Origin: Podarcis erhardii
Lineage: Eukaryota
Length of the DNA stretch: 64,000 nt
Assembly (NCBI GenBank): GCA_964252035.1
Contig: OZ176213.1
Reading direction: 5' to 3' (one strand)
Part shown: positions 1-64,000 of the stretch, in pieces
How the letters are laid out: every line of letters starts with the position of its first letter
Position numbering within the stretch: position 1 is the first letter of the stretch
The notes under the pieces: model-generated
Told to the model about the DNA's origin: nothing
What the model saw: only the letters and a program-made list of their open reading frames with translations
Databases searched by the model: none
Program-made: the position numbers and the translations under genes

Positions 1-744
1 ACTCCAGTCCCACTTACCAGTCAATAAAAATAATTAAATAAAATCCAATCCTTGGATTTTTCTCCCCGCACCACAATGCCGCCGGCCCCCATCTCTTTTG
101 TATTTACTCCACTTATAAAGGAGCATTGAGTGCCTGGATGGCTGGTGCTGGGAATGCATAATAAGCCACTCGAGCCTGGGAGAGAAAATGGACAGGCCAG
201 CAGCCAGTAAATGGAACTCGAGAGACCCCTGACATTCTCCCTTTTAAAGGGGGGAAGAGGGAGAAAGGAGGAACTGAAGGGGAGATGGCGAGCACCTCTG
301 CCTCCAGCACCCCTCTTGGCTCCCATTTCTCTCTCTCCTCCCTCTCTCTCCTATGTTGTTAATGCAAAAGGACGGAGAAGAAAGTGCAGCTAAAAGCCCT
401 GCTGCATGCCAGCTCTGGATTTCAGGGCAAATCTGAAAAGAGCTTTTCCAAACTCACCCTCTATGAAATGCGCTCATTGCTCCCTCATGCCCACCCCTTT
501 CTGCACAGGGCAAACCCAACTGTCTTTCTGCATGGAAAGCTCATGTTCAGAGGTAATAGGACTGGGAACACTGGCTCTCAAAAGATCTGGCTGTGTCCTA
601 CGGAACAGAAGGTATGAGCCATCAGAAGAGAGAGGCCTTGAGGAGGGTCCTTGAAGTTGCCCATCCACAATTAGGGGTCAGCAGAGCCCAGTCAAATGGC
701 CAGAGTCACATTTTCGTTTGGCTGGAGAAAATGATAATAATAAT

Positions 745-1480
745 GTATTTATACTCAACCCATCTGGCTGGGTTTCCCCAGCCACTATGGGCAGCTCCCA
801 ACAGAATTAAAAGCACAATGAAACATCAAACATTAAAAACTTCCCGAAACAGGGCTGCCTTCAGATGTCTTCTAAAAGTCAGATACAGTGGTACCTCATG
901 TTATGGATGGGATCCGTTCTGAAGGCCCATCCGTAACATAAAAAGCCCACAACTCAAAGCGCCACATCTGCACAGGTGCACAGCGCAATTTGGTGCTTCT
1001 GCACATGCGTGAGCGGCGAAACCCAGAAGTAACCTATTCCAGTACTTCCAGGTTGCCACCGGACACAAGATGAAAACACGCAACCTGAAGCGGACGTAAC
1101 ATGAGGCATGACTGTAGTTGTTTATTTTTTTGACATCTGGTGGGAGGGCATTCCACAGGGTGGGCACCACTACCAAGAAGGCCCTCTGCCTGGTTCCCTG
1201 TAGCTTCACTTCTCACAGTGAGGGAACTGGCAGAAGGCCCTTGGAGCTGGACCTCAGTGTCCGGACTGGATGATGGGGGTATACTGGGCCAAGGCCATTT
1301 AGAGCTTTAAAGGTCAGCACCAACACTTTGAATTGTGCTCAGAAACATACAGGGAGCCAATGAAGGTCATTCAGGACCAGCGTTATATGGTGTTGGCAGC
1401 CACTCCCAGTCACCAGTCTAGTTGCCGCATTCTGGATTAGTTGCATTTTCCGGGACAACTTCAAAGGTAGCCCCACAAAA
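745..1480 (-). mobile_element. L2-type LINE 3' fragment interrupted by a mariner MITE
   Basis: Minus-strand ORFs KLQLIQNAATRLVTG...HWLPV and RAFLVVVPTLWNALP are L2 RT C-terminal motifs. Confidence 0.75.
886..1114. mobile_element. Tc1/mariner-type MITE (CAGTGGTACC TIR family)
   Basis: TA|CAGTGGTACCTC...GAGGCATGACTG|TA. Removing it restores the host L2 sequence. Confidence 0.75.
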
Positions 1481-2108
1481 TTCAGACAAGTGCAAATTTC
1501 TAAGGAGGGCTGCGTTTCAAGTCTCACATTTTTCAGAAAATGTGATTTAGATAGCTTCACCTTTCAATGTGAACTGAATCGAATTTCTTCCTGTCCCTAA
1601 TCAAGAGTGGAAAAATGGGAGATGCACTTGGAATTTAAAACTATCTCAAATACCTTTATGTATCTTTAGATGTTAATATATTTGTCTGAAACCTGGGGAA
1701 GCAAATGGGGTAGTGGGGGGAAATTTGGAGGAACATCCCCTGCCCCTTGCTCCCTTTCTGACTGATTAGTCTCCTCCTTTCTTCTTCTTATTGTTTCCCC
1801 TTTCTGTTGCCATAGTTCCCACACATTTCTCTGTTTATAGTGGGTGGAGGCAAAGCAGTTCCATCTGCCATATTTTTCTGTCAAGGGTCACCAACCTTTC
1901 AGGGCACATCTGCAACCTGGAGAGGATGTTGGGGGCAACATGCAGAGGCTGCAACCATGCACATGTGCCCTGCTACAGTGCACATGCATGCACACTCAGA
2001 CACAGCTGCGGCTGTGACCTCCATGCAGTAGGCTAAGGGCTCTCCCAGATGACCTGTTTACTGAGCATTCGTCCTGATATGCTTTAGCGGTGGTTAGACT
2101 AGGGCTAC

Positions 2109-2617
2109 GACAAACCTAGACAGCATCTTAAAAAGCAGAGACATCATCTTGCCAACAAAGGTCCGTACAGTTAAAGCTATGGTTTTCCCAGCAGTGATGT
2201 ATGGAAGTGAGAGCTGGACCATAATGAAGGCTGATCGCCAAAGAATTGATGCTTTTGAATTATGGTGCTGGAGGAGACTCTTGAGAGTCCCATGGACTGC
2301 AAGAAGATCAAACCTCTCCATTCTTAAGGAAATCAGCCCTGAGTGCTCACTGGAAGGACAGATCCTGAAGCTGAGACTCCAATACTTTGGCCACCTCATG
2401 AGAAGAGAAGACTCCCTGGAAAAGACCCTGATGTTGGGAAAGATGGAGGGCACAAGGAGAAGGGGACGACAGAGGACGAGATGGTTGGACAGTGTTCTCG
2501 AAGCTACCAGCATGAGTTTGACCAAACTGCAGGAGGCAGTGGAAGACAGGACTGCCTGGCGTGCTCTGGTCCATAGGGTCCTGAAGAGTCGGACACGACT
2601 AAATGACTAAACAACAA
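2109..2617 (+). mobile_element. 5'-truncated BovB (RTE clade) LINE
   Basis: ORF TKVRTVKAMVFPAVMYGSESWT...RRRGRQRTRWLD...KSRTRLND is the RTE/BovB RT C-terminus. It has a CAA-type tail and a perfect 13-bp TSD AGACTAGGGCTAC (2096-2108, 2618-2630). Confidence 0.92.
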
Positions 2618-4573
2618 AGACTAGGGCTACATTCATACAATACACATAAATAACTGTTGTACCACTTTAAACAGTCGTGGCTTCCCCCAAATAATTCTGT
2701 GAGATGCAGCTTGATAAAGATGTTTAAAGTTCTTATGAGACCCCTATTCCAGTCTCAAGTTCAGTTCATCCCAATCTCCACCTCTGTTTGTGAATGCTTT
2801 TTTTTAAAGTCCTCAGCATTTTCATACAAATTTCTCCTAACATACACATTTTTGTATGCATTTTTGGCTAATATGCACATTTTTGCACAAAGAAGCATTC
2901 TTTAAGGAGTTCTTCATGTACTCATACCAGACCCTATAAGTGTCCTTATTTTCCGTGGACAGCCCTGGATTTACTGAAGCCGTTCCAGTTTCTGATTTGA
3001 TCCTGGGATATCCTGCTTTTCCTTAAGATGTCCCGATTTTCTTCAGAGAAATGTTGGAGGGTATACTTTACCCTAGCACATGAATTTTGTGTATACATTA
3101 TGCAGCTGGAGAATTGCTTTGCAAAATTCAGAGAAGTGCAGATTTCAAAGGCTGGCTGAGTTTGGGCTCATGTGTAGTTTGGAAAAGGCTAAATTCTGTA
3201 AGTTTGTCTTTAAAAGCAAACTGAATCGAACTTCTCCCCCATCACTAGGTATGTGGCATGGGAAAGGTCCCAAGGGCCTGACAAAGAGGCATAGGGGGCC
3301 TCATTCTGTTCCCTAAGCCCAAGGTTCCCCATTGCCATTTTATAGCTATAAGAACAGGACGCAAAGCATTAGAGGAGCCTTCTTCGTGCTTAATGCGTAT
3401 CCTTCTCATTGATATTCCAGGAGGAGGGAATTGAGCCAAGGAGCATTATCTTAAAAATAATAACTACTGTATTTGATGGAGCCATTTGTGGGCTTAGAAA
3501 CTATTAAGAATGAGGAGGTGCCTTCCTAGAATGATCCTGTGACAATGGAGGACCCGCAGGTTGCGCTCATCTGGAAACGATTCTGACGAAAAGCACGGCT
3601 TGCAATGCAATAAGGATGCACTAGAGACAGACAATCAGAGAGGCAAGAAAGGGACCTTTGGTGGTATAATATCGGTTGCCACAGGGCCAGGAATGTATCT
3701 CCCTCTGTGACAAATTCATCCCAGTCTGTGGCTCATTGTTTTGTGCACCTGTTCTAACAACACGGCTTACGCTGCCCTAACTCCCACCGATGCTATTGAC
3801 TCACAGGACTTGAGCCAACAGACACATTGTTAGCCAAACACAATTTAGTGGCCTTGATATTGTAACAATTGGAAGCAATTCAATTGCCTACATTACACAA
3901 GGCGCAAGCCCTGACGCGCCTAGTGGTCCCTTCTGACCTTCAAAGTGCATGCGTCGGTGAAACGGTACGGAGAACTTTTAATGGACAGATCGGCAGTGTT
4001 GGACCCTTACGTGTGCTAACAATTAGGACCGCATTGGGCTTTTTAATTACTGTCTGATCTACTGAGGGCTCGGGTGCCAAAGCAAAGCAAAAACAACAAC
4101 AACACAGGGTGAGTTGCTAAGGACACACAAGCCAAACCTGGGACTCAGCTACACAGCTGTAAATTAAACGTTTTAAGCGTGTTGTAGAGTGAATTATGCA
4201 AACGTGGCACTAGATGGCGATGGTGAGCTATGGCGAATTCAATATATTTTTCAAAATGTTTTTTTTTAAAGCATTTTCGCAATTTTTTTTTATATGTGTG
4301 TAGATTCCACCCCGGATGTTGCTTGGCAGGGCATCCACAGTTGTGCCATGAACAGCAGCCTGGGCTAAGGAGAAATCACTGTACCAGGCCCAAGTCAGGC
4401 CCAACGCCATAATGAGACATCCTAGAACAATCTAGCCCCCAACCCCAACTCAGCACGGAGAAGGTTTGGAGTGCACCCTCACGCTGGACATTGTTGTTGT
4501 TACACGTTGTTCCAATCTCTGCATGGTAAGAGACTTCAGGGATTCTAAGCACTTTCTCCAGGCTTTCAGTTTC

Positions 4574-4614
<41 letters not shown>

Positions 4615-4635
4615 ATCTATCTATTTATCTATCTA
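4574..4635. repeat. (TCTA)n microsatellite
   Basis: Visible tandem array that forms the tail of the L1 fragment. Confidence 0.95.
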
Positions 4636-5207
4636 TTGGTTTTTACATATATTTTCCAAACAGAAAAAATCATCTCATCTCATCTTATACATCATTTTTG
4701 CTATTTTAGCCTGAGACTTCCATCAACCACGTCTTACGATTTTCAAACCTCCTCTCTTAATCTTACATTTGTTATCATAACTATTACTTTTAATAATCAG
4801 TAACTTAAAATCCATTCTCATAAGTCTTTTCTGCAATATTTCATATACTGTAGTTCTCCTTACAAAACTTCTTGTAATCCTACAAGTAGTCAATTGATTA
4901 CAATTGTCTTTCAAATATCTTGCATATTTACTCCAATCTTTCAATCTTACCCAATTTTGCATAGTCCATTAATTTTGTCTGCTTTTCCTCTTTCGTCGGT
5001 AGTTCTTCCTGCTTCCATTTCTGTGCCAATAATACTCTTGCTGCAGTTGTTGCATATAAAAACATTTTTTTATCTTGTCTATTAATATCAGTGCCCACAA
5101 TACCAAGTAGAAATGCTTCTGGTTTTTTTTTACAAATGTATATTTCAACATCTTTTTCATCTCATTATAAATCATTTCCCAGAAGCATTTCACTTTCTTA
5201 CATTCCT
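4576..5207 (-). mobile_element. 5'-truncated L1 fragment (ORF2 C-terminus and 3' UTR) with a (TAGA)n tail
   Basis: Frameshifted CKKVKCFWEMIYNEMKKMLKYTF...TTAARVLLAQKWKQEELP. Perfect 15-bp TSD GGCTTTCAGTTTCCT at 4561-4575 and 5208-5222. Confidence 0.85.
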
Positions 5208-7409
5208 GGCTTTCAGTTTCCTTGGAGTGAGGGTCAAAGAAAACTGTGGTGTCTTTCACATGAATGACTTTATTTACACATATATTATGCAACTTGAAGA
5301 CCGGGGGGGGGGGGGGGGGCGGGCTCACAGCATGAACCCCACAACATTTTGCTTCTCTATTCGGATTCCAGGCAAGCCCCCAAGTCACGGCTTTGGATCC
5401 AGCAAGGAGCAGATTGTGTCTCCTGCTTCTATAATCAGACCAGCTCAGTGTCAAACTGCAACTACACATGCAACAGATGGAAATGAAGTGCTAGAGCCCT
5501 GGAGTGGTAAATCAGGCTGTGTCCCATGCAGGCTGGGGCTGGCGGCAGCTGCAGTCTGAAACCTCAGAGTTGTGCCAGGTTGACAAAGACTCCTGTAAGC
5601 ACATGTTTTGAGGAGAGGCTGTTGACGGTGGCTAGATGGAATCCATTGTAGCTTTTACCCTCAGCTCTCCACACTAAGAGAACGGAGACTCTCAGTGCCT
5701 GTTTTGATTTACTGAAGGACGCAAAAAAGAGAGACTGGGGTTGAATTGTGTCAAAAGGCAGCTGCAGCTTCTTACAGCCAAACAAAGAATCTGCTCTATT
5801 ATCTATGGAGAAATAAAACTCCGGCATGAGGAACCAAAGCTCTTTGAGTAAGGCTCAGCTCTTAAATTAGGCCCTGGCTACTCCTGGCCGTGGAAGCTTT
5901 GAAAACTCAGCATCTACCAACAATAGGTTAGGTTGGGAATGAACAAGTGCTTCAGGAGCTCATCTTGAGCAGCAGCTCAGACACTGGCTCTCAACCACAT
6001 GAGGAAAAGCCAGCCAGATTAGTTGGACCAGCAGCACCAGAAGCCGAGGTGTTGGGTACCAATCCGGGCTGCAGCATCCTAGGTGAGCTTGTTGGCCAGG
6101 TAGGGTTAGCATCTTACGTACCATCAAGCACAGAGGGCACCCATTGGCATAAGTTTGCCTTTACTGATTTATATTTGTCGGTGGCCATTCGGAAAGAATT
6201 ACTATGATTTAAACAGGAATATGCAAGACATTACACCATAGTGGGGTAGATTGCGACCAGGTGGCCTTTGTTAAAGTAAGGCAAGTGGCAGCTGTACCCT
6301 TGAGCCAAGCCCTGCTGAACTGAGACCTTCAGAGGCACTGACTCTTAAAGCTGTACCCTGCCCTGCAGAACGCAAACCCCACAAAACACACCACACTTCA
6401 CAAGCCCATTAGACTACTTGTTAACTAAAGAGACTGACAATGAGGAGACAATGAGGAGTCACAATCCTGAGTAGGCTCCAAGTCCTTAGTGAAGGCTGGG
6501 CCCATTAGAGTGAATGGGGCAGCACCCCACCAAGCTCAGTTAGCCTTAAGCCAGCCCCCAACCCACCTGCCTTCTTGCTTACAACCTGCCCACAGGTTGT
6601 CACTGCCTGCCGACTCCTTCCTCCTAAGTCCCTTGCAGAACTCAGCAGGGAGAAGGATGGAGCTAAACTAGAATTAGCTGGCTGTGTCCTTGGCTCTTCC
6701 TCCACCTATCCTTGACTTCCCTGCTTTCTGCCCCACCAATGGCTACCAGTTAACACTGCACCTGAGGAGGTGCAGAAATTTGGGACAAGTAGGCTGGATG
6801 CACAAGAATAAAGGATCTCGGTTTAGCCTCCGACGGCAGAATCAGTTGCTTCCTTGGTATTCTCTGAAGTTCTGCAGCTGAGGCCTGCTTTGCTCCATCA
6901 CACCCTGTCTGCTTCTGCTCAAGGTCAGCATGGGATGGAGTCCAGCTTGAATCTCCTAGTGTGGTTCCTGTTTCCCCCCATTTTGGAAATTAAGGTGGTT
7001 GTATAAGGAGGTTCTTTATATTCACAGCTGCTATATAGCCTTTGTGGTGTAGTGGTTAGAGAGTTAGGTTCAAATCCCCATTCAGCCACAAAGCTCACTC
7101 GGAGACCTTGGGCCAGCCACAGTCTCTCAGCCTGACCTACCTCACAGAATTATTGTGGGGAGAGTGAGACACACCCTCCAACATTTCTCTGATGAAAATA
7201 GGGACATCGAAAATAATAAAAACAACAACAACAACAATTTATTTGTAACCTTCCCATCTGATTGGGTTGCCCAAGTCACTCTGGGAGGCTTCCAACATAT
7301 ATAAAAACACAGCAAAACATTAAACATTAAAGAAACTTCTGCTGCCTTCAGATGTCTTCTAAAGGCTGTATAGTTACTTTTCTCCTTGGCTTGGGGATTG
7401 CATAAGTCT

Positions 7410-7906
7410 GTACCTTCCAACATTTCTCTGATGAAAATAGGGATGTCTTAAGGAAAAGGGTTTGCAAGAAGATCAAACCTATCCATTCTTAAAGAAATCA
7501 GCCCTGAGTTCTCACTGGAAGGACAGATCGTGAGCTGAGGCTCCAATACTTTGGCCACCTCATGAGAAGAGAAGACTCCCTGGAAAAGACTCTGATGTTG
7601 GGAAAGATTGAGGGCACAAGGAGAGGGGGATGACAGAGGATGAGATGGTTGGACAGTGTTCTCAAAGCTACCAGCCTGAGTTCTTGAAGCTACCAGCCTG
7701 AGTTTGACCAAGCTGCGGGAGGCAGTGGAAGACAGGAGTGCCTGGCGTGCTCTGGTCCATGGGGTCACGAAGAGTCAGGCACGACTTAACGACTAAACAA
7801 CAACAACAACAAGGAAAAGGGGGACATTCCAGGATCAAATCAGAGACCGGGACAGCTTCTTTAAATCCGGGGCTATCCCTGGAAAATAGGGACACTTGGA
7901 GGGTCT
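7410..7906. mobile_element. MITE with CCCTCCAA/TTGGAGGG ends, split by BovB
   Basis: The same family occurs at 2927-3064 (reverse orientation) and about 50290-50417. Confidence 0.65.
7461..7810 (+). mobile_element. 5'-truncated BovB fragment nested in a MITE
   Basis: Homologous to 2109-2617, with a (CAA)n tail, TSD AAGGAAAAGGG (7450-7460, 7811-7821) and an internal ~22-bp tandem duplication. Confidence 0.88.
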
Positions 7907-8811
7907 GCAAAGGGGAGCATAGGAAACATGTGCACCACCTTGAATGCCTTGGAAGAAAAGCAGAATATAAATGCAATGAATAAAGCACTCCTCCAGACCA
8001 GTGCTAATCCATATACAACCTCTCCCTGCCCCCCTTCCACCCCACAAGCTCATAATGTCTTACCTGGAGTACTGCAAGATGGCATAAGCTTTAGTCTAGC
8101 TTGCAGCAGCCTTATAATTGGGGGTGGCTGAAGAAAAGACAGGTCAGACCCTCATAATGATTGCGATAGAAATTGGCTGGGAGCTGCATTGCTTTGCATG
8201 GACCCTCTCTCCCAGTGCCAGAGATGGGAGAGGAGGAAGAAAATTGTCAGAGGTGTAAGAGGCCTGACCTTTTGCTGCTTGTTTGTCCCTGAACCTGCCA
8301 CATCTGTTTGAGGAAAGAACCCTTTTTCCCCTTTTTCATAGCTCTCGGATATCATTTGTTGGGGAGCTGGCTGCTGTTTCCCTTCCTGAGAAACCTTTTT
8401 TGAACAAGAGAGATTGAGCTGAGGACGAAACCAGGCCCTCTTACCATCAGGCCACGGAACCTGGGGAATAATATATCTGTCGCTGGGTGAATTCCTCAGT
8501 AACAGGGGCCCTAGGCTGGTTTTCACCCTCTCACTCTGCTCTCATGGAAGAAGCTTGCTTTGGTAGGGGATGGAGAAAGCAGCTTCAAACAAGCATGGCG
8601 CACCCTGTGGTTTACGGCATGAGGGTAGCGCATGTCAGGGTAAATGAGCGAGGTCAACTGCAGCTATACTAGAGAAGTACTTCACTGTCCTTGGTTGAGC
8701 AGTGCATGAATAGCAGAATGAAATGAAGCCGCAGACGGGCGAGGAACAGTGTTTCCTCCGCCTGCAACATCTTCCACATGGATATTTCCAGGCCTTCCGA
8801 CATTAATGCTA

Positions 8812-9031
8812 CAGTGCTACCTCGGGTTACATACGCTTCAGGTTACAGACTCCGCTAACCCAGAAATAGTACCTCGGGTTAAGAACTTTGCTTCAGGATG
8901 AGAACAGAAATCATGTGGTGGCGGCGCGGCAGCAGCAGGAGGCCCCATTAGCTAAAGTGGGGCTTCAGGTTAAGAACAGTTTCAGGTTAAGAACGGACCT
9001 CCGGAACAAATTAAGTACATAACCAGAGAGG
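8812..9031. mobile_element. Tc1/mariner-type MITE, right TIR lost
   Basis: Starts TA|CAGTGCTACCTC. The interior is near-identical to 49481-49722 and 63480-63688. Confidence 0.75.
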
Positions 9032-10583
9032 CTTTGCTTATGATCTCCCCACATCATCTCCCTTCCGCAAAATCTCACATCTCTCCATCATTTCCTTTGG
9101 CACTGAGGGCTGGTGTTCTTTGTTTCAAGGTGTTCCGGCAGTCGTTTATCGAGAGTGCTTGTCTCTTATTTCAAAATTCAGGGGGGAACAGATGTCTGTG
9201 GATCTACTGTAACTGAAGATACTATCTGGAGTAACAAAGAGGGGAAAATTTGATTCAGCTGACATTTGAAGGTGAATCTACCAAATTAGCAAATGGGGAA
9301 GGGGATTAACTGAAACACAGGCGCCCTTCAAAATGTGCAGTTATCAGAATTTTCAGATACAGATCTCTAACGAATGCTTTCAAAAAATTATACATTAAGG
9401 GAAATTGTGAACAACCATGAATATATTTGTGAAATATAACACACTATACCATTAGAAATGCTAATGGTGAAGCAATATAAAAACGCCTTGAATAAATAAT
9501 TGGGGAAATTGCTTGCAAAAATGTGTACAATAGTCAAAACTGCCTACAGAAATATGTTTAGTACCAGACATTTGCACTAAAATACTGATTCTCATATGTA
9601 TTTTTACAAAATAATAAATCGCTACAGAAATATGGATAACTGAATTTAATGCTGGGAAAAGTAGAAACTGAGAGAACCGAATTAACAGATCCATCCATTC
9701 AGTGCTATTTTTCTAGAAAAAGAGGTGCCAGAGCTCACCGTCAGTGCCTTTCTTGTTCTCTTATAATGGCAATGGCCACCATCGGAGAGTTGCTGGAACT
9801 GAGTTCTAGTGAGTTACATCTGAAAAAACACCCTATGTCAATTCTTAATCAGCTGCCCCCCTGCCCCCCTGGCTACGCCCATGGCAACGTGAGTTCCTCT
9901 TTGCTACCCATGAATATCTGAAAATAAGCACATAATACAGATCCGCAATGAGATTCTAACTCAAATAAGCTCACCCTGCAGCCACTCAAGGATGCAGAGA
10001 GCTGTGAAACTGTCGTAAGAAGGTATTGTTCGTGCATCAACTCTATTCTATTCAAAACATCCAACATTTTTTTTTTACAAATGCACAAATCAACAATATG
10101 AGACAGCGATGGGGAACCTCAGTCCTGGGATGGACTCTCCCCTCAGTCTGGCCCTTGGGACTCTCCCCAGAACACACCTTTTCTACATCTACACCAATGG
10201 CTTCACACATTTTTCCAGGCTGGAATGTGTCCTTGAATACTGATACTTTTGCTTGTCTTGAAGGTGGATAGTGCCTCTCTCTGTGTGTGTTTGCAAATTT
10301 ACCTTTTGTACAAAAGCAGAATTAGCATTTATTTCTGCACCCACCTTTCAATGCAGCCCCAATATGGTACAATGTGAGCAAATTAAAAGCCACCCTCAAA
10401 GCCTGCTGCAATAAATGTTTTCACTGCCCAATGAAAAGGAAGATCTCAGGCGTTCTACATCCTTGGTGCCACAACAGAAAATTACATCTTCCTCATGCCC
10501 GCTTGCTGAACTGAAAACAGCTTTCTTCTTTCCAAGGTCAGCACTCTGCACTGACACACACAACTGAGGATAGGAACCCTAAC

Positions 10584-10730
10584 CAGTGGCGTAGCGTGGG
10601 GGGTGCAGGGGGGGCCGGGCGCACCGGGCGCAACATCTGGGGGTTAGGGTTAGGGGGCGCAAATCCACAGGTTAGGGGGCACAAATTACTTGCCTTGCCC
10701 CGGGTGCTGACAACCCACGCTACGCCACTG
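10584..10730. mobile_element. hAT-type MITE containing TTAGGG units
   Basis: 17-bp perfect TIR CAGTGGCGTAGCGTGGG and 8-bp TSD ACCCTAAC/ATCCTAAC. Confidence 0.8.
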
Positions 10731-12529
10731 ATCCTAACAACAAGATATGGTTGTGTGTGTGTGCAGATGTAGGAAATCTCATTTCATGTCAACAACGCTA
10801 GGCATGAGGTCAAGAGTAAATAGGCCTCCCACCAATAATTGAAAAGGCTCGGGAGGAATGGGATGGGATGGAGAAAAGTTTGCTGGTTATTTACTGTGAC
10901 AGCAAGGCAGATCTCGAACTGGTTGTTCCTAGGGTTGCTAACACCATACTGGGTCCCATGGTTGTCTTATTTCATAACATTCCAAAAATGGAACTCTTTG
11001 ATTTCAGCTACTTTCAGTCAATGCAGGGGAACCCATGGAGTTTTAAGTTGGATCCAAACACTCAGGAAACAGCAGGGATATTGATTTGTCTAACCTCCCA
11101 CTAAAACATATTTCCCAAGCACTGAAAGAAGAATTCAAGTTGCAACACTTATTCCCAAACTTATGGAAAATCTCGATCTGTTGACAGAACAGACAGCAAA
11201 GTGGCTTTTGCTGTTCTGTTTTCACAAGGCATGAAATCCCAATAGTCTACAAAGTGGGCCCTACATGAATCGCAAACATAAATTTTGGGAACCTTGGTAA
11301 GTCCAGATCACATCTCTTTTAAAATGCCCAAATATTGCAGCGAACCATTTCTTGGAGAGCTTTAGACCAACAGTGATTAACCTTTTCTAGCCAGTTGTCC
11401 AGATCCTTAACACACACACCCAAGTGTTGTAGGTCATTTTGAATTTTTGACCAATGAAGACATTGTGGCTTCAGCTCCAAGTCAGCCTCCAAACCACACT
11501 CCTGCATGTGTGCGTCTTCTGCTTTGTTTACAATGCAGTCTGTTGAAGAGTTCTGGTGGACTCAGAGGTGTGCCCTGGGAAGTGATGTTACTGGCTCTCC
11601 ATTAAACAGTGGTGCTCCATTTGTGCCCAACCCTGTCCCACTGCAACAGTGCAGCAGAACATAATGCCATTGTAGTTGGAAGAGTCTAGAGCACAGCCTG
11701 GATTTGACTGGGAAGGGCTGTGTCTCTGCTTCGCTCTGCTCTCTGTGGGAGAGACCATAGTCTGAAATCTTGAAGAGCTGCTGCCAGTCAGAGTGGACAA
11801 TACTGAGCTAGATGGACCAATGACTCAACGGTACAAGGCAGCTTCCTATGTTCCTATCACACACATTACCACTGTTTTGGGTCCTTCACAGCAGAACTGC
11901 CTGAGTGGTAAGGATATGCAGGTGTAACATTCAGCTGCTTTATTTCTGAAATTGCAATGGTGTATTTTCCCTAGTAGAGGCATATCTCTGGATACACCAG
12001 TGTAGCAGCTTCTTCCAGATCCTAAAGTTCCCCAGCTGCCATATCTGGAGCATAGGATTGTACCCTAAACACCATATCCCGATCCTTTGGTTCAGCATGC
12101 CTATTTGGATAACAGTCTTTGTTCCTGCAATTTGTCTAACTAGACAAATCATGAAAGCAATATTTTCCTAGGTGGATGGTGCTTGATTCTGGGGAATATA
12201 TGCCTATTTAAAAGCACAGAATCAGAGATACTTCTTTTCTCACCCTCTGCAAGTGTTTATTGACCACTTAAATAGAAAAATATCCAAAATGATATCATGC
12301 ACGTGTAGTAGCTCTTATATTCCATCACTTGCATGTGCACGGGTGGAACAGTTTGTAAGAACTGTTTGTAAAAGCCTTTGTAGCCTATGCAATGCTAGGG
12401 GAACCTTTTCTTATCTGCTGAGGGCCACATTCCCTTGGGGATACTTTTTTTTGGGGGGGGGGGCGGAGGGCACATGCAGTAGGTAGGGCCAGAGCCAAAA
12501 GTGGGCAGAATTTACAAGATTGCATAGAA

Positions 12530-12530
<1 letters not shown>

Positions 12531-12572
<42 letters not shown>

Positions 12573-12612
12573 GGTGTGGGTGTGGGTGTGTATTGGTGTG
12601 TGTGCGCGCACA
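12531..12612. repeat. Compound (CT)n/(GT)n microsatellite
   Basis: Visible tandem array. Confidence 0.9.
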
Positions 12613-14284
12613 CACCACGCCATTCTCCCTGAGTGATTTTGATTTGTGTCCTTGAAATAGGACTCATTATAGCCTTTATTTCCCTAACATGCTGGATTAA
12701 GAAGAAAATCAGACAGATAAAAGACTAGCAGATGAACTTGAAGCTCCGTTAATCAAGAACATGTGGCCATCTTTGATTGAGGAGTGCTGGGTCATGTTGT
12801 TTGCAAAAGCCATCAAGAAAGTCCTTAGCAGCTTTTGAGAGGGTAACTGATCCATTGTGATGCTTCATATGCATGATATTAGGGAGGACTTCAAAAGAAA
12901 GACTTCAGAAATATGCTTTTGATAGGAAGCCTTTAAAAATGATATTAGAAAGATACCAGCTATGGGAAAGGCTTCCAGCGAAAGTACCGTAATTGTGGGG
13001 TAAGTTAAGGATATAGATGATGAAATAGTTGGGATGGGTCAGGTCAACTGAAGCATGGCCATTTATGAGCAGATGACAGCAGGAAACAGGAAAGATATTA
13101 GGGCTGCTAGTGGAAAGATATGTAGAAGGGTGATAGAAAAACAAATTAAATAGTAAAAAAACAAGTTTAGTCATACATTTAGTCAAAACAAGATAGTATG
13201 AAGACTTGACACATTGGGGAAAACACAAGTTGGGCACAAGTCTCTTGTATGCCATATGGTAGCAAAAGGGTGGGAGATTCCCAGAGCAAGAAAGGGAGGA
13301 GCAAAAACCTAAAATGGCAAGTATTGGGGCTTTGAGGAGCATTTAGTCACAACTGACCATTTAAGAGGAGACTTTATTGCATCTGATCACACAACACCTT
13401 CTGGCTTGGTAAGACTCCTCCTACCTATTAGTTGACTTCATCAACCAAATAGTGTAGATTTCTGCTGTTTGCTTAATATGTTGGATTATTTTTAGCATAG
13501 GTTGTGTACATTGAAGTAATGTATTCCATATGAGAAGTGTATTAATCAAAGTGTGAATAAAGCATTGAAAAGGCATTCTATGTCCTTGTCTCTTGTTACC
13601 AATACTGGTGGTAACTGACAACTGGATAAACATACCATTTTCGTTCGGTCAGGCATTTCAACCACAAAAATTTCTAAAAATATATAAAAAACAGTAATTG
13701 GTAATCAGTAACCTGTTTGGCTAACACTCACTGTGCCATCATATTTTCTCTCTGCTTCTCTCTGTGTCACCATCTGGCGGACCACAGGCTCTCTATCACC
13801 GATATAATGTATTGCTTACATTGCCAGTTACTATACGCCTTTGGAATGGGTGCTGTTTGTTAAGGTCTAAAATTTGGCCATGGCCAAGGCTATTTCATTC
13901 TTTTAAGAACTGGAAGATGTTCAGCCGATAGAACTGAAGCTATGTTTCCCATCACAAAGCCGCAGCGACGACAAAAGGGGCAACTGCCCAACAACTCAAA
14001 TGGTTAGTAAAAACTGAGATCTATCCAGAAGCAAGGGTCAACATGGTTTTCAAACTGTGTTCCACTTCCAGTAACCCTGGAGTTCCCAGAAAACTAAACA
14101 AGGACTTCTCAAGATAACACTGGTCATGACAGAGAAGTGAAAAGGCACCTTACCATCCTCAGCTTACAATTTCCCTTTGATACACAGTGTTGGGTATGTC
14201 CCAGGGTACATGCAGGTGGAACAATAATGGGGCCCAAGACGTCAGTTCAATGCCCCATGTGAAGGCAGTGTGCACACCTTAGAA

Positions 14285-14595
14285 GAGGGATGGGTAACCT
14301 GTTTCAGTTTGAGGGCTACTTTTCCTGCAGTGCAGCCTTCTGGCAGGTGTGGCCAGAGGCAAAAATAGCCAAAGCAATGTGTGGACATTTTACAGTAAGC
14401 CAGTTTCTACACTTTCTCCTTCCATCTAGACAAGTAAGAGGCATTAGCTGAGTTCAAGGACATAGTCCAGCCAGCAGAAAAAACACCTGAGGAGAACGCC
14501 AAGCAGGACCGGTGAAAGGTGTGGCTAGGGAGAGGGCCAGATATTCAAGCCCCGAGGGCCGCATTTGGCCCTGGGCCTGAAGTTGCCCACTCTTG
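14285..14595. mobile_element. Non-autonomous hAT element
   Basis: Degenerate TIRs (GGGATGGGTAAC / GTTGCCCACTCTTG) and perfect 8-bp TSD CCTTAGAA. Confidence 0.72.
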
Positions 14596-15008
14596 CCTTA
14601 GAACAAGCCCCCAAAATTTTTGCAGTGCAAAGAGCTTGCAGTATTTGTTTAGGAGTTTCCTCAGTGGAAAATAGAATAGTCTGTGTATTCTCTCAAGCTT
14701 CAAAGCCAGGGGCCTCTCAGAAGATATGTAAGTATGTATTTTTTCATCCTGAGGGAGAAAATCAGTTTTTGTACTGTTCCCACAGGGACGACATTTGGAC
14801 ATCAGAAATTATTTCTGACATGCATGCTGAAGCTTTTCCGGAGAAACAAGTTGTCACAGTGCCTGGAGGCTCCCACCGGGTTAGTAGTAGTCCCACTGTG
14901 CATCTGGGGTGTCCCAGTGCCTTTTTTTGGGGTGCAGTAGAGTCATTGTTGCCCTCATGACCTGTTTGTGGAGATGTGTGTGCTTTGTGGTTGGTTGTGG
15001 GGAGAGAC

Positions 15009-15402
15009 GTTGCCATGGTACCTAAGGTTGCCATGGCACCCTACTAGGCTGTGGTAAGGCACCCAACTGGTGAGAGCAGTTGGCATGGCAACCTCGGGGG
15101 GGGGGACTGGCATCAGGCTTCCTCCTCCCCATGCTGCACCGGGAGGTGGGGCAGAAATGGCCCACCAAAGGCTCCTTTATGGGGCGGGTACCGTACGCAG
15201 CCCCAGTTCTGATGGTGGCCACGTCAGTGGAGAACATGGTGGTGCTCATGCCCCCTGCTAGGGTATGGCGGAGCAGGCGTCATGACTAAGTCGCCATGGG
15301 GAGGAGAGAGGGATGCTCCACGTTTGCCGCGAGGAGCCCTCCCTCCTAGGAAGCTGGTTGCCATGGCGCCGCCTTAGGCGAGGATGCGGTTGCCATGGCA
15401 GC
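15009..15402. promoter_or_regulatory. Cluster of RFX (X-box) motifs
   Basis: Matches to GTTGCCATGGCAAC: GTTGCCATGGTACC (15009), GTTGCCATGGCACC (15027), GTTGGCATGGCAAC (15079), GTTGCCATGGCGCC (15357) and GTTGCCATGGCAGC (15389), plus a half-site GTCGCCATGG (15290). Confidence 0.7.
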
Positions 15403-15639
15403 CAAGCGGGAGGAGGCGGAGGCAGCGGGGTACCGAGGCGCCAGCCTCGCGACCTCCGTCCGCCAGGGGCCGCTGCGGAAACACAGAGAACAGCAGCCGC
15501 CGAAAACCAAACCAGAGCGGTCGACACTCTGTCCTCTGACGCTTGTCGCTCGGTGGTTCCTGGGTAAGTCTCCGCTTTACTGCGGCTACGCTCCTTCCGC
15601 TCGCGGTGCGGTAGGCTATGGGGACTCGTTGGTAGTGCC

Positions 15640-15712
15640 TGACGTCACTCACCCTCTCCTCCTCCTCCTCTTTCTTCGGCGGAAACATGGCGGCGGCCTC
15701 CGCGGAGTGAGT
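15640..15712 (+). promoter_or_regulatory. Housekeeping-type core promoter motifs (CRE, ETS-like, YY1) and a first-exon donor
   Basis: Palindromic CRE TGACGTCA at 15640-15647, GGCGGAAA at about 15678-15685, YY1-type AACATGGCGG at about 15684-15693, and donor GTGAGT at 15707-15712. Confidence 0.6.
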
Positions 15713-17694
15713 TGTGGAGGCGGGCTGCTGTTCTTCCCCCGTCAGGGGAGGCCTGGGTGGGAAGCGGCGAGGCGGGACCTCTCCCTGCTCGACCCTTCCG
15801 TCGCACCCGCGGAAGCCCGAGTTTGGGGGCGGGAAGGGTTGGCTGGGAGGGGAGAGTTGGCGCTGCTCCCCTCGCCCCTCGCCGTGGCCTCGGGTCCGCA
15901 CCTGCCCAAAATAGCAAGGAAGTTGAAACGTTCAGTGTCTACCCGGGGAAGCAGCACCTAGAAATCCCTTTGAAAGACCATCTTTGAGCAATTTAGCCAG
16001 TATCGTGTCGAGGGTGCCCCCCCAAAAAAACAATTCATAAATAAATCTAATGCTTGAAAGTTCCCAGAAGTCGCACAGCTACCCGTGGAGGAGGAGGATG
16101 CCCACTGTCTCTGTTCAGGCTTGGCTGTCCTCAGCCCGTGTTTCCTTCGAACCAGCATCTGCTGCTTGCCCATGTCTGCTTCACAATATAGAGATGCGCA
16201 GAACCGCCCATCCTTAGAGGAGGCTGCGTGTTACATCTCTGCAGGAGTTGCTGTGCCTTCATTTCCTCCTTCTAATCCTTTGGCTGGCCTGGAACAGTGA
16301 CTTTTTGTAGAAACCAAGGTGGGTTGAGCGTCATTGAGGGTGGCTGATTACCTAGGAAGGTGCCCTATACTGAGTCAAACCATTGGTTCGCCAAGGTTGC
16401 AGACAGATCTTTCCAAACCTATCTTCAGATGTGAGTGTTTGAGTCCGGGACTCTTTGAATTCAAAGGATGTGCACTGCCACGGTGCTATGGCTATTTTCC
16501 ATAAATGCTACACACACACACACACAAGTTTAGTTCTACCAAGGCACACTTTTCTGTCAGATCTTTGGGGAACACTAGATAAGAGTATTTGGACTTGGAG
16601 CCAGGTGACCAGGATTTAAATCCCCATTGAACCCTGAATCTGGCTGGGTGACCTTGGGCCACTCACTAGACTCAGCCTAATCCTTTCTCTAGTGGTCAAG
16701 TTGTAAAAGAGGGGGTCCTGAACTCTGAAAAGCATTGGAAATCCATGCTTCTGCAGTTTTGCTGTCATCTCTAACCTCAGCATCTCTTGCATGGCACCAT
16801 GAAGATATTTTTTTGTTAAAGCTTGCTTCTAGTGTAATATGTTAGAATGATGTAATTTGGTTCTGTGCTGCTGTTGTTTCTAGAGTACTTTTTGTTGTAT
16901 AATAGCAGGCATTCATTTTCATGATACATACATGTCACTCCAGAGAATCTTCATGTTTCATTTCAGCTCGTATTTCCTGAGACACTGTATTAATAGATAT
17001 AGCTGCCTAGCTGTTCTGTTGGGCCAGATCATCTGTTACTTTACTGCAAGAGTGCATAGAAATATTGAAGTGGGAAGAAGTTTTCTTACTCGCCAATTCC
17101 TTCTTGCAAAATTTTAAATGTTTGTAACAAATGTATTATTACAATTCTGGCTTTCCCAGAAAGAATAAGGCAATGATCAGTTCTCATATGTGTTTTGTTA
17201 AAGCCCAGGTATCCCCTTCAGGCTTTGTATATTGAATACATGTAAACAGCTGCTGGCCAGTGCGTAGGCAGACATTCCTTTGGCACTCAATACAAAGAAC
17301 TGGGCAGAACATTGATGGGGAACTTTGAGATGTGGCTACAAATCCCATTATCCCAGACCATTGGCTGTGCTTGCTGGAACTGATGAGAATTGGAGTCCAG
17401 CAACATCTCAAGAGCCATAGGTTTTCCATCCATGGGACAGAGTGTTATGCCACCTTTAAGCTAACAGAGGTATTGTTTCATAAGCTTTCATGGGCCAGAG
17501 TCCTACCTCACCCCATTTGACATACTAGATTTACCTATAGTATTTATTGTTGTTATATGAACCATGATATATTTATTCTTAAAGAGATGCTGTGTGTGAA
17601 TCTAACACTGACTTCTATTTCCTTTGATCTCTACAATTTGATTCTCACAGCAACCACACCCTTCTTTTCTTGGACAGCATGATATGCCTTTTGA

Positions 17695-18885
<1,191 letters not shown>

Positions 18886-18941
18886 TAAGAAATCCTGTCG
18901 ACCAGGCTGTTTTGAGTTTTTGTGTGTGAGTAACAAGGAGA

Positions 18942-19297
18942 GAGACGCGGGTGGCGCTGTGGGTTAAACCACAGAGCCTAGGACTTGCCGATCAGAAGGT
19001 CGGCGGTTCAGATCCCCACGATGGGGTGAGCTCCCGTTGCTCAGTCCCTGCTCCTGCCAACCTAGCAGTTCGAAAGCACGTCAAAGTGCAAGTAGATAAA
19101 TAGGTACCTCTCCAGCGGGAAGGTAAATGGCATTTCTGTGCACTGCTCTGGTTTGCCAGAAGAGGCTTAGTCATGCTGGCCACATAACCCGGAAGCTGTA
19201 CGCCTGCTCCCTCAGCCAATAAAGCGAGATGAGCGCCGCAACCCCAGAGTCAGCCATGACTGGACCTAATGGTCAGGGGTCCCTTTACCTTTACCTG
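18942..19297 (+). mobile_element. Sauria SINE, full length
   Basis: Head GAGACGCGGGTGGCGCTGTGGGTTAAACC, tail CCCTTTACCTTTACCT, and TSD ACAAGGAGA (18933-18941, 19298-19306). Confidence 0.88.
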
Positions 19298-20985
19298 ACA
19301 AGGAGAGAGCTCCTGGATCAGGTTGAGGGTCATTCTATTCCACCATTCTATTTCCAATAGTAGCTGGCAAGATGCTTCTGGGAAGCATCCAGGGACAAAG
19401 GCAATAGCCCTCCCATGTTGCTTATCCCTCCAGCCACTGTATTTTATATAGTCAAGTTCCTAGTCAGGTTCCTAACCCTTAGAACCAGTCCAGGATATTT
19501 GAAATAAAAATGACATTTCTCCTTCCTTCAGTTACAAGAATTTAAATTAAAGTTGTCATTTAACCTGCACTCAATATAATTCATATTCCTGGAGCCCTGT
19601 TCCTATTGCATCTCTCCACTTTGCTTCAATGGCCGTGTTGTGTGTTTGTGTATTTATAGTTACTATTGTGTTCCTGAACGCTCATTGAACAAAGGTTCTA
19701 GAAACATATAAACTTGAATCCTATATGGACCAAGTGATACTGTTTGGCTGCTGGAACTAAAGGAAATAGTGTCCTCAAATGTAAATTTCACTAGTCTGTG
19801 AAAAGGGGGGAAACCTGCAATCGTATATATTATTTAGTGAAAACATTTGTACCCTGCTTTTTAGCCAAAAAGGCTACCTATAAAAATGTGGCTTCTCATT
19901 GCAACCACTCAGCTGGGGAGCCTATGCTGTAGCATTCTGATGGTGACTCTTTCACAACTGTCTCTTATGAAATCTGCAGCAGCTTCCTTTCCAAAATGGA
20001 GCAAGAGCCCTGTACTATTAAATAGAGTGGGAAACAGCTGAAGAAAGGAGGCATGCATGTTCATGCTGCTGGGTGGGCTGGTTTTAGTTTCTTTCTTTTC
20101 TTTCCTGTTTGTGATGTTGATTGGTGTAGAAAGGTTAAAATTTTGATTTCCCCCCCTTGCTCCTTTATTATTATTACTTTAAATCAGCCTAGCCAATTGT
20201 GAGTCATGCCTCTCCTTCCATTAGGCAAGATTGATGGCCTGTTACTTTGATTCATCTGGAGCTCTTTTTCCCTTCCCAGCCAAGCCAAGAATGGGTTGAA
20301 ACAGTGCTTCACAGAAACATACAAAGCTACTTATGCCAAGTCTGACGATTGGCCCATCTAACTCAGTATTATCTACACTGACTGGCAGAGGCTGGTTTCT
20401 AGCAGGAGTCTCTACCAGTTCTACCTGGTGAGGCTGGGGAATGAACCTTGGACCTTCTGTATGCAAAGCCACTGAATTACAGTCCTTCCTGGCTACTCCA
20501 CTCTTTGCTGCCTGTTGGAATAGTTGCACGAGGGTCCTTTTTCCATTTCCAAGCACAAATCAAAGTGCTGGAGCTTGTGTTTCAAGCCCTACACGACCTG
20601 GGACCCAGGTGTCCGGGAATGGGGTCTGTTCCCCCACATCAACCTGCTCGGCACTGATACTTTCTTCATACCCTCACCCATGCACAATGAGCGATGAGGG
20701 ATACAACATGAAACAGAACTGCAGTAGGTTGCAAAGTGGAAAGATGTCAGCGGAGCTAAGAAACTCTTATTAGCTGCAAGTCAAATGGCAGCATTAATGT
20801 TCTAATATAGGGCATGATCTGAGGGCACATGGGGCTGCCACCTTGCAGAAGCTATTCAGGTCTGGGTTTGTTCAGTGGTGGGTGCATGAGCACCTGGGAG
20901 CCACATGTATGTTGCCTTGGGTCCCACGATGGATGGAAGGTGGGGTATAAATGTAAGAAAAAAAACACAGAACAGAATTGTACTA

Positions 20986-21306
20986 CAGTGGTGCCTCGCA
21001 AGACGAAATTAATCCGTTCCGTGAGGCTCTTCGTATAGCGGTTTTTTCGTCTTGCGAAGCATCCCTATTAGCGGATTAGCGCTATTAGTGGCTTAGCGGC
21101 TTTTAGCGGATCAGCTGATAAGCGGCTTAGGGCTTAGGAAAAGGGGGAAAAAAGGGGAAAAAACCCGCAGGAACTCGCAAGACATTTTCGTCTTGCAAAG
21201 CAAGCCCTTAGGGAAATTCGTTTTGCGAAGTGCCTCCAAAACGGAAAACCCTTTCGTCTAGCGGGTTTTCCGTCTTGCGAGGCGTTCATCTTGCGGGGCA
21301 CCACTG
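20986..21306. mobile_element. Tc1/mariner-type MITE
   Basis: TA|CAGTGGTGCCTCGCAAGACGAA...TCTTGCGGGGCACCACTG|TA, with internal TTAGCGG-like tandem units. Confidence 0.8.
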
Positions 21307-24088
21307 TATGTGGTTGTTTGCCACTGAGACTTAAGACTTAAAAAAAAATAAAAAAATATCTTGGGTCCCCACCATCCCTGACCATTGGTTAAGCTGGCTG
21401 GGCATGATTTGATCTGGAAGCTAGCAACATCTGGGGACCTAAGATTGAGGAACACTGTCTTCTTGTCAACCTAACATCTGGTAGGCTGAGCCATGGCTGG
21501 GCTTTCTCAGGGCCTTGTGGCACCCCACTTGTGCAATTCATTTTCCAGGGAGGCTGGCTTAGCACCAGCACTGTTCTCTCTTTAATCTCTGGTGGGTTTA
21601 AACTCCTGCTAAAATTGTTTTAAAGTGCTACCTTTAACAGTTGCTTCATTGATTACCATGGTTCTATCATTTTACGATCTGTTATAGGGGCTTAGGGGTT
21701 TAGGTTCATTAGTCATTAGTTTGGTTGTGACTCACTCAGTTGTGCAATGGGTCCCAGCAGATAGACAATTTTCTTTTTTTTTACTGAAGTGTTTTTAAGA
21801 GACAGGGAGAGGAGAAGGGCAGCGAGTGAGAGAGGAGGAAGAAAAGTGGGCACAGGGAAACATGGACATTGAAAGTAGGCCTGTGTTGCAGGTTAGACTT
21901 AAAAATGGGTCAGGGGATTGAAAAGGTTGATCTTTGTGCTGGTTGATCAATTTGGGTTGTTATCTTGCAGTCAGTCACCTTGCTCTTCAGTCGTTAAATT
22001 TGACCGTTGAGTCCACTGATTGACCTTTTCAGATAAATGACTGGTGTAAGAGTTTCCATGAATGACAACCATACAGTCTGATTTTGTCCACCTTTACCTG
22101 GAAGTAAGTGCTATGTGGCTTGCTTCCTGGTAAAGTGTGCATAGGCCTACAAGATGAATGCAAGTTAGTAGTGTGGCAATGGGTCACCAAAGGCCCACAG
22201 TTCTTGGTATACAAATGTTTCCCTTAGAGAGAGGGCTGGTATGGTGCAGTGGTCAGGGTTAGGTTGAGACATGGGTTCAAATGCCTCTTTAGCCACAACG
22301 CTTTGCGTGGACTTGTCACTTTCTTTTTTCAACCTACAACTCTACTGAGATCAATTAATATCTCTGCTGCTGTGTATAGTACTGGTTGACAGGACTGGCT
22401 TTGTGTAGGGATTCATAGGAATATTGCAAGAATGAGACAAAGTCTAGTATGCAAGCTGTGGGTGGTGGTTGGGTGGAAAGGCCGTAAAAAGGCCTGGATA
22501 TATGTAACCTGGATGCCAGATTAAAATTGCTAATGGAAGCGCATGCTGATTAAATTTAACATATTTGTTGGAAAGGCTATTGGAGAATGTGAGCTCTGTT
22601 ATACACAGGACAAGAAGCAACTTATTGGTAGGCTCAATGTAAGGTTCTTTAGAATCAGTGGAATAAGCTGGCTGAAAAGTTGTGGTTTTCCAGGAAAGAA
22701 GGGAGAGGTATTTATTGGGGCTTCTTCTGCACTCTCCAGAATCCTGCCTTTTTGAGGTCAATAAGCTGCATCTGTAAGACACTGGGTTGGACCTAGCACT
22801 TCCCTGCAAGATTTGAGTTTTCCCAAGGGGAAATCAATAGGGTTCTTGGGCACTTCCAGATACATTTTGTTGAGTAATCAATGTGAAGTGTTGGTCTTCG
22901 TTGTTGTGTGGGATCCATTAGTGGTCTTTCACATTTATTATGATAAAGAGTGCTAAGTGAAAGTTGGTCGTCCAAAAGTTGCAAGCACCTATTGTAAGGG
23001 TGGGGAACCTTTGAGCCTTCAGGTGTTGTTGAAGTACAACTCACATCCGCCATATCAGGCATGGCCAGAGACTTATCAGTGTTTCAGTTCAGCAATATCT
23101 AGAGGGTCAAAGGTTCCCCATACCTTATCTGTTGTATTATATCTGAGATGTCACTGGTTCCACTAAAGGTTGAATATGCAGGTCCAGGAAAGCTAGATGG
23201 TGCTTTCAGGATTTCACTCTCCACCTCCCTGCAAACCCCCCCCCCCCCAATCTTTGACAGTGATTGGAGTAGCAGAGAAACAGCAAGAGAGGATGTGGAG
23301 GGTAGGGCTTAGATTGCCAGTAGCAGGCAATTGACCCTGGCATGGTGGCTACAACAACAAGCTGCATTCCTTCCTCCCTCCATGACTTTTCATGGACTTG
23401 AAACTTTTCCTTTATAAAAAGAAAAGCGGATGCAAGGATTCTGGAGATGCCAAACTCAGTGCAGACTTGAGTAATCGGTCTGTAGACATGCAGAAATAAA
23501 CATAGACCTGATCTTTTGTCCATAGCATGTTACCTAGGGAAAGATTTCTTCACAAGTACCTAGGTGACTGATTGCAAAACCAAAATGCAGCTTTTGGACA
23601 TTCTTGGATAAGAACGCAAGTAATTCAAAAGAAATAGTTAATGGCGCTCAGTCTTTCATTTCCCCAGCAGCGGGGGACCCTGAAGGGTACACCATTTACA
23701 GGCAACAGTGGAGCACAATGCGCTTTAAAAGGTTCCTCTCGGCATGTTGGAAATATTAAGACAGGGAAAGAAAATAAGTGTCCCCCCCAGCCCCTCCCCA
23801 AATAAAGCCTACCAACTCTCACCTTTCTGCATATACAGGGGGAAATAATTCATTGCCAGCCACCACCTGGCTTAAAAATCACTTCGCAGCAGGAGCTAAA
23901 ATTAAATCTGCCACTCTGAAAAAACATTTTATGTTTGGCAGAGAAAGGAAAGAGCAACATTGATGTGTCCAGTTTGAAATAAACAAAACAAGAATTGGAG
24001 GAATTTCACATTGCTTTGTTAATAATTTGACGGTAGTTAATAGCATAGTTAATCTGTCGCCCATTGCGATGGCTGGAAGTTACAATGA

Positions 24089-24442
<354 letters not shown>

Positions 24443-25139
24443 TGAGCCCTTTGGACCGTGCATGGTTGCCCAGTCAGTTTGCAAAGCCAGTGAAGCTGGA
24501 GAGGCTAAAAACTGGCTTCATATCGAGCTCTCTGGCTCAACTAAATTTATTGCTATAGTGCCATTGGTGTACATGGGTTTAATAGGAATGATGATGATGA
24601 TAGCAAGCATTTATGTAGTGCTGGGATAACCAACATGGTGCCCCCCAGATGTTGCTGGACTTCAGCTCCCATTACCCCAACTAATGTGGCCAGTGGTCAG
24701 GGATAATGGGAGTTGTAGTCTGTCAGCACATTAGATACCCTCAGTGTAGTGCTTTAACATGTTCCAAGTGCTTTACATACATTATCAGTCATCCTTAAAC
24801 AGCTTTATAGGGTAAGCCAGTAGTTTTGTCCTCATATTGCGGAAAGTGAGGCTGGGGATGCTGGGTTACCTAAGGCCAGCTTGTAAGTTCATGGCAGAGG
24901 CAAGGGTTTGTTCATTGTTGCTTTTTACCAGACTGAGGTCCCTCAACCAGAACCATAGTGTGTACAACGGGAGTGGAGCCATGGGCAAATGGTGGCCTAG
25001 GGTGGAGCTGATTACCTCCTGTACCCCAAGAGGCAAATATTGGGATAACATGTATATGCAACTGAAATTTACTTATTAATTGTAGCACAAAAACACTGTT
25101 TCATGTTGCAGTAGCCACCTGACTGGATAACTGTAACAT

Positions 25140-25560
25140 ACACTACTTGGGGCTGTTCTTGAAGACTGACTGGAAACTGCAGCTCATCCAGAATGTGGTT
25201 AGCTGAGTGGCACAACCCATTGGGACCACATAGCACTAGTTCCAAAGAACCTGAAAAGGTTGCCTGTGTGTTTCTGATCCCAGTTCACAGTGTTAACATT
25301 GACTCTGGACCCCCTGAATGACTTGGGCCATAATACCTTTATCTGTACCAACCTGCCCAGGCTTAAAGATCAGCATGGCAGGCCCTCTTGTGGTTGCACT
25401 GCCAGGTGAAGTGGAAGGTGTGGTGATGTGGGAAATGGCCTTCTCTGTGGTGCATCCCTGCCTCTGGAATACCCTCCCCACAAAGATGCATCGGTGCCAA
25501 CTCTACCTGGCTTTAGTGCCAGTTTAAGATTAATATTTTTATTCACGCTTTTGGATGAGT
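25140..25560 (+). mobile_element. Degraded L2-type LINE 3' fragment
   Basis: KLQLIQN-like and AFSVV.P.LWN.LP-like remnants. Confidence 0.55.
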
Positions 25561-25856
25561 TGTGGCCTGTTGCTGATTATGTTTCACCTGCTGCCTTTTA
25601 CATTGTATATGAATTACTTTTAAAAGGTTCGTTTTATGCTTAGAATTGCTTTATGATAATTGCTTAACATGACTGGTGTTGACCTGTTTTGTTATTTTAT
25701 AGCAACTCTGTAGATTTGAGGGGGGATGGATTAGAATAAAATCAGACAGCAGAACTACACAAAGATGAGATCAAAGGGAACCAATTAAGACTCCTGTTTT
25801 ACAAGTGAGGAACACTGAGGCTGAGACAGAAGCAATTAGCAAACGGCCAGCCAGGC

Positions 25857-25899
<43 letters not shown>
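25857..25899. repeat. (CATACA)n(CA)n microsatellite
   Basis: Visible tandem array. Confidence 0.9.
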
Positions 25900-27714
25900 T
25901 ATTCAACTATTGAGAGTGAGAAACTCCTGCTGTCCTGCAGATCGCCCAGAGGACTAGCAGATCTACTTTCTGCTAGCCTCTACTCTAGCCACTGCATTAT
26001 TATGGCCCTTTGTCTGGCTTGAGGAAGACCGGGGTATACCAAAGGAATTCTGGAAGAGAGATGTTCTAGCTGGGAGTCTATATAAGAAGGGTGGGTGGCA
26101 TGAGAGCCAGCAAAGTCCATGCATATGGCACAATAAGGCAAATAATGATTATTTGTGAATTGTACACTTGAGTCCAGTGACGAGAGCATAACACTCTCTT
26201 CTATCTCCAAGGCAAGAAAACTACTTTAGACTGTGTACTGGAAAGCATTTTCTAGGCAGCTCAACAAGAACAAGGTCTTCTTTGCCTCCACCTGCCTGTC
26301 CCTCATCTTTACATAATCTAAACAGCATCTGAGGGTGGTTTTCCCCATCATCTTTCGACCTTGGAGGAGCCATCTGTAGCTTTAAACTTTTCCACTTTCA
26401 TGTAGCTCTTAGAGAAAACCTGTATTAATTTGATGGGTTCCTAATCCATCCCTTTCCTCCCACATTTCTAGTTTCTGCTGTATTATGTATCTTAGGAGCT
26501 CTTGAACCTGGGAAGGAGCCAATCTGTATCCGTTAAATTCAAGGCTACCTCCAGAAAGCAAAATATGAGTGCTGTTTAAGGGGAATAAGGCAGCCAGTTT
26601 GTTATAAAGGCTTTTAATTATTGCAAGGCTGAAAGCTTTGACTTTTAGATTAATCAGCTAAAGCTTTAGTTGATTAATTGGTGGGAGTCAGTGTAGATCA
26701 GTAAAGCTGTAGGTTGATGACAGGTCTTTGACCTCATGCTCATCAGAGTGGAGCATACTAGCAAGGGTTAACTCTTCTAGAGGCAGGATCAAACTTTTAG
26801 GGGGGTGCAATAATGATGGCCAGTCAGAAGGGGAGTGAGCCTTCCTCAAGTATCCAAACTTAACTCTGCCTTCAGCAAGACTGCAGAGTAATCCTCTGAC
26901 TCTTGTATGCTACCATCATAGGTGCAGGGCCCCATTTTTGCTAGCTCTTAGGATTTCTTTAAAAACAGCTTTGGGTTGCATGTGTTACTTTAATGGAATC
27001 TGCAAAAGAATATATTAAAGGTTGCTTCTCCTTTCAACAATGTGCAGTGGCTGTGCTGCTTTTTTTATGTGCTTTTATCTTGTTGTGAAGAAGCAAAATA
27101 AAAAAGGCACCTAAATTGAATGCATATGCATTTAAGTGATTGGCTCATGCAGTAGCATCAGGAACCTCCTTCCACCTTGATTTTATCTGTTGGGGTCCCT
27201 CCCTGGAGACATCTGCATTGACATGGAACCTCAGGTCTGTTGCAGAGGATTTTGGATAGTGCTTTAGGACTCCCACTCACTTTGTTTGGCATCCTGCCTG
27301 AACACGTTGCGTCTTATTGTTGCCCTGTGTAAAGTGAGTCTGCACCTTAGAACTTGGCCAGAGTAGTACGCCTGTGGTGAGCTGTTGCAGGGAAATGAGC
27401 CATAAGGATAGGCTCACTGTCTTTCAGGGAATCTTCTCCATTGCTCATCTTCTCACTGAGGACCCCATAATGTACTTCCAGGGAACGAGCACACTTTGAA
27501 CACAGTTGCACCAAACAATTGCTGCTTAAAATGCGGGTTGTTTGTCAGGAAAAAAAAAATACTGTGTAACTCGAGTGGAGAATCCTTGGCTCGCCAGATG
27601 TTGTTGGATTACATCTTCCATCATCCCTGACCATTGGCTTCACTGACTGGGGCTGCTGGGACTTGGGAGTCTAACAGCATCTAGAGGGTCACGGGGTCCC
27701 CAACTCCTGCTATA

Positions 27715-27956
27715 CAGTCGTACCTTTCTTCTCGAACGGCTTAGTTACCAAACAAATTGGCTCCCGAACGCCACAAACCTGGAAGTAAGTGTTCCGGTTT
27801 GCAAATATTTTTTGGAAGCCGAATGTCTAGCGCATCTTCTACTTGAGTACAAGATGCTTCTGCAGCCAATTGGAAGCCACACCTTGGTTTTTTAACTGTT
27901 TTGGGAGTCGAACAGACTCCCAGAATGGATTCAGTTCGACAACCAAGGTACCACTG
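27715..27956. mobile_element. Tc1/mariner-type MITE
   Basis: TA|CAGTCGTACCTT...AAGGTACCACTG|TA. Confidence 0.78.
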
Positions 27957-28075
27957 TAACTGGCATATGAAACTGCTAGCTTTTCACACACACCCGCCAA
28001 AAAAGAAATCCTTGAAATTGCAGTAGAAGTGCTGAGAATTGTGGCTCAGCAAGGGGTCTTCTATAAACTCTAAGC

Positions 28076-28364
28076 CAGGGGTCAGTAACCTAAGGTCCAG
28101 AAGCCAGAAGCGGCCCGTGGAGGTCGTTTGACCGGCTCCCGAGCCCCTTCTGAACCGAGCTGCCCGCTCATGTGCTATGCTAAAGCAGCACGGCACAGGA
28201 ACTCACTTCTGCGGCACCCAAAATTGCGTCTCCACGGACACAGATGCCAAAAATTGCGTCTGTTCACATGCAGACACTGAAAATTCCGCACGTGCGATCT
28301 GGCCCACAGAGGGATCTCCGTGGGACTGATCCGGTCCAGGCAAGATAAACCTTGCCAACCCCTG
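28076..28364. mobile_element. Non-autonomous hAT element
   Basis: CAGGGGT...ACCCCTG ends, flanked by CTCTAAGC/CTTTAAAC (degenerate TSD). Confidence 0.65.
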
Positions 28365-28662
28365 CTTTAAACACTCTGAAGAAACTGCAGTCCCCAGGAT
28401 TCTTTGGGGGAAGCCAGGGCTGTCAAAGGGGCATCATATTTCTTTAAATGTATGATTTGGATGCGACAGTGCTCTGTACAGCAACTGGCAGCAACTTTCT
28501 AATGCCTTGGGCAGAGGTTCTTCCCATTGCTGCTTCCTCAGATATTTTTAGCTTGATGTGGCAGGGATATGCTCCACTGAAACATGGATCCCTCCCTTCC
28601 TTTTGTATCTTTCTATCTCTGCTTCTTCCAAGGCTAAGACTTAGTGTTGTGGGTGGTGGTGA

Positions 28663-28971
<309 letters not shown>

Positions 28972-29522
28972 TAGCGCATTGTGAAGGGGAAGGCTGGCTG
29001 CTGGCTTACATGAGCCTTAGTCTGATCTAGCTTTCACTGTTCACTTACATTCAGATGTTGCTTGTTGTGATGCTACTAGGTGTCTTATAAGAACCATTGT
29101 TACTCACCCATGCCAGCATTGATTCCCTCCTCTTACCCAGACTCTCTTGGGTGGGTAGGATAATGTTTTTTTTTTTTTTAAATTCTTTTTATTAAGTAAC
29201 TTTTAACATAACACAAACTTCATCAAAACAGAAAAGACGAAAAAACATTTAAAGGAAAAACAAAAAGAAAAAAAGGAAAAAAAAGAACACATAGTGCAAC
29301 TACTCACTATCCCAATAACAAGTGAGTTTAAAAAGAAAAACAAGCACAAAGAAAAAAGGCAAAAAGGCCTAGAAAAATACAAAAAGGTGTGGAAAAGAAA
29401 CATAGAATATACAACAATTGACACATATCGCCTGACCTCCTTCCCTACTGAATTCGGGTTCCCAGTTTTACTAGATTCCTTTTAACCGCTGGTGTTGGTA
29501 TCTATCTTGTACACCGGAAGTT

Positions 29523-32500
29523 TTAAACTGAACCTGCTATAGTTGGTAAGTTTCTAAAATTACTTTCAATATAAACCATAAATTTGTTCCAATCGTCATT
29601 TAACTTTGCATTTTTTTGATTTCTAATTCTTTGCGTCATTTTTGCTAATTCGATGAAGTCATATAGTTTAGTTTGCCAATCCCTCACTGTTGGTATGTTT
29701 GTACCTTTCCAATTTTGGGCGATTAGCATTCTGGCCGCTGCTGTTGAATATTGGAATAGGGTTTTGTCTTCATTTTTTATCTCATCTCCAACCATCCCAA
29801 GTAAAAAGGCCTCTGGTCTTTTTGGGAATGTGTATCTGAGTATTTTTTTTAACTCGTCATATATCTGATTCCAAAATTTTTTCGTTACCTCACATGCCCA
29901 CCACATATGTATGAAATTACCTTCTTTTATTTTACATCTCCAACAGGCCTTGTTTCCAGTCTTGTACATTCTACTTAATTTTTCTGGTGTTAAGTACCAT
30001 CGGTAAATCATCTTTTCTATATTTTCTCTAATTGCAGCGCTTGCCGTGAATTTTATACCCTCACTCCACAATTTTGTCCACTTCTCGTATTCTATGTTAT
30101 GCCCCAGATCTATCGCCCACTTGACCATGACTTCCTTAATTTCTTCGTCTTTTGTATCCCACTCTAGTAATATATTGTACATTTTAGACAATAATTTAGA
30201 ATTACTTTCAATTATTTCAATCTGGAATTTTGATTTCTTTTCACTCATTCCTGCTTTTTTATCCTGCGTCCATCTTGCGTTGATCTGATGGTACTGTATC
30301 CAACCCGTCAGCTTCTCTTTTAACTCCTCATATGGTCTTAGTTTCCAGCCGTTTTGGGATTTGACTAGTAGGTCTTCATATGTCAGTCTCTGATCTTCCT
30401 GATTTATTTTTTTAATTGTCAAGATATTTGTTGGGGATAGCCACCAGGGTGTTTTCCCTTCGAGCAATTTTTTGTTTTTTTCCCAGACTTCATACAGGGG
30501 TCCTCTGATGATGTGGTTCGAGAAACCTTTATGAGCTTTCTCTTTATTCGACCAAAGGTAGGCATGCCAGCCAAACCTATTGTCTGCCCCTTCGAGGTCT
30601 AATAAGTCTGTGTTTTCCAAGGTTATCCAATCTTTAACCCAGCACAAACTAGCCGCTTCGTAATATAGTTTCATGTTAGGGACAGCCAGCCCTCCTCTCT
30701 CTTTTCGGTCCGTGAGTAGTTTAAACCTAATCCTTGGTCTTCTTCCCCGCCATATAAATCTCGAGAGGGTTTTCTGCCAGTCTTTGAATATTTTGGATCC
30801 TCTAATAACAGGAATATTTTGAAACAAAAACAGCATCTTAGGGAGTGTATTCATTTTTATAGCTTCCATCCTGCCCAGCCATGAAAGGTTAACTCTACTC
30901 CAAACATCCAGGTCTTTTTTGATTTTGTTCCACGTTGCCGAATAGTTATCTTCAATTAAATTTATATTTTTTGGTGTGAGCCATATTCCTAAATACTTTA
31001 TTTTTTTTGTCACTTTGATTCCATACTGTCTCTCCAGATTTTCTTTTGTGTCTCTGCCCAGGTTCTTTATCATCATTCTAGTTTTGGATTTATTCAATTT
31101 AAAACCAGATAGCCTGCCATACTCATCTATGACCTCCAGTGCTCTGCCCAAACTTCCTTGCGGCTCTTCCAGGGATAACATCAGGTCGTCCGCATAAGCT
31201 TTCAGTTTATACTCCTTAGACCCTATTTTTATCCCTTGTATCTCAGGCGTTGATCTTATTTTATTTGCCAAAACTTCTAACACTATAATAAATAGGAGCG
31301 GGGAGAGGGGGCACCCCTGCCTAGTTCCTTTCTCAATTTTGAATGTATTTGTAAGATTATTATTTATTACCAGTTTGGCGGATTGAGTCGAGTATACTGC
31401 CTGTATTCCTTTCATAAATTCACCCTCTATCCCTACCTTTTCTATAGATTTTAATAGGAATGACCAGGAGACGTTGTCAAACGCCTTCTCAGCATCTATG
31501 AAAACCAAAGCCGCTGGGATGTCATTATTGATCTCCAGGTGTTCGATTATGTTTATGACCTGTCTCACGTTGTCTTTCAAGAGCCTATTTGGCAGGAAGC
31601 CCGATTGATCTTTTTGAATTAAGTTTGTTAAACATTTTTTCAGTCTGTTTGCCATAATATCCGCGTAAATTTTATAGTCATTGTTAAGCAAAGATATTGG
31701 CCTATAGTTCTTCATATTCAATTTATCTGTGTCTGCTTTATGAATTAATGTTATAAAGGCTTCCCTCCAAGATTCGGGTATTTTCCCTCCTCTCAAGATG
31801 TTATTCATAGTATCACAGAGCGCAGATGTCAATTGATTTCCCAAAACTTTATAATATTTGGCCGAGAGACCATCCGGTCCTGGTGCCTTACCTAATTTCA
31901 TTTTTTTTATTGCATTCTGTATCTCTTCTATATTTATGGGTCTATTTAATTGGGCTCTTTCTTCTTCTGTGACAATCTTCCCTTTGCAGTTCGCTAAGTA
32001 TCTTTCTATTTTAATTGGGTCCTCTTCCCCTTTCTTGTACAGCTCCTCATAAAATTTAAGAAAGTTATTTTGTATTCTTTTTGGATCTACTATCAGTTCT
32101 TCCTCCACCATTATTTTGTTTATCACATTTTGCTTTTGTCTTTTTCTCAGCTGCCAGGCCAAAAATTTCCCTGTTTTATTTGCCGATTCAAAGTATCTTT
32201 GCCTCATTGACTTGATTTTCCATTCGATTTCTTGATTCGTTAACATCGAGTATTGTGTTTGTAGTAGTTTCATTGTTTGTAGGCTATGTTCGTCTTTCGG
32301 ATTTTCTATTAATTTTTTCTCACACTCCCTTAGCTGTTTGAGAACTTCCTCCTTCTTTTGCTGTCTTATTTTCTTCCTATAGTTATTTTGCTGGATAAAG
32401 AAACCTCTTAAAACCGCTTTGCTGGCGTCCCACACCACTTCCATGTTTGTTCCTGTATTAAGGTTTAAGTCGAAATATTCTTTTAAGGTGGCTTTGGCTT

Positions 32501-33275
32501 TTTCGATGATCTCATCATTGTCTAATAAATATTCGTTCAACCTCCATCTAAAGCCCCCCTGTAGTGTACCTTTTATTTCCAATGTTATAGAATTGTGGTC
32601 CGAGAGAGTTCTCGGTTGGATTTCACATTTCGTGGTCCTTAAGGTGAGTTCCCTCGAGATCCAGACTTGATCTATTCTACCCCAGCTTTTGTGTACTTCT
32701 GAGAAAAAGGTAAATTGCTTTTCTGTTGGATGCTTGTGCCTCCATATATCTATTAAATCCATATTTTCTTCCAAGTCCTGAAATGATTTAGGTAACTTTC
32801 CTTGGTTTCGCTTTCCCTTATCTGATTGCCTATCTATTTCTGGAACCGGCACCGCGTTGAGGTCTCCCGACAATATTATCTTGTCATTTCCTAAATCTAA
32901 GATCACTTGTTCTAATTTCCTAAAACATTCTGACCTATTTGAGTTTGGAGCATATATGTTTATCACATTAATCTTTTCCCCCTGAAAGTTAATTTGGATC
33001 CCCAAAATCCTTCCCTCTTCATCCTTATAGATCAGTTTAGGTTCCCATTTTTCATTGACATATGTTATTACTCCTTTTTTTTTCTCTGCCGTAGAATTTA
33101 TAAATTCTATTCCTAATCTCTTATTTACTAGAACATGCTTGTGCCTTTTGGCTACATGGGTCTCTTGAATACAGATTACATCCAATTTTTTCTTTTTCAA
33201 CACATTTACAATTTTATTCCTTTTGGTTTTTTCGTTCAGACCGTTTACATTCCATGTTAGAATCTTAAGATTCAT
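29523..33275 (-). CDS. L1 ORF2p (APE endonuclease, reverse transcriptase, C-terminal CCHC), 1250 aa, uninterrupted
   Basis: APE motifs TWNVNGL, IQETH, GDLN, RIDQ and SDH. RT motifs KAPGPDG, YRPISLLN, DAEKAFD, RQGCPLSP, YADD and KYLG. Zinc knuckle CWRCKIKEGNFIHMWWAC (CX2CX8HX4C). Confidence 0.97.
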   Translation of the reverse strand: MNLKILTWNVNGLNEKTKRNKIVNVLKKKKLDVICIQETHVAKRHKHVLVNKRLGIEFINSTAEKKKGVITYVNEKWEPKLIYKDEEGRILGIQINFQGEKINVINIYAPNSNRSECFRKLEQVILDLGNDKIILSGDLNAVPVPEIDRQSDKGKRNQGKLPKSFQDLEENMDLIDIWRHKHPTEKQFTFFSEVHKSWGRIDQVWISRELTLRTTKCEIQPRTLSDHNSITLEIKGTLQGGFRWRLNEYLLDNDEIIEKAKATLKEYFDLNLNTGTNMEVVWDASKAVLRGFFIQQNNYRKKIRQQKKEEVLKQLRECEKKLIENPKDEHSLQTMKLLQTQYSMLTNQEIEWKIKSMRQRYFESANKTGKFLAWQLRKRQKQNVINKIMVEEELIVDPKRIQNNFLKFYEELYKKGEEDPIKIERYLANCKGKIVTEEERAQLNRPINIEEIQNAIKKMKLGKAPGPDGLSAKYYKVLGNQLTSALCDTMNNILRGGKIPESWREAFITLIHKADTDKLNMKNYRPISLLNNDYKIYADIMANRLKKCLTNLIQKDQSGFLPNRLLKDNVRQVINIIEHLEINNDIPAALVFIDAEKAFDNVSWSFLLKSIEKVGIEGEFMKGIQAVYSTQSAKLVINNNLTNTFKIEKGTRQGCPLSPLLFIIVLEVLANKIRSTPEIQGIKIGSKEYKLKAYADDLMLSLEEPQGSLGRALEVIDEYGRLSGFKLNKSKTRMMIKNLGRDTKENLERQYGIKVTKKIKYLGIWLTPKNINLIEDNYSATWNKIKKDLDVWSRVNLSWLGRMEAIKMNTLPKMLFLFQNIPVIRGSKIFKDWQKTLSRFIWRGRRPRIRFKLLTDRKERGGLAVPNMKLYYEAASLCWVKDWITLENTDLLDLEGADNRFGWHAYLWSNKEKAHKGFSNHIIRGPLYEVWEKNKKLLEGKTPWWLSPTNILTIKKINQEDQRLTYEDLLVKSQNGWKLRPYEELKEKLTGWIQYHQINARWTQDKKAGMSEKKSKFQIEIIESNSKLLSKMYNILLEWDTKDEEIKEVMVKWAIDLGHNIEYEKWTKLWSEGIKFTASAAIRENIEKMIYRWYLTPEKLSRMYKTGNKACWRCKIKEGNFIHMWWACEVTKKFWNQIYDELKKILRYTFPKRPEAFLLGMVGDEIKNEDKTLFQYSTAAARMLIAQNWKGTNIPTVRDWQTKLYDFIELAKMTQRIRNQKNAKLNDDWNKFMVYIESNFRNLPTIAGSV

Positions 33276-33328
33276 TGTCCCTTTTAACTAACAATAAGTC
33301 AGTAATCTAACAGTAGTAAATTATCAAA

Positions 33329-34390
33329 TTAGATTCGGGTGGTTTTGTCCTCTGTTTCTTCTTCCTCCTGGCCTGCTTCTTCCCCCTCTGTCTCCTCCCC
33401 CTCCCCCTCCCCCCCTCCCCCCAACCCCCCACCCTCCCTCTCCCTTCCCTCCATTCCTGCACCGGCCGTCACTTCTCCTTCTCCACTCCTCCCTCCGACC
33501 TTCTCCTCCACCCCCCCGAGATCCTTATCATATCTGCGTAGAAATTTACTGATTTCCTGATTGTCCGTTATCCTGAATCTTTTCCCCTTGTAGAAAAAGG
33601 AAATCCCTTCAGGGAATTCCCATCTGTGTTGTATACCATTCCTTTTTAAAATGTTGACTATCTGTTTGTAACCCTCTCTCTTACGGAGGAGTCTAATTGG
33701 TATTTCTTTGAAGATGATGATTGGTCTTCCATCAATTACCAATTTCTTCTGGTAACTTTCCCTTAAGATTATGTTTCTCATCTCTATTGATTTAAAAATC
33801 ACTAAGCAATCCCCTGGGGCCTTTTTCAGTCTGTTATGTTTGGGTCTTATTTTTATCCTGAATACATTTTCTATCGATTGGGCAACTTCCTCTTCACTCA
33901 GTGCAAGCCATTTCGCCAGTTCTTGGATCATTTTCTTTCCGATATCTTCCTCCGTCTCTTCTCCCACTCCTCTGAATTTTAGATTTAACTGTTTTTGTTT
34001 CATTTCCATCATTGCTAAATTATCCAAAACTTGGTCTTGGCTCTTACTTAACTCTCCGAAATTTTCCTTCAATCTCACAGCTTCTTTTCTCTGGTCCTTC
34101 ATCTCCTTTTGTATTTTTTTATTTGAGTCTTCTAGGGATTTTGTTCGAGTCGTGAGTTCATTTATTCTGTTTGACATTTCCCCTACGATCCCCTCTAACT
34201 TCTTATCAAAAGATTCCTGCATCTCTCCTAACTTTTTTTCTATGTGTGTCTCATTCTGTCTAAATTCCTCTTTTATTTTCAGCCACAGAGCATCTAGATC
34301 TCTGATTTCCTCTTGTTTTGAGGATTTCCTCTCTATTGGTGTTCCTGTTGACTTCTTCCCATCCTTTCCCGCCATCTGCCCAGCCCACAT
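33329..34390 (-). CDS. L1 ORF1p (coiled coil, RRM-like and CTD-like regions, Gly/Glu-rich tail), 353 aa
   Basis: Heptad-rich N-terminal half. NLKFRGV.E and I.IFKEIP...LRKR..Y..I...LK..GI...W.FP segments are typical of vertebrate L1 ORF1. It lies 53 nt upstream of ORF2. Confidence 0.88.
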   Translation of the reverse strand: MWAGQMAGKDGKKSTGTPIERKSSKQEEIRDLDALWLKIKEEFRQNETHIEKKLGEMQESFDKKLEGIVGEMSNRINELTTRTKSLEDSNKKIQKEMKDQRKEAVRLKENFGELSKSQDQVLDNLAMMEMKQKQLNLKFRGVGEETEEDIGKKMIQELAKWLALSEEEVAQSIENVFRIKIRPKHNRLKKAPGDCLVIFKSIEMRNIILRESYQKKLVIDGRPIIIFKEIPIRLLRKREGYKQIVNILKRNGIQHRWEFPEGISFFYKGKRFRITDNQEISKFLRRYDKDLGGVEEKVGGRSGEGEVTAGAGMEGREREGGGLGGGGEGEGEETEGEEAGQEEEETEDKTTRI

Positions 34391-37300
34391 CCTCCCTCCC
34401 TCACACTTTCAATTGTACAGAAATTTGATAGTCTTTTGGCTCTCCCCTAGGGGGCGTACAATCTTGGATACTTAATAATCTCGGTGGGAGATACTAAACT
34501 GCCCTTTGGGCAGGGCAAAATATCGTTACTAAATCTTATGTATGGTAGCCTGTCCCAACCGGCTCTAATTCAATTCCCTTTTTGAGGTTAAAGCATACAA
34601 TCACAGTTTATAATCGTACATATATGTAGAGGTACTGTAATTAAGAGAGGGGAAACCTGGAGGGAAAAAAAAAAAAAAAGAAAAAGAAAAGAAGAAGAAG
34701 AAAAAGAAGACAGGGGGCAAAAAGGGGGAGAGAGAAGAGAGGAAAAGACCAAGGGGGGGGGAAGGAAAAATAAAACGTCTTTTTTCCGATTTTTAAGCAC
34801 GTCAGGGGGGGGGAGGGGGATGGCCGAGGAGGAGGAGAGAGTTCAGTCTCTCGAGGTATGACGATCCGCCATGGGGAGAAAAAAAAAAGGAGAACTAGGT
34901 CTTCACTGCGCGTGCTGGTCTTCACTACGCGGATTAATTCTCAATATGTTGCTGTGTCCTTTATCGTTCAGCGGGGGTACTTAAAGTCCGGCGAAATAGC
35001 TGCCCAGCGAGAATAGATACTGGGGTGTTGTTTATGTGCAAGTTTTTACGAGTGACTGTCCTCCCGCAGTTTGCCGAATATGAAAACGGGGCGGAAGAAA
35101 GCCGGAACCGCTAGCGAAGCAATGGGAGGGGGAGTCACCCCTTCGTTCTTATCCACTTTTTCCTCTCCCCTTCCTCTCCCCTTCTACTTTTTTCAGCTTC
35201 CAAAATATCGCTTCCTTACACTCTTGCCAGCTTTCTTTATAAACCGTCCTTTCTAATGCCCCCCTGAACTGCCGATAACGATACAGAGTCTCTATCGATG
35301 CAAAGTCTCTAAGATTTCTTTCTAAATCAGTTACTTTTCTGCTTGGTTACTTTTGCCCCGTGACACTTCCAGCGGGGACTATCCCTTCCACGTTATACAG
35401 CGGGTGAGTAAAAGTTTCTTTGTTTCACTCCTCCGGTGCTAGTCCCAGCGCCATCTTAGATCCGAAATACAGGTCGGGCTCCTTAACTTAATCTGTTAAC
35501 ATCCATCGCTCCTTGGGCTCTATTGTCCGAAATAGCTCCAATATTTAACACTCAGTCCCGAGGGCGACTGTTCTTAAGGTTACGGAGATTTGTCGCCACT
35601 CTCAGTGAGAGCTAGAGGCATCGCTGCACGGGGCCCGCAGGACTTACCGAATATGCGTCGCTCGGTCCCGTCATACCCAGGTTTCCTCCACGAAGCAGGA
35701 AAAACCCAGAAGAACTCCAGGACCCCTCCGACGCTGCCGTTTGCGCTTCCCTCAAGGGGGCCCCCCTTGAGGTTTTTGGGGTCGCAGTGCCTTTGCGTTG
35801 CCCCTCAATAGCCCCGTGCAGTTCAGCGGAGTTGCGCTGCAACTTCACCGCGCTCCCATCCTGCTGGCGATCCAAACCGGAAGTAGGATAATGTTTTTGG
35901 GGGCTACGTTACCATGGTGGAAAGTTGCCCGGGCCACATTCCCAAAGTGAGCAGGGTCAAATCCACATACAAACACTCCCTTAGCAAACACAGAATTATG
36001 CGCCAACATACCCGCAAAGCTATTTCCCATGGAAACAGAGGCATCCTTAGAAAAGCCACTCGTTTTACCTTCCATTTTTCTTCATAGATTTTATTTTTTA
36101 TAATGCTTGAAAAGAAAGAGTTTTCCAGCACCCTCTGTGCAAAAGGAAAATCAGCAACCACCACTCAGTCAACGCGCAGCTGAACTGCAAGCTCTGCCTT
36201 GCAGCTCCTTAAATTTTCAGATTTAAAAAAAGCAATTGCATCCCCAAAACTTCATGCATGCAGTTGCAAAATGCATAGGCTACTTTTTGGATATTTGCCA
36301 GGATCACAACTCTACTGAGACATTTCCCACTCAGATGCCTTGCATAGGACATCAATGCCCTTTCTGCTCCCCTGGACAACTAGGCCCCCCAGAGGGCAAT
36401 ATGAAATTTTGGCCAGATGTGACCTGCATACAGGAGTTGGCATGTCCCCAACCACACTCTGTGATCTGGAGAGGTGGATAGTGGTTTGAAAGCCATCCAA
36501 TGAATTTTTTGGGAATTTTTATCAAATTGATTTCCTTCCTGTCCACGATATGATAGTGCCTCCTTTGCTCTCTCTGCAGTTTTGGGGGAGTGTTTGAACC
36601 ATCTAACCCTGTTCAGTGTGCCTCCCAGTCATAAGAGCACTTAATGTATATGAGTCATCCCATCTTTCTTTTCAGTTTTTCTGCTGCTGTCCTTGATGCT
36701 ATAGGAAGGCTCCACTGGGCTGTAGGTGGCAACATATTTTTTCTCCCGACAAAATGCAGATATTCTCACTAATGAGCTTCTGTAAACAAAGCAGTTAGCC
36801 ATTTTCACATAGTTTGTCAGCTGGTGTTGTATAGGGCTAGAGGCAATATGTAGCATTTTGGAGCTCTTGAGTGGTTCTTGTGTCTTCGGGAGTTGCTGAC
36901 CACACAGAAGAACCTTCAGTTGGAGGGGCAGAGAGGGGACAGAAAAATGCACCCTGAGTCTTTGAGAGACTTGCCTAACCAAGCAAGTTTGGTGCCTGAG
37001 ACAGAATTTACAGATGGGGTACTCTCAGTAGTAATGATCAATTGCTACATAATTGGTTGGTATTGCTGCCCTTTCACGGTACCCCAAAATCAGCTGACTT
37101 TGCTGATGCCTCTAAATTAGGAGGATTTGCTTGTGGATTTCCCTTAAATTAACACCTGTGAACACATGACAGATCCAGCTAGCCCAGAATAGTCTACACA
37201 GACTGAGAATGGCTCTCCAGACGTCTTTCGCAGAGGTCTTTCCTACCTTTGTAACCTGGAGATGCTGGCAATTGAACTTGAGAAGCCTGTCTGCTACTCC

Positions 37301-40300
37301 TGAGCTGTGGAGTTGCTTTATTCTCACCTAGCCCAGTACTGCCTGTTCTTACTGGCTTCAGCTCTCCCTAGATCCTGGAGGTGCTGCTAAAGAAACATTT
37401 CGACTCTAGAGATTCTAGAGATTAATCTTGGGACCTTCTGGTCCTCAGGGAGTTATACCGGCAGGAAGAGTGACTGGCCCAAACTGAAGGGGATGTATAA
37501 TACTTCTCAAGGCATTCCTCTTTGGAGGGCCGATCCCAAATGAAACATGTTTGCAAAGAAGATGAATTCCACCCTTTCAGCTTTAACTTGAGAATCAAAG
37601 ATGTGCATTCTAATGGAGCTTCAAACGGGTGATGAAAATTCCAGACGCAGGACATAGAAAGAGTCCAGCTGCATCACACCAAAGGTCATCTCACCAGGCA
37701 TCCTGTTTCCCCCCGGAGGCCAACCAAATGCATCCTGGGAGCCAGAAAAGTAGGGCTCACAGGCAACAGCAGACTTCAGGGGAGCTACTGTTGTGCTCTT
37801 GAGTGAGAAACTGACATAAAAAGAGCCCTGCTGAATTGGGCCAAAGCCATTGGGCCATTCAGCACCCAGTTCTCACAGTGGTCAACCAGAAGCCCATGGA
37901 CCTGAGCATCACAGCCCTTTCCCCACCTATGATTCCCCGCAGCTCAGGGACATTCTGCCTCCCACAGCAGAGGGAGAACAAAGCCATTGTGGCTAGTGGA
38001 CATTGATAGTCTTGTCCTCCATGGATTTGTCCAATCTTCTTTTAAGGCCATCCAAGTTGATGGCCATCATTTGTTCTTGTGGCAACAAATTCCTTAGTTT
38101 TAACTATGCTGTATGTGAAACCCACCCCCCACCCCACTTTCTTTCACCTGACCTGCATATGCCAGCATTCACTTTTGTTGGATATTGCCGAGATCTAGTT
38201 ATGAGAGAGAGAGAAACTTATCCCTGGCCACTTTCAGCTTGCCTGAATCTACTCTTTTTTCTTTTGCACGCTCTTGATGCTGGTGGGCTGTGATGACAAC
38301 ATCGCCACTGTGCCAGCGTCAACCTTTTGCCTTCAGCTGTGCCATCTCGGCCCCTTCACAGGGGCCAGTTAATCAAATTAACAGGCTGGCAGCTTTGTAC
38401 CCTCTCCCATCACACACTGGCCTCCCCCCCCCCCTCTTTTTCCTCCACAAAGAGAATTGCTGCTGTTCTTGCTCTTCTGCATTGTGGGATTGCTCCATGC
38501 CACGCGGCCACTGTGCCGTTGGTTTCTCCCCCTGCCCTCCCATGACCACACAGTGTTTCTCTTATACCAGGCTGCAGCTGGCAGAACGACCACATTTTGC
38601 TTCTTCTAACACCTGTGCCAGGTGGTGGGATGACTGGAGAGATTCTGGCCCCTCCCAGACTGCCCCACTTGAAGTGTTGTTTTTCAGGAGTTCCCTAGTT
38701 CAAGGATGAAGCTTTGAGGTGGGGACACAGAGGGAATAGGGGCACAAGCAATGGTGTGGCTTCCCCGTCTTCAGCCACTGTCACCGTTAGAAAGCTTGGG
38801 AGACATAAAGGAAAGTTTAATAGGCAACCTACTTGGGAGAATTTCTTTTAAGAAGCAAAACAACTTTCCATTTTCTTAACAATTGGCTTGGGGGTGGGGT
38901 GGGGGAGATGCTCAATATTACTGTTCTTATTGACACGCATCTTGCATTTCAGCATCTAATTTAACCACCGCATGTGAGTCTGTGGAAATGGCCTCTGATT
39001 GCAGAGCACTCTTCAAAAATAGATTTAAAAATACGGAGCCCATCTTGGAGATTACAGGGCGTTCTTCTTGAGTATGGTAAATTGCCCTGAATTGGAATGA
39101 GAGGAGCAGGCAGCAGACCCATGCTTTACATGGGAGGGGGGTGGAAACAACACTAGCTCCACTTCCTTTTCTCTTCTCCCTCCCCCCCTTCTCTCCCCGC
39201 CACCCCCAGTTCAGAAGGCTGCTCCTGTGGAGGAGGAAACCCTTTAGAATGCCAGCTATCAAGATTGTTGCTCTTCCACCCAGTCTGTTTCCTTTAATTG
39301 TCAGGCTAGCTGGGGCTTTCAAGAGGAGACACAGAGAGAACGAACAATGGCAATGCAGAGAGAATGTGAGGAATTCAGCTGGCTGCCTTATCCAAACCTG
39401 GAGGGGTGTCTACCTATTGAAAGAGCATCCTTGGTCCCATTCAGTAGCTGAAGTGGTTGGCCCAGGAACCAACATCCTGCTGGGGGAAGCACATGGCGCT
39501 CACTTCTATAGGAGGGAGACATGAGCTGAAAGCAGGGGAGAAGCAACTCGTTGCAGTTGCAGCCGCAACTCCCCCAGGACACGGTTGGCCTGTGCCTTTT
39601 GCTTATATTGTACAGCTGCAATTTTCAAACTTTCTACCTTTGGGGAGCACTTTCTGCACTGATTTCATCTGCCGAGGAATAAACTGCAGTGTCTGCCGCA
39701 GAAACCCAGCTCTCCCTTTCTTTGGTTTCTTTTATGAATTGCTTCCTGTAAAGTGCCTCAAAGCAATTTCACAGTAAAAAACAGCAACAATTAAAACAAT
39801 TCCACCTGTAAAAACAATTCCGTATGTGGCCCGCCCGGCAGGGCAACGTGGGGCAAATCCAGTGCAGATATAGACTGGGATAAAGACATCCACTTCAAAA
39901 ATTTGTTGAGAAAGGAAGATCTCCACTACGGGCCAAAAAGGCAACTGAGATGGGTGCCTGCCTGCTATGTAGAAAGAGGCAGTTCCAGAGGTTAGTTGCT
40001 GCGATAAAGACCTAATTCCTACAAGGTATGGAATGGACTGCCTTATGAGACTTTCCCATTGTAGTTATCACCACATCTTCTGGCATAATAATAAGTGGGA
40101 CCTTCCGCAGTATGTTTCAGTGTAGAATGCCATGCCTTTTTCTAGATTACTCTGCTGAATTCCTCCACCCACTCGCTCTGCTTTTCTGCCCCATCCTGCC
40201 TCTCACCCTCACAACCCCAAATCAGACAGCATTCTGTGTCTACTGAGTTTACTGAGTTTGCTCAGATCTTATTGAGTCGTTTCAAGGTTCTGCTTGTACG

Positions 40301-40744
40301 TTTCCTGTGGGCATCAGGTTGGCAAGATGGGCCTCTTAATGCTCCTCTCATTTCAAACATGTTTGAATGCCTGGCAGCCAAACAGCAAATACTGTTAGGC
40401 TCTGCAGACCAAGGAGCAAAAGGATACAGAACTGCTAGCTGTCGGGAGGGGAGCATCAATCTGCGCTCGCCCTGCTGCAGCCCGTCTTTATGGTCTCATT
40501 CATTATAGGTTTCCACCATTTCATGGGCCATTCACTAGCTAACCCATAATGTCCTTTAGGCCCCTTACAGTTCATTTTCTGAAAAGCTGGCCTTGACTTC
40601 TTCCGAACTGCATTTATGATAACTTTCTCGCAATTCTGTCGTAATGCCTGCTTTTTCTTTTTATCACTAGTCAAAACAACATGGCATCTTTCTTTGCCTG
40701 CTCAGTCACAGTAGATTTCCTCTTACTCAGTTTCATGTAGTTAA

Positions 40745-40984
<240 letters not shown>

Positions 40985-41702
40985 CACACTTTCCCCTTAT
41001 GGTCGCCATGGGCACTGAGTGTACGCATTTTGTCAGAGGCACACCAAAGCTGAACATTCATGCTCTAGGAAACCAAACAGCTTTAGAGGAGTGATGTGCA
41101 TCTCATCTAACAGTGTGCGGCTTTGATGCGTTGCCTGAGTACAGATGAAGTCATCGTTTTCCTCATGTTTCTCAGACTTTCAGCCCTTCTGCCATTCTCA
41201 ATAAGCAAACAGATTATATTGTAAATTACTTCTGCTCCAATAATGCCTCGCATTGTTTTGTTTTTTAAAAAGATTGGCATTGCTATGTGAGCAAAATACA
41301 ACAGAGGAACCATTTCCTTTTAACACCAAAGATTTTAGTCTTTCCTTCTCTCCCTCTTCCCGCACTGCAGTCTTGTAACAGTGGGATCAGAGTTCGTCAC
41401 TTCAGAGTAGAGGTGTAAAATTTATGGAAATGTTAAAGCTCTGGAAAAATGTAATGTGTGTGTTGTTTTGCAAGGAAGAGGGTGGCGTAATTTTTGAGGA
41501 CATTTGAAATATATGCAATATTTATTTTCTTATGAAACCCAAATGTATTTTTACTGCTTTAACAACATAAAATGCATAATTCGTAACTTGGCACACAAAG
41601 CTATATCATGTGGCAGATATACCCAATTCTAGAGAGAGATGCAAACTGCTGTACTTTATGCACATGTATCTTACTTTTTTGCCACCTGAGAAGTAGGGGG
41701 GA

Positions 41703-41756
41703 AATAAAAGTTGAAAATAAGAACCACAAATTTTGTAGTAAAGTAAACAAAATAAA
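41703..41756 (+). terminator. Candidate DET1 polyadenylation signals
   Basis: AATAAA at 41703-41708 and 41751-41756, the second followed by GT-rich sequence, about 0.75 kb after the stop. Confidence 0.5.
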
Positions 41757-42945
41757 GTGTATGGTCTTCTCATGAAGATAGCAGCACCCTCTAGTTGCAG
41801 AAATGCTTCTGGATTTGAGTGTTGTCATTTATCACTACAGTATATTTTAGGTTTGGACTACAACTCCCATCAACCCTGACCATTGCCAATGCCAGCTAGG
41901 GGTGCTGAGAGTTTGAAGGCCCACAAATTTCCCATCCCTGCTGTAGATTGGCTTACACATAAATATTTAAAACCTTGCCTTAAAAAGCATTTCATTATTT
42001 TTTTAAAAAAGGAACACATTTCAATGGAGCTGCTTTTCATGGTTCCTCAAAATGTCCTGTTCTTCTGTGTGAAAAAATAGGTTCTCAAGGGAGAAAACAT
42101 CCCTGTCCCTCTTCTTCCCATCCCACTCCAATATTTCCATTTCCCCCCTTGTTTTTCCTCAGTCTTCACATCTCCAGGGTCTTTCTACTCTAGTCAAGAA
42201 TTTATTTGTTTTTTAGAAAGAAAAAGAGAGAAATTTGCTTTTTATCTTCCTGCTACCCACATTCTGTTCTCCCTTTGCCATAATGCTGCCTAAATCTGCC
42301 CACCCAAAGGGAGTAAACAAGGAGTATTCTCTTTGCAAGCCAGTTTGTGGTATTTCCCCCCACAGTTAAATAGTATATAATATTTTTGGAAATAAAACAT
42401 TAAAGGGGAGGGACATGCCTTGCAGCGCTCAGGTGGGATTTAATTTTGTAAATAACTGGAAAAGCAAAAGGTAGGCCTTTCATGTTGTTTCAGATGCATA
42501 GTGGCTGTCCATGTCTATCACAGGCACAAAGGGATGGCCTTGTTAACTTGCGCTGGTCATTGGAGACCACAGTACAGACATGGCCCAGCCTGATCCATTG
42601 GTCAAGACAAAGAGCCATCTTCCCTCCAGCCACATTGAATGATTGGCACATTTTTGGACACCCACCCAAAATTCACAGCTCCGTAATTTACGTCTCGGTC
42701 CAGCTGTCTGAGGATCAGCCTTGGTTGTATCTTGCCAGTTCTCATCAGGAAGCAAAGCCTTTAACGGAGTATCTTTGGGGGGCATTCCCAATGGAGGGGA
42801 AAGCACTGTGCATCTCACTCTCTCATTGCACTTTCCCACTGCTGTGAGTAGGTGCAACAACTGTGAACATTTGGACCTTGGGAGGTCTGGGTGAATTCCC
42901 ATGAGATCTAAATGAGCGCCACTGAGCAATATCTTAACTCTGACC

Positions 42946-43130
42946 TAGGAACCTGCCTTGTACCAAGTCAGACCATTGGTCCACCTAGCCGAGTATTGTC
43001 TACAGTGACAGGCAGTGGTTTTGCTTGGTGTCAGGCAGGGTTCTCTCCCAGGCTGACCTGGATATGCTTCCAATTGAACCTGGGACCTTCTGCATGCAAA
43101 GCTGATGTTCTGCCACTGAGCTATGACTCT
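42946..43130 (-). mobile_element. tRNA-derived SINE, same family as 46869-47073
   Basis: Shares the segments gaccattggtccacctagc and gaacctgggaccttctgcatgcaaagc. Confidence 0.65.
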
Positions 43131-43436
43131 TATTTGCAATAGGTAACTTTCTGCCGTCTTGGTCCTGGAAGGTCCTTTTGAGCAGGATCACCTGCCTCAT
43201 TCACTGTTCATTCAATCTTGCACTGTTCACCCCAAAAGCTGTTTAGCTTTAGAAGATTCTCTTTGCTTCTGTGGAACAAAGTGACTTGCAATCGACATCC
43301 TTGGGCCTTAGCTTCCGGAGACAAAGAATGCATGTGTCTAGCATCCCTGTTTTCAGAAGCCCACAAGCACGAGCTGAGCACAACAGCACTCGGCAGTATT
43401 CAGAGGCATACTGCCTCCTGTGGTGGAGGTAGAACA

Positions 43437-43626
43437 TACTGTATTTTTTGCTCTATAAGACTCACTTTTTCCTTCCTAAAAAGTAAGGGGAAATGTGTGT
43501 GCGTCTTATGGAGCAAATGCAGGCTGCGCAGCTATGAGATTCATAATATTTTTTTTCTTGTTTTCCTCCTCCAAAAATAGGTGCGTCTTGTGGTCTGGTG
43601 CGTCTTATAGAGCGAAAAATACGGTA
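43437..43626. mobile_element. Tc1/pogo-like MITE with a second TIR type
   Basis: Inverted ends TACTGTATTTTTTGCTCTATAAGAC and GTCTTATAGAGCGAAAAATACGGTA. Confidence 0.7.
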
Positions 43627-43674
43627 ACCATTTTGGCTAGCAACCATTGATAGATTGAAAAGTGCTGCGAATAA

Positions 43675-43803
43675 GACCTGGCATAGCTCAGTTGGTAGAG
43701 CATGAGACTCTTGATCTCAAGGTCGTGGGTTCGAACCCCACATTGAGCAGGGGGCTGGACTAGATGACCCTTGTGGTGCCTTCCAACTCCATGATCCTGT
43801 GTT
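43675..43803 (+). mobile_element. Short tRNA-Lys(CTT)-derived SINE with a CR1-like tail (Squam3-like)
   Basis: Head TAGCTCAGTTGGTAGAGCATGAGACTCTTGATCTCAAGGTCGTGGGTTCGAACCCCAC has A and B boxes and resembles tRNA-Lys. It is fused to GGACTAGATGACCC...CCTTCCAACTC, a CR1-type 3' end. Confidence 0.75.
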
Positions 43804-44093
43804 CACAACTATGAAGTATTAGGAGTGTATGCTAAAGGGAGGTGGGAATCACAGTGCAGCAGGGCAGAGCCTATCGCTGTATTATCTGCAACAATGTATG
43901 TTCTTCCTCCCCTTTGATGTCTTTAGGAAACCCAAACGGATAATATTTACACCTGATATTTTTGTTTCCACCAGGGATAGGGTGTGAATTTGTTACCTGT
44001 GCAACGTTAAAAGCAAAATAAACTGGAATTCTATTTTTTAATACAGCTTTGTCTTCTCTTTGCTTTTACATACATTTTGCAGAGGTTGTAGAA

Positions 44094-44229
44094 CAGACAT
44101 AGACGAACTCGGCCTTCCAGATTTTTTGGTACTACAACTCCCATCATCCCTAGCTAACAGGACCAGTGGTCAGGGATGATGGGAACTGTAGTCTCAAAAC
44201 ATCTGGAGGGCCAAGTTTGCCTATGCCTG
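44094..44229. mobile_element. Palindromic hAT MITE
   Basis: Long internal inverted repeat (ACTACAACTCCCATCATCCCT / AGGGATGATGGGAACTGTAGT), flanked by TTGTAGAA/TTCCAGAA. Confidence 0.72.
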
Positions 44230-44646
44230 TTCCAGAACCTTTTGCAGAGGTGTTTTTCCATAGCATCCAGACACATGAAGTCTAAGGGTGAAGCTGGACA
44301 TAACAGGGACACCCAAGTTTTTTTAGTCACATCTCTGTCCTGGTTGCATCTAAGCAGGGTCAGCATATATTTTCATAAGAAAATCTCAGGTTAGGTTGGA
44401 GAGAATGACTGACCAAAGATCCCTCGTCAGTCTTCATAGCATCAACTCATCATGCCTTAAGACCATTTGAACTCTGATTTCGTTGGTCGTAGACTGAAAT
44501 TCTTAACCAATACTATGCTGACTCCTGTGCTCCAAAAAGCACATGACTGACATGGGACAGGATTATGTTTGTTCACAAATGCATGTCACTTGATTTCTCT
44601 ACACTTGTCTGCTGTTATCTTAAAGGCTAGCTGCAGAATGAATGTA

Positions 44647-44879
44647 CAGTGGTACCTTGGTTCCCGAAAGGCTTGGCTCCCAAACAATTCAGCTCCTGAA
44701 CACCGCAAACCTGGATGTAATGTGTTCCGGTTTGCGAACGTTTTTTGGAAGCCGAACGTCCATTTTGGCTGTCGGCATTGTTTCCGGGGCCAATCAGAAG
44801 CCACGCCTTGGTTTGCAAACGTTGTGGAAGTCGAATGGACTTCCAGAACGCATTGAGTTCGTGAACCAAGGTACCACTG
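44647..44879. mobile_element. Tc1/mariner-type MITE
   Basis: TA|CAGTGGTACCTTGGTT...AACCAAGGTACCACTG|TA. Confidence 0.82.
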
Positions 44880-45312
44880 TATAAACTGAAAAACATCATG
44901 AAATGACATGCAAGTGCCTCTCCTGTGGGAGCCCATTCTCCCATGCCCAGGATGCTGCAGTCGGCCAAGGGATGAGCCTTCACGTGTGAACTAGCTCTTG
45001 ATGACTACCAGCTGAAGGCAGCCAGTTAGCCCACTGGGAGGAGGCAATGCCAGCAGGGAGGAGCATCATTGTCAGAGTGGACCCGCCAGACAGCACTTTG
45101 CAAGGGATCCAGGGCTGGTCTGACACAAGGTCATGATGGTGCCCCCCTCCCCGCCTCCACAATTGCATGTACAGAATCTGACCAAACTAGCAGTTGACTC
45201 TTTCTCCAGCGCTAGTGATAAGGCAACAGCTTCCGCCATAGCCACGGGCACCTCTTAGAAGATTCACGGGGATGGTGGGGCAGCTGCCTCCCATTATATA
45301 ATAGCAGAGCCA

Positions 45313-45742
45313 CAACAGCTGCAAGTGTATTGTTAGCCCAGAAATGGAAGCAAGAAGAAATTCCGACGGAAGAAGAATGGCAGACAAAATTAATGGACTA
45401 CACAGAATTAGACAAAATGACAGGAAGGATTCGCAACCTGCGGAACCAGAGATTTACAGAAGATTGGAAAGAAATATACGAATTATTTGAAGAGCAACTG
45501 TAATCAACAAATTACGCTAGTAGGACTACAAGAAGTTTTGTAAGGAGAAATATATGAAATATTGCAAAGTAGGGAAAGAAGAATAGAGATATTAGTTATG
45601 AGATTTAAAGGTAATCGTGAAAGTAAGAAATATATATTAAGTGAATAGATTGGAAATTTTTCAGATGTGATTGATGGAAGTCAAAAAATTTGTATAAGAT
45701 GTAAAAGTATGTTTAATTACTGTTGAAAATGATATGTTAAAA

Positions 45743-45783
<41 letters not shown>
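45313..45783 (+). mobile_element. 5'-truncated L1 fragment with a (TG)19 tail
   Basis: Encodes TAASVLLAQKWKQEEIPTEEEWQTKLMDYTELDKMTGRIRN. TSD TAATAGCAG(A/G)GCCA at 45299-45312 and 45784-45797 (1 mismatch). Confidence 0.82.
45746..45783. repeat. (TG)19 microsatellite
   Basis: Visible tandem array. Confidence 0.95.
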
Positions 45784-45788
<5 letters not shown>

Positions 45789-46507
45789 GCAGGGCCAGAC
45801 CTGGATGGTTGCTACTTGGGTCAAGCATAGTCTTCCATTTATTTGTTTTTTAAAAAGATCCATTGCGTCGCCTTATCAGGTCACAAAGCACTTGATCCAT
45901 ACAAGGGAACGGAAGAGTCGCTGCCCTTTTGCATGCATAGAGTGGACAAACAACCGCTCTTTTCAACTCGGAGCTGCACTGGGAACATTCCGTGTAGGGG
46001 GCTGCCTCTCCTGGTTGCCATGGTGACTGTGATCAGCAAGAGCTCCATCCACGGCGTGGCCGTGGGAGGGAGAAGGGCAAACTCTCCCTATCCCCTCAAG
46101 TGCTCTCCAAGGGCAACAGGTACACATAATCCTGGCGTTGCTGCGTTTTCAAGTCCCCGGCGAGCACCTAAGAGCTACTAAACGGCCAACTCTAAGCTTT
46201 GCACCTGTTGTACCGGGAAGGCTCAGCACATGGCTTCTTCTCTGATTAACGCTTTAAATTAAATCTCGGGGAGGGAATTGCTGGATGTGTTCCAAGACAC
46301 CTCCATTTCCTGCTTTGGCTCAGTTCCAGTCAGGGAAAACCCTTCCTTTCTTGCCAGACATTGCCTTCCTTCTCTCGAAAATCTGCAAGAAGGATGACCA
46401 CCAGCCCCAACTAGCCCATTTTCAGACGTTCAGTTCTACGGAAAGCTGAAGCTTCAAAGCTTGCTCAGCCTTGCAGGCCCATTGCTTGGAGGCCGTAGCA
46501 TCAAGTG

Positions 46508-46758
46508 GAAGAAGAAGAAGAGAAGAGTCTGGATTTGATATCCCACTTTATCACTACCCGAAGGCGTCTCAAAGCGGCTAACATTCTCCTTTCCCTTCCT
46601 CCCCCACAACAAACACTCTGTGAGGTGAGTGGGGCTGAGAGACTTCAAAGAAGTGTGACTGGCCCAAGGTCACCCGGCAGCTGCATGTGGAGGAGCGGAG
46701 ACGCGAACCCGGTTCACCAGATTACGAGTCCACCGCTCTTAACCACTACACCACACTG
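46508..46758 (-). mobile_element. tRNA-headed MIR/CORE-like SINE, well-preserved copy
   Basis: Head CAGTGTGGTGTAGTGGTTAAGAGC...GGGTTCG and a (CTT)n tail. More decayed relatives lie at about 7040-7165, 16590-16690, 57195-57335 and 59780-59945. Confidence 0.65.
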
Positions 46759-46868
46759 TGTAAACAAATCATGGCAGATCAGGGACCCACAGGCAGGGCC
46801 TTCAGATTTTCTTTGGAGCATCCACACCATTCTCCTTTTTCAGTGGAATCGTTCCACATACGCAATCA

Positions 46869-47073
46869 GGGAACATGCGAACATAGGAAACTGCCTTACA
46901 TTGAGTTCAGATCCTTGGTCCATATAGCTTAGTATTGTCTGCATTGCCTAGCACTGACTCTGCGGGATTTTAAGCAGGAGTCTTTCGCCAGCCCTGCCAG
47001 GAGATGCCAAGCATTGAACCGGGAACCTTCTGCATGCAAAGCAGATGCTCCACCACTGAGCTATGGCCCTTCC
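46869..47073 (-). mobile_element. tRNA-derived SINE (head GGCCATAGCTCAGTGG, ATGTTCC-type tail; Squam2-like)
   Basis: A/B-box head and tail are shared with related copies at about 42946-43130 (-), 20320-20490 (-), 11743-11857 (+) and 51650-51735 (+). Confidence 0.7.
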
Positions 47074-47932
47074 TTGGGTTTGGCTCCTGGCAAGAATGAC
47101 CCTACCATTATGGAGAAGGAACCAGCTGCCTCAGGCAGCAGATACTGAGGGACGGGGACCAGGCAGCTTACCTTGCACCCCATAAACTAGCCTGCCTGCA
47201 AATCACCCAGCTCTGCCCAATCAGTTGCAGATGTTTCTTTTGAAATAAACAAATAAAAATTCTAACCTTAAAGGTGCCTAGCACAGAAATCATACAATTA
47301 TTTGCCTGTAATCTGGCAGGCTTTATCCAGCTTTGCCTGTCGCTGATGGGAGTTGTCCAAAACATCTGAAATCACCTGTATTAGAAGTTTTAAATGTTTT
47401 TAAATGTTTTTATATGTGTTGGAAGCCACCCAGAGTGACTGGGACAACCCAGCCAGATGGGCAGGGTATTATTATTATTATTATTATTATTAGGGTTAGT
47501 GAAAGCTAGTCTATTTCAATTCCAGCTTCTTGCTATAGTAGAGGATGGGGAAAAACAACAACAAACACCTCTTGAATGAAGATGGCCTTACCTTCTGCCA
47601 AGGCATGACAGATTGTCATTTAAAGTACACTTCCACCAGCATCTCAAAAAGGTACCTACAACCACGGATTTGCTAATATGCAAACTTCATGAATCCCTTA
47701 GCTCATTGCCATGGAAGGCTGTGTACACATTGCAAGCTTAAAATGTTCTCCTCCCCTCTCAGCTCAGATTGAAACTGCTTTATAGAAAACACATCCAGAT
47801 GCATTATTTCATAAGAAATGACAGAATACATGTGCTGGCAAGAGTGAGTGCCTGCCAGCATATAACACCTCTGCTAAGAGATCTGCCCTGGCTGCTCCTG
47901 GGTTAAGTTCAAGGGGCTACTGTTGGTATATA

Positions 47933-48196
47933 TAGGGTTGCCATATGTCTGGGAAATCCTGGACATGTCCTGGTTTTTTGGGGGGTGGGGGTGACTACAT
48001 GCCCACCCGGCGGGATTTTTAAAATCGTAAGCAAATGTCCAGGTTTTGGGTTTCTTTTAAAAACAGTTTGTGTGCACGGCTGATTGGGTTCAAGCTTGAG
48101 CTCTGGCTCTGGTCTGGGCTTGGTGGTAGCGGCTGCCCCAGGGGTGACCACCCCAAAAAAGTCCAGATTTTTACATTTGGAAATATGGCAACCCTA
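47933..48196. mobile_element. Non-autonomous DNA transposon with a TAGGGTTGCCATA TIR
   Basis: 13-bp perfect TIR, flanked by TGGTATATA/TGTTATATA. Confidence 0.7.
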
Positions 48197-48198
48197 TG

Positions 48199-48199
<1 letters not shown>

Positions 48200-48244
<45 letters not shown>
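48200..48244. repeat. (AT)n microsatellite
   Basis: Visible tandem array. Confidence 0.95.
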
Positions 48245-48250
<6 letters not shown>

Positions 48251-48539
48251 CTGCTCTTATATCCCTTATGGGGTATCCAACCGCCTGTATAGAGTCCTTA
48301 TGTAGGTTCTCTATCGGTAGGAGAAAATAACAGAGGCCAAACAGAGAATATTGAGAAGCAAAGTAGCTATTATGCCTGATCTTTATTAAACTGTTGAAAC
48401 AGGGTGCTCACTCACCACATGCAGGAAGAAGGAGGAACCCAGAACAATGGTGTGCAAGCCCCTATATACTTTTGAAATTGCCCACCCTGTAGCTCAAGAC
48501 CCCCCCCCCCAAAAAAAAAATCATACATACATCACAGAA

Positions 48540-48760
48540 GGATCAACCCACAGGGGCAGACTCGTTCCGTGTGTGGTTTACCCTTGAATCTGCCCTGCAA
48601 TAAGGCAGATGGCAGCACATTGAATCTAGCGAGGGTAAATGACTGTAATTCTAAATTTGGTGTTTTTCTACTGATAATTCCATCCATTGTTTTATTCTCG
48701 TTGTAAACCGCTTTTGAGGTTGCTGCTTTTTGCAATCGAGTGCTATTTTAATTTTATGAA
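48540..48760 (-). mobile_element. Degraded non-LTR retrotransposon C-terminal fragment (family unresolved)
   Basis: The minus frame reads SFTLARFNVLPSALLQGRFKGKPHTERVCPCG, resembling LINE C-terminal Cys-motif regions. Confidence 0.45.
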
Positions 48761-49480
48761 ATAAATAAATGTGGTTTGTGGGTAACTGGGTATGTAAACT
48801 AGCTTCCAAAACCAGCAGTAGACGCAGAGTAAATGGGAAGGGTGTATGATAACTGGAAACGGTGTTAGGAAGCTTGAAGTGTGAGGATGAGAGATCAGTC
48901 GCCGAGACAAAAGGACACGGAAGAAGAATGCACCTGGATTTTGCCAGTGTAATTCTTGCTCTGGTGACCAGTGATGAATGTCTTTCTGTGTCTCTGGTCA
49001 TCAGCACTAAACTGGGCTCTCCAAATTATCTCTTTTGCTATATATGCCTTGGAGGGGGTGAACACGGGAGGCAGCTGCATTTGCTGCACAGCGGAAAAAG
49101 CTTCAGCCTTGCTCGGCAGCTCACCTTACAAATTAATCTTCCTTCCCATCTGTCCGGTACAGGCCTGCTTGGGCAGACCTGAGTGCTGACAAGGCAATGG
49201 ATTGATGCGCATCTGCCATAAACCACACCAAAAGCAAATGAAAGCCTTCGGTTGTTCCGTAAAGAGTGGCAAGAGGGCCGTTTCTGACAATTGCCCTGCG
49301 AAAGTCGGTCGCCTTAGGGCAGGAGGAAAATATTGCAATCATCTTTCTTCGCTTTCACTCAAGGATCCACCATGGGACCTTGTGGGAAGACAGAAGAACC
49401 AAGCCGCTAAATCTTGCCCAAGCAAATTCCTTCGCTCTCATTTCAAGGGTTTGCAAATAAGGTGACTTACCTTTGAGTTA

Positions 49481-49722
49481 CAGTGGTACCTTGGGTTACA
49501 GATGCTTCAGGTTACAGACGCTTCAGATTACAGACTCCGCTAACCCAGAAATAGTACCCCAGGTTAAGAACTTTGCTTCAGGATGAGAACAGAAATTGTG
49601 AGGCGGCGGCGGGCCGGCAGTGGGAGGCCCCACTAGCTAAAGTGGTACCTCAGGTTAAGAACAGTTTCAGGTTAAGAACGGACCTCCAGAACAAATTAAG
49701 TTCTTAACCCGAGGTACCACTG
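49481..49722. mobile_element. Tc1/mariner-type MITE
   Basis: TA|CAGTGGTACCTTGGGTTA...TAACCCGAGGTACCACTG|TA. Confidence 0.82.
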
Positions 49723-51913
49723 TACAAAGGTGCTAGGATTGGAAGCCTCTGAGCATGTGCAGAGCTCTGCACCCAAGACACCAGAGCACAGTTGCCTTTT
49801 TTCTTTCCTTTATCTTAATCACTTGCCTCGCAGGGTTTTTGCAAAGAAAAATTGTATGAGGAAAGGGATTGTATACAGTACCTTCTACAGATAAAGGGAA
49901 TGAAATGAAATTATAGCGGGAAGCTGCCTTGAGTCCCTGTCATGGAAAAAAGCATGAAATAATAATGATAATAATAATAGAAACTGAGAATGATCAGGAA
50001 CATACCAGTGAGTAAATCCTATGGAACTAAGTGGGATTTAAGATTTTAGCAAAATGCTTTAGATGGCAGTGACCCAGTGTTGACCCAGTTACCTGGGAGT
50101 AAGCTCCATTGAATACAGTGGGACTTTCTTCTGAGTAGACAGTGTCAGGCTCCATTTACAATCAAGGAATCAACACTCTCTGTGTTTCCTAAGAAATGTC
50201 TGCCTTTGCAGTGAAAGACTTTCAAGTGGTGACCTTTTCCTTCGAAATTATAGGGCTTCTCAGCATCACCGCTTCCTTCATTTGGTGCAGGGATTTTATT
50301 TTCCATATAAACAGGACTCTGTTTTTGCACTGGCACACATTCTGGGATCAAGTCAGAAACCGGGATGGCTTCTGTCATTCCGGACTGAATCTGGAAAATT
50401 GGGACACTTGGAGGGTCTGTCTGTAGTAGAGACTGCCCTCCCCATTCAGCGCTTCCAAGGAATGAAGGAAGCTGCCTGCTTCTTCCATCTGCCTCCTTTA
50501 CCAAACTCCTCCATCAGGGCAAGGCCTCTTGGAGGCTTTTAGCCGGCTCAATAACAAAAGCACCCTAGCAGCTCCAGAGATGGAAAGAGTACGCCAATTA
50601 AAGCCAGGGTGTCTTGCAGAGAGTGGAGAGGGTGGCCAAAGTACAGAAACAACAACTGAAGGGCCCTTGATCTTCTTTGCCCTGCAAAAAATGTGTTTAA
50701 GGAATGTGGAAAGGCGAGCCGGGTGAATAAATGCCACCTGGGCTTGTGGAAAGCAATCGGAAGCGACTCCCGAAGGTTGAACGTTTGTTGTGATCCGCAC
50801 CGCGCCGCCATTTTGACCGAGGTACATCAGGGCATTGGGTCTCTGCCCCAAAGAGCTTACATTCCAAAGGTTGAGCAATAAGTTAAAATAAGTTATATTA
50901 AGTTACAATAAGGATTTGCCGAGTTAAGAATTTGAACTGGAATACAAAAGGGGGAGGTGAGAGGAGGTCCGGGAAACAAGGTAATGGAAATAAGTGATGG
51001 GAATTATAGTTGTTTTGTCTTTTTAATTGTGTATTTTTGTATTTTTGTTATTTTTTGTTTTTTGTTGGCTTTTTGTATTAAATTGGAAATTCTAAAACAA
51101 AAAAAATCAAAGAGCTTGCATTCCCCGCACGGGACACAAGAGGACCAAAATATTATGCATCCTGTGCAGGGTTGAAAGCGACGAAATACGAGAGATGTGC
51201 AATTGGTCCCTCAGGGGCCTTCAATTTCCGAGAAGTAGCGCTAGGGGAGGGGTTCTCAACCCTGTACCACCCTCCTGAAAATAATGCAGAGATGGGGAAC
51301 CACAGGCCCAGGACATGAAAGTGGCCCTTCAGGCCTTTCTATCTGGCCCTCAGGATCTCAAGCCAGCCCCTTCCCTTCTCCCCAGGCTACACCTCTCACA
51401 GAGCCTGCATTGCACTCTCCTCAAATATTTTTTGAACGGCTAGTCTGTGTTCTTGAATCAAAAGGAGATGCACTCTGCTGCAAGTCAGAGTGGATTGAGG
51501 GCCATGAGATGCGAGCACCTCCTGCCTGTCGGGAAGATCATGTTCAGCAGACCAACCTGTCCCTGCAGAAACACAGTCGCTCTGGCATGCAGAGGTTTTC
51601 CTGCTTCAATCCCTCGTGGAATCTCCATATAGGGCTGGCAACCTATAACCCTGGAAAGCCACTGCCAGGCAGCAGAGCCAGTGCTGAGCTAGACGGAGCC
51701 ATTGTCTGACTCGGGCATAAGGCTGCTTCCTTGGTTGCATTACGCATATCCCATCGGGCAGGCGTGAAACAGTTCCAGGGAACTTGCTTCCCTCGCCTCC
51801 CTGCCACAAAGACATCTCAGCTCCAAATCTCAGATTTGGTGAAATTGGCCAATGGGAGCACCTTCGCTTCATGGAGGCACCTTCCCTTTGAGAATGTCCA
51901 ACTATTGGGTGCA

Positions 51914-52296
51914 AAAGGTAAAAGACCCGCGGACAGTTAAGTCCAGTCAAAGCCGACTATGGGGTTGTGGCACTCATCTTGCTTTCAGGCTAAGGGAGCC
52001 GGCATTTGTCCATAGCCTTCCGGGTCATGTGGCCAGCAGGACTAAACTGCTTCTGGCGCAAAGGGACACCGTGATGGAAACCAGAGCACATGGAAATGCT
52101 GTTTACCTTCCTGCCACAGCTATATCTATTTATCTACTTGCACTGGTGTGCTTTTGAACTGCTAGGTTGGCAGGAGCTGGGACTGAGCAACGGGAGCTCA
52201 CCCCGTTGCAGGGATTCGAAATGTCAACCTTCTGATCAGCAAGCACAGGAGGCTCAGCGGTTTAGACCACAGCGCCACCTGCATCCCTTTTGCAGT
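51914..52296 (-). mobile_element. Sauria SINE
   Basis: Reverse-complement homolog of 18942-19297, with TSD CTATTGGGTGCA (51902-51913, 52297-52308). Confidence 0.85.
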
Positions 52297-52325
52297 CTAT
52301 TGGGTGCAGTCGGGGAACAAAACGT

Positions 52326-52620
52326 GCTTTTATTTTTTGAAAACAGATTTATATTAAACTTTTAAAAAATAAAACACTAAGGATAAAACAAAAAGGTTTA
52401 AAGGTTTAACAGATTTTAAAAATCTCAGTGACTATACAAACTGATTAACCATTCATTTTTCCTTAGAGAGAAAATAACTCAAAAGATCCACAATCCAGAA
52501 TACATGGCGGAGGGGGGGGCAGGCATCTTTTACATTTGTGTAATCAATAAACGCTTCCCATATTTTCTCAAACAGGTCCTTCATCTTTTGCCTCCTGGTC
52601 AGCCCTTAGTGACCTTAGCT
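52326..52620 (-). mobile_element. L1 3'-end fragment
   Basis: The minus strand reads RQKMKDLFEKIWEAFIDY (L1 ORF2 end), followed by a T-rich UTR and AATAAA. Boundaries are approximate. Confidence 0.55.
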
Positions 52621-53480
52621 TTTGTGTTAATTTCTCTAAAACATTTTCAAAGTTCTGGGTGTCAGTGGTCAGTATTTACATTCTGAAGCATTTTCCAGTC
52701 CCAAAACATTTGAACTAGATGGAACTCCGATGTGATCCAGGAGGACAAAGCGATCCAAATATTTCCATGTAGAAGCTGCCGTATTTCCCTCCTTGGCCAA
52801 ACTTGCATAGAGAGCAGCCCTTTCCAAAGAACTCTCCTGAAACTTCAGTTCATCTTTCCAATCTGTCCTCATTCCTTCCCAGTGTCGCCCTCTCCCCCAC
52901 CTGCTGTAGTTAGTGCTGCCAGGTATTTAAAGGCACTAACCTTTAATTAACTCTGTAATTGAAAATTTGAATAGGCACCAGAACTTAACACCTGACACAT
53001 TTCACTGACAGAAAGGGAAGCGGAGATGCTTTTGGCGGGGAGGGGAGGGGTTCAAAATCTCAAATAAGGGAAGAATGAGAACTAGCTTTGATTTTATTTT
53101 TAAAAGAAAACTATTGCTGATTGACTTGGCACAATTATTTTCCCCTTTCATATTTCCTCCTCAATTTTACTTAATAGGTATTATTTATTTTATACCACAC
53201 CCTTCCTCGCAAAACAACCTGGTGAGGCAAATCAAGTTGATTATTGATGTCGGGTGTCCCCCCCCCCCACCATCAACAAGTTGAGCAGCCAGTGAGAGTA
53301 GCTCAAAGAAGGCTGAATGGAAAAGATCAAACAGCAAAAGAACACTTTTGCAAACTACATTAAAAAAACTTTAGGGATGTTGGTGGCAGGCTTAACTCAA
53401 GTCCTTCTTCATGGCTTAATGGCAGAGGCAAAGTTCAGACAGCCTGCTAAGCCATAGTTTGTGCAAACCATAGTTTAGAA

Positions 53481-53616
53481 CAGGCACCTCCAAACTTGGC
53501 CCTCCAGATGTTTTGGGACTACAATTCCCATCATCCCTGACCACTGGTCCTGTTAGCTAGGGATGATGGGAGTTGTAGTCCCAAAACATCTGGAGGGACG
53601 AGTTTGGGGATGCCTG
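53481..53616. mobile_element. Palindromic hAT MITE
   Basis: CAGGCA...TGCCTG ends with an internal long inverted repeat and TSD GTTTAGAA/GTTAAGAA. Confidence 0.78.
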
Positions 53617-56521
53617 GTTAAGAATAACCATGGTCTGCGCTTCCAAAAGTACAACAGGCAAAGCATGGTTTAGACTGCGCTTCCTCACTGCTTTTCAATT
53701 CACGTACTATTTCCAGCTCTACAGTGGCTTTTTGCGGCGAGACAATGTCTGTCAGGACACTTTGACAGTTGAAAATGTCGCACCACACCTTGGTGATCAC
53801 AACAAACTTAATGGGAGTGAATCCCAAAATAGGGTTAGTTTTCAAAAAAGGGAGGGGGAATTTGACAGCAGCATAAGGGCTAGGAGAAAAAAAAAGGATG
53901 TTCTTTAGCTATAGCCAGCTCCAGAGTACAGTATAGGAAAGTTCTCGGGAGCTCATCTTCGTCAGCCATATCGCTGCCATGGAGTCACAAGATACCCCAC
54001 TAAGTCTGAAAGACAAAGGCAGAGAGGCCGATGTTTACAAACCTCTAGTGGAGATTCTGCTGAGCTGGAGGATCTGCAAGGAAGCAAACATGTCAAGATG
54101 TTACATTTCCCTGGCCTAATGGGCAGCTGGAAAGGTAACAAGCCCGCCTTTGCCCAAGCGAGAGATGCACAAGGATCTGAAGAGCAAAGCAAACACAAAT
54201 GTATAGAAGGGCAGGCACCAGATTGCTCCCAGGCAATAATGGGTCACATTCCTCACTGAGACAGGCTGGCTTGCCAGGCCAAGCTTTGCAGCTTACACAA
54301 ATGTTAATGGTGCTATTTTAAAAGGGGAAAGCTGAAGGGCTGCATCTTGGGGATGGATGTTCATGTGTTAACCTCTGAAAAAGGTGTGGTGTTTCGATGC
54401 TAGCGGATTAAAGAGAAACTTGGGTTTTCTGTCCACTTGTGACAGGACACGTTATGATGTTGTGCAACAGAGGAATCCAGTGTGACAGCTGTGCTAGCAG
54501 AAACTCATTACAGGAAGTTGTGCTATTGTGGAACAGATTCAAAGGCAACCAGCTTGCGCATCCTATTCTGCAACAAACTTCCGCTGCCAAAACTCATCAT
54601 GAATGCCTCCCTTGTTCTCTTATAATGGCAATGGCGCCCACTTGAGCTGCAAAAAAAGCTCTGGATAGAACAAAAAATAAATATATATATTTTTTAGCCT
54701 ATGTTGTGTATTAATTGGCTTTCCAATGCCAGGAATTCTGTGTACCATTCTATGAATTATTTCTGTTAAGTGCAAGATTATCACTGTACTTTTCTGCATC
54801 TCCAACCTCACTTCTTACAATTGCTGCCTTCTTCCCACAGATGTGTATATATGTACCTGAAAATCACACATCTGATCAAATGTAGTCCTTTGTCTTTTAA
54901 GGAGCCCAAAGACACTTGGGTTGTTTTCAGGAATAGAACTGCGTTCTAATTTTGACATTCACCCCTGTAGGCAACTTAGGTTTCATATTGTGGGTGCAGG
55001 AGGTCTTGTTGAATCAGCCAAAGGCCTGGTTTTAGAGAAATGTTTTTGCCTGGTGCCTAGAGAGATGTAATGAAGGCACCACACAGGGCTTCCTGGGAAG
55101 AGCATTTCACAAGCAGGGAGCTACCATCGAAAAGGCCTGTTCTTGTGTTGCTGTGCTCCAGACCCTGTCGCAGAGGAGACACGTGAAGAAGGGCCTCAGA
55201 TAATGATTGCAGGCTCCAGGTCTGTTCATCTGGGGGGAGGTGGTCCTTGTGATATTGCGGTCCTGACTGGGTGAGCCACTGGGCTCATTTTGCATTCTTC
55301 CTAAGCGGTTCAAATCCAACCCCCATCTCTGTAACTGCCTTAAAGCAAAACAAGTTGATTCCAATCCTCCCCCTCTCTGCAAACACAAATAAATGAAAAA
55401 AGAGAAGCAATAAAAGTTGGGGAGGGAGGGAAAAGAGTCGTTTTTTCAGCAATGCATAACAAGGGCAGTCAGGAGTTAAAATGGCTGCCTGGTTGCCATG
55501 GCACCCTTTCTTTTAAAGAAGAGCAGAGTTGATTACAACATTAGGAACCAAAGAAGGAAAAATAATGGCATCAAGGGGAGGGAGTCAGACACAACAACAT
55601 TCACTTTGGAGCTGGCAGCTGGACCGAAGGGGAGCAATCTACGCCCCATTAGCGCTCATGACAAAACAAAGTATGTTTGCTGGCTGTTCATTAACTATAA
55701 GCATCGGCTCTGCTCAGCTTTCTTGCAAGGCTGGCTTTGAGTAATCAGCCAACCTCCCAGCTGCAATGGTCAACATTTGTGGGTCGCAGCTGCGAGGTTA
55801 TCGGGAACAGATAACAGGGCTGTTTAAACTGGGGAACTGGGGAGGGGGGACTGGGAGCAACCTACCTTCCGAGCTGTGTGGCAGGGTGCAGGGAAACATA
55901 TTGTGGCATGCTCTCACACCCATCCACTCCCCTGAGAAGTTCCAGGAACAGCCCTACCTCCTTCCGGTCTTCTTTGGACAAGAGACTCTCCTCCACATTA
56001 GACATTTAAAGCACATGGCTTCACCCCCAAAGAATCCTGGGAAGTGTAGTTCACTAAAGGTTCTGGCAACCGCAGCTCTGAGAAGGGGCAAACTAAACTT
56101 CCTAGGATTCTTTGGGGGTGAAGCCGTGGGCTTTAAACGTAGGGATATGACCCCCTGTTTCCTTCACAGAGCAGCAGGTGACAGAGTGGCTTGGTCATCA
56201 ATCCCTCTTCCTGGGGAATTCCAGAGAGAAAATAGAGTAAAATAAAAATGTGGCAGCCTGAGAAAGGAGACATTTAGAGGCGGCAACTTTAACCTACAGA
56301 TTTTATAGGCAAAATTTGTTTGGATGATAAAAACAGCCACTTGCTTGTTCTGTGACTGGGCTAAGCTCAAGGCCATCTCTATTTTGACATTTGGACGGAG
56401 GAATGAGGGGCAGGTAGCGCTGCCCCCTCAAGATGGCTACAGGAGGCGCATTAGAACCAGACTTGCACGAGCCCCAAACACAGTCTCTCTTCCTCTCTCT
56501 TTTCGACCCTCTGCTCCCGGT

Positions 56522-56629
56522 TCACAGCCTTCGTGCCTTTCGAGGCCGGCAGCCATTGTGTGGGATCGGGGTGTCGTCTGTAATGGAAATCACCTCCAAG
56601 CCACCCATGGTAAGTCCTTTGATGGCTGC
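56522..56629 (-). CDS. MRPS11: MRPS11 terminal coding exon, 108 nt
   Basis: Encodes [35 protein letters not shown], with the canonical uS11 C-terminal [11 protein letters not shown] motif. Acceptor ttctctttcag|. Confidence 0.95.
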
Positions 56630-57854
56630 CTGAAAGAGAAAGAGATGAGTGTTTTTTTCCACCCTTCAGACAACACAACATTTAGCTTCCTGCATGGGAA
56701 GACGAGAAGCTGACTCAGGCCCCATCTGCACTATACCTTTAAAACACACTGTGGTTTAACCAATTTAGCAATCATGGCTTCCCCTCAAAATGCTGTTTGT
56801 TAAAGGTGCTGAGAGTTGCCAGGAGACCCCCTGCTCCCCTCTCGGAGCTATAATTCTCAAGAGTTCTCTGGGAAGAGGGAATGATAGTTGCACCACTCTG
56901 CAACTCCATGAGAAGAATTAAGGAGTCTTAACAACTCTTAACAAACTACACTTCCCAGAGTTCTTTGGGAGGGAAGCCATGATTGTTTAAAGCAGAGTGC
57001 TGATTGGGCCTTATATGAAATCAGACCAGTTTGTTGTCGAAATCAGGCTTTCCAGACCTTCCACCATCCCTGACCACTGGACATACTGCCTGGGGATGAT
57101 AAGAACTGTAGTCCACAACAGACGGAGGGCATGGGTTGGGGAATCCTGGGTCTACATACTGATTTGCAGCGGTTCTCCCAGCCTCACCTGGAGATGAGCC
57201 AGTGTAGTGTAGTGGTTCGAGTGGCCGACTAGGAGCTGGGAGACCAGGGTTCAAATCCCAGCTTGGCCATGAGGTTTGGGTCAGCCACTGCCTCTCAGCC
57301 TAGCCTACCCCACAGGGTTGTTGTGGAGAAAAAGGAGGGATATAAATGCAATAGATGAATAAGATGCTGCATATTGAACCCAAGACCTTCCCTGACCACC
57401 TTCCTATCCGGTCTGTGGTGTCCTCTCTATCCTCTTCCCACTATTGCAATTCGGTTTGTGGGAAAAACCCTTCTATTAGAGCCAAGCGAAAGTTCCCCTC
57501 TCTCCATGCTTAATTACAGCTTGGGGGTAGGCGGGGATGTTTTTGGGGGGGCTACAGTGGGAGAGGGAAAGCTTCTCCCCGTGTGCTGTGGCCCCTGTGA
57601 AAATGGCACCCTTTGTATGGCAATTAGGCTTTAGTGTGGGGGACGCAACTCTTCTATAGGTTCCCAGTAGAAGGGTCTATTCCCCCCCCCCAAGCCTAAC
57701 TGCTTCAGGGGTGTGGGAAGGGTGGGGGGAGAGATGTATTTATTTATTAGATTTATATACAGCCCTTTAACAAAAGATCTCAGGGTGGTTCACAAGATAA
57801 AAACATGATATCAAACCACAAATAAGTAGTTAAAACAGAAGCAAGAGAACAATA

Positions 57855-58209
57855 AGGTAAAGGTAAAGGGACCCCTGACCATTAGGTCCAGTCGTGAATG
57901 ACTCTGGGGTTGCGGCGCTCATCTCGCTTTACTGGCTGAGGGAGCCGGTGTACAACTTCCGGGTCATGTGACCAGCATGACTAAGCCGCTTCTGGCGAAC
58001 CAGAGCAACGCACCGAAACGCCATTTACCTTCCTGCCAAAGTGGTACCTATTTATCTACTTGCACTTTGACGTGCTTTCAAACTGCTAGGTTGGCAGGAG
58101 CAGGGACCGAGCAACGGGAGCTCACACCGTCGCGGGGATTCGAACCGCCGACCTTCTGATCGGCAAGTCCTAGGCTCAGTGGTTTAACCCACAGCGCCAC
58201 CCGCGTCCC
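57855..58209 (-). mobile_element. Sauria SINE in a MRPS11 intron
   Basis: Reverse-complement homolog of 18942-19297, running from aggtaaaggtaaaggg to cagcgccacccgcgtccc. Confidence 0.88.
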
Positions 58210-58876
58210 TTACAATACGCCCCCCCCAATCCACATTTTAAAGGCTGTAGAATATTAATCAGCTGAAGGCCTGGTTGAAGAGGAATGCTTTTTTGCCTGG
58301 CACCTAAAGATTTATAAGGAAGGTGCCTGATGAACCTCCCCAGGGAGAACGAACAGCAGCTAAGGAGAGATGGGGAGGCTCAGTGGCCAGCGAGTTCAGG
58401 CAGAAACAAGACTCCAAATTGAGGCTACTTCCTTTGCCATAGGTCAGTTTCTCAATGGAAAAATTGCTTGACCCTTCATTTCCCAGAGTCACCTATGCAT
58501 ATAAATTAGCAAAGGCACGTTTTACGGAAAGTTTCACCCCAGAACTGTGTCTTGAGCCATGTAAGTTCTTGACAATCCCCATTAGTCCTCATCGTCAACT
58601 GAAACAATTGGCTAATGTCCGTCCCCCACATTTGTTTCTGCTTCTACCTTTTAATTGTTGCATCTCTCCTGCTTTCAAAATTTAAAAGGCTGTGTGTTCC
58701 TTGGAGGCAGGGGAAGACTTGCCTTCTTCTATTTTGCCACCCTATAATGTGCCATCTGCACCAACAGCACCCAGGGTGGATTAAAATAGAATGGAATTAA
58801 GCTTGTAATGTCCATTAATTTCAATGAGCACAGCAGGACCAATGAGAATCCTCAGTAAGGAAACGCAGGCACTTAC

Positions 58877-58942
58877 CAACCGGCCAGGTCCTAGGCCTTT
58901 CACCACAACTCGGACGTGGGACACACCCTTCGCCGATGCTTT
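58877..58942 (-). CDS. MRPS11: MRPS11 internal exon, 66 nt
   Basis: Encodes KASAKGVSHVRVVVKGLGPGRL (uS11 VVVKG.GPGR motif). Acceptor cccacccag| and donor TTG|GTAAGT. Confidence 0.94.
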
Positions 58943-59452
58943 CTGGGTGGGGAAAACAAAGACGTTTTGCACATTTAGCCAAAGAGCCACCCCTACGTTC
59001 GGTCTCCACATTTGCTGTTGCTATTAAACAGTTCTCAAGCACTTGACATTTTCTGAGCGCTGCATATATAAAGACTGTCCCTGCCAGCAAGGTCATGCTC
59101 TCACAGACATCTCATCAAAGGAAAATGGAACAGGGAGGGAAGAGGAAAGCAAGCTGCTCCTTCTCTGGTCGGTGGATGGGGCCAGGTTGGTCTGTGTCTT
59201 GCTTGGTTTTTAAGCACCTTCACATTGTGCTTAAGCCAAAAAATCACCCCTCCCCACCGGAGCAGCTTACTAAATCTATACAAAGACAGTCCCTCAGGCT
59301 TGCAACAAGAGCATGAGCTTTGAATGTCATTGAGGTGGGCAGCCTCCTAGAGACAAACCTTCCTGTTTAGGGTCAGTACCTGAAATATAATAATAATTAT
59401 AAATATATTATTATATATTATATATTATTATAAATATAACATGCCCCTAGAA

Positions 59453-59588
59453 CAGTGTTTCCCAACCTTGAGTCTCCAGCTGTTTTCGGACTACACTTCC
59501 CATCATCCCTGACCACTGGTCCTGCTAGCTAGGGATTATGGGAGTTGTAGTTCAAAAACAGCTGGAGCCCCAAGGTTGGGAAACACCG
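59453..59588. mobile_element. Palindromic hAT MITE in a MRPS11 intron
   Basis: CAGTGTTTCCCAACCTTG...CAAGGTTGGGAAACACCG with perfect TSD CCCTAGAA. Confidence 0.85.
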
Positions 59589-60787
59589 CCCTAGAATACA
59601 GTGGCTTGGGAGGAGACCTCTCTCCATAGCAGGAAGGATGAAGGGGGGGAAATAGTACGGTGTGTGTGTGGGGGGGGAAGCAGACAATTTTAGGATTGTG
59701 TCTGTCATTTTGATGGTCACATTTCTTTCTATATATTTATTTACATACTTATTGCATTTATACCCCACCTTTCCTCCAAAATGCTCAAGGTGCAGTGCAT
59801 CGTTCTCCTCCTCTTCTGATTTAACCTCCCAACAGCCTTGCAAGGCTGAGAGCGAATCCCCCAATGAGCTTTGTGACTTTGGTGGGGATTTGAACCCTGG
59901 TCACCCGGGTCCGGGTCCAATGCTCTAACCACTACGGCACACTGGATTAATGATTTCCTTAGGAAGAATGGGAAGTCAGCAACTGAGCAGCTGCTTGGTG
60001 GTGAAGAGGGAGAGAGAGCAGAGTTGCTAGATCTTGACTGCAAGGAAGCTTTTTGGAGTTGCATAAAACTGAGAATCGCAACAAATGTGGCTTAGGAAAG
60101 CAGCTGCCGTCCGAGAGAAGGTTACAACCCTTTTCAGCTTAGGAAAAACGGTGGGTGAGGAGCAACGTGATAAGACGATGGGATGTTGAGAACCAAGTAG
60201 ATAAGAAATCGTTCTCCTCCCTCTTTGGTAATGTTACATTCCGGAGCCATTCAACAAAGCATAACATTGGCAGGCGGAAGGCAAGCGAATCTTTCTTCAC
60301 ACAGTTGAGCTGTGGAAATCACTGCTACAAGAGGCAGGGATTGCCAACACCTCGGATGGCTTTAGAAGAGTAGACAAATTCATGGAGGCTATTGACAGCT
60401 AGTAAACCACAATGGCCACGTTGTACCTCCACTGTCGGAGACCATATTGCCTCTGAGTAAGAGTGGTTGGGTACTGAAGATGGGAAAAGTCATGATGCCT
60501 TCCAAGTTCTGCATGTGAGCATCCCAGAGGCATCTGACCGGCCCCTTGGAGGCCAGAATGCTGGACTAGATGGGCCCTTGGCCTGTTCTAAGAAACCACA
60601 AATAAGAGAATTATCTTCTTTTTTTTAATAATGGTGATGGATTGGAAACTGCAGGAAAAGAGCTTTGCAGTTGCAGAGGTACCGACGGGGCTTGTGCAAA
60701 TAGGCTCTAAGTGGTAGCGGTTTCCTCTCTATCAGCCATATTGCGTTAAAGGGAAAAGGGCATTCTGGGAGGAAGGGAACTGTAGGG

Positions 60788-60923
60788 CAGTGTTTCCCAA
60801 CCTTGGGCCTCCAGCTGTTTTTGAACTACAATTCCCATCAACCCTGACCACTGGTCTTGCTAGCTAGGGATGATGGGAGTTGTAGTCCAAAAACAGCTGG
60901 AGGCCCAAGGTTGGGAAACACTG
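60788..60923. mobile_element. Palindromic hAT MITE in a MRPS11 intron
   Basis: CAGTGTTTCCCAACCTTGGGCCTCCAGCTG...CAGCTGGAGGCCCAAGGTTGGGAAACACTG with perfect TSD CTGTAGGG. Confidence 0.87.
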
Positions 60924-62106
60924 CTGTAGGGAATGGGACTGGATGACGCTTCGGGTCCCTTCCAACACTACAGTTCTATGATTCTATGAATTAAGATGCA
61001 AAAAAGAGAGATAAAAAGCAGGCTGCGGATGAGAATTATGGCCTTGTAATGTGAGAGAACTTGCTACATTTGCAAAACTGAAATGTTAAGTTCTAGGGCA
61101 TTTAATCCTACCGCAGTGGCATTGTTAAATGTCTTCTACTTCCAAACTGGCTACTGGCAACTTTCTAGAGAGAATATGGGATACCCTGACTATAATATGG
61201 GAAGGTTGCCATCTAGTGGCTATTTTAGTTGTCTTTTCTTCTACAGCAATACTGCAAATACAAATCTTAGAAATAAATAATTAGGGTGATAGTCACATGT
61301 TTGTCCTACTCAGAGTAAGCCCACTGAATTTAATGAATGTGGCTGACTTAGGCCCATTAATTTCAATGAGCAGGACCAGTGCTCAATATAAGTCACCCGT
61401 TTCAGGGCACACTGGAACTTTTCCCTTTATAATGCTCATTCCCGTTTTCTGAGCCCACTTAAAACATACACCAACACCCAGAAAGCTGTTAGCAAGACCC
61501 TTGGGACACCAAGAACTGACAATACACATCCATCATCTCTGCGCAGAAGCTCTTCACAAGCACTCTGGACTGAACTAGATGTAGGAGAAAACCAATTTCC
61601 ATCTTGAAAGAATGTGCAAAACTAAATGGGTTAATGAGTCAATCAAGTGAGGGAACGAGCCCCCAAATAATAAGGGGGCTCTGTTTCAACGAAAGAGTGA
61701 TCACTGCAGCCCTTTTCTCACTGGCCTTAGTGCTGTACTCAGATATTTCCTTTTACACTATGCAGCCACAAGCCTGGGTTTGCCACTGAACCAACGGCAT
61801 GTTTTCTATTGCTTGTGCAAACATCTTTGTGATCAAGATCTTGCTGAGAATTGAGGGCTCCAATGTCTTCTGGGTGGAGAGGGGAAGATTTCAATATCAA
61901 AATCACAGGTTGACAAGCTAATGGAGGTGAGTTTTTTTTTTATTATTATCTGCTGGTTACTGGGTGGGAATATTGTTTTGTTTCTTGGAGGCGTGCTGCC
62001 AATGTTTTCTATCACTGTTATTGGGGGGGCTGCCCCCCTCATACGTTCCTTCAAACATTAACGTGTTATATGACCCCCTCCTTCACTTTTTCTACAGTAC
62101 AATGTA

Positions 62107-62339
62107 CAGTGGTACCTCAGTTTTCAAACGTAATCCGTTCCGGAAGACCGTCCGAGTTTGAAATGGTCAAAAAGCCCAAAACTCAATAACTGACAGCTAG
62201 GCCTCAGGATCCTGCACTCAGTGTTTCCTGTTCGACTTCCGAGGTGTGTTCGAAAACCAAAGCATTTACTTCCGGGTCTATGGCGTTCGAAAACCGAAAC
62301 GTTCGTCAATGGAGATGTCCGAAATCCGAGGTACCACTG
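62107..62339. mobile_element. Tc1/mariner-type MITE
   Basis: TA|CAGTGGTACCTC...GAGGTACCACTG|TA. Confidence 0.82.
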
Positions 62340-62632
62340 TATTTATGCATATTTTTTTCAATGTCACTTGGAGACTCTTTGGCTGACAAGTGAACAGTAA
62401 GTTTAACATCTAATAAAATTACTAGCATATATTTAAATGTGCAAAGAGTTTTGTGGCCATCATTTAGGTACAGGACGCAAGTGAGGAGCTCTGTGCAAAT
62501 AACACAGAGCCAACACACTGGGATTCCCCGCCTGCGTCAAGAAGATCCGTCCAAGCGGGAAAACTGGCCCTCGCCCTCCCCCCTGGGGAAAACCTTTGCC
62601 TCCAGCGGTGCCGCGACTTTGATTTCACTCAC

Positions 62633-62762
62633 AGCTGCTACTGCGATCCCCGTGGTCTGTGCTGCAATGGCGGTGGCCTTCCTGGCGCTCTTGAACCCTT
62701 CGCTACCGCAGGTCGACAGGGTCAAGGCGACGTTCTCATGCGAGGTGATCAGGATGTGAGTG
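62633..62762 (-). CDS. MRPS11: Mitochondrial ribosomal protein S11 (uS11m), internal exon, 130 nt
   Basis: Encodes THILITSHENVALTLSTCGSEGFKSARKATAIAAQTTGIAVAA, the uS11 CGxEGF..A+K.T..AAQ motif. Acceptor cttccctccttgcag| and donor |GTGAGT. Upstream exons lie beyond the window. Confidence 0.93.
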
Positions 62763-62869
62763 CTGCAAGGAGGGAAGAGAAGAGGGCATGGTTTCCACAC
62801 TTCTGTCACGTCACTCCTCGCTTGCCTTTTCTCTAGACTAAAAAAAAACCCAAATGCTGTAACCTCACA

Positions 62870-63225
62870 GCGGAAACTGCTCCACCCCCTTCGTCATATA
62901 CCTGAAGGAGCATCTCCACCCTCATCGTTCAGCCCAGACAGTGAGATCCAGCTCCGAGGGCCTTCTGGTGGTTCCCTCACTGCGAGAAGTGAGGTTACAG
63001 TGAACCAGGCAGAGGGCCTTCTTGGTAGTGGCACCCACCCTGTGGAACACCCTCCCACCAGATGTCAAGAAAATAAACAACTATCTGCTTTTCAGAAGAC
63101 GTCTGAAGGCAGCCCTGTTTAGGGAAGTTTTTAATGTTTGATGTTCTATTATGCTTTTAATAATGTTGGGAGCCGCCCAGAGTGGCTGGGGAAACCCAGC
63201 CAGATGGGCGAGGTATAAATAATAA
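62870..63225 (+). mobile_element. L2-type LINE 3' end
   Basis: Homologous to the reverse complement of 745-1250 and ends in gtataaataataaa. Confidence 0.7.
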
Positions 63226-63470
63226 AATCACTTTTAAGGATAAAGAGATACAACAAATACAATAACATCATGAAACACCCCAATAAAAATTGTGACCCTC
63301 CCTCCCTTCTCTTCCCCAAAGCGTTATGCTTTTACAGAGAGATGGCTGAAGATTGTAAAGACATTACCAGTCAGCTTTCACAGTCTGACCGTCATATACT
63401 TAACCCTCGAATGTCCGCCAAAGGGAGTCATATATTCAATAATAACTCCAGTCTCATACATGTATTAATT
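63225..63470 (-). mobile_element. Degraded L1 3'-end fragment
   Basis: YDSLWRTFEG-like ORF2 terminus followed by a GT/T-rich UTR ending in AATAAA-like sequence. Boundaries are approximate. Confidence 0.45.
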
Positions 63471-63479
63471 TTAGCTGTA

Positions 63480-63688
63480 CAGTGGTACCTTGAGTTACAT
63501 ACACTTCAGGTTACAGACTCTGCTAACCCAGAAATAGTACCTCGGGTTAAGAACTTTGCTTCAGGATGAGAACAGAAATCGCACAGCAGTGGCGCAGCGG
63601 CAGCAGGAGGCCTCATTCGCTAAAGTGGTGCTTCAGGTTAAGAACTGACCTCCAGTACGAATTAAGTTCTTAACCTGAGTTACCACTG
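63480..63688. mobile_element. Tc1/mariner-type MITE
   Basis: TA|CAGTGGTACCTTGAGTTA...GAGTTACCACTG|TA. Confidence 0.8.
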
Positions 63689-63868
63689 TAATTCAATATC
63701 CTTGTAGATCTTTAATATTACAGAGGGCTACAGCCAATGGCTCTAAACATATAGCAAATAATTGTGGGGAAGGAGATGGGGGCATCCCTCTTTAGCCCTG
63801 CTCATGAGTCTCACAGAATTATAGGAATTAGTGTGAACCGGTGCATAATTTTCCTTATATAGAACCTT

Positions 63869-64000
63869 AAAGGTAAATGTAAAGGTACCCCTGACCGTTA
63901 GGTCCAGTCACGGACGACTCTGGGGTTGCGCACTCATTTTGCTCTATAAGCCAAGGGAGCCGGCGTTTGTCTGCAAACAGCTTCCGCATGACTAAGCTGC
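63869..64000 (-). mobile_element. Sauria SINE 3' part, cut by the window edge
   Basis: aaggtaaatgtaaaggtacccctgaccgttaggtccagtc matches the tail of the other copies. Confidence 0.8.

Follow-up and report, generated by a model that had tools for sequence, protein, structure and literature searches.

The L1 element and its host locus

The window is a 64,000-nucleotide stretch of contig OZ176213.1 from the Podarcis erhardii assembly GCA_964252035.1. It contained a full-length L1 retrotransposon inserted antisense within the last intron of DET1, between an exon ending near 28907 and one starting near 40850. The DET1 exon frames were recognised with Pfam, to which 70 of the 206 frames of the window were submitted. 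The same search gave a weak match to Ribosomal_S11 at 62540-62893 on the minus strand (E 7e-4, below the cut-off), which is possibly a ribosomal protein exon or retrocopy. The features of the locus were as follows.

17695-18885, 24089-24442, 28663-28907 and about 40850-40984, plus strand: DET1 exon frames
29165..35884, minus strand: full-length intact L1 of the long-5'UTR lizard clade-1 type
29523..33275, minus strand: ORF2, 1250 aa, with APE endonuclease and reverse transcriptase domains
33329..34375, minus strand: ORF1, 348 aa, closest in the databases to the ORF1 proteins of lacertid L1s
35885..35898, minus strand: 5' copy of a target-site duplication of ~14 bp, the 3' copy lying at ~29155-29168

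The element was intact, as the initial annotation had stated: it began at 35884 (5' end), held ORF1 at 34375-33329 and ORF2 at 33275-29523, and had its polyA signal at 29193. The two ORFs, the endonuclease and reverse transcriptase domains of ORF2, the polyA tail and the target-site duplication identified it as an L1-clade non-LTR retrotransposon. The leader from the 5' end to ORF1 measured 1509 nt, and ORF1 was up to 75% identical to L1 proteins of lacertid lizards. The start GACTTCCGG and the long leader, with its conserved 5' part, placed the element among the lizard clade-1 L1s as these are characterised in the available text of Boissinot and Sookdeo 2016 (PMC5381506). The Anolis elements described there share with it the long 5'UTR and the start GACTTCCGG, a 5' part conserved between divergent families, two CpG-rich segments and a pyrimidine-rich 3'UTR.

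Splice-like signals in the leader

An intron had been proposed within this leader, and most of its signals were confirmed in the window copy. The donor TCG/GTAAGTC had its GT at 35647-35646, 237 nt past the 5' end at 35884, the acceptor CCCTCCAG/G ended at 34657, and the interval between them was 991 nt, as claimed. The AG-free polypyrimidine zone was also real, with a length of 122 nt and a pyrimidine content of 94%. The positions were as follows.

35642..35648, minus strand: donor-like G/GTAAGT, a U1-complementary site within a junction of the fold described below; clade-specific
35449..35457, minus strand: a motif that we take to be YY1-like, inside the proposed intron and the sole one in the leader
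34801..34805, minus strand: CTGAC branch-like motif; not conserved, with an AG between it and the acceptor
34657..34778, minus strand: AG-free polypyrimidine tract ending in CAG, acceptor-like; position not conserved

The CTGAC motif was found at 34805-34801 as described, but its role as a branch point was not upheld. No AG should lie between a branch point and its acceptor, and here an AAG intervened at 34780; the closest relative, L066, read CCGAC in place of CTGAC. The only branch-like 5-mer within the AG-free zone was a weak one, TTTAT at 34774. With unfitted splice-site matrices, the acceptor scored 15.8 in the window copy versus 8.6 in L066, and its unusual strength was due to a private poly-T run. 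The T at donor position +6 was also unique to the window copy, the other clade copies listed having C.

Splicing had been expected to preserve the CpG-rich 5' end of the leader. Most of the CpG-rich promoter would instead be lost, as 47 of the 71 CpGs in the leader were intronic together with the only YY1-like motif. A consensus for this motif appears in the accessible part of PMC5381506, where it is placed at the start of the element, whereas here it lay at +428. Removal of the interval would reduce the uORFs of the window copy from 9 to 4. No depletion of ATG was found in the would-be exons of this leader relative to the intron, the density per kb being 6.8 in exon 1, 6.6 in the intron and 8.1 in exon 2 (~5.9 without the ORF1 start codon). 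The donor was partly base-paired in single-sequence folds.

Search for spliced genomic copies

L1 proteins normally copy the RNA that encoded them (cis preference), so a spliced main mRNA should leave spliced copies in the genome unless this preference has been lost. In the human case, as given in the portion of Larson et al. 2018 (PMC5860796) consulted, L1 RNAs spliced within the UTR yield both proteins and are retrotransposed in cis. When the lizard's own genome was searched with DNA and with ORF1, 140 loci were recovered, 138 of them with ORF1. A recognisable 5' end was present in 99 of 139 copies, the window copy included, and their leaders measured about 1030-2225 nt, against about 500 nt expected of a spliced leader.

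Copies lacking exactly the GT-AG interval, which the initial annotation had named as a check, were sought genome-wide. None of the 53 clade copies spanning the donor was spliced, a count that is still compatible with a rate of ~2%. If 10% of copies were spliced, 0/53 would have a probability of 0.004, which rules out such a share; at 1.8%, the human rate of spliced integrants (SpIREs), the probability is 0.38 and the result fits. No deletion bounded by a conserved donor and an AG was seen among 119 5'-end-bearing copies of the wider family or among 22 deep-lineage copies. An all-versus-all comparison of the copies revealed internal deletions, none of which was bounded by GT and AG.

Pattern searches gave the same picture. 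A scan of the whole genome with a pattern built on the end of exon 1 gave 47 matches, versus 3 with the reversed control. All 47, each already in the set, ran on into the “intron” (45 with GGTAAG, one with GGTAGG and one with GGCAAG), so that, of the 53 clade copies known, the pattern recovered 47. A second pattern, built on the 5' terminus, had 91 matches, 18 of them new, and none broke at a conserved donor; nor did any of 12 short or rearranged 5'-end copies.

Several candidates for splicing were rejected. L120 lacked ~1070 nt, yet both donor and tract were kept. The large UTR deletions of L070, L081, L108, L121, L126, L154, L205, L220 and L255 had ends that were not GT-AG. One further candidate, L213, had a 3' break ahead of a weak GT. 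The starts of 5'-truncated copies did not cluster at acceptors, L115 alone beginning 5 nt before one. A metagenome scan with ORF1 produced 121 pattern matches, of which none was confirmed. Contigs from three runs of one sample, compared with 33300-36000, contained no junction of 35648 with 34656, but 34653-34715 was passed over there as a repeat and one row of junctions was omitted, so the result does not bear on splicing. As a separate observation, L205, L212, L215, L219 and L220 carried a short 5' end (57-290 nt) fused to distant or unrelated sequence with no splice consensus.

Conservation of the donor-like motif

Conservation of the donor across the family, a check suggested in the initial annotation, held for the clade. 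GGTAAG was present in 51 of 53 clade copies; among the 28 representatives of the clade, 26 had it at +237, where 0.21 were expected. In 43 copies (8 truncated or deleted ones of 51 were left out), 27 of the 554 6-mer windows of the conserved 5' module were as conserved as the donor, which ranked in the top ~5%. The G preceding it was invariant even in lineages without the donor. Because of these equally conserved windows and this G, the motif could also be explained by an RNA structure or a DNA-binding site.

Outside the clade, the donor was absent from the homologous site in all 24 outgroup and all 12 deep representatives. The outgroup instead had GTRAG near +475 in 42 of 48 copies (GTRAGT in 39 of 48), a site that the clade has lost. 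Of the 24 outgroup representatives, 16 had GTRAGT at +430-510 (1.6 expected), as did 10 of the 12 deep ones (0.55 expected) and none of the 28 from the clade. The deep set comprised 22 copies, found through a protein 43% identical to the window ORF1, after 2 of 24 motif matches that were not terminal had been left out. Its members had GTRAGT at +430-475 (16/22) or CAG/GTA at about +177 (18/22), and either one was present in all 22. Over the lineage representatives, 10-26 donor-like motifs were observed versus shuffle expectations of 0.1-1.6. The lineages are related, so the counts are not independent and a few events lie behind them; the gain at +237 and the loss at +475 may be one event. The base at +3 switched between A and G among lineages and the exon-side bases varied, which is the pattern that pairing with U1 would be expected to leave. 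On these comparisons the donor side looks to be under selection.

Acceptor and pyrimidine tract

The acceptor side behaved differently. The branch motif was not conserved, and neither was the acceptor in its position, as the AG turned over even within subclades. Long pyrimidine tracts marked subclade A1, to which the window copy belongs, and were kept within it, but the AG position was not fixed there either. The lizard 5'UTRs in the available text of PMC5381506 are described as devoid of low-complexity regions, in contrast to these tracts. The longest AG-free zone ended in YAG in 17 of 19 A1 representatives, versus 11 of 24 in the outgroup and 3 of 13 3'UTRs. This was rejected as support for a real acceptor since the A1 rate matched the genomic background: 23/30 zones in A1 versus 25/33 in ~526 kb of flanking sequence plus the window, a background that may include true host acceptors.

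When the best acceptor was compared with local shuffles by the unfitted matrix, q<0.1 was reached in 6 of 19 A1, 0 of 9 A2, 1 of 24 outgroup and 0 of 12 deep representatives. Acceptor strength in A2, the outgroup and the deep lineages was about that of the shuffles (median q about 0.55), and A1 acceptors appeared modestly above controls. The tract is likely a low-complexity expansion containing cryptic acceptors.

Two other conserved elements were noted in these leaders. At many loci, L076, L123, L133 and L162 among them, a ~24-nt box with a predicted 5-bp hairpin lay 375-760 nt upstream of ORF1, in the middle part of the leader, which could not otherwise be aligned. Some lineages had the box in tandem duplicate, while the window lineage and the L071-L082 group had lost it. 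A C-run/G-run inverted repeat, 50-110 nt upstream of ORF1 (about 34465-34435 in the window), was shared by the subclade and by several copies of the outgroup.

A structured RNA domain at the 5' end

The first ~300 nt of the element form a covarying, predicted pseudoknotted RNA fold on the sense strand, and this is the firmest finding of the study. Its parts were located as follows.

35587..35878, minus strand: structured 5' RNA domain of ~300 nt (element nt 7-298), from minimum free energy (MFE) and covariation
35812..35821, minus strand: inner long-range helix, 5' strand (nt 64-73); double changes in 9 of 10 pairs
35624..35633, minus strand: inner long-range helix, 3' strand (nt 252-261), lying 14 nt into the proposed intron
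35788..35792, minus strand: hairpin loop (nt 93-97) in the predicted pseudoknot; 97.8% of cells paired
35616..35620, minus strand: pseudoknot partner (nt 265-269), within the proposed intron
35587..35596, minus strand: outer helix, 3' strand, closing onto the element 5' end (35878-35867)

The MFE of the first 300 nt had a z of -4.14, and none of 200 shuffles was equally stable. In ten other lineages the 5' fold gave z from -1.9 to -8.9. Structure past nt 300 was weak (window z +1.0, +1.6, +0.1 and -1.7). An alignment of 46 lineage representatives, made without structural guidance, gave a consensus fold of 42 pairs, of which 24 had double changes. The 23 pairs spanning the donor were paired in 96.9% of cells, with double changes in 14, versus 39-53% in slid controls, and their covariation score was reached by 0 of 500 shuffles.

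Phylogeny-aware controls were applied to 45 sequences, L104 having been dropped for a misregistered ORF1. On a tree built from ORF1 only, the inner helix had 20 compensatory branch events versus 0.5 expected from matched column pairs. The helix cells contained 172 G-U versus 28 A-C, which favours the sense RNA as the folded strand; purine and pyrimidine sides were interchanged in two pairs, an exchange that CpG decay could not generate. The compensatory changes thus exceeded the phylogeny-aware controls on the transcribed strand, as in a conserved structured RNA. For the predicted pseudoknot (nt 93-97 with 265-269), one pair was found as AU, GC and UA, although the number of pairs with double changes was not above shuffles (111/500).

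A homologous domain of 73 pairs, 39 with double changes, was present in 12 sequences of the deep families; both halves of the pseudoknot were chosen there by pattern, so this check was not an independent test. At E<=10 the domain had no match to any Rfam covariance model, HDV-like and R2 families included, the three chance-level hits in 34300-36000 all falling outside it. In this structure covarying helices joined “exon 1” to the opening 60 nt of the “intron”. The closing helices and the pseudoknot straddle the donor, and splicing at +237 would therefore remove all their 3' strands.

At the 5' ends themselves, 42 of 81 copies carried an extra G directly before the consensus start, versus 24 of 81 for one base further out. 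Such a G is consistent with cap copying, and would fit 5' ends that were capped and not self-cleaved.

Proposed function of a probably unspliced leader

Since the fold extends across the proposed splice site and none of the copies proved to be spliced, the “intron” probably stays in the RNA. Every genomic copy examined kept the 991-nt interval, which is unlikely to work as an intron. The explanation to which we give about an even chance of being right is that the unspliced RNA serves both as mRNA and as template, and that it has a structured 5' domain and a putative U1 site guarding against premature polyadenylation. One capped, unspliced RNA would encode ORF1 and ORF2 and be copied through cis preference. 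Its GGTAAG near the promoter would bind U1 snRNP for a purpose other than splicing, and this binding would silence internal polyA sites (telescripting). Downstream of the motif the window copy had 14 internal AATAAA sites, in a transcript of 36% A. Splicing to cryptic acceptors in the low-complexity pyrimidine tract, if it occurred, would be an infrequent dead end. Kaida 2010 and Almada 2013 are said to be studies of telescripting. The suppression of premature polyadenylation by U1, as summarised in the consulted part of PMC10760643, resembles the present case in that a promoter-proximal 5' splice site lies upstream of many internal polyA signals; it was shown there for intron-containing genes, and is here only proposed for an intronless retrotransposon. 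Escape from HUSH was set aside as the purpose of the donor, because in the accessible text of PMC8770142 protection by introns did not require the 5' splice site.

The folded domain would be a protein-binding cis element, and by analogy with R2 its most likely role is in L1 RNP assembly or 5'-end integration. L1Tc Pr77 is reportedly an HDV-like ribozyme that overlaps an internal promoter. The lizard domain overlaps the internal promoter as in Pr77 but differs from it and from R2 in being multibranched and ~300 nt long. As described in the available part of PMC12222951, R2 also has a pseudoknotted cis-acting RNA at an end of a non-LTR element, the pseudoknot of R2Tg being in the 3'UTR.

A possible though rather unlikely alternative is that the splice-like sites are incidental and cryptic. 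The hexamers would persist through overlap with the DNA promoter or with structure, the fold would be real and unrelated, and U1 pairing would be unselected. The human donor offers a precedent, having been retained because it overlaps a RUNX3 site (PMC5860796, in the part consulted). The same source gives SpIREs as ~1.8% of full-length copies, which 0/53 fits (P 0.38). The background rate of YAG ends in A1 tracts (23/30 versus 25/33) agrees with incidental sites, and some GTRAG occurred in about 86% of shuffled 690-nt leaders. Three features argue against them, namely U1-type motifs at three or four fixed sites that differ by lineage, the toggling of +3 between A and G beside variable exon-side bases, and the mutual exclusion of the +237 and +475 sites in the samples.

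The initial annotation had envisaged a retrovirus-like split in which the spliced RNA is the main ORF1/ORF2 mRNA. In its fullest form, a regulated retained intron with the fold as a packaging signal lost on splicing at +237, this is improbable. The packaging signals of retroviruses straddle the major donor, and here the fold does so as well; the conserved donor, the mostly YAG-terminated A1 tracts and the fall from 9 to 4 uORFs in the window copy also point this way. However, the split was not borne out by 0/53 spliced copies, unconserved acceptors and branch points, or ATG densities of 6.8/6.6/8.1 per kb, with no fewer ATGs in the exons; helices that straddle the donor would be broken, and L1 cis preference would have to be lost. 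Moreover, in the outgroup the fold ends before the donor is reached and would survive splicing, and no spliced outgroup copies were seen. Similarly doubtful is the variant in which the clade-1 5' domain would be an ancient packaging signal into which the donor moved, splicing then dividing mRNA from template pools in place of cis preference. A precedent on the side of retention is Penelope, whose 5' intron is spliced yet persists when the element transposes (Schostak et al. 2008, PMC2377424, in its accessible part) and which, as here, has splice signals in the promoter region that survive the process. That intron is 75 bp long with conserved donor and acceptor, and RT-PCR found it spliced in most transcripts, whereas the lizard acceptor is not conserved and its splicing is putative.

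It is very improbable that somatic splicing, or splicing to distant acceptors in ORF2, the 3'UTR or host exons, serves self-attenuation through non-coding RNAs that are seldom copied: this would fit a conserved donor without a conserved nearby acceptor, but 0/12 short or rearranged 5'-end copies broke at a conserved donor and 47/47 exon-1 matches continued unspliced.

Relation to known elements

Splice sites in L1 5'UTRs, retained Penelope introns and structured R2 and L1Tc RNA ends are already known. Vertebrate L1 5'UTRs are usually viewed as fast-turning DNA promoters. The human L1 (PMC5860796, available part) resembles the lizard element in its conserved donor in the promoter region, in the prevalence of unspliced RNA and in that a spliced copy would lose promoter sequence. 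It does form SpIREs, whereas 0/53 were found here, too few copies to exclude 2%; the lizard donor-like motifs, in addition, change position by lineage, and the donor lies within a covarying RNA domain. In the available text of the Anolis clade-1 study (PMC5381506) the words “splice” and “intron” have 0 occurrences and no 5' RNA fold is described. No description of an intron or a covarying fold in a squamate L1 5'UTR was found in the main texts of the openly available full-text literature. A conserved structured RNA leader with a recurring U1-type motif is apparently undescribed so far.

The 5' end of these lizard L1s has been strongly selected as a folded RNA over lineages whose ORF1 is only about 43-60% identical. 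The fold is a candidate cis element by which L1 proteins recognise their own RNA or finish copies of it. Donors that recur close to the promoter, with no conserved acceptor to match, suggest that a U1 site may be maintained in intronless retrotransposons as a means of escaping premature termination. The strong splice consensus of one copy was not sufficient to establish an intron.

L1 activity and distribution in the genome

Many divergent L1 lineages with open ORF1 and ORF2 copies were present genome-wide, and some ORF1 DNA was identical between copies, which indicates that several L1 families have probably been active recently in this genome. The 30-Mb contig C19 held an outsized share of the L1 matches, from many families; this load suggests a low-recombination or sex chromosome. 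At L092 and L093 (C3:12264800-12282651), an L1 was inserted beside a tandem satellite array of ~186-bp units, and its first 768 nt were duplicated 10 kb away.
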